The position numbers were made by a program, and so were the translations under genes. The notes under the pieces were generated by a model. The model ran no database searches, had not been told where the DNA came from, and saw only the letters and a list, made by a program, of their open reading frames with translations. DNA of 63,646 nt, counting the filler, from Chrysochromulina tobinii (taxonomy: Eukaryota), in assembly GCA_001275005.1 (NCBI GenBank). It is 4 parts of 4 records of this genome, joined end to end, with 100 filler letters (N's around TTAATTAATTAA, not from the genome) between each part and the next. Parts side by side here need not be neighbours in the genome. Positions count along the whole stretch, not along the records: positions 11,719 to 30,302 come from JWZX01000762.1; 3 more parts are not named here. The stretch is one strand, 5' to 3'. Below are positions 1 to 63,646 of this stretch, in pieces; position 1 is the stretch's first letter, and every line of letters starts with the position of its first letter.

Positions 1-780
1 AGAAGAGGCAATCAGAGGCAATCAGAGTCGTTCGGAGGCAATCAAAGGCAATCATCATAGGCAATCATCATAGGCAATCAGAGGCTAGAAGAAGCACTCA
101 GCGGCAATCAGCGGCAATCAAAGGCAATCAGATGCAATCGGAGGCAATCAGAGGCAATCGGAGGCAATCGGAGGCCATCAGAGGCAATCAGAGGCCATCA
201 GAGGCCATCAGAGGCCATCAGAGGCCAGAAGAAGCACTCAGCGGCAATCAACGGCAATCAAAGGCAATCAGAGGCAATCGGATGCAATCAGAGGCAATCA
301 GAGGCCATCAGAGGCAATCAGAGGCAATCAGAGGCCAGAAGAAGCACTCAGCAGCAATCAGAGGCCAGAAGAAGCACTCAGCGGTAATCAGCGGCAATCA
401 GTGGCAATCAGAGGCAATCAGAGGTAATCAGAGGCAATCATATGCCATCAGAGGCAATCAGAGGCCAGAAGTGGCAATCAGAGGTAATCAGAGGCAATCA
501 GAGGCAATCAGAGGTAATCAGAGGCCAGAAGAAGAAATCAGAGGCAATCAGGGCCGGAAGTAGCACTCAGCGGTAATCAGAGGCAATCAGAAGCAATCAG
601 AAGCAATCATCGGATGCAATCGGATTCCATCAGAGGCAATCAGAAACCCTCATCTAGGCAATCAGATGCAATCACAGGCAACCATATCCACTCAGAGGCA
701 ATCAAAGGCAATCAGAGGCAATCATCGCAGGCAATCATCGCAGGCAATCATCGCAGGCAATCATCCGAGGCAGCCATCAG
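1..780. repeat. Degenerate 10-bp tandem satellite (GAGGCAATCA / TGATTGCCTC)n
   Basis: Dozens of GAGGCAATCA variants (GAGGCCATCA, GCGGCAATCA), changing to a 13-mer GCAGGCAATCATC near 720-765. The same unit occurs inside introns elsewhere in the window. Confidence 0.95.
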
Positions 781-807
781 CCCACGAGTGCGGACTTTGG
801 TCAACGC

Positions 808-1599
808 CTAGTTGGTCGCAGGCCTGTGGTCGGGCAGCGCCTTGGGGGGGTCGAAGACCATCACACGCCCTCCAGAGAAGCCCGGCGGACTCTCGTGCAC
901 CGAGTTCGTGCGCGTGTAGATGGCGCCGTCGTGGGCGTATAGATGGCGCCGTCGGCGGTCTTGATGCGCGCGTCGGGGCTCACCTGTGGGGAAGAGGGCG
1001 GGAGCGCCGTAGTGGGCACTTGCATGCAAGGCTGGGGGCGCATCGGCGCTCACCGAGAACTTGTTGTGCGGGCAGATCGCCGCCAAAGGACGCCACATTC
1101 CCGTTTGGTGGTAAGTAGTCTTTGATCGCGTTCAGGTAGTTGCCGTCCATGTAGTCCGTCACACGTTGCTGTACAGGTTGCCACAGTACCCGCACGGCTC
1201 ATCGCCCAGGTATGGACCGCGCCGTGGTTGGCGCTTGCATGCAGGTTGCCATGGTACCCGCACGGCTCAACGCCCAGGTATGGACCGCGCCGTGGTGGGC
1301 GCTTGCATGCAGGTTGCCATTGTACCCGCACGGCTCATCGCCCAGGTATGGACCGCGCCGTGGTGGGCGCTTGCATGCAGGTTGCCATGGTACCCGCACG
1401 GCTCGTCGTTCGAGTAGCGCAGCATCACGAGGTTCACAGCCGCGCCCACGCCCTCGCGCCGCCGCGTCACTTCGCCGCCGCCCTGCGCCACGAACGCGAC
1501 AAAGCCCGCGCGCGATAAGGTGCGATCCACCAGCGCAAAGGGGCCGCCGCCAACGGACAGCGCGCCCGCAGGCAGCACAGCTGGCAGGCTGGAAGCCAA
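808..1599 (-). pseudogene. Probable disrupted gene of unknown function
   Basis: Protein-like segments (LRYSNDEPCGY / TDYMDGNYLNAIKDYLPPNG / WRPLAAICPHNKFSVSPDARIK / DGAIYTRTNSVHESPPGFSGGRVMVFDPP) lie in different frames. GT-AG intron at 1053-984; 61-bp tandem array at about 1174-1405. Confidence 0.35.
1174..1405. repeat. About 61-bp tandem repeat (3-4 copies) containing TTGCATGCAG
   Basis: Unit CAGGTTGCCATGGTACCCGCACGGCTCATCGCCCAGGTATGGACCGCGCCGTGGTGGGCGCTTGCATG repeated with few substitutions. Confidence 0.9.
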
Positions 1600-1604
1600 A
1601 CGCC

Positions 1605-1715
1605 CAGCCGTTGGTGGTGGTGTTCACAGCCGTTGGTGGTGGTGTTCACAGCCGTTGATGGTGGTGTTCACAGCCGTTGGTGGTGGTGTTCACTGCTGTT
1701 GGTGGTGGTCTTCAC
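1605..1715. repeat. About 22-bp minisatellite CAGCCGTTGGTGGTGGTGTTCA x4-5
   Basis: Direct tandem copies visible in the sequence. Confidence 0.9.
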
Positions 1716-2669
1716 GGTACGCCTCCGACTCTACCGCCCACGGGGGTTGCAAGCACCGCCCAGCCCGCGCCGCCGCCTCCGCCCTCGGGGGGAGCAAAGA
1801 CCGCCAAGCCCACGCCTACGCCTCCGAACACGTCCTCCACGGGGAGCACGTACGCGGGGCAGGGCAGCGACAGCACGTCCGGCAGGCCGCCAGAGGACGT
1901 GAGGTAGAAGGAGTCACCAACGGCACGCCCGTCACGGGGTCGACTGCCCCCGATCGGACGAGGCATGCGGCCAGCGACTCCCCTGCTGTCTCGGTGAGCG
2001 GCAGGCACACGCGCACGCACACGTCCTCCGTCGTTGCATCGACGAGCAGCGCGCCTCGTGAAAGGTGGGGTTGGGTGGGTAGTCGCCGCAGTCCCCCACG
2101 CGGACGCAGGGGCCGCTCGCAAGTGGCACGCAAGGGCTCATGTCCGTGCGCACGACGAGCCGCGTGTCGTGTGACAGCGACGCGAGCGCGAGGAGGAGAG
2201 CAGAGAGAGCGAGGTGTGTGGCTCGTGTTCTCGCGTCTGAGGCAGAATGCGAGCGTGTGAACAGCATTGCGTGAACAAGAGACCAGAATTCACACGCACA
2301 CAGCTCTCGCATCGAGCAGCCACGCACGGCATCCCAGCAGTACGAATGGCGCTCCTCCACCTGCCGTCGATCCGCGTCGTACTGGGCGAGCGCCCGACGT
2401 AGAGGCTCGACATCCGCAAGAGGCAAGGCGGAGGTGGCCCACGAGCAGCGAAGGCGCTGAGACGGACGCGGCTGGATCTTGCGTGCGCGCTGTCTCGGGC
2501 GCGCTGTCTCGAGCGCGCTGTCTCGGGTTGGAAGCTTGGAACTTGTTAACAAGCTCGGAGTCGGCCGAGCGCGCCCGAGACAGCGCCGATCGCGCCCCCT
2601 ACCTCACTGTATCGGAAGCCCCATCGACGTGCCGGTGCCTCTCGAGCCACGCCAAGGTGAGTTCGAACG

Positions 2670-3737
2670 TTACCTTACTGCACCGGTAGCCCCATCGACG
2701 TGCCGGTACCTCTCGAGCCACGCCAAGGTGAGCTCGAACGTGGGCATGATGGCCCCAGCCACCGGGCCCGCGCGCAGCATCGTCGGCCAAAACCCTCGGT
2801 AGAAGCGCCGCACGCCGCCCTCGGCATGCAATCGGCGAGCGCACTCGAGCGCGCCCACGACGACGCGCCGTCCGCTCTCGGGCATGGCTGTCGCGGGCGC
2901 CGTCGTGAGCGCCGTCGTAAGCGCCGTCGTGGGCGCCGTCGTGGGCGCCGTCGCGGGCGCCGTCGCGGGCGCCATCGCGGGCATCGATGCGGGCACAGCC
3001 TGCAATGTGCATCGTACGAGGTCCACAGGGTACATGACGCCCCAGCAGATCAGGTTGGCCCCGGCACCCGCACACGAGCGCACCCACAGTGGCACTAGGG
3101 AGCCATCCGCTTCTCTCGAGCCCGCGACGGCGCCGGAGCCGCCGGCAGACCCAAAGGCGTGCTTCAGCCACGTGTACGACTGACGAGCGTCGTCTTGAGC
3201 GCCGTTCCTGGCGCCGGCGTGGGCACTTGCATGCAAGGCGTGCTTGAGCCACGTGTACGACGCCATGTACAGCCCTCGCGAGGCCTCAAAAGCAACCGTC
3301 GGTCCGAACCCCGCGTACAAGGTGCCACTCGCAGCGGCGGCTCGCACGGTGGCCAGCGTGCCCGTGCCGGCCGTCTGCTGCAGCACCTTGATGCGGCTGA
3401 GCGGGCACGTGAACGCCGAGATGCTCAGGCCGGCGATCGATCCGGCGAGACCGTCGCGAAGGAGCGGCCCGGCGTCTGGCCGCGCTCGCGAGATCCATCG
3501 GCGCGCATTCTCGAAAATCCCGAGGTTGAGCGCTTGCACAGCGCCCGACGTCGCAATCGGCATCGCAGCGCCTCTGTAGAGCACGCGGAGCGACAGCGCC
3601 TCGGGCCTTGCATTCGTCTGCGCAAAGACCTTGAGCGTGTCGAGCGGATGGCCAATGAGCTGGCCGATGGCGCCGGCGATCGATCCGGCGGCGAAGGAGA
3701 GAGGAGTGAAGGAGGAGGCGGCGTCATTCACGGCCAT
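2670..3737 (-). CDS. Mitochondrial carrier (SLC25) family protein, carnitine/acylcarnitine/ornithine carrier-like
   Basis: Three Px[DE]xx[KR]-type signatures (HPLDTLKV, CPLSRIKV, YPVDLVRC) and FYRGFWPTMLRAGP. Contains an 81-nt duplication-associated insertion at about 3180-3261. Start is either ATG 3737 or further upstream (ORF open to 3836). Confidence 0.85.
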   Translation of the reverse strand: MAVNDAASSFTPLSFAAGSIAGAIGQLIGHPLDTLKVFAQTNARPEALSLRVLYRGAAMPIATSGAVQALNLGIFENARRWISRARPDAGPLLRDGLAGSIAGLSISAFTCPLSRIKVLQQTAGTGTLATVRAAAASGTLYAGFGPTVAFEASRGLYMASYTWLKHALHASAHAGARNGAQDDARQSYTWLKHAFGSAGGSGAVAGSREADGSLVPLWVRSCAGAGANLICWGVMYPVDLVRCTLQAVPASMPAMAPATAPATAPTTAPTTALTTALTTAPATAMPESGRRVVVGALECARRLHAEGGVRRFYRGFWPTMLRAGPVAGAIMPTFELTLAWLERYRHVDGATGAVR

Positions 3738-3927
3738 TGTCAGTTCGCAAACACGACGATGTCTCGCTTGCTCAAGCTCTGTTTCACACCTGACTGCACT
3801 TGCGAAAAATACATGTAAGTCCGGCCGGGTCGTCAAGGGGGGACTGATTGCGAATCAATTAATTTGCGAGCGCGCGTGAAGAATTTGGGTTCGTCCGACG
3901 CGCATCGACGCCGCCGAGCGCCCATCC

Positions 3928-4905
3928 ATGTACAACCCTCCGATCTCTGGCAAGCCGAGCATCCAGCACGGGCACGAGATGCGCCGCTTCGCTGAGCAGG
4001 ACGCAGACGTCGACCCCATGGCGTATCCTTCGCCCTACAACAACGGCCTCAAGCCCAAGCGCGATCACCGTGGCAACCTGCCCGGCGGCAAGCAGAATGG
4101 CGAGTTGCAAAAGTACCAGATGTGCGAGACGCTTGAGGAGAAGGAGCACAAGCGCTGGCTGGCGCACAAGGACGCCGCGCTCGCGGCCACCTTCCCCAAG
4201 AGCCTCGAGCTCAACGGCATCAACATCCCGATCTTCAAGCTGCAGGAGCTCGAGACGATCAACGGAAAGATCCTGAAGCAGCGCGCGCTCAACATGCGCG
4301 ACCTGATCACGGCAACCAAGAGCCGGTTCTTCGACGAGTACCCCGACCTGCAGCTCAACCCTCACTCGCCCGAGGTCGTCCTGCACAAGTGGTTCATCGA
4401 GGTGCAGGTGAGGCTCGCGCAGGCCACCGGCTGGGACGACTTGGACCATGCCGCCTTCGGCGCGACGACGCAGCCCGCGCTGTGGGAGCGCGCGCCCGAG
4501 CTCTCGGCCGCCGCGCGCCAGCAACGCGCAGAGCCCGCATGGTCGCAGCATGGCATCAACGACGGCAAGCAGCCGGGCGCTCCGTCGGGTGCACCGTTTG
4601 TCCCCTCCAAGACCTTCCAAGGGGCGAGGGCGGGAATGGTCTTCAAGAATGGGGCACAGGGCGTCGGGTACTACGCGGACGCCCTGCGCGCACGCGACGC
4701 GGCGCAGGTGCCCGCTCGCGACTTCCCGTGGTCGCAGCACGAGGTCGCGCGCAACGACGACCGTCCTCGATCAGGTGCGCTCCAGGGCTTTTCGCTCGTG
4801 CCCCCTCACTTGCAATCGGGCGGGAACGACATGATGGGCGGCCGTTTCGATGACGCGGCGCACATCCGCAATCGTGGGCACAGCTCCTCCTTCGTGATGG
4901 GCTGA
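3928..4905 (+). CDS. Hypothetical protein (325 aa)
   Basis: ATG-started ORF with strong GC3 bias and non-repetitive composition; contains the motif FQGARAGMVFKNGAQGVGYYAD. Confidence 0.75.
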   Translation: MYNPPISGKPSIQHGHEMRRFAEQDADVDPMAYPSPYNNGLKPKRDHRGNLPGGKQNGELQKYQMCETLEEKEHKRWLAHKDAALAATFPKSLELNGINIPIFKLQELETINGKILKQRALNMRDLITATKSRFFDEYPDLQLNPHSPEVVLHKWFIEVQVRLAQATGWDDLDHAAFGATTQPALWERAPELSAAARQQRAEPAWSQHGINDGKQPGAPSGAPFVPSKTFQGARAGMVFKNGAQGVGYYADALRARDAAQVPARDFPWSQHEVARNDDRPRSGALQGFSLVPPHLQSGGNDMMGGRFDDAAHIRNRGHSSSFVMG

Positions 4906-5165
4906 TGAGCCGCGCCGTACTGTATTGACCGTTCACACACATCTCCCCTGGCGCCGTTGGCTGGCGCTTCGGAGTTCGGACGGGTGGAAATGGTGTGACT
5001 TCGCGCGCCGCGGCGTGCGGCTGCGGCGATCTGCGTCTTGTCTGTCTAGTTCCCGTGCGTGCTTTGGGTTCCGAGAGTAAGTTTGTGAGTTAGTGCCACG
5101 TATGAAAATTTGAACGAATCTGACGGAACTGGCCAAAAGTATCAAGTGTTTGTGTGATCTCCACG

Positions 5166-6224
5166 ATGAAGCTTACGGTCGTGGACGCGCTTCATTCGAC
5201 GCAGGCGCCTGTGCTGCTCGACATCGACGAGCGCACGACGCTCGCCGAGTGCCGTGCGATGGCGCTCTCGCTGCCGCTCGCGAGCTGCGAGCGCGCCGTT
5301 GCTGGCATGGCCCTGTGTCTCTGTCACGACGGCCGGCTGCTCGAAGCCGCCGACGAGGAGGGCGTGACGCTCGCGGAGCTCGGCGTGCTCGACTTGCCGG
5401 TAGTGGTGCTCGTCGCGCGACGTGCACCCACAGAAGGGCCGACTTCCCACGCCGCAAGAGACAGGCCGACGCCACCACCTCGGGAGCGCGTGCAGCCTCC
5501 CCGGCCGCCTGAGCCACATCCGCCGCGTCCGCCGCCGCTGCCGCTCGAGCCGCCCGCAGACGCTGCGTGCCGCATCTGTTTCGGCGCGGCATTCGAGAAC
5601 GGCGCGGGCAAGCTCATCGCACCCTGCCTTTGTTCGGGCTCGAGCGCGTACGTGCACGTGAGCTGCTTGAACGAGTGGCGGGCCTCGAGCGCGAACCCGC
5701 GATCGTTTTACCGGTGCGACCAGTGCCACTACGAGTACAACGTGACGCGCACGGAGTGGGCCGCGTGGCTCGAGAGCGAGCGCACCGCGCGCGCAGCCAC
5801 GGCCCTCCTCCTCGTGCTTTCCACCGCGCTGCTTGCATGCATTCTAGGTCCCCTGCATGTGGAGCAGCGCTTCTACCGCATCGTCTCCTTCGATCCGCAG
5901 CTGGCCAGCAGCTCGGGTGAGTGGCTTGCGGCCTACTGGGACTGGCCAGCCGATTTTATCGTTGCCGGGCTGCTGGGCGTCGCCGCCGTCGGCCTCAGTG
6001 TCTCCATACGCGATGCGTATGTGGCCAACCGGCACATGCAGCAGCAGAGTTGGCTGTATGCCTTTGCATCGGCGCTGCTGTCGAATGACGAGCGGATCTT
6101 GCGCGTGTTTGCGCTTCTTGGGCTACTGCATGCGGGCAAGGTCGTGCTGCGGAACGTTGAGGCCGTCGCCAAGAGCATCCTTACCAAATTTGGGACGCGC
6201 ATCTTGGAACCACAGCGCAGCTGA
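5166..6224 (+). CDS. RING-CH (MARCH-like) membrane E3 ubiquitin ligase
   Basis: CRICF...LIAPCLCSGSSAYVHVSCLNEW...CDQCHYEY fits the RINGv C4HC3 pattern and is followed by hydrophobic helices. The N-terminus may be ubiquitin-like. Confidence 0.88.
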   Translation: MKLTVVDALHSTQAPVLLDIDERTTLAECRAMALSLPLASCERAVAGMALCLCHDGRLLEAADEEGVTLAELGVLDLPVVVLVARRAPTEGPTSHAARDRPTPPPRERVQPPRPPEPHPPRPPPLPLEPPADAACRICFGAAFENGAGKLIAPCLCSGSSAYVHVSCLNEWRASSANPRSFYRCDQCHYEYNVTRTEWAAWLESERTARAATALLLVLSTALLACILGPLHVEQRFYRIVSFDPQLASSSGEWLAAYWDWPADFIVAGLLGVAAVGLSVSIRDAYVANRHMQQQSWLYAFASALLSNDERILRVFALLGLLHAGKVVLRNVEAVAKSILTKFGTRILEPQRS

Positions 6225-6894
6225 ACCGAACTATAAAACCGAACGTCCGCACAACCGAACGATGATATGATTATATGAGAAAGTACACGTGTTGATGGAC
6301 AGTTATACTGGACGACGCAGATTCCCCCATGTGCACGCTCTCACGAGACACGTCAGTGCACGCCCAACGCTGCGAGCCGCTTCGTGATCAGCAGCTGAGC
6401 AGCGGTCGCGGACACCACGTGCGCTTCAAAGCAATTGACAAGACCGTCGAGACGCACTTCGAGCCGCTGCATCGCCGACTCGGCTGCGCTTAGCCGCTCG
6501 GACACCGCTTCGTTCTCAGCCGCGTGGCGCACGCGCTCGTGGCCCACCGCCTCCACCTCCTGCCGAGAGGGCAATCCCTTGCTGCGCTGATGCTGCTTGC
6601 TCGGACCGTTTGGGAGCCATGGCGGCTGGACGGCGGCTGAGCCGCCCGCGCACCTGGGCTGATGCTTTGGTCGTTGCTCGGCCATCGCGGTGAAGCTGGA
6701 GTACTCGAAGGTGGAGGGCATGTGGCGCGAATGCCGTAGAACGCGCGGTATCGCGCGCGGGGAGTGTGGACGCGCGGGAGTTTGTGTGACAACAGGAAGA
6801 CGGCGTGAAGAGGTTTTGCAACAGTCAATCGCAACCAGAAAAAGGTGGCAGTTACAAAAGATGACAGGTCTCGTTGTTTTTTGCATGTATGGTG

Positions 6895-8574
6895 ATGGGA
6901 GTTCCTCGATCGCCGAGACGTTCGCCGGCTTGGATCCAGGAGGACCATGACTCAAGGACGAGTGCGCGAGCACCTCGATCGCCGCCTCCGGGAGGCATCC
7001 GCCTTGCCATCCATGAGTGGCAGACAGGCGAGGCTGAAGATGGAGCTGAGCGTGGGAAGACGTGTGAACTGCCTACGCTCGCATCACCGTCCACCGGTCG
7101 AATTTTCGGCGATTCGCCGCGCTCGTACACCTCCAGTATGCGGTTCTCGCCAGAGTCTCCACGGCAGTTCTCGCCACCCATGAGTGCGGCGCTCAGGAGC
7201 TTCCGTGGCGAGGTGCCACAGCCGCGCGAGTGTGCCTCTCCGCGGCTGATGATCAAACCCAGTCCGCGCATGGTATCGCCGCGCGAGCGGCAGCGCATGA
7301 CGCACACCGTGGGCGCACTTCAGGCCGTCCAGTGGCCGCCGGGTGACGACGTGCGCTGGGGCCCTTCGCTCTACCCGCCGTTCCAGATCCCGTCGATCGA
7401 CAAGCCGGAGGTGAACGTGTGGGCAGAGTCACCGCACCATGAGCCGGCAGCGGCGCGCGAGGCGGCAGCGGCGGCGACGGCGATGCCATTTGCGACCAAG
7501 CTCGAGCTCGCCCTCAATCTCGGGGCGGAGGAGCAGTTTCGTCAGTTTGTGCAGGCGCAGGCGGAAGCCCCGCCGTCGCGCGGTTTCGTCAGTTTCGTCA
7601 GTTCGTGCGGCGCGGCGGAGCAGCCGGAGCAGCCGGTGGCGGCGCGATACCGGTGCCAAGATTGGGATGTGGACCTCGCCATCGGGCCAGCGAGGAGGGA
7701 GCCGTCAGCGCTCCGCTGGGAGCCCTGCGAGGCGTTGCGCTCGAGGGCGTCGCATCGAATGGAGGCGCGAGATCGCGAGATCGAGCGAGGTCGCGAGCTC
7801 AGGGAGGACGTTCGTCGTGTGGCCGAGGCGGACGCATGGGCACGCGGATCCCCCCAGCAGCCCCTCGCCTCGCCGTCCGCCGCTCGGCGCGACGCGTTGC
7901 CGCTCGTCGTGGATCCCTTGGCCTCGCCGATCTACAGCTGGCCTCCGACGCCCTCCGGCCTCAACGGCCTGCCGTCCGATCGACGGCTGGTGAGCGCGCG
8001 CGGGCAGAACGAGCACGAAGCTCGGGCGGCGCTGCTGCGTGCCGTGGCCGACGAGACCGCACGCGAGCTCCAACGGCTGCACGAGCGCTCAGTGCACGCC
8101 CAAGAGGAGCTTCGTCATTTGGAGGAGCGAGAGCAGGCGTGGTGGGCGTGGTACCACCAAATGAAAGGGCCGGCGCTCCAGCGGCGTGCGCAACAAGAAG
8201 CTCGCGAGGAGGCCGCGGCGGAGGCGCACGCTCGCCGGCTGCAGCAAGAGAAGCTAGCCGCCAAGGAGGCGGCGCGTCGTGAGGCCGCCGAGGCGCGGGA
8301 GAGGGCAGTCGCCGCCGCCGCCGCAGCGGATCGAGCACGCAAAGAGGCGGAGGCGAGGGACAAGGCCGAGAAGGAGAAGCAGCGACTGGCCGCAGAGCTC
8401 GCTGAAAAGGAACGGGTGCGGCGGCAGGCCGAGGAGCAGGCTGACAAGGAGAGGCTCGTGCGAGAGGCAAAGGAGAGGCAAAGGGCGCGCCAAGAGGCGG
8501 CGGCGAACCGACCGCCAGAGCGCGAGTCTGAGTTGATCGTCAAGGTCGACGGCAAGGAGGTGATCCGATGGTGA
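6895..8574 (+). CDS. Hypothetical protein with SP-rich N-terminus and E/R/A/K coiled-coil C-terminus
   Basis: Long ORF (about 560 aa) with a charged heptad-rich tail; start uncertain. Confidence 0.6.
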   Translation: MGVPRSPRRSPAWIQEDHDSRTSARAPRSPPPGGIRLAIHEWQTGEAEDGAERGKTCELPTLASPSTGRIFGDSPRSYTSSMRFSPESPRQFSPPMSAALRSFRGEVPQPRECASPRLMIKPSPRMVSPRERQRMTHTVGALQAVQWPPGDDVRWGPSLYPPFQIPSIDKPEVNVWAESPHHEPAAAREAAAAATAMPFATKLELALNLGAEEQFRQFVQAQAEAPPSRGFVSFVSSCGAAEQPEQPVAARYRCQDWDVDLAIGPARREPSALRWEPCEALRSRASHRMEARDREIERGRELREDVRRVAEADAWARGSPQQPLASPSAARRDALPLVVDPLASPIYSWPPTPSGLNGLPSDRRLVSARGQNEHEARAALLRAVADETARELQRLHERSVHAQEELRHLEEREQAWWAWYHQMKGPALQRRAQQEAREEAAAEAHARRLQQEKLAAKEAARREAAEARERAVAAAAAADRARKEAEARDKAEKEKQRLAAELAEKERVRRQAEEQADKERLVREAKERQRARQEAAANRPPERESELIVKVDGKEVIRW

Positions 8575-8833
8575 GCGATGTTGACGCGTGACGGGTCCGT
8601 ACGAGGTCAGCCGGAGAGACCGGAGACGCCCTCCTGAAGCAGAGCCTCAAAGACGATCACCGTACGCGAAACCACAAGGACGCGAATCCTATGACTTTTC
8701 CATGTTTGCCAAAACCGAACCCGTAATTTCGTTTAGAAAATTCCCCGCGGCTTCCGAGCGACTTCGTCTCTTCGCCGTCGCCGCCCGATCGTCCCGGCCC
8801 CCCCTCCTCCGCTTGCCTCCTGCAGCCATCGTG

Positions 8834-10546
8834 ATGGTGGCATGGCGGCGCGCACGAGAGCAAGCCGCGCGACTCAGCACCATCGCTGCCAGACAACACT
8901 TGCCCATCGCCCCGACCGGCTGGCTCGGTCCACGCGGGAACTTTGCTCCGCCGGGCGCTGCCGACCCTTTCCTCAATGTTGCCAAGTGCGACAAGACGCT
9001 CTTCACGTCGGCTCCGGGCCTCATCAACCTGGACACGGGTGCCCCATGCGCGCATCTGCTGGCACAAGGAAAGGCGATCTTAGCGCGCGGGATGACACGC
9101 TGGGCCGAGGAGTCGTGCCATTCGAGCATGCAGTACGGCCCGACGCAGGGCACTGCGTCCTTCAGGAGAGCGCTGTCGAAATTCCTCTCGGCCGAGTACG
9201 GCCCCATGGCAAGCACGCACCCGGACGGCTTGATGCAGACCAGCGGCGCGACTCATGGACTGGCGCTCGCGCTGACGACCTTTTTTGGCCGGAAGCGAGC
9301 CGGAGAAAAGGTGGCCTTCATCGAGGACCCAAGTTACTTCCTTGCGCCCAACATGTTTCGGGAGCAAGGCTTCGAGCTCGTCCCAGTCGCACTCAAGGGC
9401 TCCGAGGGTTTGGACCTCGACCTGCTCGAGAGCGCCGTGTTGGCCGCCCGTGAGCGAGGACAGCTCAGCCCTCCGAGCACATCGGATCCGCTCGCTTTCT
9501 CGGCGGTCGTGTACACGATCCCCTCATTCCACAACCCGACCGGCGCGACGATGCCCGCCGCGTCGCGCCAACGGCTCGTGCAGCTCGCACGAGATCACAA
9601 TCTCCTCATCGTGAGCGACGACGTGTACGAGCTCCTCCACCACAAGCATGATCCCTCGCGCCCGCCTCGCCTCGCCTGGTTCGATCGGCAGCTCGATCAC
9701 GGAGGCATGCACGTGCTCGGCAACAGCACCTTCTCCAAGATCCTCGGGCCCGGAGTGCGCGTCGGCTGGATCGAGTCCCACCCGGCGATCATCGAACGGC
9801 TCTCGAACTCAGCGACCGTCTCGTCGTCCGGCGCCAGTGCGCAGCTGATGGGCTCGGTGCTGGAGGCTGCGATGGCAAGCGGCGATCTGACGGGCATGCT
9901 CTTCACGACGCGACAGCTGCTCGCACGGCGCACGGCTGCCGTGCAAGCTCGCTTCGAGCAGGTGCGTGTGGCTGCTTGAGGCCCTCTGTGATTGCATGCT
10001 GATTGCCTCCCTCATCAGCTGGGTGTCTGCCGCTGATCGCCGCTGATCGCCTCTGATCGCCTCTGATGGCCTCTGAGTGCCTCTGAGTTCCTGAGGTTAC
10101 CACTGATGGCCATCTGAGTGCGTCTGATCGCGCTCTCGTTGGATCAGGTGGCGCCCCCAGGGTGCTCGCTTTCCCATTCCGACGGGGGGATGTGCATGTG
10201 GCTCACACTGCCCGCCCACGTGGATGCGCACGCCGTACTCGTCGCGGCGCGAAAGCGCGGCGTCTCCTTCAAGCCTGGGGACCTCTTCTCTTCCAAAGAA
10301 GGCAGCCGAGCCTTCCGCAACCATTGCCGCATCGTCGTCGCGCACTACCCCGAAGAGACGCTCACGCGAGGGCTGAGCATCTTGTGCGATGTAGTGAAGG
10401 ACTGTACGGGGGCGCCGGCGTTGGGCGTGACGGCACCGTTCACAGCCCAGGAGGCACCGTTCGCAACCCAGGGCGAGCGCAACCATAGGTCACAGCTATC
10501 CGCGCCGGAGGAGCTCGAGTTTGAGGCGTGCTCCATGGGGCTTTGA
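8834..10546 (+). CDS. PLP-dependent class I/II aminotransferase (2-aminoadipate transaminase/Aro8-like); exons 8834-9961, 10148-10546
   Basis: Motifs QYGPTQG, EDPSY, YTIPSFHNPTG, DDVY and STFSKILGPGVRVGW (PLP lysine). Removing GT-AG intron 9962-10147 restores FEQ|VAPPG...GGMCMWL...FKPGDLF...CRI. Confidence 0.88.
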
Positions 10547-11282
10547 ACGAGGGCTGAGGGGGTCGGAGGCCGTGAGGACTGCATACGATGGAGTGCGCAC
10601 AGCAAACCAAGACGCCGGTAGCGGCTAGACGAGAGCGCGCGAGAGAGGCGTTAGAGAGGCGAGGACGGTGTGGTCGTGTAAATGCTAAATCCGTGTATAC
10701 ACGAGACTCCGACGAGGGACAGAGCCCGCGCATTTCAAAATTCAAAGCTAAGTTGGCATTCCGGCTCCGCCCACCCACCCCGCGCGCACACGCGCGCGAC
10801 TTGAGATCTGAAGAGCGTCAAGCATGTGACACGCTATGCGGTACACTTGCTGCTACTTACTGATACACGTGGCCACATCTCCTTTTGCGCCGAACCTCAT
10901 TTCGAAGCTGTGATGCATGCTTTCAGCTGTACACGGTGATCCGGACGTTGTAGAAGAATGGTCCAGATGTTGTGCTCAGCAGATGCGAAGCGCTGGTGAC
11001 ACCCTCTGCGCCTCCGCCTGCCTAGCCCTTGCGCTTGCCGATCGGGATCGTCCACAAGGGCCACTGAGAAGCACGCCTCATGCTCGCCTCATGCTCCCTG
11101 GAGCCACCTCGCTGCCGTTGCCAGAGCAGGGGATTGGGCAGTGGGTCCGACGACCTTACCCCTTACCATCCGCGCCATGGGCATCGGCCCCCTACCAGCC
11201 TCCCCTTGTGCCCGCCCGCCCCGCCCCACAAGCTGCCTCCAAACCACCGTGGTCGCCGGGGCTTCTACCGGTACGGCCCTGA

Positions 11283-11525
11283 CACAGTGTTCAAAGCCTA
11301 TGAGCAATTGCCTATGAGGTAATTACCTGAGTAGTGGGAAGGTCCCCCTAGCGCCTAGGTCAAAAAAGTGCGCCCCACAGTGTTCAAAGCCTATGACGGT
11401 ACGTTACCTGAGTTTTTTGTGAGTAGTGGGCTAGGTCCCCCTAGGTTAACAAAGTGCGCCCCACAGTGTTCAAAGCCTATGAGGTAATTACCTGAGTAGT
11501 GGGAAGGTCCGCCCCTAGGTCAATA
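11283..11525. repeat. About 90-bp tandem repeat x3 at contig end
   Basis: CACAGTGTTCAAAGCCTATGA...TTACCTGAGT...AGTGGG...GGTCC...CCTAGGT recurs at about 11283, 11376 and 11462. Confidence 0.85.
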
Positions 11526-11618
11526 AAGTTAGGGGTGGATACCCAGTCAGGGGGGGTGGTGAGAAAAACAAGTAGACACACCAAAAACACAGTACACAGT
11601 CTCCAGAGTTGGGAGAAT

Positions 11619-11718
11619 NNNNNNNNNNNNNNNNNNNNNNNNNNNNNNNNNNNNNNNNNNNNTTAATTAATTAANNNNNNNNNNNNNNNNNNNNNNNNNN
11701 NNNNNNNNNNNNNNNNNN
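11619..11718. other. Artificial contig spacer (N-TTAATTAATTAA-N)
   Basis: 100-nt N block with a six-frame stop linker. Confidence 0.97.
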
Positions 11719-12341
11719 TCTGCCGGGTAGATGTTGGGCCGCAGCGGCAGCAGCAAACTGTCGTCGCTGAGCACGACGGTCTCCCTCGGACGTTTGGGGA
11801 GAAGCATCGAAGGCTCGCGAAGGAACCCGTGAAACGTGAAACTACTCCAGGGTCTCCCGGCTCACCCGGGAGAGTTTGAACCGATTTGCACTTGTGAATT
11901 TCTCTTCATCAGGACTTCATCAGGCGGCTGTGGAGGCCGTGCCGATGGACGCCTATAAGATTGAGCCGACGTTCTCGCGCTTAGTCATGCTCGCTGCGCT
12001 GTACGGCGTGGACGCGTCCGTGATCGCCGTGGACTGTGAGAGCACTGCACCTGCTTCCGATGAGACAAGGCGCCCTTCGCTCCTTGAATGGCTCATCCTG
12101 GCGCCAGGCAGCGCAGCAGCGGCAGCAGCTGAGCAGCTCCACCGTGAGGCGGAGGACTTCAAGGCTCGCACAGCGGTGGCGGTGGCGGCCGCAGCATCAG
12201 CAGTAGCGCCCTCCGTCACATGCGGCGCAGCTGTGAGTGGCGATGATGCACCTGCGGCTGCAGCCGGTGCTACAGGTGCCGCTGCCGGCTCCACCGAGCC
12301 CCCCTCGCAAAGCTCATCCTCCGGTGGCTCGACGGCGCTCG

Positions 12342-13221
12342 ATGCTTCGCCCCAATACCTTCAAGCGAGCGCTGCTGACGCGCGAGCCGCGCGGCTTGCT
12401 AGGCGTCTGGGCCTCCGCGTGCTGTCCGCAAGTGACCGAGCTGCTCTCCACCGTGCGGATGCTTTCGTGGCTCACCATCGACATGGAGCACGCGCCAAAT
12501 ACACTGCCCTCGGTGCTCACACAGCTGCAGGCCTCACAGGCGATGGGCACCGTCGAAGCGGTCGTGCGCGTGCCGGTTGCCACCGATCCGGTCATCGTCA
12601 AGCGCGTGCTCGATCTTGGCGCACGTAGGGCGAGACGGCACTCGAACCCACAGCCTCTCAGGCTGCCGCGCGCTGCAGCGGATGAGTGCAATGGAACGCT
12701 TTCGACTCATGTATCGCGGCAGGCACCATAATGTTCCCAGCGGTCGAGACGGCTGACCAGGCGGCCGCGGCCGTCGCATCGACGCGCTACCCACCCCGCG
12801 GCGTGCGCGGCGTGATGACCACAGCCCGCATGTCCGGGTACGCCATCAGCCCGGACGCACTCCAGTCGTACTACGCGTTCGCCGAGCGCGAAACGTGCGC
12901 GATCGTGCAGATTGAGAGCGCGGCAGCGGTCGAACGCATCCCCGAGATCGCAGCCATTGACGGCGTCGACGGGATCTTCGTCGGCCCCTCATACTTAGCC
13001 GCCTCGATGACCGCCTCGGACAGCCTTCACACCCCGAGGTGGCCGCGGCGGTTCGGCGCGCCTTTGAGCTCTGCGAAGCGTCGGGTGTCGCATATGGGAG
13101 CATCTCGGGCGACGCGGCCACGTGCCGTGGCTTTGTGGACGCGGGAGCGAGCTTCGTGGCCGTTGGGACCGACCTGATGCTGCTACGTGCGGCGCTCGAA
13201 GGCCGCTTGGACGAATTGTGA
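12342..13221 (+). pseudogene. HpcH/HpaI (GarL/RhmA-like) class II aldolase, frameshifted
   Basis: Motifs WLTIDMEHAP, VKRVLDLGA, RYPPRGVRG, VQIES, GVDGIFVGP. Intron 12625-12722. A one-base frameshift near 13010 separates LAASM from LGQPSHPEV...FVAVGTD. Confidence 0.75.
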
Positions 13222-13651
13222 ATTCACACCATACTGACGAATCCCATGGAAGGCCGCTTGGACGAATTGAGAGGAACAAATTCAGCGAAATCATCGCATT
13301 TCTCGAAATCATTTCCGTTCCAAAGGATAGCTTTCTAGTCTCCTGACTTTTACCCACGTGGATACCCACTTGGAGTATTGGAGTGAGTTACTCCGTCAGG
13401 GGGGGTACAAGTGAGATGTGGTAGCTCATCGTCACTCGACTGAGAACGTGATAACGCCTCTGCGGCGAAAAACTCGTACGCGGCAGCGGCCCAGATACGC
13501 GACCGGGGCGTGAGCGGGACGAAACTGCTGTGTACGCTCTCTCGCACGGTCCGGTCCGGCAGGGGGGCACGCGCATCCCGCGCGCTCCGGTCTCGTGCGT
13601 CGCATCGCCGGTGCGTTGCATACCGAGCGTCGAGTAGCCAGGCAGCGACGA

Positions 13652-15885
13652 TCAGTCGGGAAACTCGACGCAGCTCTCACCCCACAGAGTACAGGCGGGA
13701 CGAGATAGGGACGAGACCGCCCCTGTGGGGTGGACGAGTGCACGCAGCGAGGGGAGGTTGAGCGCCCAGTGACGCATCGCTCCAGGCGTCCCGTCAGGCA
13801 TCTCGCTCGCGCAGTCCAGCGCCGTGTCGAGCGCCCAGTCCAGCGCGGTGCATCCGGCCAGGTCGAGGGTGGTGAGCTGCTCGAGCCCCACCAGGCCATG
13901 TGGAAGGCTCGCGAGGCGGGAGCACCCATGGAGATCCAGCAGCTTGAGTGAGAGCGCAATCGGAGAGCCTGGGCGCCCAAGGGTAGCTGGCAAGGCCATG
14001 AGGGCGGTGCATTGGCCGAGGCGGAGTGATTCGAGTCGCCCGAGACGCGCCACCCACTCGGGCAGGCTTGTGAGCCGAGGGCAGCCGTGCAGATCCAGAT
14101 GCGTCAGATTGGGAAGCAGAGGTGACATCGTACCGGTACGGACGAGGCACGAGAGCCCCATGTGCGTCAACCGTGGGGTACAGCTGAGATCTAGGAGGGA
14201 GCACACGAGAGCGCCGCCAGGGGCGCCATCCTGAGTGACACTCTTGCCCAGGCCTCCACGCGCCAAGCCGCTTACAATGGCGCCACTCTCGATGGCGCCG
14301 CCCACGTCGCTTCCGTCGTCGTTGGTGCCGCCGCCACATCCTTTATGGCTACCACCGTCACCCACACCGCCGCCGCCCACCTTGGCGCCACCCACACTGG
14401 CCGGCTCCAAGGCCGGCTCGGGCAGCCCCTTGGCAACCTCCCTGAGCGCCTTCGCGAGCTCACGCACCTCCTCATCCCCCCAGCCGGGAGAGCCGCCGAG
14501 CACGAGCGCGGCCCGCTCGCGCAGCAAGCGCCGGCACGCGCGCGTGTACACGCTCACCAAGGTCCGATGCTCGTCGGGCAAGTCGACACGCCGCCGCTGA
14601 AGCTGCTCGGTGAACGTGGAGGGCGCGAGGGGTGGGGACGGCTTGGCCTCGCCTCCGAGGAAACTCAGCCGTCGCCACGCGCGCGCCGTCGTCGGCTCTG
14701 TGTCCTCGTCGTCACCGCCTCCGAAACGGGCGCCGGGCGGCGGTGGCGGCGGCTGATAAGGATAGCGTTCGCGCAGGACGGCCCTCGGAGACGTGGCGCC
14801 TCCGCAGCCTCTCGTGCCCGTGGCCGTCGCCATCTCGATCAACTTTGTGATCGGGACGATAGCTTCCCCCGCCGCGTGCTGCTCATTGGCCGCCCCCAGA
14901 TGGCACTCAAGCCATGCATGCCGTCCGACGGACGGACCAAAACCCGAGCAGACCTTCCCCTTGGGCGTGAGAAAGGCGAGCGCCTCTTCAAAGAGAACTC
15001 GGCCCGAGCTCGTCACGGCTCACCCGGCACTGTGGCGATGAGACCGTCCTCGTCGGCTCTCCCGAGGCCTGGCGCCTCGGCCACCACCACGTACACCGTT
15101 GTCAGCCGGTGGGTCAGCCATAGAGGCGCCGCCTCGAGCGCGCGCTCCCAAGTCCTATGCCGTGCCGCCTCCTCTGCCTCCGCCTCGACGGAACCTTTCC
15201 GGAGGCTCTGCGGAGGCTCTGCAGGGGCCGACACGCCCGCTGCGCCAGCTTCGGCCGCACCCTTGGGCTCCGGCAGCTCGGGGTCTCGCAGGACATCATA
15301 CGCACAGTAGTCGATCATCACGCCGAGCTCCACAAGGCCAACGGAGCGCAAGCGGCTGTAGTCGGTCGCGAGCTGAGCGGCTACGAGCGCGAGGGTGTGG
15401 CAGTCCGGGTCGGGCGCGTCAGGGCGTACCCAGCATGCACTCACGACCACGATTGCCGACCCCTCCAGCGCGTGCGCGTCGTGACCCGCCGCGGAGATTG
15501 CAGAGAGCGTCGCCGCGTGCCTCTCGTGAAGCCCCACGAGCTCGTCGGCGGTCAGGATGGCATGGCGATGCTCGTGCTCGAGCGCGAGCCGAGATGGCAG
15601 CGGCTGCGGAGGTAGGCGCTGCAGGTACTGCTTCTCCTTTTTCTGGTAGCCGCCACGACGGCTCGACATGCCAGCCTCAACCAAGTCCTCAACCTCGAGC
15701 CAGCGCCATCCAGCCCGATCCAAGAGCCAAGTGGCTTTGACGAGCAGCACCGAACGGCTGCGCACCGCTTCAAGAAGAGAAGCGCAGTCGGCCGCGATCG
15801 TGGGGCTGTATGGGCGCTCGCCAGATCGTCGTCGAAACTCCGGGCGCTCGTCGTCGTCCAGGTCAAACGCGGAGAATGGAGTCAT
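13652..15885 (-). CDS. HET-like N-terminal domain + C-terminal leucine-rich repeat protein; frame break near 15015
   Basis: C-terminal LRRs (LTHLDLHGCPRLTSLP, LESLRLGQCTALMALP, LKLLDLHGCSRLASLP, LTTLDLAGC). N-terminal VSACW..PDAPDPD...IDYC resembles HET-like domains. The two ORFs abut at 15013-15016. Confidence 0.6.
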
Positions 15886-16534
15886 GGTGCAGAGTTGGGC
15901 CTCTATGTTTTTTCGAAACGGCCGCATGCATTGCACATGGTGTGGGTCAAGTCAAGTACCCCCTCCGCCATCTCCGTCGACTCCCTTCCACCCTGGCTTC
16001 GGAGCACATACAGGTTGTCTGTTGATTCTGCAACTTGACTTAAAGATGCCATGAGGAATTCAGGGTTTTGGCACGAGATCGTCCCATGTAAAACTCAATA
16101 ACTTTAGTTGAGAAAGACTTAAAAAGACTGGGGTCAAGGCTGCAAGTAGCCTATTTTGATTGGAGAAAGACTCGCGGCTGTATAGAGAGAGAGATGTGCC
16201 GCTAGGACTCCTAGCACGATCAACCCCCCTCAAACGAAATCTTTTGTTTCTTTTTATAGAATCATGCAGAATCATACACATGTATTTATAGAAAAAGGGT
16301 CGGCGGAATCATGCGGAATTAAACACTTTCGAGCTCGAATGAAGCTGGTGTACTACCACCCATAATAAGATACGCTGCCGTACCGGTACATCTACCGACA
16401 TCTCCTACTGTAGTAAGATCCCGCACCCGAAACGAATCCGAGAATCCCGGCACTCAAGTACATACCCGGAAAAGTACATACCCGGTACCCGGTACTCAAG
16501 CAGTGCGCGGCGACGCACTCAGACTCAGATTTCA

Positions 16535-18823
16535 ATGTCTCGTACCCCTCGCCGCTCGCCGCTCGCTATGCAAGCGGGAGGGCCGCCTCGTGTGGATTCG
16601 ATCGTCGTCTCCACCATGAGCCGTGCTCCGAGGATCATCGAGCGAGGCACGGCACACGCAGCGATGATCTTTACTGATCTACTACGAAAGGAACAGTATG
16701 AGTTGAAGCGGGCAGCGAGCAGCTCGAGCATCTCGAGCAGCTCTCTCGGCGGCGCAAGCCCTCGTTCACCGCGAAGCCCTCGTTCAGCGTGGACACGTAC
16801 TTCGCCGCATCCCGAGAATCATCTCCGATTCGGGCACGAGTCAAGAGTCGGGCAGAATGGCAAAAGCGACAGCATGGTGGCGTGGAGCACGACGCCAATT
16901 CAGCTCAGCGACAGCGATGGGAGTGAAGTCTCTTCGCCGTCGAAGAGCTTCACCATCTCGTCGGAGGTGCCAAGGGCCGCACGGTCGGAACTGGCTCGGC
17001 AAATGGAACACTCCAAGGAGCTGCAGGCGGCACTCGAAGAGATGGAGCAGTTGCAAGACCGAATCTCTTTGCTCAAGACCATGGCTCGTGCGGCACCTCA
17101 GGACATCGACAGCGGCAGCGTCGTCGCTCCGGATCGGCTGTCGTGCGCGGCCCCATGCCGCATGCGCCTTGTGACTGCAGCAGTGATGGCCACAGCGCCG
17201 AGCATGGCCACAGCGACGAAGGCATCACATGTGGGTGTAAGCGGCCCGGATGTAGACGATGATGTGGCACGCATGCCTCCAGATCTAGGTCCACGACGCA
17301 GGAGCTCTCGCAACACGGTCTCGATGGCTCCGACGGCGTGCTCGGAAGTGGCCTTGGATGCAGGCACGACCTCGCGGGCCCGCGATGCCTTCAGCTTGAT
17401 CTACGAAGAGACCATCGATGCCGTCTTCAAGGCGGACTCCTGGGCAGCCGGGCTGGCCAAGCTGCGCCCTTATCTCGACGCGAACATGTCCAAAGAGAGC
17501 GCCGCCGCCTTTCAGGAGTGCTGCGGGAAACTCTTCGTGCTCTCGCGTGTGCACGCCTCGATGGCGCCAGAGGTCTCGTTCGCCAAGGTGCAAGAGATCA
17601 CCGATACCCTCAGCCGCGAGTGCTCGATGGCTAGTCACATGGCGGCGCCGCTCGTCGCTGGCCTCAAGCGCTTCGTCGAGCATCGCATCCTTCCGAATGG
17701 CGCGCTCGATCATCTCACCGAGCATGGCTTCAGGCTGCCCGCCGACGAGGTCGGGGCGCTTCTCGATCTGTACCGTTGGCCACACGACGCCAAGCGTCAG
17801 CAGGTGATGTGCATCTTGCGCAAGGCCTTGGAAGCGGTCGCGGAGCTACGTACCACATCAGATGCTGCTGTGAGGGGCAGCGAGAGCATCGAGGAGGCTA
17901 GGCTCATCTTGAACCACTCGCACGAGCGCCTGGTCCGGACCATAGAGAGCGTGCTCGACGAGCATGCGAAGCGTGCGGACCCCACGCTCGTACTCGGCCA
18001 GACCCTCTTTGTCGCGGTGTCGCGCGTCGCACAGGCGCAAGAGCAGGAGAACGTCCACCGCCTGCAGAGTAGGAGCTGGCCACCCTTGCACTCTCGAGTC
18101 CAGACGGTGTTCGCAAAAGCAGAGGCGAGGGCAAAAGCGGCGGTGAAGGCTGAGGCAAAGGCGAAGGCGAAGGTAGCAGAGGAAGTGACGATGGCGACGG
18201 CGAAGGCCGCGGCTGCGGCTGCGGCTGCGGCGACTGCGGAGACTGCCAAGGAGGCGGCCAAGGTGGCAGATGAAGAGGCGAACAGGGAGCGCTTAGAGCG
18301 CTACAAAGCGCACGAACAGGTACCACCGATCTGCCCCTCTCGCTTGCCTCACTCTCCCATCCTCACCTCAAGCCCACGCAATCTCACACCTATCTCACAC
18401 CCACTCCATGCGCAGGCCGAGGCGGCGGCGGCGAAGGAGGCGGACATGGAGCGCAAGGAAAGGGCGGAGCACTCGCGTATGCAGCGTGCTAAGGCGCCCG
18501 AGCACCCTATCTTCTGTGCTCCCTGCGGGAACGCCTGCGCCAAGGACGAGCTCCCATCGGCTCACTCGTCCTGCGCAAGCGTCCCCGACGCGGGCGGGCC
18601 AGCTGTGATCGCCGCGGCTGCACCAGCGCCAACACTCGAGTCACCGATCGCCATCGAGTCTGCACTCGAACCGCTCGCGGGTCCTTCTGCGCCGCTGCCG
18701 TGGGAGATCAAGAGGCTGCGCAACGCTCAGGCGTCCTCTCCCGCAGCAGCAGGCTACCGGCGTGCAGGCAAGACGTCTTGCGCCGCGAAGATGAGCGACC
18801 TATGTCTTGCGCCGCGAAGATGA
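16535..18823 (+). CDS. Hypothetical protein, S/P-rich with coiled coils; probable in-frame intron 18320-18415
   Basis: 762-aa ORF with a CAG|GTACC...pyrimidine-rich...GCAG|GCC 96-nt segment. The 5' part is duplicated in inverted orientation at 22996-23936. Confidence 0.6.
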   Translation: MSRTPRRSPLAMQAGGPPRVDSIVVSTMSRAPRIIERGTAHAAMIFTDLLRKEQYELKRAASSSSISSSSLGGASPRSPRSPRSAWTRTSPHPENHLRFGHESRVGQNGKSDSMVAWSTTPIQLSDSDGSEVSSPSKSFTISSEVPRAARSELARQMEHSKELQAALEEMEQLQDRISLLKTMARAAPQDIDSGSVVAPDRLSCAAPCRMRLVTAAVMATAPSMATATKASHVGVSGPDVDDDVARMPPDLGPRRRSSRNTVSMAPTACSEVALDAGTTSRARDAFSLIYEETIDAVFKADSWAAGLAKLRPYLDANMSKESAAAFQECCGKLFVLSRVHASMAPEVSFAKVQEITDTLSRECSMASHMAAPLVAGLKRFVEHRILPNGALDHLTEHGFRLPADEVGALLDLYRWPHDAKRQQVMCILRKALEAVAELRTTSDAAVRGSESIEEARLILNHSHERLVRTIESVLDEHAKRADPTLVLGQTLFVAVSRVAQAQEQENVHRLQSRSWPPLHSRVQTVFAKAEARAKAAVKAEAKAKAKVAEEVTMATAKAAAAAAAAATAETAKEAAKVADEEANRERLERYKAHEQVPPICPSRLPHSPILTSSPRNLTPISHPLHAQAEAAAAKEADMERKERAEHSRMQRAKAPEHPIFCAPCGNACAKDELPSAHSSCASVPDAGGPAVIAAAAPAPTLESPIAIESALEPLAGPSAPLPWEIKRLRNAQASSPAAAGYRRAGKTSCAAKMSDLCLAPRR

Positions 18824-19524
18824 GCGACCTATACCAGCGTCTCCAGATGAGCGACCCATACCAGCGCGATAAGATGGCACGTGGCGAGCCGCAAGATTCG
18901 GCGCCCGTTCACACGGACACGAATCCCGCCTTCAAGCCCGAAAATGCCTCCGAGGCGGCGGCAGAGGAGGCGGCCCGCGCCGCTGGCTCGTCAGCAGATG
19001 GCAGCAGGCCATCGCGTGGTGCATGATGACGGGTACATGAGCATGTATGCATCGGAGTGGGGGCTGATTGTGGCGCTTCCCAGCACCGTGGGGCCTGCAA
19101 ACCTGGTGTGTCCTGGGGAGATGTGCGTGCCGCTGTCGGAGAGCCTGTGAGGCCAGCACTGTCATGTCGGTCGGAAAGCCCGGGGGTGAAGTGTCAGGGT
19201 GCAAGGCACGAGTGAGTGGCAAATCAGGCACAGTGTGTGTGTACTGGGTCGACACAAGTAAGTGGGTCGACACAATACAGCGGCGCGTTTGCAACAATGC
19301 AAGCTCGCTAGGGGCGTGGGGGCGCGTACAATCGAAGCGAAGCGTGTGTCTCGTGTCTGTCCTCGGGTGTGACTATCGTATGTTTTCTTGGCCACATGCT
19401 CCCGGTACATGTAGCCCTTTGGCTTGTTTGTTCGTTGAGAAAGTCACTTTAAAACAGCTCCCGGCTGGGATGTGCCGCGAGAGCTCCTCAAAGATTGAGC
19501 GCTAAGCGGAGTTAAGCTGAAGGG

Positions 19525-20973
19525 TTAGCGCAACTCAACAAAAGTACCGGTGTGCACCTCGAGCCAGCACCGCAGCTGCAGCTGCGCGAAGCTGAGCGGC
19601 GTGATGGTCAAGGTTACCCGGCGATCGCGCAACTCGCGCTCTGGGCGCAGGCGCTCGATCTCGGCGCGCTCGTCCACGCTCTTGTTCGCGAGCCGCCGCT
19701 CGTGCTTCTCCTTTCGTCGCTGCGACTTGAACTCCGCGAGCCGCGCCGCGCGTCGCTCCTCGGCGGCAGCTGCGGCCTGGGCGGAGGGCGCACCGCCTGC
19801 GAGGAAGCTTGGCGGGGCGCAGGACCATGCGCGCGTCGCGAAGACGAACTTGTTCAGGAACCACGAGCTCTGCACGCTATGTGTCTCGACGACAACGCAG
19901 CTCGCCGCCCGAGCTCTCGGTCTCTCAACTGGCGGCTCGTTCCCATGTCTGGGTCTCTCAACTGGCGGCTCGCCCTCGTGCGCGCGGGCCTCGATCAGGC
20001 TCGTCCCTGCCGCCGCAGCCCCTGCCGCCGCTGCGCTTGCCGCCGCTGCCCCTGCCGCCGCACCGCCGTCGGCTTCGTTGCCGTCGCCGAGCTCTTCGGC
20101 ACACTCGACGCACTTGCTCAGGTTGGCGACCCAAATATGGTACTTGCGCTCGAGCTCGATGCGAGACGCGCCGTGCCAATTGCCCTGGTTCCACTTGCCC
20201 ACCACCGCGACGGCGGCCGCGGCAAACCAGTGTCCATTGGCGCCCTCGAAGACATCCCCACGATTCGCAAAGAGCTTCTTCGGTAGACAGCACGGCTTGA
20301 GGGCGAGGAAGAAGAAGCCCGGGCAGCTATTGTACAAGTCGATGCAGCGGAGCGAGAGCATGCCGCACAGATGCACGCCCAGGATCATCGCGGGGGCGCC
20401 GTGGGCAAGGAAGGCTCGCGCGAGGATGCGTCGATCACTCGGGATCTTGAGGTTCGCACGCGACGTGGTCAGCCGAATCGGCCAGTTAGGATCGAGCACG
20501 TGCTCAGGGTTGAGGTGCTTCTCCTGCCGCTCGACGTTGTGCGGCGCCCACATGATGTCGACGAGCACGATCCGCTCCACCTTATCGGCGGGCAGGAGCT
20601 CCGAGAGGAACATGCCGAGGTAGCCAAAGCCGGAGCACAGGTCGAGGATCACGACCTTGGGCGATCCCTCGGGAAGGTCGAGGGCCTCAATGGCCGCGCG
20701 TGTGCGTGCAATCACCGGCGCAACCTCGGCCAGCTCCTTGGCCAGCCGCCTGCCACGACGGATGCGTCCCCACAAGGCCTTCCGCTCCCAAAACCGCGCG
20801 CGCCACCTCGCAGCGATGTCGCAGCACTCATCCAGAAGGGCGCTGTGCGTGGCGTACACGGGCGACGAGCGAAGATCCTTGCGTAGCCACTCACACCACT
20901 CCTCGTTCGACACGATCGTCCCTTTTTGGTCCTCGTCCGCGTCCTCTGGCAGCCCGTGGTCGGCCGACGACAT
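19525..20973 (-). CDS. Class I SAM-dependent methyltransferase-like protein (Methyltransf_32/Trm13-like)
   Basis: ILDLCSGFGYLG (motif I), IVLVD, ILGVHLCGMLS and LKPCC. Confidence 0.72.
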   Translation of the reverse strand: MSSADHGLPEDADEDQKGTIVSNEEWCEWLRKDLRSSPVYATHSALLDECCDIAARWRARFWERKALWGRIRRGRRLAKELAEVAPVIARTRAAIEALDLPEGSPKVVILDLCSGFGYLGMFLSELLPADKVERIVLVDIMWAPHNVERQEKHLNPEHVLDPNWPIRLTTSRANLKIPSDRRILARAFLAHGAPAMILGVHLCGMLSLRCIDLYNSCPGFFFLALKPCCLPKKLFANRGDVFEGANGHWFAAAAVAVVGKWNQGNWHGASRIELERKYHIWVANLSKCVECAEELGDGNEADGGAAAGAAAASAAAAGAAAAGTSLIEARAHEGEPPVERPRHGNEPPVERPRARAASCVVVETHSVQSSWFLNKFVFATRAWSCAPPSFLAGGAPSAQAAAAAEERRAARLAEFKSQRRKEKHERRLANKSVDERAEIERLRPERELRDRRVTLTITPLSFAQLQLRCWLEVHTGTFVELR

Positions 20974-21152
20974 AAGCGGCGACGAGGGGGCCTCCACGAA
21001 GAACTGCTGTGAATGAATTCGAAGGTTTCGTCGCCCCAGAATGCAGCCCCAACGCTGAGGCCGCCTCCCCCCCCATTCTCTTGTGCCTTACGGCATGCTT
21101 GGGTGGAGCTCCGAAAGTTGCATGCGTTCTTATGGTCAAAACGTCCGTTGAC

Positions 21153-22401
21153 GATGTGTTCTTTTCTCTGTGGGCCGGCGGCGGCGCAACAAGGGCCCGG
21201 CTTCATGAGCGAGGGCGGCCTCAAGCCAGGCCTCAAAGGCCGCCTCACGTTCGCGATCGCCAACGCGCCGGCGGACAATGAGCTCAAGCAGGACCTGGCC
21301 AAGAAGCTGCAGCCCGTGCTCTCGAGCAGCAGCAGGCACAAGATGCTGCTCTTGAGCTTGCAGTCGACCCTCAAGGGGAAGGGCGTCGTCGAGTACGAGG
21401 GCCAGCCGGACCTGCTCGTGCACGACCTGCTCTTTCTCCGCCAACGGCTCAACGTGGGCGCCGCCACGATGGGCATCACCGAGTCGCGCATCTTCTGGAC
21501 GGTGAACACGCCGCACTTTGAGCCCGAGCGGCTGCCGCCGAACGTGGGCAGGGCGCTCGGCACGATGCTCAAAGAGGGAGGCGCAAAGCCGGGCACGCCC
21601 ATGCTGCACGGGCGCGAGGACTCGTCCTGCTGCGAGCGGCTCATGTGTCCGCTCTTCCGCGCGTTCGAGCTCAAGCTCCTCGAGGACGACGAGGACGGCG
21701 GCGGCCTGATCATTGAGAGGCCGATGGTATGCGAGCCGTGCCAGTGCTGGCCTGTCTGCTTCTCGCAGAGCCAGCGCGTGCTCGTCAAGGACCTGGACGG
21801 CCGCCTCCTCGGGCAGGCCATCGAGCCCTCACCCCTCCTCTGCGGCTACCACACCTCCGCACGCAACGCAGCCGCGCTAGGGGGCTCCGCTGCCAACGGA
21901 TCCGCAAGGGCGCTCGACACGGCGCTCGGCTGGGCGCCCCAATTCTGTTGCACGCGCGTGTACGTGGCGCAGGACGCCAAGGGCGAGTCGCTCTACATCC
22001 TCAAGGCGAACATGTGCCGCGACAACTGCTGCGCGCCGGGCTGCTGCAACGAGAGCTTCGATGTCGAGATGTATGACTGGGCTACCGGAGAGTACGTCGG
22101 TATGTCGGCCTTCCTATGGCCACTGATGACCTGCCTTTGCATGCAAGTGCTCATCGCAGCGCGTCCACCTGCCAGGTATGTCCGCCTTCCTATGGCCGGG
22201 CTGCAACTTTGGAGGCGACACCGACCGCTCGCAGCTCGTGGTGCGCATGCCGCCCAAGGCCACGCCCACGCACCGCGCCGCGCTCCTCGCGGCGATGCTC
22301 CTTATCGAGTACACGGCCGTTGAGAACAGCCGGCAGCTCGACTGCTCCAACGGCACAGGGGCGTTGGGAGCGCCGCCCCGGGCAGAGGAGATGCATCGCT
22401 G
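21153..22401 (+). CDS. Phospholipid scramblase-like protein; intron 22100-22175
   Basis: EDSSCCER..C...RAF, IERP..C..C, Cys-rich. Splicing gives a scramblase-type tail VRMPPKATPTHRAALLAAMLLIEY. Start uncertain (21013-21205). Confidence 0.72.
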
Positions 22402-22995
22402 ACCCTTTCCATATGACTCTCCATACGCCTTGAAAAGATGGGACGGGGGTCGCACATGACTACAGCTATGTACGGGCACGCCAACGCGGTGACCGATAGA
22501 AATATAAAAAATCGTAAATACGTGTGTATTCGAGTATAATCTGCACCGAGTAACTCATATCTCAGTATCTGTAGACCGAGTAGTACTGTACAGCGCGCAA
22601 GACGTACATGCGAAGTGCAGCTGAAGCGGGCGGCCGAGCGGAGGTGGGAGGATGCATCCGTATCCTCCGCCGAGACCGCCCTTTGCGTGACGCCGTTTGA
22701 TGCCGTGAGCTCTCCCATGGAGCTCTCCGTGTGCGCCGATCCGATCGTGCCCCCTGTATTTAGCGATATGGGTTTACGCACGTATCGTATTGGCCCCGTC
22801 GATGGCGCCAACGGCGGTCGGCGCCCAGGTCTCGGACGTCGGAGCTCTGACCTCTGTCCCACCTCACTCCTCAGTGTGGCATCTCTTCGAAAGCGTAGTC
22901 CTTGGCCAAGGTGCGCTCCTGAAGATCGCCTAGGACATTTCCGCAGAAAGGTTTGCACTGATTGGTCGTCCTAGCAAGATCCGTTAGGCTCGTCA

Positions 22996-23936
22996 GAGCC
23001 ATCGAGACCGTGTCGCGCGAGCTCCTGCGTCGTGGACCTAGATCTGGAAGCACGCGTGCCACATCATCGTCTACATCCGGGCCGCTTACACCCACACGTG
23101 ATGCCTTCGTCGCTGTGGCCATGTTCGGCGCTGTGGCCATCGCTGCTGCAGCCACAAGGCGCATGCGGCATGGCGCCGCGCACCACAGCCGATCCGGAGC
23201 GACGACGTTGCCGCTGTCGATGTCCTGAGGTGCCGCATGAGCCATGGTCTTGAGCAAAGAGATTCGGTCTTGCAACTGCTCCATCTCTTCGAGTGCCGCC
23301 TGCAGCTCCTTCGAGTGTTCCATTTGCCGAGCCAGTTCCGACCGTGCGGCCCTTGGCACTTCCGACGAGATGGTGAAGCTATTCGACGGCGAACAGACTT
23401 CACTCCCATCGCTGTCGCTGAGCTGAATTGGCGTCGTGCTCCACGCCACCGTGCTGTCGCTTTTGCCATTCTGCCCGACCCTTGACTCTTGCCCGAATCT
23501 GAGATGACTCTCGGGACGCGGTGAAGTACGTGTCCACGCTGAACGAGGGCTTCGCGGTGAACGAGGGCTTGCGCCGCCGAGAGAGCTGCTCGAGACGCTC
23601 GAGCTGCTCGCTGCCCGCTTCAACTCATACTGTTCCTTTCGTAGTAGATCAGTAAAGATCATCGCTGCGTGTGCCGTGCCTCGCTCGATGATCCTCGGAG
23701 CACGGCTCATGGTGGAGACGACGAACGAGTCCACATGAGGCGGCCCTCCCGCTTGCATTCCAAAGCGGCGAGCGGCGAGGGGTCGCAGACGCGGTGCGGG
23801 TACGGGGCCAGCAGCTGGCCGGCAGCATGAGTTTCGGGAAGATGAATTTCTTCCGGGATTCTCGGATATAGATTCGTCTGAGTGCGTCGCACGCGCACTC
23901 ATTGAGTGCCGGGATTCTCGGATAGATTCGTTTCGG
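22996..23936 (-). repeat. Inverted partial duplicate of 16426-17329 (truncated gene copy)
   Basis: Near-identical translation (MQAGGPP...TMSRAPRIIERGTAHAAMIF...LGPRRRSSR.TVSMA) plus homologous upstream sequence. Confidence 0.92.
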
Positions 23937-24312
23937 GAGCGTACCACCGTCGGCCCTTTTTGATGAAGTGATCGCCGTTAAAGTTGAATGCCGTCGGCCC
24001 TTTATAGAAAAAGGGCCGACGAACGGCCGTGCATCAAAAGGCGCTAGGACTGCTTTTGCAGCTTTTCCTGCGCGCGCGCTCCTTCTACTATTCTGAGAGC
24101 TTGAGAGGCGGGCCTTCTCCGCGGCTGCCGTCCCGCGCGAACAACACAAGTACTGCGAGCGAGCCCGCCCCTGATTAGTCATTGATTGAATTATTGAGAC
24201 ACAGACACACCGTAGTATAATACGGGGTACAGGTCGAGATATCTACTGAGGCTCATAGGATATCGATATCCCATAGCAGCACACGCAGCGAGCTCGTCGT
24301 ACAGTAGTACAG

Positions 24313-24363
24313 ACTCACTCACTCACTCACTCACTCACTCACTCACTCACTCACTCACTCACT
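24313..24363. repeat. (ACTC)n microsatellite
   Basis: About 12 perfect ACTC units. Confidence 0.97.
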
Positions 24364-25103
24364 AGGGGGCATGGTTGCTCACGCTATGCGCATGCGACCA
24401 CTGGCTTGAAGTTAGCGAGGGATGCGTTGGCCGTCGCTAAATGTAACAGTAAGAGTGGAATGGTCGGCACGAGGGTCGTACCACTCAGAGCCGGTCTCGG
24501 CCTACGCGTAAACGACGAACGCAACGACGAACGCAACGACACGAACGCAAGGTCCACACTATAAAGTAAGTATAAAGCGGCGCTCATGCAAGCACGCCCC
24601 CCGCGGGTCATTGGTGACCCAAAATTATCACCCTTGAGCAGGGTCATCAAACTAAGACCCAACTGTGAGTGACCCAAAACTGTTAACGGCGGTCGGCGGC
24701 CACGCCTCTGTGCTCTGACGTGACCTCATTCCCTAGCATTTTCCCACCTCATTCCACAGTGTGGCACCTCTTCGAATGCGTAGTCCTTGGCTACATACTT
24801 GGCGTGGCCTTGCGCTACATTCGCCTACGCTACATCTTCAGAGCCTACAGGAGATCTCTCCCACGCAACCGAAGGCGAAGTACGATCGGCAAAAAGGACA
24901 CAGAAATAAAAGAGAAATTCTTAAGGTTTTTGGTGAAACCAACTGCAAACCCAAACGTCGGTAACGTGTGCGCGACCTTCGGACTTGCGAGACTTGGCAC
25001 TTTGCGTGTTGCGACTAAATCATGGACTAAATTTATATCGTATGAAAGACGTGCATGTTGCCCACAGCCACACCCGCCCCGGCGGCCTTCATACGTGCTC
25101 TGA

Positions 25104-28100
25104 TCACTTACCCAACGAGCTGAGAGCGGGAGCGCCAGTGCCCTTGCCATTGCCCTCGCTCTTGCCCTCGCTCTTGCCCTCGCCCTCGCCCTCGCCTTCG
25201 CCGCGCCGGCGCATGATCCGAATCCGCAGCGAGACGCGATCGAAGTCAGCATCGACCTCGAGTGTATCTCCGTCGCGGTACTCGCCCGCCACCAGCCCAC
25301 GCGCGAGGGGCGTCTCAAGCTCCTTCTGGACCACGCGCTTGAGAGGGCGCGCGCCGTACTCGGGCGAGTAGCCCAGGTCCGCAAGCACGCCGAGCGCTGC
25401 GTCGGTCACTTGCAACGTCACCTCCCTTGCAGCGAGCCGCTTCTGCACGCCGCCCAGGGTGAGACGCGCGATCGTCTGCAGTTGCCTTTTTTGGAGCGGC
25501 TGGAAGATGATGAGCTCTCCGAGCCGGTTGAGGAACTCAGGTCGGTATGTCTCTCGCAGCTGGTCGAGCACGCGCAGCCGCACCTCATCCAGCCTCGAGG
25601 GGTCGCCGTTGGCCTCGAGGATCGTACTCGCACCCACATTGGAAGTAAGGATGATGATCGTGTTCCGAAAGTTGACGGTGCGCCCTTGCCCATCGGTCAC
25701 GCGCCCGTCGTCGAGGATCTGGAGCAGGACATTGAACACCTCGGGATGCGCCTTGTCCATCTCATCGAAGAGTACGACCGCGTACGGCCGGCGGCGCACT
25801 GCCTCGGTGAGCTGCCCCCCCTGCTCGTAGCCCACGTAGCCGGGCGGTGCGCCGACCAGCCGAGAGACGCTCTCCTTGGCCATGTACTCGGACATGTCCA
25901 GCCGCACCTGATGAGCGGGCTCATCACGGAGGTCATCAACGCTCATCACGGAGGCCATCAACGCTCATCACGGAGGCCATTGGGCGCAGGCGCTCATCAC
26001 GGAGGTCATCAACGCTCATCACGGAGGTCATCAACGCTCATCACGGAGGCCATTGGGCGCAGGCGCTCATCACGGAGGTCATCAACGCTCGTCGTAGGCC
26101 ATCGGAGGCGCTATCGGCAGTCATCAGAGGTCATCGCTCGCCCTCGGCGCACCATCGCGTCATCGGAATCAAAGAGTTTATTCGCGAGTGCCTTCGCTAG
26201 CTCCGTCTTCCCCACACCCGTTGGCCCGAGGAACAGAAAGGAGGCGAGGGGCTGGCTCGGGTCTGCGAGTCCAGCACGCGAGCGAAGGATCGCATCCGAG
26301 ACAGCATCGACCGCCTCCGACTGGCCCGCCACGCGCGCCCCGAGCGCCTCGGGCAGGTCGAGCAGCTTTTGGGCCTCGGACGCGAGGAGTTTCGTCACTG
26401 GCACCCCCGTCCATTGAGAAACGACCTCGGCCACCTCCTCTTCGCCGACTGTCGTACGCAGCAGCGGCGGCAAATCTGCGGAGTCGATCACCACAACAGC
26501 ACCGGCGGCCGCCGCAGCGGCGGCAGCGGCGGCGGCGGCAGCGGCGGCGGCCGCGCGCCCTAGCGCCTCCTCCTCCGCTAGCCGAAGCCGACGCTGTAGC
26601 TCGGGCAGCTTGGCGTACTTGAGCTCGGCCGCGCGGGAGAGCTCGTACGATTGCTCCGCCTGCTCGATCTCGACGTTGGTCGCCTCGATCTGGGACTTGA
26701 GCTCGCGCACCTGCTCAGGCGGGCTCATCAAGGAGGCCATCAGACGCAATCATACAGGCCATCATCAGGGCTCATCAAGGAGGCAATCAGACGCAATCAT
26801 ACAGGCCATCATCGGGGCCATCAATCAGTTGTACTCCTCGCTGCAATCAGTACATCAATCAGTACATCAATCGGTACTTCAATCAATCATTTGTACTCCT
26901 CGCTCACCGCCTCGAGCCTCGACTTCTCCTCCTCCCACCGCTTCGTCAGCTCCGCCTGCTCCGCCTGCAGCGTGTCCGCCTCGTCCGTGAGTGCGCGCAG
27001 CCGGCCGGCGGCGCGTGCGTCGGTCAATGCGTCTTGCTTGAGCGAGATCATCTCCATCTGCACCTGCAGCAGCCGCCGGCTGACCTCATCCAGCCGTTGG
27101 GGGCGCGACGTGGCATCGATGCGCAGCTTGGCCGCCGCTTCGTCGATGAGGTCGATGGCCTTATCGGGCAAGAAGCGATCGGCGATGTAACGATCCGAGA
27201 GCACGGCCGCTGCCACGAGGGCGGCATCCGAGATGGAGACGCCGTGGTGAAGCTCATAGCGCTCCTTGAGGCCGCGGAGGATCGCCGTGGTCGCTTCCAC
27301 AGAGGGGGGCTCCACGTAGACCTGTGGGGAGGGGGGGAGGGCGTCGTGGTGAGCACTTGCATGCAAGGTAGCTCATCAGTGGCAATCAGAGGGGGGCTCC
27401 ACGTAGACCTGCTGGAAGCGACGCTCGAGCGCAGCGTCCTTTTCGATGTACTCGCGGTACTCATCGAGGGTCGTCGCTCCGATGCATGCGAGATCTCCGC
27501 GAGCGAGCGCCGGCTTGAGCAGATTCGACGCGTCCATCGCGCCGTTGCCGCCGCCCGCACCAACGACGGTGTGGATCTCGTCAATGAAGAGTACCACCTC
27601 GCCGTCGGCCATGGTGACTTCATCAATGACCGCCTTGAGACGCTCTTCGAATTCGCCCCTATACTTGGCACCCGCGAGGAGGGAGCCCATGTCGAGAGCG
27701 AGTAACCGCCGGTCGCGGAGCGTCTCGGGCACGTCGCCACTCGCGATGCGCTGCGCAAGGCCCTCGGCGATCGCAGTCTTGCCTACGCCAGGCTCCCCGA
27801 TTAGGATCGGATTGCTCTTCGTGCGGCGCGAGAGTACCGTCATCGCGCGCCGTACCTCGTCGTCACGCCCGATGACAGGATCGAGCTTCCCTTCGCGCGC
27901 GAGCTTCGTCAGGTCGCGAGAGTACTTGGCGAGCGCCTCGTACGATCCCTCGGGCGTGCGCGACGTAATGCGCCGGTTGCCACGTACCTGTGCGGAGGAG
28001 AGGGCGCCGTGCTGAGCACTTGCATGCAAGCCGCGCCCAGGGGTCGGTGGCCATGTACCTGGTCGATGGCGGCACGTAACGTCATCGTCTCGAGAGCGGC

Positions 28101-28736
28101 GCCGCCCTTGCCCATTACGGCGCTTCCGCAGCGCTCGTCGTTGAGAAGGGCGAGGAGCGCGTGCTCGGCGGCGAGGTACTCGTCCGTCAGCAGCGTGCGC
28201 TGAGCCTCCATCTTTGGCAGCAGCGATGCGAGAGAGCCGCCGATGACGAGGTTGCCGCCATTGTCGGAGCTGCCGTACACCTTGGGCTGCCGCAGGGCGT
28301 ATGCCTCGAAGGCGTTCCGGATGCTCGTGGGCGAAGCGCCGGCGGCCAGGAGCACGCGTGACGCCATGCCCTTGTCGTCCTCGAGCAGCGCGAGCGCGAG
28401 GTGCTCCACCTCGGCCACTCGCTGGCTTAGCCGCTGGCACGTGGGCGGGATGCGCTGCAGCGCCTTGACGCCAGCCTCGGTCCACTTCTCCGGGTCGAGG
28501 AGCTCGGCCGGGTTGCTGTTCACTGATGCCATCCTCGCGGCGCGGGAGCGCCGCGCCGCGCCGAGGTCGCGCAGCGCTGCCACCGAGGCAGCTGGCACCG
28601 CCATGGCCGGCGTCCGTTGCTGTTGCACTGGACGTGGCGCGAGCGGTGGGCGCACGACGAAGGTGGGCGTGGTCGGCAAGTAAGCGATACACAACGCAGC
28701 GTGGAGCACGTGCAGCATCGGACGGAGGAACGTCAT
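25104..28736 (-). CDS. clpB: ClpB/Hsp100 chaperone, probably plastid-targeted; exons 28736-28059, 27987-27409, 27321-26908, 26710-26153, 25907-25104
   Basis: [44 protein letters not shown], coiled-coil middle domain, [31 protein letters not shown]. Four GT-AG introns restore the frame. Hydrophobic then Arg/Ala-rich N-terminal extension. Confidence 0.95.
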
Positions 28737-28997
28737 GCGCTCGGAGCGAGGAATGTCTGGAACGCGAAAGTGCCAAGAAAAGGGCGCTCGTGACTTTCAA
28801 TTTCAAAGCGGTCCCCAGCGCTCCGACACCACGCCTCGAGGACGGCTCCGCACCCCTCGGTCAACACAAGTACAGAGTACTCGCTCGCTCGAGCTACTCA
28901 ATTTCGCAATAAGCTTGTGGTCGGTCTCGATTCGGCAAAGGAGGAAAGGCTGGAATTGTCTGCATTGCGGCGCCTTCGAAACGCGTTAGATGGCCGG

Positions 28998-29939
28998 TCA
29001 TCCCCTATTCACACCCTTTTCCTCAAGGCAAACCCTGTACAGCACCAAGCTTTCCCATATGCCCAGCAGCCACCACGACGCTCGGAGGGGCAACCACTGC
29101 GAATCGTTCACGCGACGGATCGTCTCTGCAGGAATAGGCTCTCGACGGGCGGTAAGGCCGCGCGCGGCACACTTTTGTTCAAAGTAACGCAGTGAAAGAT
29201 AATCCTTATATTCCGCCTTGAGTGCGTTGCTAGGCGGCATCCCGCCGCCGCTGCTGTCAGCATTGTAAGGTACTTCGGCGGGCCCTCGCGCGACGCAGAG
29301 CAGGTATACCTCGAGATTCGGTGCGGAACGAAGGAGCTCGGAGAGAGTCGACACGAGCCCTTCGCCCTCGCCGTGCCAATGATCGTCGGTGCCGCCATAG
29401 TAGACGAGGTCTGAGCCGACCACGTGCGTCAACTTACTGGCTGCGGCAGCAGGCACAGGAAGCGCTTTGGCGGAGGCCGCCCCGAGAGCAGCGTCCCACT
29501 TGTGGATGGACAGGTACGGCGAATCGCTCATCCCATTCAATTCTGCATTTGATCGAAGGATGTTCAGCACCTCGTCATCAAAATCTGTCGCGATTATGCG
29601 GCGCGCGATGCCATCCTCGTCACTGTTTGCGCACGCCAGGCCGAGGGCCGTCGTGCCGATCCCGGACCCGATTTCGAGTACCACCGCCTGTGGCGGCAGA
29701 TGGTCCAAGCACCATTGCAGCAGCACGCGTCCCGCAGGCCAGTCGATGGCGCCGATCGGAGGTGGACGCGTCCGTGCTTCGATTTGGAAGACGAGTGGCT
29801 TTGCAAGGCTGGGGCTCTTCACGAAATGCTTCGAAAGCTCCCACTGGCGCAGGCCAAGGCTCTCGTCCAGGAGCCACACTGAGCACAGTGCACCCCCCGC
29901 GGCGATCAGCTGCGGCCTGCGCGCAACAAGACCGAGCAT
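28998..29939 (-). CDS. Methyltransf_16 (METTL21-like) protein lysine methyltransferase
   Basis: WPAGRVL, VLEIGSGIG, IIATD, WD and GSDLVY motifs. Confidence 0.82.
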   Translation of the reverse strand: MLGLVARRPQLIAAGGALCSVWLLDESLGLRQWELSKHFVKSPSLAKPLVFQIEARTRPPPIGAIDWPAGRVLLQWCLDHLPPQAVVLEIGSGIGTTALGLACANSDEDGIARRIIATDFDDEVLNILRSNAELNGMSDSPYLSIHKWDAALGAASAKALPVPAAAASKLTHVVGSDLVYYGGTDDHWHGEGEGLVSTLSELLRSAPNLEVYLLCVARGPAEVPYNADSSGGGMPPSNALKAEYKDYLSLRYFEQKCAARGLTARREPIPAETIRRVNDSQWLPLRASWWLLGIWESLVLYRVCLEEKGVNRG

Positions 29940-30184
29940 TACAATCGTAGACGAAGTCTGTCTTTGTCAATGATCAACCCTTATTCAGTCAAGTCAAGTC
30001 AACCCTTATTCAGCCTTTATTTGTTTTGGATCTAAGTTTGAAGTTCGTTCCGCCAGTCAGTCAGTCGGTCAGTTTCGTCACGGTCCCCCCGCGCTCGCCA
30101 CACCTCGGCCTCGGCTCCAAATAGCTTGGAAAGGGGTGGGGGGGCTGCGGGGGGGTTTGTTATCGAGTTTGGGGGGGTTTGTTA

Positions 30185-30285
30185 TCAGGATACGTATCCT
30201 GATGTATCGTGATATATCCTGCGTGTATCCTGAAGGATACATGTATCCCTCATGTATCCTGATGTATCTCAAATGTATCTTAAAT
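30185..30285. repeat. GTATCCTGAT / GATAC-GTATC palindromic repeat cluster at contig end
   Basis: Repeated GTATCCT units and the palindromes GATACGTATC and GATACATGTATC. Confidence 0.7.
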
Positions 30286-30302
30286 GCCCTGTTACATTCC
30301 AA

Positions 30303-30402
30303 NNNNNNNNNNNNNNNNNNNNNNNNNNNNNNNNNNNNNNNNNNNNTTAATTAATTAANNNNNNNNNNNNNNNNNNNNNNNNNNNNNNNNNNNNNNNNNN
30401 NN
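30303..30402. other. Artificial contig spacer
   Basis: 100-nt N block with TTAATTAATTAA. Confidence 0.97.
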
Positions 30403-30403
30403 C

Positions 30404-30487
30404 CTCGTCTCCGAGTACCAGCAGTACCAGGACGCGTCCGCCGAGGAGGAGGGCGAGTTCGAGGAGGAGGGCGGCGAGGAGTACTAA
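30404..30487 (+). CDS. TUBB: Beta-tubulin, 3' terminal fragment cut by the contig edge
   Basis: Manual translation LVSEYQQYQDASAEEEGEFEEEGGEEY* matches the beta-tubulin C-terminal signature. Not in the ORF track. Confidence 0.92.
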   Translation, partial: LVSEYQQYQDASAEEEGEFEEEGGEEY

Positions 30488-30712
30488 GCGTGCTCCCGGT
30501 CCGTCTCCGAAGGGGCGCCGGCCGCTCGCCGCACTTTCCAAGCAGCGGCGCAGCCTGCGGCAACCTCGTGCTATCTGAGAGGAAGCGTGATTCGATTCCG
30601 TGGCAGGGGGTGGGGGTCATCGTGAGTTGGGAATAAAGGGGTTTATGGGGAGAAAAATCGGGAGAATAACCTTTTGCGGAGGCACAGCCACGGGCACGGG
30701 TATCCGGAAGAG

Positions 30713-33700
30713 ATGAAGTTACCCATGAGAGAGTTGCTCGTTGCCGCCGCCCTGCTGGGCGCGTGCGCCGAGAGCGCAAACTCACTCGACCAGCACGCCG
30801 CCCCGACGCATGCACGCCGACTGCTGTTCGCCGGTCTGCACTCGGGCATGCCGTCGTCGCCGCCTCGAGAGCATCTTGCACCTCCGCAGCAACCGCCGGC
30901 GTCGCCGCCTTCGTCGCCGCCGTCGCCCTCGCCGTTCTCGCCGCCCTTGCCGCCAGCTCAGCCGCCAAGACCAGCGCAGCCTGGCTGGCACGTCGAGCAC
31001 CAGGGCCGCAGACGTTACCCTCCCCCACGGGACTATGCACAGGATCTTGAGCCGGACGGCCAGCCAACGGCGTTCGCACCCCCCAACTGCTTGGCACCAG
31101 GGCGGGTGGGCTGCCTTGCGATGCCGAAGCCGGCCCGTGCCAAGCCTGCAGCAGGCATTCGAGCTGCGCTCTTGCCACCTACTTGCTCCTTGTCCTCCGA
31201 GCCGGGGTGCCTGCGCCTCCCCAAGCCTTTGGCGAGGACGGGGAACGAGCCGCTCGATAGTGGCGGACTTGTACTAAGTTTCAGGGATAACGGCGCAGCG
31301 ATGCTGACCGGCGACAGCGCGTCCACGAGCTCGATCGCAGCGGCGGACGTGGACGGCGACGGCGATCTCGACGTGCTGCTCGGCAACAATGGCGGTCCGA
31401 GCCGAGTGCTGCTCAACGCGGGCGACGGCACCTTCCCGATGAGCATCGAGCTGCCCGGCGGCAGCGCGTACACGAGCTCGATCGCGGCGGCGGACGTGGA
31501 CGGCGACGGCGACCTCGACGTGCTGCTAGGCAACAATGGTAGTCCGAGCCGTGTGTTGCTCAACGCGGGCGACGGCACCTTCCCGACGAGCATCGAGCTG
31601 CCCGTCGGCAGCGCGAACACGCGCTCGATCGCGGCGGCGGACGTGGACGGCGACGGCGACCTCGACGTGCTGCTTGGCAACTATGGCGGTCCGAGCCGTG
31701 GCAACAATGGCGGTCCGAGCCTTGTGTTGCTCAACGCGGGCGACGGCACCTTCCCGACGAGCATCGAGCTGCCCGGCGGCAGCGCGTACACGACCTCGAT
31801 CGCGGCGGCGGACGTGGACGGCGACGGCGACCTCGACGTGCTGCTTGGCAACTATGGTAGTCTGAGCCTTGTGTTGCTCAACGCAGGCGACGGCACCTTC
31901 CCGAAGAGCATCGAGCTGCCCGGCGGCAGCAGCGCGTCCACGAGCTCGATCGCAGCGGCGGGCACGCAATCGATCGCGGCGGCGGACGTGGACGGCGACG
32001 GCGACCTCGACGTGCTGCTTGGCAACAATGGTAGTCCGAGCCGTGTGTTGCTCAACGCGGGCGACGGCACCTTCCCGACGAGCATCGAGCTGCCCGGCGG
32101 CAGCGAGCACACGGTTTCTGTCGCAGCGGCGGACGTGGACGGCGACGGCGACCTCGACGTGCTGCTTGGCGACAGTGGCAGTCCGAGCCGAGTGCTCCTC
32201 AACGTGGCCAACACGGGCGACGGCACCTTCCCGACGAGCATGGAGCTGCCCGGCGGCAGCGTGAGAACGTACTCGATCGCGGCGGCGGACGTGGACGGCG
32301 ACGGCGACCTCGACGTGCTGCTTGGCAACTATTATGGCACACCAAGCCGTGCGTTGCTCAACGCGGGCGACGGCACCTTCCCGATGAGCATCGAGCTGCC
32401 CGGCGGCAGCTCGGACACGACCTCGATCGCGGCGGCGGACTTGGACGGCGACGGCGACCTCGACGTCCTGCTTAGCAACTTTGGCGGTCCGAGCCGAGTG
32501 CTGCTCAACGCGGGCGACGGCACCTTCCCGACGATCATCGAGCTGCCCGGCGGCAGCGCGGGCACGAGCTCGATCGCGGCGGCGGACGTGGACGGCGACG
32601 GCGACCTCGACGTGCTGCTTGGCAACTATAACAGTCCCAGCCAAGTGCTGCTCAACGCGGGCGACGGCACCTTCCCGACGAGCATCGGGCTACCCGGCGG
32701 CAGCGCGCACACGGATTCTGTCGCAGCGGCGGACGTGGACGGCGACGGCGACCTCGACGTCCTGCTTGGGATCTTTCTTTTCAGTCCCAGCCGAGTGCTG
32801 CTCAACGCGGGCGACGGCACCTTCCCGACGAGCATCGAGCTGCCCGGCGGCAGCGCGTCCACAAGCTCGATCGCGGCGGCGGACGTGGACGGCGACGGTG
32901 ATCTCGACGTGCTGCTTGGCAACTATGGCGGTCCGAGCCGTGTGTTGCTCAACGCGGGCGACGGCACCTTCCCGACGAGCATCGAGCTGCCCGGCGGCAG
33001 CGCGTACACGAGCTCGATCGCGGCGGCGGACGTGGACGGCGACGGCGACCTCGACGTGCTGCTTAGCAACCATCTTAGTCCGAGCCGTGTGTTGCTCAAC
33101 GCGGGCGACGGCACCTTCCCGACGAGCATCGAGCTGCCCGGCGGCAGCGCGGACACGCACTCGATCGCGGCGGCGGACGTGGACGGCGACGGCGATCTCG
33201 ACGTGCTGCTCGGAAACGAAGACACTCCCAGCCGCCTGCTGCCCTTTATCAGATGCTCTCAGCCTGGCACTGCACGCAGCCGCTTCGGCAACGGATGTGT
33301 CCGCTGCCCCGCTCCCTCCTCACGCCGCGACGACAGTTTTGATATCTGCTACGAGTGCGAAGAGCACACGGAGCTCGACTACCGCGGCGAATGCTCCTCC
33401 TGCAAGCCGGGCAACGAGCGCTCTGTGGGAGCCGCCGAGTGCACTGCCTGCCCGCGCGGCAAGCGCCAAGGTAAGGCTGGCACACTCTGTGTCGACTGCT
33501 CCCCGGGCTCGTACGCTCCGTACGGCGGCCTCTTTGGCCCCAGTTGCTTGCCTTGCGAGCGGGGCAGCTTCTGCCCGCCAGGCGCCACGGTACAGCTGCC
33601 GTGCCGCGAGGGCAACTACTCAAGCGCGACCAACCTCGCGCGCGATGAGCAGTGCTCACACGCTGCGCTGCACCTACCCGCGCCGCCGGCACCACCTGCT

Positions 33701-35131
33701 GCTCCGATGGCAGGTGCGCTTGGCATGATGGTGCAACAGTATGAGGTGCAATGGTATGGGGTGGCAGCCCTCATCACGCTTCTTGTGGCGCTTGTGGCGA
33801 TTGCTTGCTGTCTGTGGCGGTGGTGGCACACACGGATATTCACCCAGATACTCAAGGGCGATGCCGGTTCCGTGTCCATGCACATGGTGCCTCTCGGGGC
33901 GCCTAAGCAGCAAGAGACTCTCTTGGGTTCCGGCGGAAGCCCCGTCACGGTGCGCTCCGACGAGCCGACGCAGCTCGAGGTGGTTGACTTCTCGACGCTC
34001 ACGATTGGCAGGCCGATCGGCGAAGGCGGCTACGCGACCGTCTGGAGTGCGCGGTGGCAGGGCAACGACCTCGCTGTCAAGGTGCTCAAAATGAAGCTCG
34101 AGAACATGTCATCTGCGCAAGAGGAAGAAAAGTTGGTCATGCTCCAGGAGGTGGCCATCCTGCGTCGCCTGCGCCACCCGTGCATCTGCGCCCTCTTCGG
34201 CCACTTGCTGGTTGACCGGCGGCCCGCGCTCGTCCTCGAGTACATGGCTGGCGGCTCTCTCGCCGCACACCTCTTCAATCCAAGGCCAGCGAGCTGCAAC
34301 GTGCCCCCCCCGGCACCGGTCGCGCCGCAAGGGTTGGCCGGCTGCCAGCTGATGGAGCCGCCGCCACCCCCACACCTGGCTGGCATGCTTTCGGACGACA
34401 AGAAGATTTGCTTCGCGGTGCAGCTGGCGAGCGGGCTGTGCTTCCTCCACTCGCACGGCATCCTGCACCACGATATCAAGACGGATAATGCACTGCTCGA
34501 CGCGAACCACTCGGTGTGCAAACTCGCCGACTTTGGTTTGGCGAGCCTCAGCCTGAACTACGCGCAGGATCGAAACAAGCGCATAGGGGGGGGTACATTG
34601 CGTTATCTGGCGCCCGAGAGGTTGGCGCAGGGGTTGCACGAGAGCCGCGATCACGACGAAAGCCGTGGCAGCAGCAGCCTCAGCCTCAGCCTTGGCCGCA
34701 CGCTCGTCAGCTTTGAGGACCGCGCGGATGTCTATGCGTTTGCATTCTTGCTCTGGGAGCTCACGCATGAGCGCCGCGCCTTTAAGGAGTTGACGGGCGC
34801 AGCTGCTGCCTCGAGCGCCTTGAAGGGGCTTCGGCCACAGCTCTCGAACCCTTCACATTCACAGAGCGATGGGATCCCAGCGGTCACGTGCGAGTGTTGG
34901 GCGCAGCTTCCAGAGGACCGCCCGAGCATGAGCACGGTGCTCGAGAGGCTTGAAACGTGCTTGCAGGCCCTCTCAAGACCAAATTCAACATCGACGCAGA
35001 TGTGGCAGCAGTGCTCAGACCCATCATCCTCATCCGCTCTCAGCTGCAGCAACGAGTCCAGACGAGCTGAATTGCTTGCGGCTGGGTTTTTTTCGGCCAA
35101 GCTAGGTGGGAGCTGCACAGCTTTCGAGTGA
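30713..35131 (+). CDS. Receptor-like kinase: signal peptide, 13 FG-GAP/VCBS repeats, Cys-rich repeats, TM helix, TKL-type kinase
   Basis: 13 x ADVDGDGDLDVLLGN...LLNAGDGTF; CxxC repeats; TM GVAALITLLVALVAIACCLW; kinase motifs GEGGYATV, AVK, HHDIKTDN, DFG, APE, DVYAF. Confidence 0.92.
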   Translation: MKLPMRELLVAAALLGACAESANSLDQHAAPTHARRLLFAGLHSGMPSSPPREHLAPPQQPPASPPSSPPSPSPFSPPLPPAQPPRPAQPGWHVEHQGRRRYPPPRDYAQDLEPDGQPTAFAPPNCLAPGRVGCLAMPKPARAKPAAGIRAALLPPTCSLSSEPGCLRLPKPLARTGNEPLDSGGLVLSFRDNGAAMLTGDSASTSSIAAADVDGDGDLDVLLGNNGGPSRVLLNAGDGTFPMSIELPGGSAYTSSIAAADVDGDGDLDVLLGNNGSPSRVLLNAGDGTFPTSIELPVGSANTRSIAAADVDGDGDLDVLLGNYGGPSRGNNGGPSLVLLNAGDGTFPTSIELPGGSAYTTSIAAADVDGDGDLDVLLGNYGSLSLVLLNAGDGTFPKSIELPGGSSASTSSIAAAGTQSIAAADVDGDGDLDVLLGNNGSPSRVLLNAGDGTFPTSIELPGGSEHTVSVAAADVDGDGDLDVLLGDSGSPSRVLLNVANTGDGTFPTSMELPGGSVRTYSIAAADVDGDGDLDVLLGNYYGTPSRALLNAGDGTFPMSIELPGGSSDTTSIAAADLDGDGDLDVLLSNFGGPSRVLLNAGDGTFPTIIELPGGSAGTSSIAAADVDGDGDLDVLLGNYNSPSQVLLNAGDGTFPTSIGLPGGSAHTDSVAAADVDGDGDLDVLLGIFLFSPSRVLLNAGDGTFPTSIELPGGSASTSSIAAADVDGDGDLDVLLGNYGGPSRVLLNAGDGTFPTSIELPGGSAYTSSIAAADVDGDGDLDVLLSNHLSPSRVLLNAGDGTFPTSIELPGGSADTHSIAAADVDGDGDLDVLLGNEDTPSRLLPFIRCSQPGTARSRFGNGCVRCPAPSSRRDDSFDICYECEEHTELDYRGECSSCKPGNERSVGAAECTACPRGKRQGKAGTLCVDCSPGSYAPYGGLFGPSCLPCERGSFCPPGATVQLPCREGNYSSATNLARDEQCSHAALHLPAPPAPPAAPMAGALGMMVQQYEVQWYGVAALITLLVALVAIACCLWRWWHTRIFTQILKGDAGSVSMHMVPLGAPKQQETLLGSGGSPVTVRSDEPTQLEVVDFSTLTIGRPIGEGGYATVWSARWQGNDLAVKVLKMKLENMSSAQEEEKLVMLQEVAILRRLRHPCICALFGHLLVDRRPALVLEYMAGGSLAAHLFNPRPASCNVPPPAPVAPQGLAGCQLMEPPPPPHLAGMLSDDKKICFAVQLASGLCFLHSHGILHHDIKTDNALLDANHSVCKLADFGLASLSLNYAQDRNKRIGGGTLRYLAPERLAQGLHESRDHDESRGSSSLSLSLGRTLVSFEDRADVYAFAFLLWELTHERRAFKELTGAAAASSALKGLRPQLSNPSHSQSDGIPAVTCECWAQLPEDRPSMSTVLERLETCLQALSRPNSTSTQMWQQCSDPSSSSALSCSNESRRAELLAAGFFSAKLGGSCTAFE
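31310..33240 (+). repeat. Coding tandem repeat, about 147-nt unit x13
   Basis: Near-identical nucleotide units encoding the FG-GAP repeats. Confidence 0.95.
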
Positions 35132-35632
35132 GCCCCGACGAGGCATCGCCGATGGACTTCCTGATGTGGGAGGAGCCCGGCTCCGCCAGCCTCAGATCCG
35201 CCAGCCCCAGCTCAATCACTCGGAGCACACGTCCTCTCAACTGGTGGGTTCTAGCGCGATAGCGCTAGATTGGTTGTCTTCCGGGTCGAACCAAGGGCGG
35301 CAGGCGCAACGGCTCAGATGCGCCGGCGGGCGGGGGAAAGCACACGGCATCTTGACGGATAGCGATTTACGGTGACATTTCACTTATGTTATTCGTGAGA
35401 AATTAACAGCCTAAAACCCCGTGAGAAATTAACAACTTCCGCTTAGCCTTAGTGCTCTCGGAGATCTTGTTGAGTTCGTAGTACAGTACCGGTATGAACG
35501 GCTCCCCCCGGTGTCTTTTTACCGGCGTGAACGACATTCCGTGTGCGCGCTTTCGTGAGCTCATCAACTGAGATCGGTCATGATGGGCGTCGCCAACGGC
35601 GCCGTCGTCGGCCCAGGTCTGAAATCTCCTTG

Positions 35633-36595
35633 ATGATGATGCTACCTATGGCCGTCACTGCTCTAAAAGCACCGCAGCACTTCCGGACGGTGGACAACTT
35701 TTACGCCGCGGCGAGCGACCTCCGCCAAACCTTTGATGCTCATTTTTCTGAGCCGCGGCAAGCACATCCCATGCGGTTTGTTTGGGACTACTGGCACGTA
35801 CCAGACCAATACACGCTGCATCGCACACAAGCGGCCGACTACTTTGACCCGGACGAATTCAAGGCGCTCACTGATGCGCTCACAGCTTACGGTCAGAGGG
35901 AGCTCGGCTGCCGCGCCATCAGCCCGCCCTGGCTCTCCTTTTACACCTCGGGCTGCGAGCAGGCATTGCACGCTGACGTGCCGCAAGGGCCGCTGGCATA
36001 CGTGTTGAGTCTCACCAAGTGGGACGAGCGGCAGTTCAGCGGGGGCGAGACGGCCATCCTGCAGCCGCAAGTGCTCGACTATTGGCGCGGCTTCAACTCC
36101 GGAGAAGGTCTCGAGTACGCCGACCTCATCAGCCTGGTACCCCCGCTCTTCAACCGTCTGACCATCTTCGACGCGCGGGTGCCTCACGGCGTGCGCCGCG
36201 TCGAGGGCGAGCAGGACCCGCGCGGCGCCCGCCTCGTGCTGCACGGCTGGTTCACGGAGCCGGAACCTTTCTTCGACGGCGCGCTAGACGAGGCGCAGGT
36301 TGAGCAGGGTTTAGGCCCGTCGCTGACGCGATGCATCGAGGCCATCTCGCCGCCGTGCGTCACCGGCCTGCTCTCGATACGCCTTGACATTGCACCCGAG
36401 GGCACCGTGTCCAAGGTTGACACGCTCGTCGATCTGCTGGTCGTCGACCCGTCACAGCTGCAGAGCGCCACCGCCGCCGACGCACCCGACGCGAGGGACC
36501 GCGTCGTGCGGACGATCCAAGCGGAGCTGCGCAAGGCCACCTTCGAGCCATGCGACGAGCCATCGCAGATCACCATACCCTTCTCGTTTGACTGA
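35633..36595 (+). CDS. 2OG-Fe(II) oxygenase family protein
   Basis: HxD (LHAD), FSGGET, FNRLTIFD..VPHGV and R.VLHGW. Confidence 0.8.
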   Translation: MMMLPMAVTALKAPQHFRTVDNFYAAASDLRQTFDAHFSEPRQAHPMRFVWDYWHVPDQYTLHRTQAADYFDPDEFKALTDALTAYGQRELGCRAISPPWLSFYTSGCEQALHADVPQGPLAYVLSLTKWDERQFSGGETAILQPQVLDYWRGFNSGEGLEYADLISLVPPLFNRLTIFDARVPHGVRRVEGEQDPRGARLVLHGWFTEPEPFFDGALDEAQVEQGLGPSLTRCIEAISPPCVTGLLSIRLDIAPEGTVSKVDTLVDLLVVDPSQLQSATAADAPDARDRVVRTIQAELRKATFEPCDEPSQITIPFSFD

Positions 36596-36887
36596 GGGTG
36601 TAGAAGGGAAGCGCGAGGCATACTCGCCCCGACGAGCACTCACTGAGCGGGGTTGTCACTGCCGGCGCCGCGGCGTTCATCGGGGCTCAGCACGAAATGA
36701 TCTTTGTCAGTTGCTTCTTTGCGGTACCGGCAAAAAGACACCGGGGGGAGCCGGGACACACATGGCACAGAAACTTGAATTCAGCAGTTTTGAGCGGAAT
36801 TGACTTGCCTTGACTTGACTTGAGCGGAAAGCGAGCGCACTTGGAAGTCGCGCTCGCATCTCATTGGGCAAATCAAGCTCGGCTGAC

Positions 36888-37979
36888 ATGGCGACGTGCC
36901 GGACTGCGTTCCTGGCCATTTTGGTCCTGGGCACGGTTGAGGCGGGCTGGGTCGCGGGCGGGCTTCCGGTGGCGACTAAGCCGCCCATCCAGCTCATGGA
37001 AAACTCCCTCGCGCAGGCAACAAGGTACCTGGATGAGGAGGACCGTGTGATATGCTTCCAGGCGCTCAAGCTTGCGATGCAGGTGCACTCAGGGCAGATG
37101 CGGCGCGATGGCACGCCCTTCGTGACGCACCCTGTCGCCGTCGCCGAGCTGGTTGCGAGCTGGGGGATGGACGCTTCGTGTGTGGTGGCCGCGCTTCTGC
37201 ATGATGCTGTCGAGGATACGCCGCTCACCTTTGGCGAGGTGGAGTCCGAATTCGGCGAGGAGGTCCGCACGCTCGTGCAGGGCGTCACGCGCGTCTCCAA
37301 GCTGCCCGAAGAGAAGATCTCCGAACTCGAGCTCATGGACAAGGGCGTACTATGCCTGGAGAGCGGCGACCTGCTGCAACTCCTCGATGCTTGCGCGGTT
37401 GACTGGCGCGTAGCGGTGCTCAAGGTGGCAGACCGGCTTCACAACATGCGCACGCTCTCAGCGATGAAGCCGCAGAAACGTGCGCGCAAGGCGCAGGAGA
37501 CGGCGCGTGTCTTCGTGCCGCTCGCGCACTACTTGGGTGCGCACGAGGTGGGCTCGGAGCTCGCGGAGCTCGCGCAGCGCCACTGCTCGGACGACCAGCC
37601 GCGGCACCGAAAGTGGGCGGCGCGCCTCTCGTCGGTCGTGCTGACCGGCCGACTGCAGAGTGCAACCTCCTATTTATGGCACAACGACCGTGCGCTCGCC
37701 GCTGTGCGGCCGCGCCGGCCGAGTGCACCGCTGCGCCTGCGCACGAGCGCCGCAGGGGGCATGATGAGCGCCGAAAACGATGATATGTCGAGCTACGTGA
37801 GCGGCTCGCACTTGATACGGCTCATCCTGGGCCTCAACGAGCCCACGATTGACGCCGATCGCGCGCGCGACCTCGTCCTGCGCCTCCGTCCGCTACGGAA
37901 CCGGCTGGCGCCATACCAGATGAGGCATGAGCTGCATGCATCATGGATCATGGATCCTCACGCGACTCACGCGACGTAA
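36888..37979 (+). CDS. RelA/SpoT-type HD (ppGpp hydrolase) domain protein with N-terminal signal peptide
   Basis: HSGQMRRDGTPFVTHPVAVA, AALLHDAVEDT, LVQGVT, KVADRLHNMRTL, KAQET..VFVPLAHYLG. No synthetase domain follows. Confidence 0.88.
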   Translation: MATCRTAFLAILVLGTVEAGWVAGGLPVATKPPIQLMENSLAQATRYLDEEDRVICFQALKLAMQVHSGQMRRDGTPFVTHPVAVAELVASWGMDASCVVAALLHDAVEDTPLTFGEVESEFGEEVRTLVQGVTRVSKLPEEKISELELMDKGVLCLESGDLLQLLDACAVDWRVAVLKVADRLHNMRTLSAMKPQKRARKAQETARVFVPLAHYLGAHEVGSELAELAQRHCSDDQPRHRKWAARLSSVVLTGRLQSATSYLWHNDRALAAVRPRRPSAPLRLRTSAAGGMMSAENDDMSSYVSGSHLIRLILGLNEPTIDADRARDLVLRLRPLRNRLAPYQMRHELHASWIMDPHATHAT

Positions 37980-38183
37980 ACTCGATGAACTCGATCGAAC
38001 TCTATGAAGGCGAATGAGATCTCACGTGAAGATTGGATGCTGCGAAGGATCTCAACCCGTGAGGTCTTGAGATGAAGAGTGAAGGCGCTGACCGTTGCGA
38101 TTAAACTCTCCGCCGGGCTCGTAAATACTTAATTCACGGTTTCATCCCACCGCCTCTCTCTCTTCTCACAAGTAACTACGCGC

Positions 38184-40877
38184 TCACAACGGCGCCTCGC
38201 TCAACCGCCTCTCGCGCGAGCGACGCTGCTTGGCCTTGGCCTTCAAGCGGTACAGCGTGCGCCCTCGCGTACGCACCATCCAGCCCAGCCCCAACGCCGC
38301 GGCGGTGGCCATCGCCGATAGCACCATCGGGCAGACGCACACGAACAGGGCAATCAATTGATCGACCGACGTCCAGTCCATGGAGGTGAAGTCACCTTTA
38401 AAGAGGTCGGAGAGGAGATGGCACGCCGCTGGCGGGTCGCCGTCGTAGGTAAACCAGCCGAGGGCCTCGTAGCCGCCGTTGGGATTGACGAGCACGTCGC
38501 AGCGCACAGCGTCTGCCACCGCCTCGCTTTCCAGTCGAGCCGGTGTCAGAGCGAGCACGTGGGCATTCTCGTTGTTGGCCAAGCGGCCACTCACATTCGT
38601 GCCGTTGCTCTCGTCGCGGAAGCCGTTGATCACCCGCACGTCAATCGCCACACGCCCACAAATGCGCACCGTTGGTGCTTCGGTGCTATTGCCGACGAGA
38701 TGACGCCCTCGGATGGCCAGGAGCGTGCCGCCGGCTGACGGCCCGTGCGACGGTTGGATGGCATGAATCTCAGGCCAATTGAGATCGGAGGCCCCCCGGC
38801 ATAGCTCCGCCGCATCAGGGCAGCGCAACAGACCAGTCCAGCCTGACACAGCAATCGATTGATTGAAGGCGTTGCAATCGTACCAGCTGCCGCCGACTTT
38901 GACCTGGAGCCTAGTAGGGCTGGCACACCGATGCGGGAAGCAGCCACGGCGTTCCCCGGTCACGTAGCCGGATTGATTGTAGAGTGAACTTGTGAAGCAG
39001 CGACAACTCGTGCAGCGCGCCTCGCCCCGACGTAGCGCCGCCTCATGTACGCTCTCCGCCTGCGGGCTGCTCGGATGCGGCGGCACCTGGCAATCCCAGC
39101 CGCCCGACGGTGCAACCACTGGACAATAATCCTCCATCGCTCGACCGCCCAGCGACGGTAGCGCGGCAAAGTAACGAAAGCCCTGCGGAAGCGCTTCGTC
39201 AAACTCGCGTAATGTACAACGGCCAACGGCTCGGCGGCCCACAGTGCAAGACTCGGCGCCGACATGTAGGCGCTGCTCGTCTAGGCTGGCGTTTGGGTGG
39301 GCGGCGCACCAATACCCAGGCCCCTGTGCGCGCCACGACGGCCCACTGCACGCGCCCTCTACGAATTCGCATCCTGCGCGGGCGCCCCAAAGCAGGGACT
39401 CACGAGGTGGCACGGTGCCATTGCCCGAGGTCCCAATGGAGCCCACGACGCCGCCCCGACCGTCGCCACCCGCGCCGCCGCCGACGGCCTCGGCTGGGCT
39501 GCACCCAGGGAGCAGCGGACGATAGAAGCACCGTGGTTCGCCTACGGCGTAATGCGGAGCGTAGAAGCCAAAGTCGTCGAAGACAGCCAGAGAGAGGTTC
39601 GAGACTACGCGCTGCTCGTGCGGCGACGCCGCGCCCACCATCACCTCGCCCAAGAGCACGCGCTTCTCCCAATGTGACGCCGCGGTGCCTGTGCCGCTGA
39701 GGCAGTTGGCGCTGCCCAGGCACGCCTCGAGGGGCACGCCAAAGAGAGTGGCGCATCCAAAATGGCGCCTCGCCGTGTCGACCACTCGTGGTGAGATCAG
39801 CAGCGGCGTCGTGAGACCGTCCGCCGTCGGCTGCTGCACGACGGGTTCTATGCTCCCGCCGGCAGCACACGGGCGCAGCTCGTACGTGTTGGCCTGGTGC
39901 CGATTGAAGTTGAGCGCGCCTGGGCAGGGCAGCTCGAGCAGCTTGGTCCGCGAGAAGCCCAGCATGTGGAATGTCTCATGCAGCACCAGGCCAAGGAGAT
40001 CGTCGATCACAGCAGCGTTTGCCGCGGCCGCAGCTGGCCCCTGCTCGTCGAATGAGCTATTGGCAGCAGGCAGCATGATGCTGGAGAGTGAGGCAGGATC
40101 AATGTTGATGTGCCCCACTGACGGCCGACGCGGCACGTAGCTCGTGCCGCCCTGGTCCTCTTGACAGTGGCCCGCGTACGCCAGCACCGCTCCTAAGATG
40201 GGCCGGCCGGTCACGAAAGCGAGCACGTCCGTCTCCGGGGCGCCTGATGTCACGAAATGAGCCGGGATGGTGACGCCACCACCGAAGCCGCACGGCGTGT
40301 TTGCAACAGATAGAGGACCAGATAAAGGCTCGACAACGCCGAAGGCTGCGCTTAGCCATGCCGAGGCCGCATCAAGTAGCTGGGTCAGCACCACTCGCTT
40401 TTCTGGTGTCAGTTGGCTCGCCGCCGTGCAATTAAAGGGCTGCGATTCATCACCTACCACAATTTGTGCACCCACGGCATAGCACGTGCGCACGTCTGCC
40501 TCAAACAGTGGATGAAATCTTACTCGCAGTGGTGCCGCAGGGCCGGACTGGAGACGGCGACGGCGTGGGTGACGACGCTGGTGTACGACGACAGGCGCAC
40601 GGCGCGTGATTGTATCATGCTGGCAGTCGTGATGCAAAGTCATTTGCTGCACGTGACTGCCCAAATTCCGGCCGCCATTCCATTGGCTTTCCTGATTAAG
40701 GACACGAGGCCCGTCCTCATCGATCACCATGAAAGGAAATTTTGGATATCTTTTGGGGCTACAATTGAGAGCGCGCCCCGGCGTGACCGCTGATACGTCT
40801 CCACTCTCTTCCACCACCACGCACGAGAGTCTACAAGAGCTCCAAGCTGGATGACCGGCGAAATACGTCGGTCCCAC
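38184..40877 (-). CDS. Leishmanolysin/GP63-like (M8) zinc metallopeptidase with IPT/TIG domain and C-terminal TM
   Basis: HETFHMLGF (HExxH), SHWEKR, EVM Met-turn, Cys-rich region, PSHGPSAGGTLLAIRG (IPT) and a hydrophobic tail. Start uncertain. Confidence 0.88.
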   Translation of the reverse strand: MGPTYFAGHPAWSSCRLSCVVVEESGDVSAVTPGRALNCSPKRYPKFPFMVIDEDGPRVLNQESQWNGGRNLGSHVQQMTLHHDCQHDTITRRAPVVVHQRRHPRRRRLQSGPAAPLRVRFHPLFEADVRTCYAVGAQIVVGDESQPFNCTAASQLTPEKRVVLTQLLDAASAWLSAAFGVVEPLSGPLSVANTPCGFGGGVTIPAHFVTSGAPETDVLAFVTGRPILGAVLAYAGHCQEDQGGTSYVPRRPSVGHINIDPASLSSIMLPAANSSFDEQGPAAAAANAAVIDDLLGLVLHETFHMLGFSRTKLLELPCPGALNFNRHQANTYELRPCAAGGSIEPVVQQPTADGLTTPLLISPRVVDTARRHFGCATLFGVPLEACLGSANCLSGTGTAASHWEKRVLLGEVMVGAASPHEQRVVSNLSLAVFDDFGFYAPHYAVGEPRCFYRPLLPGCSPAEAVGGGAGGDGRGGVVGSIGTSGNGTVPPRESLLWGARAGCEFVEGACSGPSWRAQGPGYWCAAHPNASLDEQRLHVGAESCTVGRRAVGRCTLREFDEALPQGFRYFAALPSLGGRAMEDYCPVVAPSGGWDCQVPPHPSSPQAESVHEAALRRGEARCTSCRCFTSSLYNQSGYVTGERRGCFPHRCASPTRLQVKVGGSWYDCNAFNQSIAVSGWTGLLRCPDAAELCRGASDLNWPEIHAIQPSHGPSAGGTLLAIRGRHLVGNSTEAPTVRICGRVAIDVRVINGFRDESNGTNVSGRLANNENAHVLALTPARLESEAVADAVRCDVLVNPNGGYEALGWFTYDGDPPAACHLLSDLFKGDFTSMDWTSVDQLIALFVCVCPMVLSAMATAAALGLGWMVRTRGRTLYRLKAKAKQRRSRERRLSEAPL

Positions 40878-41236
40878 TCGAGAAACCCCCCTCCCGCTCG
40901 GAAACTACCCAAGCGACACATACATCCCGGATCACGTACAATTGTATGATTCGTCGCGTCGGGCAGTCCCTGACAGTCTCAGTCAACCAGTCCAGTAATC
41001 CAGTCCCAGTTATGCTCAACAAGGGATGCTCAATCAACCAATTGCAATCAACCTTTTACATGTACATGTACAGTCCAAGCTCATCAACCGCTGTCAACGC
41101 GCGCATGTTTTTCGCGCGCACGAAGCAAACGCAGCAAACGCAGCAAAGATAACGGTTTGACGCCCGGATTCCCGAGACACTTCGCGGAAAGCGCAGATGC
41201 AGGATCGGCAATGTTGCTTCTTGCGCGACGAAACAC

Positions 41237-41788
41237 ATGGAAACACAATTGACGCAACGAGATTTTGCTCGTGACGAAAAAGTGATAACCTTCGGCGAAC
41301 TCCGTCGGTCCGTGTCACAACGACTGGCCTGGCCCGTCCCAATGGACGAGGCCGCCGGGTTTGCGGAGTCCATGCGGGCACGCGCGGGGCTCAAGCGGAG
41401 GCAGCGAGCGACCGACTCTGAGGGCGAGAGCTGCAGCATGAAGCGCATCGCTCGATGTCATGACTTGTTGGACATATCACGAATCCCAGCGATTCCGCTC
41501 ATGCGCTCTGGATTGAGCGGCTGTCTCGACGACCTCGATTTTGGTTTTTGCGAGGTGAGCGTGCCAAACGCGCCAGTGCCGATCTGCTTAGCGAGCCCCG
41601 TGCACTTTCCAGAGAAAGTGCTCACAGGCTCCAACTCCTCAACTTCGCTGGCAAGCACCTGCTGCACAGCAGATGCCGAGGCGGCTGGTGACGGCGAGCT
41701 GGACGGCAGTTTGAAGTCGACGGGCAGCGGCCGGCAGAGTCCAGGCCCATATCCTCTCTGTATTCTCGACAGTCCCACTGCTGTCTGA
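41237..41788 (+). CDS. Hypothetical protein (183 aa)
   Basis: ATG-started ORF with no recognised motif. Confidence 0.4.
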   Translation: METQLTQRDFARDEKVITFGELRRSVSQRLAWPVPMDEAAGFAESMRARAGLKRRQRATDSEGESCSMKRIARCHDLLDISRIPAIPLMRSGLSGCLDDLDFGFCEVSVPNAPVPICLASPVHFPEKVLTGSNSSTSLASTCCTADAEAAGDGELDGSLKSTGSGRQSPGPYPLCILDSPTAV

Positions 41789-42253
41789 GCGTTTGTTTGA
41801 ACAGTAAACGGTTGCATGGTTGCATGTGTCGACAAGATCCATCGAGGTTCAAGGTTGCGCATAGCCGAGATGCGCCCGCATCGCATAATCTCAGGGCCGT
41901 CGCGTGGCCGTTCAGTATAGCATTGGTCTCGGTTGCAGTATAATACGATACAGGCACGAATTATGCGAATTTTCAGAGTCCCTCAAGATTCCAAGTCCAA
42001 TGTGTCGCAGGGTCTGTTGTAACGCTTCCCGAAGTCGTCCCGCGATCGCCCCGGACTGGCGCCCTCTCAATGTCCCGTGGTCTCCATCCACGCTCGACTC
42101 ATACTGAGCGGGCTCCGTCGTCATCTTCCCAGGGCGAGGCACGCTCCCACTGCCCCACGCATCGGCACGGCAAGAACGGCGAGCTGCCTCTAGGCTTCAG
42201 CCCGCCCGCCAAGAACGGCATGGCAGCTCGCCGCGAAGCCTTATCCACTGCAC

Positions 42254-43731
42254 TCAGGGGTCTGGCCGCGGTAGCGGTTCGTCACCTGAGTGCCCCGCCC
42301 TGGCAGCGTTCCACTGCGCAATTCTGGCACGGCGCTCCTCACTGCCATCCCGGCCGCCGCCGCCGCCGCCGCCGCCGCTGCCGCCACCAGCGGCGCTGCT
42401 GCCGCCAGCGGCGCTGCTGTTGCCGCCCTCCCCGGCACCACCATCGCGCTTAGAATTCCATGCGGCGATCTTTGCGCGCCGCTCCGCGGACGCCTCACGC
42501 CCGCCGCCGCGGTCGCCGCCGCGGTCGCCGCCGCGGTCGTACTCACGCTCGCGCTCGCGCCCTCGATCGTCGTCACGGCGGCGGTCGTCGTAACGGCGGT
42601 CGTCGTAACGGCGGTCGTCGCCGCGCCGATCGTCATAGCGGCCACCACCACCGCGCCGGTCATCTCCGCCGCGCCGGTCATCTCCGCCGCGCCGGTCGTC
42701 GCCTCCACGGCGGTCGTCACCGCGGCGGCGGTCGTCGTTCGAGTCCGCGTACTTGCCTACGAGACGGCGCTGCAGCCGCGAAGAGACCTTCTTGAGGTGC
42801 ATGAAGTTGCAGTAGCCGCCGCGCCCACACACGGCCTCCTCGTACTGGCGGCAGCGCGCGTCCTTGAAGTCGGTCACCGGGCAGAACTGGGCCATAATCG
42901 GACGGCCAGCGTAAAAGCGTCCCTGAAGGAGGCAAGGCACACGCGCGGGAGACGAACGGGGGCGGCACAGCTGCACCTGTCATTTGCGTCGCGGCCAGCG
43001 CCTGCACCTGCGCGGCGCAGCAGCGGCAGCGGGCTAGCGGACTGTCGCGCGCCTCACTGTCCCTGACCCTGTGCGTGTGCGTGTGTGTGCTGCGCGCGGC
43101 GCCGCGCGCGCATCCTGTGTCGGCCATTGCTGACCTACAACTTCTGCGCAGAAGCGGCGAGAGGAGCGCGCGCGAGGCTCAGCAGCCTCGGGTGGCGCTG
43201 TGTGTGTGTGCGTGTGTGCGTGTGTGCGTGGGTCTGCGCAAGGCGTGTGTCTGTGTCGTCACCGCTCGCTCAACAACCGGCCAGCATCGTACTGCGGCGG
43301 CGGCGGCTGGCTCGCGCCGCCGTCGTCGGCGAGCGCACCGTGAGTGCCTTGAGTGCGCGCTCGGCGTCCTCCTCCTCGCAGAACTTGGCGTACACGTTGC
43401 CCGTCAGGTGGTCGGACAGGTTCTCGCACACGCGCAGCTGCTCGAGCTCGCCGCCGATGTTGGTGAGCTCCTCGAAGATGTCCTCGTAGAACTCTTCAAA
43501 GTGCACCTGCAGTACCTCCTCGTCCTGTGGCACTGGCTGGCCCGTCTGCGGGTCGTATATCTGGGGTGGCGCCACGTACATATTCTGCAGCAGAATGGTC
43601 TGACTCAGGATGGGCCGGTTGTGGAGGCGAGAGCAGCGGTCACCATGACGGCAGGCGCCCATCTTCAGGTAGAAGGGGCAGTTGACCTTGTCCTCCTCAG
43701 TGCCAAAGATCTTGGCCAGATGCTGCGCCAT
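42254..43731 (-). CDS. U2AF1: Splicing factor U2AF small subunit; exons 43731-43339, 42922-42254
   Basis: [33 protein letters not shown] domain, [13 protein letters not shown]...[14 protein letters not shown]-rich tail. GT-AG intron 43338-42923. Confidence 0.96.
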
Positions 43732-43950
43732 CGTAGCTCTGCGTGCGCGCTTCAGGCGGCGACAGCGTCGACACGTAAAAGTGCGGAATTACGATTAGGT
43801 TGGAGAGTCTGGGTGGATGAAAAAGTTTCCAGGGGACTATTCATAGGATACTTCAGTCGATGACCCCCCCCAGTGCATGAACAAGCAAGCAAGCACGCAG
43901 AATATTAGCTTGCTTACATGAACAGACCACACCTGTCTCGTTCGCTCGAT

Positions 43951-46421
43951 TCATCCCGAGCCGCGCGACTTGGCTTTTCGCAGCTTCTCACGCGGCGTCT
44001 GCGGCGGCGGCGCGACCCCCGCCACCTCGGCGCCTACGAGCTCGCCGTCGATACCGCCTTGCAGGATCTTCATCTGCGACTCGAAGTGGAAGGTGAGGTC
44101 GCGCAGCTGCTCCTCCATGTCCTTGGTCTTGGCGAGCAGCTCGGCCTCGCGCCGCTCCGAGTCGGCAAGCCGCTTGCGGAGCGCCTCCTGGTTGCGCATC
44201 AGCTGCTCGTTGAGAGACTTGTTGAAATCGCGCTCCTTGATAGCCGTTTCCGCCGACTGGACGCGCTTGGCGCTCGCACGCGACTCGCGCTTGACGAGCT
44301 CAAGCTCGCGGCCGAGCACCTCCTCACGCTGGCCAATATCTTCCTCGAGCTCGAAGAGATGGCGCTTGTGTATCCGCTCGAGCTCGACGAGCCTTTCATC
44401 GTAGTGGCGGCGCTGCACCTGATGAGGGAGGCACTCAGCGGCGCATGAGAGACATGATGAGGGAGGCACTCAGCGGCGCTTGAGAGACATCTTATCGTAG
44501 TGGCGGCGCTGCACCTCGAGCTGGCCCGTGAGAAGGAGCGAGTACTCGTGCACGACGGCCTCGTACTGCTCCTCCTGCCCGCGCCGCTTGAGCTCGCGCG
44601 CCGCGTCCGAGGCCGTCGACGCCCCGTCCATTGCCGACGAGCCGCCGCCGTGCGGGTCAGGGAGCTCGACGAGCTTGCCGTCCACCTTATTTTGGATCAG
44701 CCGGTGCACGTAATTGTCTCCTGCGCATTAGCGTGCATCCCACGCAATCAGACGCAATCAGACGCAATCAGACGCAATCAGACGCAATCAGACGCAATCA
44801 GACGCAATCACTCACCGGAGTAGTCCCACACCCGCTGGGTCGAGAGCTCGAGCGCGAAGTTGTGCCCGGTCGCCTCGTTGTGGTGCAGGCCCGAGCCGCA
44901 GCCCGTGTACCGCCCGCAGCCTACGTGGCCGCATACGAGGCAGATCCACAAGGCCTCCAGGGTGCCGCACACCTCGCAGCTAGTGCGCCCGTGGGTGTCA
45001 TCGGACACGTGGCGGCACACCGGGCACGACGAGTCGGCCCAGCGACGCAGGCACTCGCAGTGGAAGCTATGATCGCACACGATCGTCACGATACCGGTCA
45101 CGGATGGATCGAGACGTTCGAGGCACACGGGGCACGAGGGCAGCTCTACTGGATGACTCAGCAGAGCGCCAAGCGGCAGTGGCGGCAGCGTGGCGCGCCG
45201 GCCGCGCTGCGCTCGCTCGACGGCGGCGCGCGCCTCGCTCGAGGGCGGCGGCAGCGGCGGCCTCGGGTAGCGTGCCGCCGCATCCACCGCTCGCATCGGG
45301 TCAACCGCACTGCTCGTCCACAACTGTAGCCGTACCCTCGGGCGCTGTTGTGGGCGCTGAGAGTCCGAGGCTGAGGGCGCTGTTGTGGGCGCGATGGTGC
45401 TCCTCGGTGCACCAGCCGCCGGGTCGCTCGCCTCCCCGCCCGCTACGACGCCCGCTGGGTCACGTGGCTCTTGGCCGGCCTCCGGGTCGCACCCTTCACA
45501 CTTGAGGCGCGCTGCATTCACGTGCAGGCGTACTCGGACCTCCGGCGCGCGCGAGCCAGCTGATGCCGGTACAGTCTGAAGAGGCGGCGCGAAGACTGCC
45601 GCGGCGACGTGCACCACGAGCGCGACCTCCGGCTCGAGCGAGTTGAAGCGCTTCGCGTGGTAATCGGCGCGGAAGCGCTCGGCGATCGAGGGTGATCCGA
45701 ACTGCAGCAGCACCATGTGCCGGTGCGGCATCGACGCGTCGCGCAGCACTCGCATGTGGCGCACCATGCGGGCGTAACCGCCGAAGAAGTGGATCAGGTC
45801 GGCGCTGGAGAGCCACGACGGCACGGCAGGGATGCACACCACGTTAGAGCGCAGCGGCGGCGGCCGCAGCCCGACGACGCCCGCCGGCTCCTCATAACGA
45901 TAGAAGCCGATCGAGCCCACTTTCAACTCCCCGTTCGGGTGGCCGGCGACGAAGCCCACCTGCGTGAGCTCGAGCTTGGCCACGCCCGTATCTGAGCTCG
46001 AGGCCCCGCTAGCTATTGCCGCGGAGCTATCGCCCTCGCCGTCGTGCGCTTCGCCGTCCTCTTCGTTCTCATCCTCGTCGTCGTCGTCGTCGTCGTCGCC
46101 CTCATCATCCAGCATCGTCGCATCATCGCCGACCAGCCAGGGCGAGGCGCCGCCGCTCCACCGCGGGTGAGGCGATGGCCGCGTGAGTTGCGCACCAGTT
46201 GCTGTCGACGAACTGCCATGCACGCCTGCCAGTTCCGCGTCGTCGTCGGCTGTGGATGAGGCGCCCGGCAGTATCGTTGGCGTCGGCGAATTGCGCAAGT
46301 CGAGTTGGGACTCCTCGACTTGCACGCCAACATCGACGTGCAGAATCGGCTCGAATGTGGGTTCGGGCAGTGTTCGCAGGTACGCCTCGTTACTTGGGAG
46401 CACGGCGCGGATGGCGTACAT
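43951..46421 (-). CDS. BRAP: BRAP2/IMP/ETP1-like RING + ZnF-UBP E3 ligase; introns 44815-44721 and 44514-44419
   Basis: BRAP2 domain (FNSLEPE), [18 protein letters not shown]2, [15 protein letters not shown]n[21 protein letters not shown], coiled coil ending LEEQLRDL-like ([13 protein letters not shown]). Confidence 0.92.
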
Positions 46422-46822
46422 CGCTCTTCTCCTACAGGCCGTGCGAAGACGGAGTGCAAGTTTAGTCAAGTGACAAGTCAAGTCAAGTCAAGTCAACTCC
46501 GCCCGTTCCCTGCATCTTGCAACAATTGTCTTGCAAGTTTACAAGAGGTCTCGCGGGGTCCCCCGCTCCCGTCACGTCCCTCTCAAGTGACAAGTCGCGG
46601 GTGACGCGGGATAAAAAGTTTTATTTGAAAGCACGCGGCACTGGTATTCTAAAGCACACATGACCTGAGGAGAGCCAAAGGAGGGACGTCGCCCTCCAAT
46701 GTGAACGTAGGTGGCCCTCGACCCGCCATGCTCGACACGTGTTCCATCAAATTTGCATGCGCTGCGTGTGTGTGGCCCCTCCACGGCGCACTCGATAGGC
46801 ACAGTTTGCTGGGTGGGCCGCT

Positions 46823-47794
46823 CTAATCCTCGGCGCGGCTGCTGCGCTGCGACTTGCGCTGCGACAGCTTCTCGGCGCGCTTCTCGCGCTGCTCCTTCTG
46901 GCGGCGAGCCACAAGGCGCTGGTAGTCGGCCGCCTCTGTCTTCGCCTTGACCTGGCGAGCCTTCTTCAGGGACATGCGGTGGCGCTTGCGCTGCAGCGAA
47001 ATGGGGGTGACGAGGCGCTGAATCTTGGGCGCCTTGGACGTCGGCTTCTTGTCCTCCTTTTTGTTGGGCACCTCGCGGCGGATGACGTACTTGCGCACGT
47101 CGTCCTCCTTGTCGAGGTGGAAGAGCTTCCGGATCTTCGAGGCACGCTTCGGGCCGAGGCGGCGCGGCACGAGCTTGTCGGTGAGTCCCTCGATCTCACC
47201 GGGGCCCTTTTTGACAACCACCATGTGCAGCACAGACGTCGCTTGCGAGACGATGCAGCCACGCACGGCCTTGCGGTACCGCTCGCCCTTGCGCATGCCA
47301 AAGCCACGGCAGCCCTGATCGCCCTTAGCCATCATCAGCCGCACGCGGTCCTTGGTGAGGACACCCTGGTGCATCGAGAAACCCTGCTTGTCCTGACCAC
47401 CCGCAATCTTGAAGATGTAGCCCTTGAACTCGTCAGAAATAATCTCGCCCTCCACCTCAGCCGAGAGGCGCAGGTCGTACAGCGAACGCAGCTTCTTGTC
47501 ATCATCGACTTCCATCATCTTCTGACCGCCCGTGGACGGCATCGCAATGTTAAGCTGTGGACACAGAGCAGGACGGGCGCATCAGAGGCATGCGTCGAGT
47601 TCACTGGCGCAGGGATCAGCCGGCAGCGCGCTGACAACGCAGACGGCCAGTTCTTGGCCTGGCGCAGAAACGTCCACGTCCACCAAGGCCGCCTTCGAGC
47701 TGATCGCTCTCAACGAGGTGCTGCGAATGCCGGCAGCCGGTGCGAGGTCGACTGCGCAAGCCGGGCACGGCTCGGGCGAGTTGCGCACCTTCAT
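46823..47794 (-). CDS. RPS6: 40S ribosomal protein S6 (eS6); exons 47794-47789, 47554-46823
   Basis: [50 protein letters not shown]; intron immediately after ATG AAG. Confidence 0.97.
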
Positions 47795-48001
47795 CGCGGC
47801 CGAGGATGGTGTGAGGAGCAAAGCAGGCACGAGGCGGTGTTCCGCACTGTGGGGAAATCGCTTCCTTACAAAGCACGTCGCATGCTCGTCCCCGCAGCGA
47901 GCCGTCGCCTGCTCGCGGTGCCTGCGGCACGCCCATCGCTGCGTTCTGTGCGCTCACGCGCGCCTGCTCGTACCCTGCTGCTGCAGGTAGACTCTGCTGC
48001 G

Positions 48002-48592
48002 ATGGTCAAGTTCTCACGCGAGCCGGAAAATTCGGCCAAGTCGTGCAAGGCGTCGGGCTCTGATCTGCGTGTTCACTTCAAGAACACCTGCGTCACGGCC
48101 GATGCTATCCGGCACATGAGCCTGAAGAAGGCCAAGTCGTACCTTGAGGCTGTCCTCAAGAAGAAGCAGGCTGTGCCGTTCTTCTACTTCAATGGCTGCG
48201 TCGGCCGCCACGCTCAGGCCAAGTGCGCCCCGCATTCAGGCAAGAGCCACTCTGGCGCGGTGCAGTGCCGCTGGCCGACGAAGTCGGCCAACATCCTGCT
48301 TCACCTGCTCAAGAATGCTGAGAGCAACGCTGAGGTGAAGGGCCTCGACACCGAGACGCTCGTGATCTCGCACATCCAGGTCAACCGCGCGCAGCAGCAG
48401 CGCCGCCGCACGTATCGCGCCCACGGCCGCACTAACCCGTACATGTCGTCGCCGTCGCACATCGAGATGATTCTGTCGGAGAAGGTGGCGCCCGTTCCCA
48501 AGGGCGAGGTGGAGGGCGAGAAGAAGTCCAAGAAGCTCTCGGCCAAGCGGCTCGCGCAGCAGAGGTCGACCGCCATTGCCGCTGCGGATTAG
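48002..48592 (+). CDS. RPL17: 60S ribosomal protein L17 (uL22)
   Basis: [55 protein letters not shown]. Confidence 0.97.
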
Positions 48593-48974
48593 AGCGTCGG
48601 CCGCCAATCGTTTGTGGAGCGCGTCCCCTCCCATCTCCTTACCTGGAGCCTGCGCAATGGTCAGTCTTTCCGCGTGCAACGGGACTGCACCCCGATATGC
48701 TGGGCGCGCCTAGCTGCGGGCACGTGCTTGACAGAGGAGTTGTACACACTCACATTGATGTGGGGTGCGCTCTAACTGCGAGAGGTGAGCAGGTGACGTC
48801 TGAGTTTGTTGCGCATGTTCATCGGGGTAAGAAAATACAGAAAGTCATGCTACTAATGACCGGACGTGAACGTCACACGCACCGCCGCGGTCCCCCCTGC
48901 GCAGTGATTCCCGGCGACGACCGGCGAACGCGAAGGGCGATTATGAGATACCGCCGCCGGCCCCGCCGCGGCCG

Positions 48975-49074
48975 NNNNNNNNNNNNNNNNNNNNNNNNNN
49001 NNNNNNNNNNNNNNNNNNTTAATTAATTAANNNNNNNNNNNNNNNNNNNNNNNNNNNNNNNNNNNNNNNNNNNN
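48975..49074. other. Artificial contig spacer
   Basis: 100-nt N block with TTAATTAATTAA. Confidence 0.97.
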
Positions 49075-51172
49075 GAGCCTGCGCTCCTCCATGCGGGCAT
49101 CGACGTGTAGGTCGGACGCCTGCTTGGCGATGAGCGGGTCCTGAATGAGAACGACGGACTCGCACGGCGGGCTCATGCATTTGGGGATCATGATGGATGT
49201 GCGGGGAGATGGATGTGCGAGGAGATGGGTGGGGAGAGATGGGTGCGGGGCGTACATTTGTTGGGCATCGTGCCCGACACGGTGCCGTCCGAGAGGAGGT
49301 AAGTGAGAGCTGGGCCGCCGTATGAGGCGTCGCGGATCCGGCGGGCCTCGCCGATGGGGTCAGCGACCCTGACGGCGGCAGCCTCGGCTGCGATGATCGG
49401 TGCGGCGGTGAGGCAGCCGATGGTGGCGCCGGAGGCGGCGGTCGATCGGGCCTTCCCCGCGGTCGATGCCTTCGGGATGACCGAGCGATCGGTTTCGTCG
49501 CGGGGCGCGGTGGTGGAGGATGATCGGGGAGCTGCGCGGGCTTCGCGGGCGGTATCGGCGGTGGAGCGCAGACGGCGCCCAGCCTCGAGCCACGACGAAG
49601 GGGGGGAGAGCCACAAGGGTATGGTAGAGCCCCCGGGTGCAGAGGCTTGCGCTGCGGCTAAGATGAGCTTCCAGTTATCGGCCGCTTGCGCGGCCAGGCC
49701 GGCGGCATCGGCGGCGAAGAAGGCGTCTGTAGGCGGCTTGCCGGCGGCGAGGGAGATGGCGGCGGTGAGGTCGCCGTCGGGCTTGCCGAACGAGTCGGCG
49801 ATGGCATGGATGATCTCGGCGGCGGAGAGGTGCTCAGAGCCGGCGATGACGAGCCCGTCGAATGGGCGGGGGACAAGAGGAGAGGTGCCCAAGGGGGCTC
49901 CGATGGGGATGATTGGCGGGGCGAATCCCAGATGGGGGCCGAAGCCAGATGGGGGCGGTGGGAAGTGCGGCGGCGGCGGCACGAACCCGGTGGTGCGCAG
50001 CGTCGCGCTGATGGTGGCGACGGCGGAATCCATCTGCACGATGGTGAGGCCGACCGCGCCGCTGAGCAGGCGGCGCGCTTCGATCTGGAAGGGATCGGGG
50101 GCGGGGTGGATGGAGGCGAGGGCGGCTGCGACGGCGGCGGCTACGGGGTCGACGGCGGGAGCCGAGGCGGGTGGGGCTGCGTAGCGAGCTGCAATGGCCT
50201 CGGCGGCCTGAAGCTGTTGGCCGATGTGGCGGCCGGTCTCGGCTAGGCCGATCGCGACGCCGTGGGCGGCCAAGTTGGCATTGGCGGTGATGATGATGGC
50301 GTGGTGTGCGGATATAGCGTCGATGGCGGCGGAGAACGCGGCGAAGAAGGGCGGTGCGGCGAGGCGAGCCGCGGCGAGGATGGGGCCATCGGCGGGGTTG
50401 GCGGGGGGCTGGATGGATGCGAGGGCTACCGAAAGGGGGCGGCCGATGTTATCGCCGAGGAGCCCCGCGACAAATGTGGCGGTATGAGCGCAAAAGTCGT
50501 CGGGATTACAGTAGAGATGACGGTGAGGGATGCGATGCGCATCGCGCGGGAGGGGCTGCCGATCGGGCCGAGGAAGGGCTCCTGGTCGATCGCGGTGGCG
50601 TCCGCGGCGGCGATGGTGAGGATGCCAGCTTGGGTGGGGATGGCGGGCGGTGCGCCCGGCGAACCGGCCCACGGAATCCACGAGCCACCGACGAGTCCGA
50701 CGGCTTGGTCGATGGTGATAGTTTGTGGGGCCCCGACTCCGATCGTGGCGGAGAGAGAGTCGAATGGCGTGCCGACGATGGGGGAGAAGGAGACGGGGGC
50801 GCCCGTCGGCGAGCCGCCGACGGTCATCTGCATCTCGTTGGATCCGCCGGCAGTCCGAAGGATGTTGTAGATAACGTTATCGACGTTGAGCGTTGCGAAG
50901 AGTGCCTCCGATCTGTCGGATGCGGAGGCGGGATCGCCGTCATCGCTGACAGAGATCTGCTTGGATCTCGACGTGTGGATGGATACCACGTCGGGAAGGA
51001 GGAAGTAAGTGGGCCCTGGTGCCCGTGCGATGGCGCCCTGCAGCCTGAGTCTCGACCCGACCGAGTCGGCCGGGTTGAATGCAGGTGGTACTGGCGGAAT
51101 CGAAGGGGCGTCGGGGGATAAGATTGTTGCGGCCAGTTTGTTGGCCGCTTGCTTCAGAGCTGAAAATACCAT
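49075..51172 (-). CDS. Ala/Pro/Ile-rich hypothetical protein with a frame break near 50480; possibly repeat-derived
   Basis: Overlapping minus-strand ORFs (MVFSALKQ...TTFALIP / ATFVAGLLGDNIG...) run towards the contig edge; no recognisable domain. Confidence 0.35.
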
Positions 51173-51491
51173 CTGCTGTTCTCTCGTGACCGAGGCGGGG
51201 AGGGCGGTGAGCCCAACCAGAGCTGAGTGCAGGGGAGAAAGTGGAGATGGGGCGAGATGTGGACGTCCAGAAGGAAATAAACTTTGGACGTGGAGAGGGA
51301 AATGGGGGGAGATTGATGGATGCATGCATGAGTGATGGATGAGATGATAGATGAGAACACGGTACATTCCGGTCCTACCGGAATGGATGAGGGCCTGAGG
51401 CATATGTGAACCGGCACAACGCTCCCACGCCTGCATCACCCGAACGAGCAAGCTCATTAGCCTGGTTCACACCGTGGCACTCGAAAAGCAT

Positions 51492-54103
51492 ATGCTCGCG
51501 CTCGGCGCGCTCTTGGTGCACGCCGCCGCCGCCATCACCATCGAGCTCAAGCTCGATACCTTCCATCCAGGGTCTCTCGAAGAGGGCGGCAGCTCCCTAT
51601 TCCGGCTGTGGCTCGCGCTGCCGAGCGACCTCAAGGTGGTGCTGCTACCGCTCAAGGGTGACCCGAGGGTGGTGATCTCGCTGGACGAGAATGCGACGGC
51701 GGAGCCCTCTTGGACGTTGAACAGCGATGGCGGTTTGGAAGAGCTGCTCCTACGTCGCGATGTCCTCCCTGTGCCGTGCTTCCTCTACTTGCGGCTCTCC
51801 GCCTACTCGCAGACGGCGTTTCGCATCGGCGTGCTGAATGCCCTGGATCCGTTTTCGACCAGCGGCGAGCCGTGCGCCCCAGACTGCGCGCCCGCGATGC
51901 TCGCCAACGAGGCGTGCGACTTGCTGTGCAACACGACGCGCTGCGCCTTTGACCGCGGCACGTGCCTCACGGAGCTGGAGAAGCAGTGCTCGCCCGGCTG
52001 CAGCAGCGAGTGGCTTGAAGATGGCGGTGCGTGCCGGGTGGCTGCACCTCGATCCATCGGCTGGGTGGCTGCGTGCTGCAGCTTGCATCCGCGCTGCACT
52101 GACTTGCGTGTGCGTGCGTGTGTGCCCGTGCGTGCCCGTGCCACGTCTGCGCTCCGCAGTTTGCGATGCGGCGTGCTACACGGAGGCATGTGGGTGGGAT
52201 GCCGCGGACTGCGAGGAGAGCGATCTCGCTAGTAATCTCGCGGGCTGTGCGGACAGATGCCGACCCGAGTACATCGACGACGGCGAGTGCGATCTGGCGT
52301 GCAACGTGGCGGCGTGCCTCTTCGACGGCGCCGACTGCTCACACGGCCATGGAGAGTGCTACGAGCTCCCGAATGGAGAGGACTATCGCGGTGCTGTGAA
52401 CGTGACTGCTTCCGGCCACGGGTGCCAGCGCTGGTCCGCGCAGTTCCCGACGCAGCACTTCTTCACGCACGTGCGCTACCCATCAGCTGGCCTGGGCGCG
52501 CACACATCGTGCCGCAACCCAGGCGGCTTGCACCATCGCCCGTGGTGCTTCACGACAGACTCGCGTGTGCGGTGGGAGGAGTGCACCGTACCGGGCGCCT
52601 CCGAGGCCGGCTCGTGCTCTGAGCGGCTCCATCATCACCTTGTACCCCCGGCGATGCCACGAGCGTCCTCGACGTGTGAACGGCACTGCCCGCACGCGTT
52701 CGCGCTCCTGCTCTCGGGCGAATGCGATGCCGCCGTCGAGTGCGTAGCCGAAAGCGATCGCGATCGCGCTTCTGCCCCTGAGGCCCTGGAGTGGTCTGAT
52801 GGCCTGGTAGCCTCTGCTTGATAGCCTTTGCGCACGCGCCTCTCTGATCGCCTCTGGCTTTGCATTGTGTCTTCGCAGGGACGAGTGTACCACCGAGGCA
52901 TTGGCGACCACGATGGGTGGTGAGGACGGCAGCGCGACGGGCGAGGCGACGGTCCTTATGATGTTGGCCGCCGCCGCTGACGGTCTGCAGCCCACGGCAT
53001 CATTTGAGGAACGGAGGCCTTTGAATCCTATGGAAGGCTTTCGCAGGAGGGTCTCAGCCGATGAAGCTCCCCCGCCGCCCGTGTCCGCGATGCTGCAGCA
53101 GCTGAGCCTTCTCGTGTCCTCGCTGGGGGCAGGGCTGGGGGCAGGGCTGGGGGCGGGGCTGGGGGCTGGGCTGGCGGGGCTGGAGGCACGAGCGCCTCGT
53201 GAGCGTCAGATGCAGCTTCTCTCTGGGCTCGCTTCTACCTCGAGGAAGAGGCGCGAGGACGCTGCGGAGGAGGCAGATCAGCAAGCCGCGGCGCCCGCGG
53301 CGGAGCAGCAGCCGCAGCAGCCGAAAGCGGCCGTGGAGGCGGGAACGCTCGAGCTGGGTGCTGGCACGGACGACGGCACTGAGTCTGGCTCATTCTCGAC
53401 CGGCGGTGATGGAATGAGCAGCAGCGGGATGGGAAGCGGCGCTGGAGGCAGCGGGGTTGGAGGCAGCAGCGGCAGCGATGGCGGCAGCGATGGCGGCAGC
53501 AGCGATGGCGGCAGCGACGCCGAACGCCGATTGTCAGAAGACTCAACGGAGAAGGCTGAGCCAGAAGGTGGTGAGCCTAGCCCTCCGCCACCCCCCGAGC
53601 CCTCGCCACCTGAGCCATCTCCGCCTCCGCCCTCTCCATCCCCAAACCCGCCAGAGCCATCTCCACCGCCACCCTCTCCCGATCGCAACAGTGATGGTGG
53701 CAGCAGCCATGCCGCGAGTGGCGAGCCCACCCGCCCCATGGGCGGTCCCGTCTGCGCAGAGGAACGGCGCGCGTGCCACACGCGCCGTGCCGAGCGCGAG
53801 AGGCTCTCGATTGTGCTCTGGGTCTCATTGCTGGGCACCGCGTGCTTCGTGCTGACGCTGCTCGTGCATGCGGCGCGGGTGACCTCGGGTGACCTCCGCT
53901 CAGGCGACCTCCGCTCGCGACCCTGGGCGGCCTCAGGAGGCGGCTTCGCGCGAGGCGGCTACGCTACCGTGGCCACCACGCCTGGGGGAGAACGCCTCGA
54001 GCGCACACCCTTTGGGGCCTCTGCCAAAGAGGAGTTGCGGGGGCTGCGCGCGCGAGAACTCGATGAGGCCGAGCAGGCTGTGCTCGAGCTCGACGAAGAT
54101 TGA
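51492..54103 (+). CDS. Type I membrane protein with LNR (Notch) repeats and a kringle domain; introns 52027-52159 and about 52794-52878
   Basis: Signal peptide; three C...D(G).CD..CN...C.FDG.DC-type repeats; kringle CY..NGEDYRG...CQRW...CRNPG...PWCFT...WEEC; Pro-rich stalk; TM IVLWVSLLGTACFVLTLLV. Confidence 0.85.
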
Positions 54104-55035
54104 CGAGGGGCGCGAGAAGGCGAGAAGACTGCTCCTGGGCCCACGCCAACGCAAAGGTCAAGGCCGTTACATCTTCCTTCCCCCGCCGCGCCACCGCACG
54201 CAGTTTCACCTACGTTAAACGTTTCACACCGCGCCCGGTCCGTGCGAGACGAGACGACGCGTCCCTTTGTTACACGCGACGTTAGGATTAGATTCATCTC
54301 GATTTACCCCCGCGGCATATGCCGCGATCGACCGCCGGCCTAGAGACTCAGACCGCGCGCGAATCCCCGGCGCGACCGCGGCGCGTGCGATGCGGTCGCT
54401 ACAGGTCTTCTGACTTCTCGTTCTCCGCCGCCTCCCCCGGCTCCATGCCCGGCTCGCCCTCACTGATCACTGTGCGCCGCGCTGTGCTTCCGTTGCGTTC
54501 CCACAGTCACCCGCCACACCGCACTCACGTCAGCTTGTTCCCGCGTTCTTAGGCCGTCAGGGGGCGATGCGATGTAAGTTCGGACGCGGTAACGGTATAC
54601 TAACGGTATACGCGCTGCAGCACCGCCGCTCTGGACACGAGTAGAGAGCGACCGACCCGGCAGTCCCGCACCGGTAGCCGGAGTGAGAGACGCGGACCCC
54701 GCGGACGCGGCTCTCCCCCAGAGACCGGACGATCGATCATACGTGACATGACGACAAATGCGCGTTTCGACAGACGAAATGTACGAGTACTACCACGACA
54801 CCTACTGACGAAAGAGAGTGGCGTGCACGACCGCACGCAATCCAACGAAGCCGCCATGCGCCAAGGCGCGCTCGTTGGCTCCATGGCTCCATGGCGCGCT
54901 TGCGCGCGCTCAGGATCGCACCACCACATGCCATGCCACATGCTGCCAGCGGCCCGGCAATACTGTTGACGTTGCATGCCGCCCCCTCAGCCCCTCGCAA
55001 CGTCAGTCCCCGCATCTCTCCCCCTCCCCCACAAG

Positions 55036-55129
55036 AATCTCACATGTCGAGATTGGACGAATCTCACATGTCGAGATTGGACGAATCTCACATGTCGAGA
55101 TTGGACAATCTCACATGTCGAGATTGGAC
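55036..55129. repeat. 24-bp tandem repeat x4 with internal palindrome AATCTC-N7-GAGATT
   Basis: AATCTCACATGTCGAGATTGGAC(G) x4, overlapping the stop codon of the giant ORF. Confidence 0.92.
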
Positions 55130-58100
55130 ACGTCCTCCGTGAACTCGCCCTCTTTATAAATGTTGGCCGCGCGGCGCCCCCTCTTCGCCAGAGCGGGGGT
55201 GCGCTCGGAGCCGCCCTCAGACGAGCCGCCCATGAGGCGCCGAGCGCCATCAGCCGCCGAGAGCTCGAGCCCGGGCACATACTCGGGCTCCCGGAGCTCG
55301 GGCTCGAGATCCTCGAGCAGCGACCAGATGTTGGCTGGGATGCCGCCGGTCACGCGGCGCGCGAGCATCGCGGTGCTGCTCGAGCTGCCCACGCCACCGC
55401 CGCCGCCGAGCGCCCCACTCTCGGATAGGGCGCCGCGCAGCCTGTCACCCGCACTCGAGAGCCGATAGGCAGCGGGAAGTGGCCGACTGAGGTTGAGGAG
55501 CGAAGCCGAGGGGAGTACGGCGGCCCGGCACGACGAGAGCTGTGCAAAGTGCCCAGTGCCGCAGTAGCCTTCGCGCTCGAAGATCACCTCGCACTGCGTG
55601 CCCTGCACGGCCACCACGATGCCGCGCTCACCAAAGGGCACCGCACCTGACGCACGAATGTACACCACGTGCTCTCCGGGAGCATGCGTCGTCGAGATCC
55701 CTCCGAGATGCACGCCCGCGTCCGTTGGGCGCAGCACCGCGCGCGGCGGCACGGTGAGCGACACGAGCGGCGGTGGCGGCGCGGCCGCGGCCGCCGCGGC
55801 GGTGGCGATCATCGACTGCTCAGCAAGCTGTACGGACTCGATAGACAAGCGGAGCATGTCAGCGGGCACGAGACGCGCCGTGCGCACCCCGCTCGCCTCG
55901 AGGAACGCCATCACGTCCGCGAGCCGAGTGGCGGGTGTCTCGACCTTGAGCGTGCCCGACGCGTCCGGGCGACTTGCTGCCGCGGGTCCCCATCCAGCGT
56001 CGTCGGACCCCTGGAAGCTTGAGGGCGGAAAGACCTCCTCGAGCTCATACACGTCCTCGGTCGGCTTCTGCTCAAGGAGCGAGAAGAGGGTGGGGAAGGC
56101 GGCGCGGTACGCTCGCAGCGTGCGCTCGGAGAGCGACGAGTACTCCCAAGACTCGCGCGCCTCAAAGCCCTCCCGCGGCTCGAAACCGCTCCGCTCCTGC
56201 GACTTTTTGTTGTCGGCGGCCGAGCGCAGCCGCACCCAGCCGACAGCGACGAGCCGTTGGCGGCGGGACTTGAGGCCGAGACCCACCTCGTGCTCGACGC
56301 GCTTTCCCCGTGCGTCGACCTCGGTGCCCACGATCTTGACGCTGCTCGCGATCCGCGAGAGCACAATTGGCGGCAGCGAGAGCCGTTGCGCCAGATCGCG
56401 CTCCGATTGGCCGCGCTCGGGTGCCACGCTTGGCAGCGTCGGCAGCGGCGGGCGCGGGCGCACCCTGAGCTCCACGGTGGTCGGCGCCACTGGCGGCGCG
56501 ACCACCGAAGGCTGACGAGGTGCCGGCGTGGGCAGCCCGACCGGCGTGTACGCTTCCGCAGTCCGCAGCGACGCCTGCTTCGCCCATTCAATCTGCTCCT
56601 CCTCGGAGGCCAACGCTCCGGGCGGTGGCAGCGACGCGGCCGCTTCGGCCACCGCACGCTCGGCGGCCAGCAGCTCGGCGGCCGCGCGCTCTGCCGCCTC
56701 GACGATCGCCATAGCGGCCGCCGCCTCCTCGTCCATCTCCATAGGCACCGGCGCCTCGGCTGCGCGCGCCGTCTCGGGCGTCGTCACCTTCTCGACCACG
56801 CCCACGCATCCCGCATACGGGCCCTCGAGCACCAGCACACGCGAGCCCGCGGCCACACGCGAGGCGGCGGCTCCCTTGGCGGCGCTCGCCATCTCGGCGG
56901 TCCCGTGCGGCGTCGAGGGCTGCACAAGCTGCGCCGGCAGCGGCTCGGGCTCCCGTGACCAGCGGCGCACAAGGGAGCCGTCAGGTAGGCGCGTGTGCCC
57001 GAGCGCGCGCACCACGTACAGCACGAAGGAGATCGTGCCGCAGTCGATCGCCGCCTTGGATCGCATCGCCTCCGCAAGCTCGGCCTGCAACTGCTTCCAC
57101 TCGCTCGGATGCACATCGCAGCGGGAGAGGGCGCCGCGCCGGTCGCGCCAGCATCGCTCGTGCGGGCCAGTGACGCAGACCACGCGCGCCTCCGTCGCGT
57201 ACGGCCAGTCGATCCACACGGGGGTCTCGCCGAGCAGGTTGGCCGCGAGCGCGTCCACGTGGGACGCGCCGAGGGCGTGCGCGCCAGGCAGCTCGAGCAC
57301 CCATGAGAGGCCACGTGAGACCACGCCCAGGCAGCCTAGGGAAAGGGCCGCCTTCTCCAGACGCATCGAGAAGGGTACGCGCATCGCGAGCGAGGGCCAG
57401 TTGCGCATGGGCAGGGCGGGCGGGGAGGGCGCGTCGCCCACCGAGCGCGTCGGGTCGGGCGGCGGCGCGCCTCCAATTTGGAGCTCGACTGATCTCGCGG
57501 CCGGCAGTGAGGGCAAGCGGGCCGGCAGCGGCGACGGCACCGGCTGCCGACGGCTCGCGTCGAAGGCGAAGGCGAGCGCTGTGCCGGTCGTATTGCGTTG
57601 CTTCTCGGCGTCCGTCAATGCGCTCGGCGGCAGCGCGCTCGTCACCTTGAGCAATGCGCCGGCGTCAATGAAGGGGATGAGAGCAATGTCGCGCCATTCG
57701 CGGCCTTTTAGGTCTGGCTCGATCGTATACCGATGCGGGAAGAACTTGCGCAGCGGGTGCGTCGTCTCGGGCGCGCTCGCCGAGATGAGTATCTCCGCGT
57801 ACGGCTTGGGCAGTAGCGTCGCAGATGCGGGCGGCAGCACAGACAGGAGCTGCTCAAACGGCCGAAGCGGGCGCGAGGCGGGCCAGGGTGCCGACGCGGT
57901 GGCGGGCGCCAGCTGGAGGAGTGCCGCCACGTCGGTGAGCAGCGGCGCGTGGTGGTACGGAAAGTACCACTGCCACGAGGGGGGTCCGAGCAGATAGTAA
58001 TGGACGACCCAGCGCAGACCGCGCAGCAACGAGGCGCACCAACGAGCGACGTGGCTGGCATTCTCCGCGTCCGTCAGGGGCGGCAGCTCCTCTTCCTCCT

Positions 58101-61100
58101 CGGCGCCTCCACGCATCTTGCCCTCCGATAAGGCCCTATGGACCCGCAAGCGCCCGTCGTAGTAGCTTCGGTGCGCCTCGGCCTCCGCGGGCGTGAATCG
58201 TCCCCAGTGGGAGAGCATGCCCGCGCTCACAGCGCTCAGGTTGCCGCCCGCGTCCGCCTCGGCGTTCGCGTCGGCATTCGCGGGCACAAGCGGTGCAGGC
58301 GCACCGCCGGCAAAGGTCACGGCCACGCGCACCGCGCCAGAGCCAGCCGCGAGCAGCTCCAGCTCCGTCACCACGCCCGAGACGGCGCTGTAGGCCTTGG
58401 GCGGCGGCTTGGGCGGCGGCGGCGGCGGTGGGCCAGCAGGCAACGGAGGGAAGCCGGCCAGCGGCAGCGCCGTGGCCGGCGGTGGGGGGAAGGCCGGCGG
58501 CGGAGGAAAGGCCGTGGTGTGGATGTGAATGGTCGGCGGTGGGCCGGTGGGTGGCGGTTGCGGCATCGGTGGCCGCTGCATCGGTGGCTGCTGCATCGGT
58601 GGCTGCTGCATCGAGGGCGGCGGCGGCAGTGGTTTGGGCGGCGGGCTTGGGTCAGGTGCAAGCCCGAGCAGCCGCTTGAGGGCGTCGCGGCCCGCATCTG
58701 ACGCAGCAGGCTGCTGAAGCCCATAGGCCTCGGGGGGTGGGGGCAGCGGCGCCACCGGCATCATGTACCCACCCATCATCTCGGGGGGGTAGCCAAAGGG
58801 CGAGCCAAAGGGCGGGACCGGCCCAGGGCCAGGAGGGCGATACATTCCGGGTGGGGGCAGCGCCCCGGGTGGGGGCAGCGGGGGCGGCGGCATCGAGAAG
58901 ACTCCACGACCGCGGCCGCGGCCGCCGCCCTCGCCACCGCCCTTGGCAACACCGCCCTTGGCAACACCGCCCTTGCCGCCCTTGCCGTCGCCGCCGCCCC
59001 CCTTGCCGCCGCCACGCCCTCGACCGCCCTGGGCGGGGGGTGGCGCGCCCGGTAGCGACGGGAAGTCCTCAGGCGCCTCAGGCGAGGCAGCCGAGGCCTC
59101 CGTCGCCTCACTGACCTCGTCGGCGCTGCCGGTAAGGAGAGCCGCGAGCCCAGCGCCCACCACGGCGCCTCCCTTGCCCTCGCCGCGGCCCTTGCCGCCC
59201 TTGCCGCCAGCGCCGCCCTTGCCGCCGCCGCCACCCTTGCCACCGCCGCGGCCGCGACTCACCGATGGCGCCCCACTGCCGGGCAGGGAAGGGAATTCGT
59301 CCGCGGCTGTGCCACCTGCGGCACCGCCGCTTCCGCTGCCGCTGACGTTATGCCGACCGGAGGCCGAGGGTGCCGTGGTCGACTTGCTCGGCAAACGCCC
59401 CGGCGTCCTCTTACCACCATCCCTCCTGCCACCGCCGCCACTGCCGCCACCTGCCTCCCCACCGCTATAGTTGCCACTGGATGGCTGTCGACGCCACTTC
59501 GCAAGGTCTAGCCCCACATTGCGCAGGTGATCCTCGCACAGCTCCACCGCCCTTCGCAGCGCTTTGTCCGAGGACGCCTGCACGTGGAGCACCGCCACGG
59601 GAGGCGGCTCGCCCGACCGCGCCGTCGTGGGCGTGTTGGCTGTTGGCGTCGTGTCGGGCGTCGTCTTCGGCGTCGACGGCGCAGGCGATGCCGGCTCGGC
59701 CGCAGGTGCAGCCGCGCCATTCACTGGAGACGCGAGTCGTGGCGGTGCCGGCGTGCATGTCGCCTCGGCCGCCTCCTCCACCGGAGCATCTGGCCTCCGA
59801 GATCCTCCGAGATCCTCCGGAGCATCTGGCCACGAATGCTCCGATGCTCGCTCCTCGTCGAGCCCCTCGCCGCCGCCGCGCTCGCCGGCGCTCCCATTGC
59901 CCAATCGAAGAAAGATGCGCTCGGCTCCGGACTGCTGCATAATGTGGCGCAGGTGGAGGTTGCGCGGCCCTGTGATTCTGCCGGTGAGCCGGAAGCCATG
60001 CGGCACCTCCGTCGGTCGAAACGGCACCTTCGCGCGCAGCCACGTCATATCGCCGCTTGAGCACTTGTCACGTTCCTCCTCGGCGGCCTTGAGCTTGCGT
60101 TGGATGCGCCTCGCATCCTCCAATTTCCCCTGCTTGCTGTAGACAGACATGAGCACCTTACACGTCGACATTGTGTCCTTGTGCCCGAGCGGCGTCACTC
60201 GCTCTCGGATCTGGAGGCACTCGACAGACAGACGCTCCGCCTTCTCATAGTCTCCCTTCTGGCGCGCCAGACTGGCCAGGTTGTGCAGCGTCTGGCCAAC
60301 GCGGTCGGACATGCGCGTGTAGTACACCTCACGGATCGCAAGTGCGCGCTGGTAGAGCCGCTCCGCTGCATCGAGCTCGCCCTTCTGGTAGAAGAGCAGG
60401 TTGCCTAGCAGGTTGTAGCTGCTCGCCGTCTCCGGATGCTCTTCTCCAAAGACGGATTGGCGTATAGCGAGACCGCGCCGCAGAAGCCTCTCCGCCTCCT
60501 CGATCGCCACGCCCGTGCGCCGGCGCGCGAGCAGCACCGAAAAGTTAGAGAGCGACGCGGCGAGCGTCGGGCTCTTCGGCCCCAAGACCTGCTCACGCAC
60601 TGCAATAGCGCGCCGGTAGAGCGCCTCGACAAACGCCTCGGAGCTCGCGGCGCGCGACGTGGCAGCAGCATCGGCCGCGACGAAGCTCAGGCTGCGCTCG
60701 CTCAGGCTGCGCTCGCTCAGACTGCGCTCGCTATTTCCGAAGGACAGGTTGCGCCCGCTCGAGCTCCCGCTTGAAATCGTCATCAGCGACGGGGGCGCTT
60801 CGGCGCTGCCGCCGCCGCTGCCGCTGGCCGGCCGCACACCTTCAAGCACCTTCCCGCGCAACAAGTTGGCCAGGTTGTTGTAAACGGCGGCAGTTAAGGG
60901 ATGCGCGGTGCCCAGCATCGCATGCCGGATGCGGATCGTGTGGATGAAGATGATCTGAGAGGCGCGCGCTAGGCCGCGCCCGTCCAGCGAGACGGCGAGG
61001 AGATTGAGTGCCTCGGACACGAGCTCGTGGTGGGCCGAGGGCGGCGTGAGGCCAACACCCGCGTCGGCGATGAAGCCATGCAGCGCCGCGTCGAAGTCCA

Positions 61101-63646
61101 CTTCCGATGCGAGGTCAACAGAAGAGAGGTTGGCGAGGCCTCGGACGGTTGATGCCGTCGGCCCAGCCCCCTCCTCCAGCGCCGCCGCTTCCTTGCCGCT
61201 GGCCGATGCTGCGCCGCTCGCTGCCGACACCTCGGCCAAGGTCAGCGAAGGTGCACTGGAAGCGTCACGGTGAATTGGCAACGGCGGTGGCTTCGATGGC
61301 GGTGCGATACCCATGTCAGGAAATGGCAGCCCGGCCTCGTATAGGATAGCCGCACCCGCGTCCACGCCTGCAGTGAGGATGATCGCGCGGGCATACTCGG
61401 CGGAGCCGTCCGCACGCCGCTGCTGCTCGCCGTCCACGTACCCGAGCTCGATGCGAAGGCACGCCAAAAGGTGGGCGTTCGGCGTGGTGGGGAGGACGGC
61501 CCTGGCGTGCACCTCTGCGCTTCCTTGTGCGACCGCTGGTACCACCGCGTGGCCACGATCACCATCTGCCGCCGTGCGCTCCGTCGAGGCGTGCCGCTCG
61601 GCGACCTCGAGCGCGTCGAGGATGAGCGAGCGTCGACTGCCCGGGTCGAGTCGGTAGCGTAAGAGCAGCCTGCCACTCGCAAGCAAGCCAGGGAAGGTCT
61701 CGGAAGCATGCTCGCGTGAGACGGCGAGGATCGTCTCGATGTTGTGCCGCTCGTTGTCGAAGGCGGAGAGGGCACCCGCGTCCTCCATGATGCACAGCTG
61801 GGCCTGCACACCGAGCCATCGGGTCCAGTAACGCACCAGCCTCGCGCGCCAGACCGCCTGGGCTGATCGCCCCGCCTCGCCCGCCGACTCCACCACACCC
61901 TGTCCAAACAAGCGGATCAGCTCATGCAGCCGATAGCGCATCGTGCTCTCGGCTGCGCCGGTGCAACTCGAGCCGCCGCCGGCGCCGGTCGCCGCCGACG
62001 CTGACGACAAGGGAGGAACCACCTCGACCATCGAGTCGCTGATCAGCGAGCGCATCGCACGGCCTACCCACCCGACACGATCGGCGGCACTGTCGCCACC
62101 TCCTTCTGCCCAGAGGCTCGTGAGGTTGGTCAGGCTACCGGAGGCGCGGGGCGAGGCGGTAGCGCCGGAGGTGGAGGATGCGGCGGCAGCCGTGGCGTTG
62201 GCATCCGCACAGTTGGCGGCGGCGGCTTCCTCCAGATAACGAAGCAATTGAGCGGGGCCGCCACCATCACCCTCCTCCTCGCCGTCCTCGCCGTCTTCCT
62301 CCTCGTCCTCGTCCTCGCCCTCCTCCCCTTCCTCCTCCTCGCCCGCACCGATGGCCGCCGCGGCGGCTCGCTCGTCGAAGCTCGAGGGGAACTCGCAGAG
62401 CGCGAGGAAGGCGAGCTGGAGGACTGGTGAGAGTGCGTGGAATGAGGAGGCGATGCATGCGTCCACGGAGATATTGCCCGAGGACGCCGCCATCTGCCGA
62501 AACTCGCGCATGCGTCGCGTCTCGGACTCGAGCTTGGCAATCAGCTGATCGGGGCTCACCGCCACTCGTTGTGACGAGAGCGCGCAGCCACACAGGCGCA
62601 GCGCGAGCGGCATGCAGCCGCACAGCTCGGCAATGGAGGCCGCGTGCGTGGGAGGCACGCGCGCCATCGTCTGCAGCAGCGAGATCGCCTCGAGCTCACT
62701 CAGCTGCGGCACCGCGATCGTAAGTGGCTGCTCATCGGGGATGCCGATCTCGCGGCGGCAGGTGAGGAGGAGCTTCACCTTGGGGCAGCGCCGCAGGATC
62801 TTTGACACGAGGTCGGAGAAGCCGGCGGACTGCTCCCCTCCCCCCGTGAGCTCATCACACCTGTCGAGGTACAAAAGCAACTGCTTCGTTGAGAGTGCGC
62901 CGATCACCTCCGCGGCCACGTGAGCCTCGTCCGCCTCGGCGACGCCCGGTAAGCGCAGCGCAAGCGCGATGGCGTACGTGAGCTGCATCGCGGAGGCGAT
63001 GCCTCGCACTTCAGTGTGGAAGACGCCGTCCGGGAACGCATGCCGATGGCGAACGTAGTGGCACACGCTCGAGGCGAGGGCCGTCTTGCCGATGCCGCCC
63101 GCACCCACGAGCACGACGCACCGGCGACGCGTACCCGAAAGTGCCGCGACCGCCTGGTGCATCTGTCGCTGCCTGCCCACGAAGCTCGCCGAAGGGGCTG
63201 GTACATTGGTCACGCAGCGTGCTCGCGTCTTATCGGTGAGCAGGCCGGGTGGCCGTTGAAGGATCACAGCCGACTCGTGGTCGCCATTGCCCAAGAGCAC
63301 AAACTTGCCCGACTCGAGCGCGGCGGGCTTGTGCGAGGTCAGGCGCGGCGGCATGGCGCACACGGCCGCCTGCGCCACGTCGAACGCCTTCTTCACAGAT
63401 TGGCCCACGCTTAGTGCGAGATAGAATTGGCGAGTGAAGGTGATCGCCGCCGCATCGAGCACGAGCGACTGCGAACGCACGCCCACCACATGAGGCACGC
63501 CCGCGCGCACAAACGCCATCGCCGTCGGCTGCGAGTGGCACGCGCACACAAAGACCAGTCGGCATGTACTCTGTGCGTCGCCCGCGAGGCACGTGTCCGC
63601 GAGCAGTTGCGGGCTAAGCGAGTGAGTCGCGCCGCTGCCATCCTCG
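55111..63646 (-). CDS. Giant multidomain protein, 5' truncated by the window: CHAT - STAND/NB-ARC - TPR - KH - Gly/Pro-rich - XRN1 helical/D1-D3/SH3-like
   Basis: Frame stays open to the window end. CHAT EDGSG...RLVFVCACHS...AGVPHVVG...FYLAL; P-loop GAGGIGKT; LLLYLDRCD; CGCMPLALRL; YRLHELIR; kinesin-light-chain-type TPRs; KH GRITGPRN; XRN motifs GLRWVVHYY..GPPSWQWYFPYHHAP, PFEQLLSVLP, IALIPFID; SH3-like VPFGERGIVV...SLLNLS. Confidence 0.88.
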   Translation of the reverse strand, partial: EDGSGATHSLSPQLLADTCLAGDAQSTCRLVFVCACHSQPTAMAFVRAGVPHVVGVRSQSLVLDAAAITFTRQFYLALSVGQSVKKAFDVAQAAVCAMPPRLTSHKPAALESGKFVLLGNGDHESAVILQRPPGLLTDKTRARCVTNVPAPSASFVGRQRQMHQAVAALSGTRRRCVVLVGAGGIGKTALASSVCHYVRHRHAFPDGVFHTEVRGIASAMQLTYAIALALRLPGVAEADEAHVAAEVIGALSTKQLLLYLDRCDELTGGGEQSAGFSDLVSKILRRCPKVKLLLTCRREIGIPDEQPLTIAVPQLSELEAISLLQTMARVPPTHAASIAELCGCMPLALRLCGCALSSQRVAVSPDQLIAKLESETRRMREFRQMAASSGNISVDACIASSFHALSPVLQLAFLALCEFPSSFDERAAAAAIGAGEEEEGEEGEDEDEEEDGEDGEEEGDGGGPAQLLRYLEEAAAANCADANATAAAASSTSGATASPRASGSLTNLTSLWAEGGGDSAADRVGWVGRAMRSLISDSMVEVVPPLSSASAATGAGGGSSCTGAAESTMRYRLHELIRLFGQGVVESAGEAGRSAQAVWRARLVRYWTRWLGVQAQLCIMEDAGALSAFDNERHNIETILAVSREHASETFPGLLASGRLLLRYRLDPGSRRSLILDALEVAERHASTERTAADGDRGHAVVPAVAQGSAEVHARAVLPTTPNAHLLACLRIELGYVDGEQQRRADGSAEYARAIILTAGVDAGAAILYEAGLPFPDMGIAPPSKPPPLPIHRDASSAPSLTLAEVSAASGAASASGKEAAALEEGAGPTASTVRGLANLSSVDLASEVDFDAALHGFIADAGVGLTPPSAHHELVSEALNLLAVSLDGRGLARASQIIFIHTIRIRHAMLGTAHPLTAAVYNNLANLLRGKVLEGVRPASGSGGGSAEAPPSLMTISSGSSSGRNLSFGNSERSLSERSLSERSLSFVAADAAATSRAASSEAFVEALYRRAIAVREQVLGPKSPTLAASLSNFSVLLARRRTGVAIEEAERLLRRGLAIRQSVFGEEHPETASSYNLLGNLLFYQKGELDAAERLYQRALAIREVYYTRMSDRVGQTLHNLASLARQKGDYEKAERLSVECLQIRERVTPLGHKDTMSTCKVLMSVYSKQGKLEDARRIQRKLKAAEEERDKCSSGDMTWLRAKVPFRPTEVPHGFRLTGRITGPRNLHLRHIMQQSGAERIFLRLGNGSAGERGGGEGLDEERASEHSWPDAPEDLGGSRRPDAPVEEAAEATCTPAPPRLASPVNGAAAPAAEPASPAPSTPKTTPDTTPTANTPTTARSGEPPPVAVLHVQASSDKALRRAVELCEDHLRNVGLDLAKWRRQPSSGNYSGGEAGGGSGGGGRRDGGKRTPGRLPSKSTTAPSASGRHNVSGSGSGGAAGGTAADEFPSLPGSGAPSVSRGRGGGKGGGGGKGGAGGKGGKGRGEGKGGAVVGAGLAALLTGSADEVSEATEASAASPEAPEDFPSLPGAPPPAQGGRGRGGGKGGGGDGKGGKGGVAKGGVAKGGGEGGGRGRGRGVFSMPPPPLPPPGALPPPGMYRPPGPGPVPPFGSPFGYPPEMMGGYMMPVAPLPPPPEAYGLQQPAASDAGRDALKRLLGLAPDPSPPPKPLPPPPSMQQPPMQQPPMQRPPMPQPPPTGPPPTIHIHTTAFPPPPAFPPPPATALPLAGFPPLPAGPPPPPPPKPPPKAYSAVSGVVTELELLAAGSGAVRVAVTFAGGAPAPLVPANADANAEADAGGNLSAVSAGMLSHWGRFTPAEAEAHRSYYDGRLRVHRALSEGKMRGGAEEEEELPPLTDAENASHVARWCASLLRGLRWVVHYYLLGPPSWQWYFPYHHAPLLTDVAALLQLAPATASAPWPASRPLRPFEQLLSVLPPASATLLPKPYAEILISASAPETTHPLRKFFPHRYTIEPDLKGREWRDIALIPFIDAGALLKVTSALPPSALTDAEKQRNTTGTALAFAFDASRRQPVPSPLPARLPSLPAARSVELQIGGAPPPDPTRSVGDAPSPPALPMRNWPSLAMRVPFSMRLEKAALSLGCLGVVSRGLSWVLELPGAHALGASHVDALAANLLGETPVWIDWPYATEARVVCVTGPHERCWRDRRGALSRCDVHPSEWKQLQAELAEAMRSKAAIDCGTISFVLYVVRALGHTRLPDGSLVRRWSREPEPLPAQLVQPSTPHGTAEMASAAKGAAASRVAAGSRVLVLEGPYAGCVGVVEKVTTPETARAAEAPVPMEMDEEAAAAMAIVEAAERAAAELLAAERAVAEAAASLPPPGALASEEEQIEWAKQASLRTAEAYTPVGLPTPAPRQPSVVAPPVAPTTVELRVRPRPPLPTLPSVAPERGQSERDLAQRLSLPPIVLSRIASSVKIVGTEVDARGKRVEHEVGLGLKSRRQRLVAVGWVRLRSAADNKKSQERSGFEPREGFEARESWEYSSLSERTLRAYRAAFPTLFSLLEQKPTEDVYELEEVFPPSSFQGSDDAGWGPAAASRPDASGTLKVETPATRLADVMAFLEASGVRTARLVPADMLRLSIESVQLAEQSMIATAAAAAAAPPPPLVSLTVPPRAVLRPTDAGVHLGGISTTHAPGEHVVYIRASGAVPFGERGIVVAVQGTQCEVIFEREGYCGTGHFAQLSSCRAAVLPSASLLNLSRPLPAAYRLSSAGDRLRGALSESGALGGGGGVGSSSSTAMLARRVTGGIPANIWSLLEDLEPELREPEYVPGLELSAADGARRLMGGSSEGGSERTPALAKRGRRAANIYKEGEFTEDVSNLDM

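What the first reader, a model, noticed from the sequence alone, without database searches (positions are those of the whole stretch)
27300..27408. Intron family whose 5' end is a copy of the downstream exon start: a candidate intron-generating system
Seen: introns in unrelated genes begin with a duplicate of the exon sequence after them. ClpB 27408-27322 has a perfect 22-nt copy (GTCTACGTGGAGCCCCCCTCTG); BRAP 44514-44419 a perfect 21-nt copy (GTGCAGCGCCGCCACTACGAT); scramblase 22100-22175 22 nt with 1 mismatch; 1053-984 16 nt with 2 mismatches; ClpB 28058-27988 14 nt with 2 mismatches. Shorter remnants occur at 26907 and 26152. The duplicate supplies the GT donor and a shared inserted module supplies the CAG acceptor, so splicing restores the protein exactly. 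Established: Introner elements in Micromonas and Aureococcus create introns, the characterised ones being DNA transposons with short fixed TSDs. Inference: long variable duplications, no TIRs and a perfect-to-decayed gradient suggest a different, ongoing mechanism such as staggered-break repair or target-primed templated addition at exonic GT sites.
Basis: partly seen in the sequence, partly recalled or inferred. Interest (0 to 1): 0.88.

Follow-up and report, generated by a model that had tools for sequence, protein, structure and literature searches.

The report
Self-copying introns that duplicate their target
In a freshwater alga, many short introns begin with an 8-50-base copy of the exon sequence that follows them and end in a shared splice-signal module, are spliced out cleanly and differ between strains, so new introns are likely still being made here, likely by copying the end of an existing intron into a similar-looking exon site.

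Summary
Confirmed and extended. The 87-nt ClpB intron (27408-27322, minus strand) is a 22-nt copy of the next exon, an 18-nt filler and a ~47-nt module (palindrome, branch-point motif, pyrimidine tract, CAG). RNA contigs splice it in 3 of 3 runs, and 1053-984 in 4 of 4. The host is Chrysochromulina tobinii or a conspecific. The module recurs at 11 further DNA sites and in 42 protein-level reads, with duplications of 8 to ~50 nt, no terminal inverted repeats, and sense orientation in 14 of 14 DNA sites tested. The ClpB site appears in three allele states: empty, this insertion, and a different insertion with a 33-nt duplication. Copies that share a filler tend to share exon-start sequence (post hoc p about 0.001), which suggests base-pairing-guided copying from a parent intron. 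Corrections: BRAP carries a different filler, the 26152 remnant is within chance, and some copies lack splice sites. The enzyme is unidentified; RT, HUH-transposase and reverse-splicing rivals remain. The largest introner survey lists zero families for this species.

The parts
27387..27408 (-). 5' part of ClpB intron 2: perfect 22-nt copy of the next exon start; supplies the GT donor
27369..27386 (-). 18-nt filler, shared with 22100-22175, L013/L014 and P0155 (inherited 5' extension of the module, related to the decamer repeats of other introns)
27340..27368 (-). Module core: 12-nt palindrome CTTGCATGCAAG (27367-27356) and branch-point-like TGCTCAC (27355-27349; role inferred from the consensus branch site)
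27322..27339 (-). Pyrimidine tract and CAG acceptor carried by the insert
27300..27321 (-). Exonic original of the duplicated target
27988..28058 (-). ClpB intron 1, 71 nt, module with 14-nt decayed copy; spliced; two modules in tandem in another strain (P0134)
22100..22175 (+). Scramblase intron, 76 nt, module with 22-nt copy; in register with an intron of an unrelated gene (P0155); splicing not seen in listed rows
984..1053 (-). 70-nt module intron, 16-nt decayed copy, exon end TCG; spliced in 4 of 4 RNA runs
1174..1408 (-). Three tandem 68-nt units with the module core but no CAG tail and no usable donor, ~31-nt duplication; RNA pieces run into it
3154..3261 (-). 81-nt in-frame module insertion (27 codons) with 27-nt duplication in a mitochondrial carrier gene; not GT-AG
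44419..44514 (-). BRAP intron, 96 nt, perfect 21-nt copy but a different filler family; absent in a 70%-identical relative (P0197/P0219)
26711..26907 (-). ClpB intron 3, 197 nt, spliced; 8 of 9 nt match to next exon (marginal remnant); decamer-repeat interior
25908..26152 (-). ClpB intron 4, 245 nt, spliced; 5-nt match, within chance

Best explanation
These are spliced introns built from an 8-50-base copy of the next exon's start plus a shared branch-point/acceptor module, and they likely arise when a nicked gene end pairs with the intron-exon junction of an existing intron, copies that intron's 3' part and rejoins a little downstream. Steps: (1, inferred) a staggered nick or displaced nascent end forms at an exonic (CA)G|GT-like site of a transcribed gene; (2, inferred, statistical support) the antisense 3' end anneals to a parent junction, AG plus the parent's own exon start, on DNA or nascent pre-mRNA; (3, inferred) a host repair polymerase or RT copies back through acceptor, pyrimidine tract, branch point and palindrome and stops there or up to ~35 nt beyond, carrying parent filler; (4, inferred from junctions) it rejoins 8-50 nt downstream through 1-6 nt of microhomology, duplicating the target; (5, shown) the spliceosome uses the duplicated GT and the carried AG and restores the mRNA; (6, inferred) the direct repeats then allow tandem expansion, replacement and exact loss. 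Each new intron would carry the homology arm for the next round, so no dedicated transposase would be needed.
For: Architecture in 9 of 11 distinct metagenome DNA sites (8-39 nt; L005 gapped, L006 none) and 31 of 46 scorable protein-level copies above the 99th percentile of the null, up to ~50 nt. Duplication ends overlap the module start by 2-6 nt in L003, L012, L027, 3235, 1379. Fillers are shared between unrelated genes, and 3 of the 5 pairs sharing a filler at >=10 bits also have exon starts in the top 3% of 861 pairs (permutation p 0.0008); two of these pairs (22100/P0155, P0178/P0180) are in register from the GT. 14 of 14 DNA sites are in sense orientation, 2 of them exactly at existing acceptors. 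Several unrelated fillers show the same long duplication (BRAP, L006, L002), so the process is not tied to one element. Neighbouring copies share variants (L015 pair; 1053/1379/3235). Three allele states at 27408. No TIRs.
Against: No enzyme or intermediate is identified. The homology test is post hoc, rests on 5 pairs, hand-set duplication masks and back-translated proteins, and weakens to p 0.024 at the 8-bit threshold; 2 of the 5 pairs show no target similarity. Most copies have long perfect duplications with only 2-6 nt at the module junction, which TPRT or HUH transposition explain equally. Plain DNA annealing does not by itself enforce sense orientation. One module dominating hundreds of sites suggests a recognition signal, as in a non-autonomous element. 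The empty alleles are known only from translated gene calls.
Confidence: 0.45

Rival explanations
1. A non-LTR or Penelope-type reverse transcriptase acting in trans primes at a nick and copies excised intron RNA from its 3' CAG end, truncating variably (SINE-like target-primed reverse transcription).
For: Precise 3' end at the intron terminus, variable 5' end with microhomology and variable duplication length are the general TPRT footprint (established knowledge); also precise in some non-GT copies (L003, L014). Gozashti 2025 lists ~5% of classified introners as non-LTR.
Against: No poly(A) or 3' tandem tail, no Rfam match; 1379 and 3235 keep the core but not the usual 3' tail; duplications reach ~50 nt; orientation is strictly sense; target similarity among siblings is not expected of an endonuclease-chosen site.
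Confidence: 0.22
2. The module is a minimal non-autonomous HUH (Replitron/Helitron-like) copy-and-paste element acting on single-stranded DNA.
For: Read antisense, the copies have the topology reported for Replitron-1: one precise end at the target, a palindrome near the other end, a fuzzy end from the parent's flank and variable duplications; the paper reports one Replitron protein in C. tobinii.
Against: No terminal direct repeats; module only ~45 nt; other fillers without the palindrome show the same duplication; folding is unremarkable (z -1.5 to +0.4); the paper saw this footprint only in Chlamydomonas.
Confidence: 0.14
3. The intron-lariat spliceosome partly reverse-splices the intron 3' end into the displaced sense DNA strand of an R-loop; strand-displacement synthesis and flap ligation give the duplication.
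For: Would give exact AG junctions, sense orientation and hits at existing acceptors; reverse splicing into R-loop DNA is proposed in PMC10996645.
Against: Never shown for spliceosomes (same paper); does not predict long duplications without an added step, nor copies lacking the acceptor tail (1379).
Confidence: 0.08
4. Ordinary staggered-break repair captures random fragments (Daphnia-type) and selection keeps those that splice; the shared module only reflects abundant donor sequence.
For: Direct repeats and parallel gains are described for Daphnia; the window holds duplications with unrelated or no filler (13198, 23853, 7534, 906-954).
Against: Neutral captures should be mostly non-coding and of either orientation (coding ~40% of the genome), but 0 of 14 DNA sites are antisense or intergenic; Daphnia repeats are 4-17 nt.
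Confidence: 0.11

Closest known systems
[quoted passage not shown]
   Same: Donor from the duplicated target, acceptor from the insert, mRNA unchanged, many unrelated genes
   Different: Those have fixed 4- or 8-nt TSDs and often TIRs; here 8-50 nt, variable, no TIRs, fuzzy 5' end with inherited filler
Emiliania huxleyi introner fam24 (PMC12130899 Dataset, row 1026)
   Same: Haptophyte, ~70 nt, co-opts 5' and carries 3', noted with 10-bp terminal direct repeats, mechanism unknown
   Different: Only 5 copies listed; sequence not seen by me, so homology is untested. C. tobinii is listed with 0 families
Chrysochromulina sp. TARA MAG introners (PMC9860276 Fig. 2C)
   Same: Same genus, no TIRs
   Different: 4-bp TSD, carry the 5' site and co-opt the 3' site: the reverse arrangement
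Daphnia pulex new introns (PMC4202315)
   Same: Polymorphic, parallel gains at one site, direct repeats, secondary insertions
   Different: Repeats 4-17 nt and largely internal; here a high-copy shared module and long flanking copies
Replitron-1 of Chlamydomonas (bioRxiv 2022.12.15.520654)
   Same: Precise end, fuzzy parent-derived end, palindrome, variable duplication
   Different: 0.9-3.6 kb with terminal direct repeats and a Rep protein; not reported to make introns
Intron gain by tandem genomic duplication (PMC4974935, listing only)
   Same: Duplicated exon sequence supplies a splice site
   Different: There the intron is wholly duplicated exon; here foreign intron-derived sequence is inserted

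Membership tests
Introner (operational, Gozashti) | At least 4 similar introns in non-paralogous genes | tested here: met
Introner (operational, Gozashti) | Similarity reaches both intron boundaries | tested here: not met
   5' 8-50 nt are locus-specific; the filter is stated and would explain the 0 families listed (inference)
Introner (operational, Gozashti) | Spliced out without changing the mRNA | tested here: met
   (3 module introns; 22100 and BRAP not shown)
Introner (operational, Gozashti) | Recent: presence/absence between close relatives | tested here: met
   translated gene calls on contigs up to 52,976 bp read through the site; DNA not seen directly
TIR DNA-transposon introner (MITE-like) | Terminal inverted repeats | tested here: not met
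   1-6 of 12 terminal matches in 14 sites
TIR DNA-transposon introner (MITE-like) | Short fixed TSD | tested here: not met
   8-39 nt in DNA, to ~50 nt in protein reads
TIR DNA-transposon introner (MITE-like) | Cognate transposase | not testable with these tools
   no genome; none in 50 window ORFs
SINE / non-LTR retroposon | Variable TSD, precise 3' end, truncated 5' end with microhomology | tested here: met
   exceptions 1379 and 3235 lack the usual tail
SINE / non-LTR retroposon | Poly(A) or tandem 3' tail | tested here: not met
   copies end in CAG
SINE / non-LTR retroposon | tRNA/7SL/5S-derived head | tested here: not met
   0 Rfam matches at gathering score in the window
SINE / non-LTR retroposon | Partner LINE sharing the 3' end | not testable with these tools
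   no genome
Replitron / HUH element | Fuzzy end from the parent's flank plus variable duplication | tested here: inconclusive
   shared fillers fit, parents not traced
Replitron / HUH element | Short direct repeats at both termini | tested here: not met
   module ends differ
Replitron / HUH element | Rep HUH protein recognising the termini | not testable with these tools
   a C. tobinii protein is reported; no link tested
Daphnia-type break-repair introns | Direct repeats and parallel gains | tested here: met
Daphnia-type break-repair introns | Inserted DNA without a shared family source | tested here: not met
   shared module; the Daphnia source section was not read, this feature is recalled
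Tandem-duplication intron gain | Intron consists only of duplicated exon | tested here: not met

The most novel reading that the evidence does not exclude
A transposase-free, self-propagating intron system: every intron carries at its 5' end and just after its 3' end a copy of its own target, and this arm guides host repair synthesis to paste the intron's branch-point/acceptor end into other sense-strand exon sites that resemble it, automatically creating a GT donor. Introns would beget introns by base pairing, at hundreds to thousands of sites, now segregating in wild populations and invisible to end-to-end introner searches.
Probability: 0.3. Interest if true: 0.93.

Novelty: new variant of a known kind. 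Interest (0 to 1): 0.8.

Why it matters
How new spliceosomal introns arise is a long-standing question, and the current answer for bursts is transposons. Here a culturable alga appears to be gaining, replacing and losing introns now, with each event leaving a long footprint that records target, parent filler and age. That makes parent-child tracing, and a test between repair-templating, reverse transcription, HUH transposition and reverse splicing, possible from existing genomes and lake metagenomes. It also suggests that introner surveys requiring end-to-end similarity miss a whole class: C. tobinii is listed with zero families.

Tried and rejected
No whole genome is held and the metagenome records could not be opened further, so no genome-wide census or enzyme search was possible. 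The viral scan gave 1 chance match in a phage terminase gene (L034); the prokaryote genome scan gave 0. Pfam on 50 window ORFs: no RT, transposase or Rep. Rfam: 0. Folding of 7 introns or modules not better than shuffles. Assembly collapse as the cause of empty alleles: considered; judged unlikely because type-A alleles assemble intact (P0131) and empty alleles carry strain-specific residues, but not excluded without reads. Partly spliced RNA as the cause: real for short contigs (4 of 28 proteins have exon 1 joined yet intron 3 read), so only contigs longer than the gene were counted as genomic. An apparent second independent insertion in the P0152 gene (P0227) was rejected: the two are one nucleotide string with a 2-nt shift (42 of 42 nt compatible). 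My idea that the type-B filler came from ClpB intron 1 in cis was weakened when the same filler appeared in an unrelated gene (P0160). L002/L019/L024/L033 (upstream differs from L027) and P0156 look chimeric and were dropped, as were same-site duplicates. A protein search with the two-module peptide found only 2 hits. RNA gave no cover at 3154-3261.

Full report
Observation. The five cited introns are present as described. The ClpB intron 27408-27322 (minus strand) consists of a 22-nt perfect copy of the next exon start, an 18-nt filler, a 29-nt core holding the palindrome CTTGCATGCAAG and a branch-point-like TGCTCAC, and an 18-nt pyrimidine tract ending in CAG. Own intron-start/exon-start scores for 14 module sites and BRAP are 8-39, against a maximum of 8 in 342 cross pairs; 100 of 100 local shuffles gave no comparable site. 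The 26152 remnant is within chance and 26907 (8 of 9 nt) is marginal. BRAP has a perfect 21-nt copy but not the shared module.

Splicing. RNA contigs skip the 87-nt intron in 3 of 3 runs, with 25 letters fitting either side; the DNA run does not. The 245-, 197- and 71-nt ClpB introns are skipped in 3, 2 and 2 of 3 runs. Intron 1053-984 is skipped in 4 of 4 runs although its upstream exon ends TCG, so the acceptor comes from the insert. Removing the four introns gives one open ClpB frame of 941 codons that matches relatives without indels across the three junctions compared.

Host. The 90% cluster of the ClpB protein holds KOO35760.1 of Chrysochromulina tobinii; the window is 64.3% G+C against 63.4% for that genome (passages). 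The host is that species or a conspecific.

Family. One metagenome scan gave 33 loci, collapsing to 11 distinct module sites; 9 of 11 have an 8-39-nt copy, L005 a gapped one and L006 none. A profile of the translated module returned 43 proteins, 42 of them true module reads. Of 68 module occurrences (with P0151 and P0152), 16 had no recognisable end and 6 too little flank; 31 of the 46 scored exceed the 99th percentile of cross-pair scores, including tandem units and same-site duplicates. P0194 is compatible with about 50 nt with one mismatch. The window has 6 module sites in 63.6 kb; depth in the DNA run is 11,728 at 22136 against about 40 in single-copy contigs, which suggests hundreds of near-identical copies, though the tool warns depth is not copy number. 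There are no TIRs, no Rfam match and no unusual folding. All 14 DNA sites tested lie in sense to the best coding frame; 2 sit exactly at the acceptor of an older intron. Some copies are not clean introns: L003 and 3154-3261 are in-frame at non-GT sites, and 1174-1408 lacks the acceptor tail and seems retained in RNA.

Recency. Prokaryote-style gene calls read introns as protein and so report allele state. Of 28 fetched proteins of the ClpB clusters, 6 begin inside intron 1, end inside intron 3 and pass straight through site 27408 (P0001, P0122, P0123, P0127, P0128, P0134; longest contigs 5,245, 52,976, 2,206, 6,912, 1,915 and 3,934 bp); 1 shows the window's insertion; 4 show a different insertion with an 11-codon duplication, another filler and an 85-nt unit (P0151, P0220-P0222). 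Four others have exon 1 joined yet intron 3 read, so short contigs may be partly spliced RNA; the contigs longer than the gene cannot be. P0134 carries two modules in intron 1. An unnamed relative 84% identical over the query exon reads through sites 1-3 on 26- and 159-kb contigs (P0017, P0147), and a 70%-identical BRAP relative lacks 44514. This supports gain in the C. tobinii lineage with parallel gain or replacement, and possibly exact loss; it rests on translations, not on DNA I read.

Mechanism. The duplicated target often overlaps the module start by 2-6 nt, or is followed by up to ~35 nt of filler. Fillers recur in unrelated genes. Among 42 distinct sites (14 DNA, 28 protein sites chosen by hand from those with an evident copy; 861 pairs), 5 pairs share a filler at 10 bits or more, and 3 of them have exon starts in the top 3% of all pairs (permutation p 0.0008; 0.024 at 8 bits). 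The scramblase intron and P0155 have 7 codons from the donor to the same filler, 4 of the first 5 identical; P0178 and P0180 are likewise in register. I noticed these pairs before testing, so the p value is post hoc. The simplest reading is that a free 3' end pairs with a parent's junction, copies its 3' part and rejoins downstream. This accounts for the GT at targets, the exact AG junction, inherited fillers, re-insertion at acceptors and tandem arrays, and for other fillers (BRAP, L006, L002) showing the same footprint. It names no enzyme and does not fully explain strict sense orientation. I give it 0.45; RT on intron RNA 0.22, an HUH element 0.14, capture plus selection 0.11, reverse splicing 0.08.

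Comparison with print. Gozashti 2022 (PMC9860276; passages and supplement rows) describes 3-9-bp TSDs and a Chrysochromulina sp. family with a 4-bp TSD carrying the 5' site. Gozashti 2025 (PMC12130899; passages, section 12, supplement rows; files 13 and 14 not searched) lists C. tobinii with 0 families, requires similarity up to both boundaries, and notes one E. huxleyi family of 5 copies with 10-bp terminal direct repeats. Roy 2020 (bioRxiv 2020.10.14.339549, part 1 of 4) gives 4- and 8-nt TSD classes in the part read. Li 2014 (PMC4202315, abstract and section 19) and Farlow 2011 (PMC3020277, passages) cover break repair. Craig 2022 (bioRxiv 2022.12.15.520654, passages and first part of section 8) gives the Replitron footprint. 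PMC10996645 (passages) proposes reverse splicing into R-loops. PMC11782384 (abstract) reports 4-30-bp repeats near splice sites generally; PMC11282704 (part 1 of 5) is a review. Nine searches showed no paper describing this family; subscription journals and unread supplements could hold one. An earlier AI note on another piece of this genome (e1-2577349) saw the same footprint; it is not independent evidence.

Verdict. The feature is real, spliced, repeated and apparently polymorphic. It works like an introner that co-opts its donor, but fails the membership tests for TIR introners, SINEs and Replitrons as tested. New variant of a known kind, interest 0.8; a 0.3 chance that it is a transposase-free, homology-guided intron-copying system.

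Noticed in passing
window 800-2300 (minus): Transcribed gene with several frameshifts, a 23-nt tandem duplication (906-954) kept in RNA, the 3 x 68-nt module array and the spliced 70-nt intron; possibly a pseudogene showing insertions unfiltered by selection.
   Followed up: partly
window 3154-3261 and 2600-2741 (minus): Mitochondrial carrier gene with an in-frame 27-residue module insertion and a 71-nt tandem duplication over its stop codon.
   Followed up: partly
window 13198-13269, 23853-23924, 7534-7608: Further 16-21-nt direct repeats around short unrelated fillers without GT-AG ends; 13198 lies at the end of an HpcH aldolase ORF.
   Followed up: no
window ~28839-28885 and ~30050-30150: Another very high-depth repeat beside the ClpB 5' end, with inverted joints and RNA loose ends at 28839.
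   Followed up: no
window 4-724, 25919-26090, 26715-26885, 44742-44810: 10-nt-period repeats fill many introns and a 720-nt array at the window start; the module's filler resembles them.
   Followed up: no
L006 (minus) about 300-560: Two more duplication events with decamer fillers: a 34-nt copy at an existing acceptor, and a 21-nt copy that holds both splice sites with no carried AG.
   Followed up: partly
P0183: Translated intron reads as telomere-like hexamer repeats between two module copies (back-translation by eye).
   Followed up: no
P0153, P0159, P0161, P0172, P0179, P0193, L007, L013/L014: Tandem arrays of 2-8 module units, consistent with unequal exchange between the direct repeats.
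   Followed up: partly
P0135 (KOO35760.1): The public gene model repeats two residues at the 27408 junction, an annotation slip that the duplication would cause.
   Followed up: no
P0197/P0219: A 70%-identical BRAP relative lacks the 44514 intron but seems to have an intron 14 codons upstream that the window lacks.
   Followed up: no
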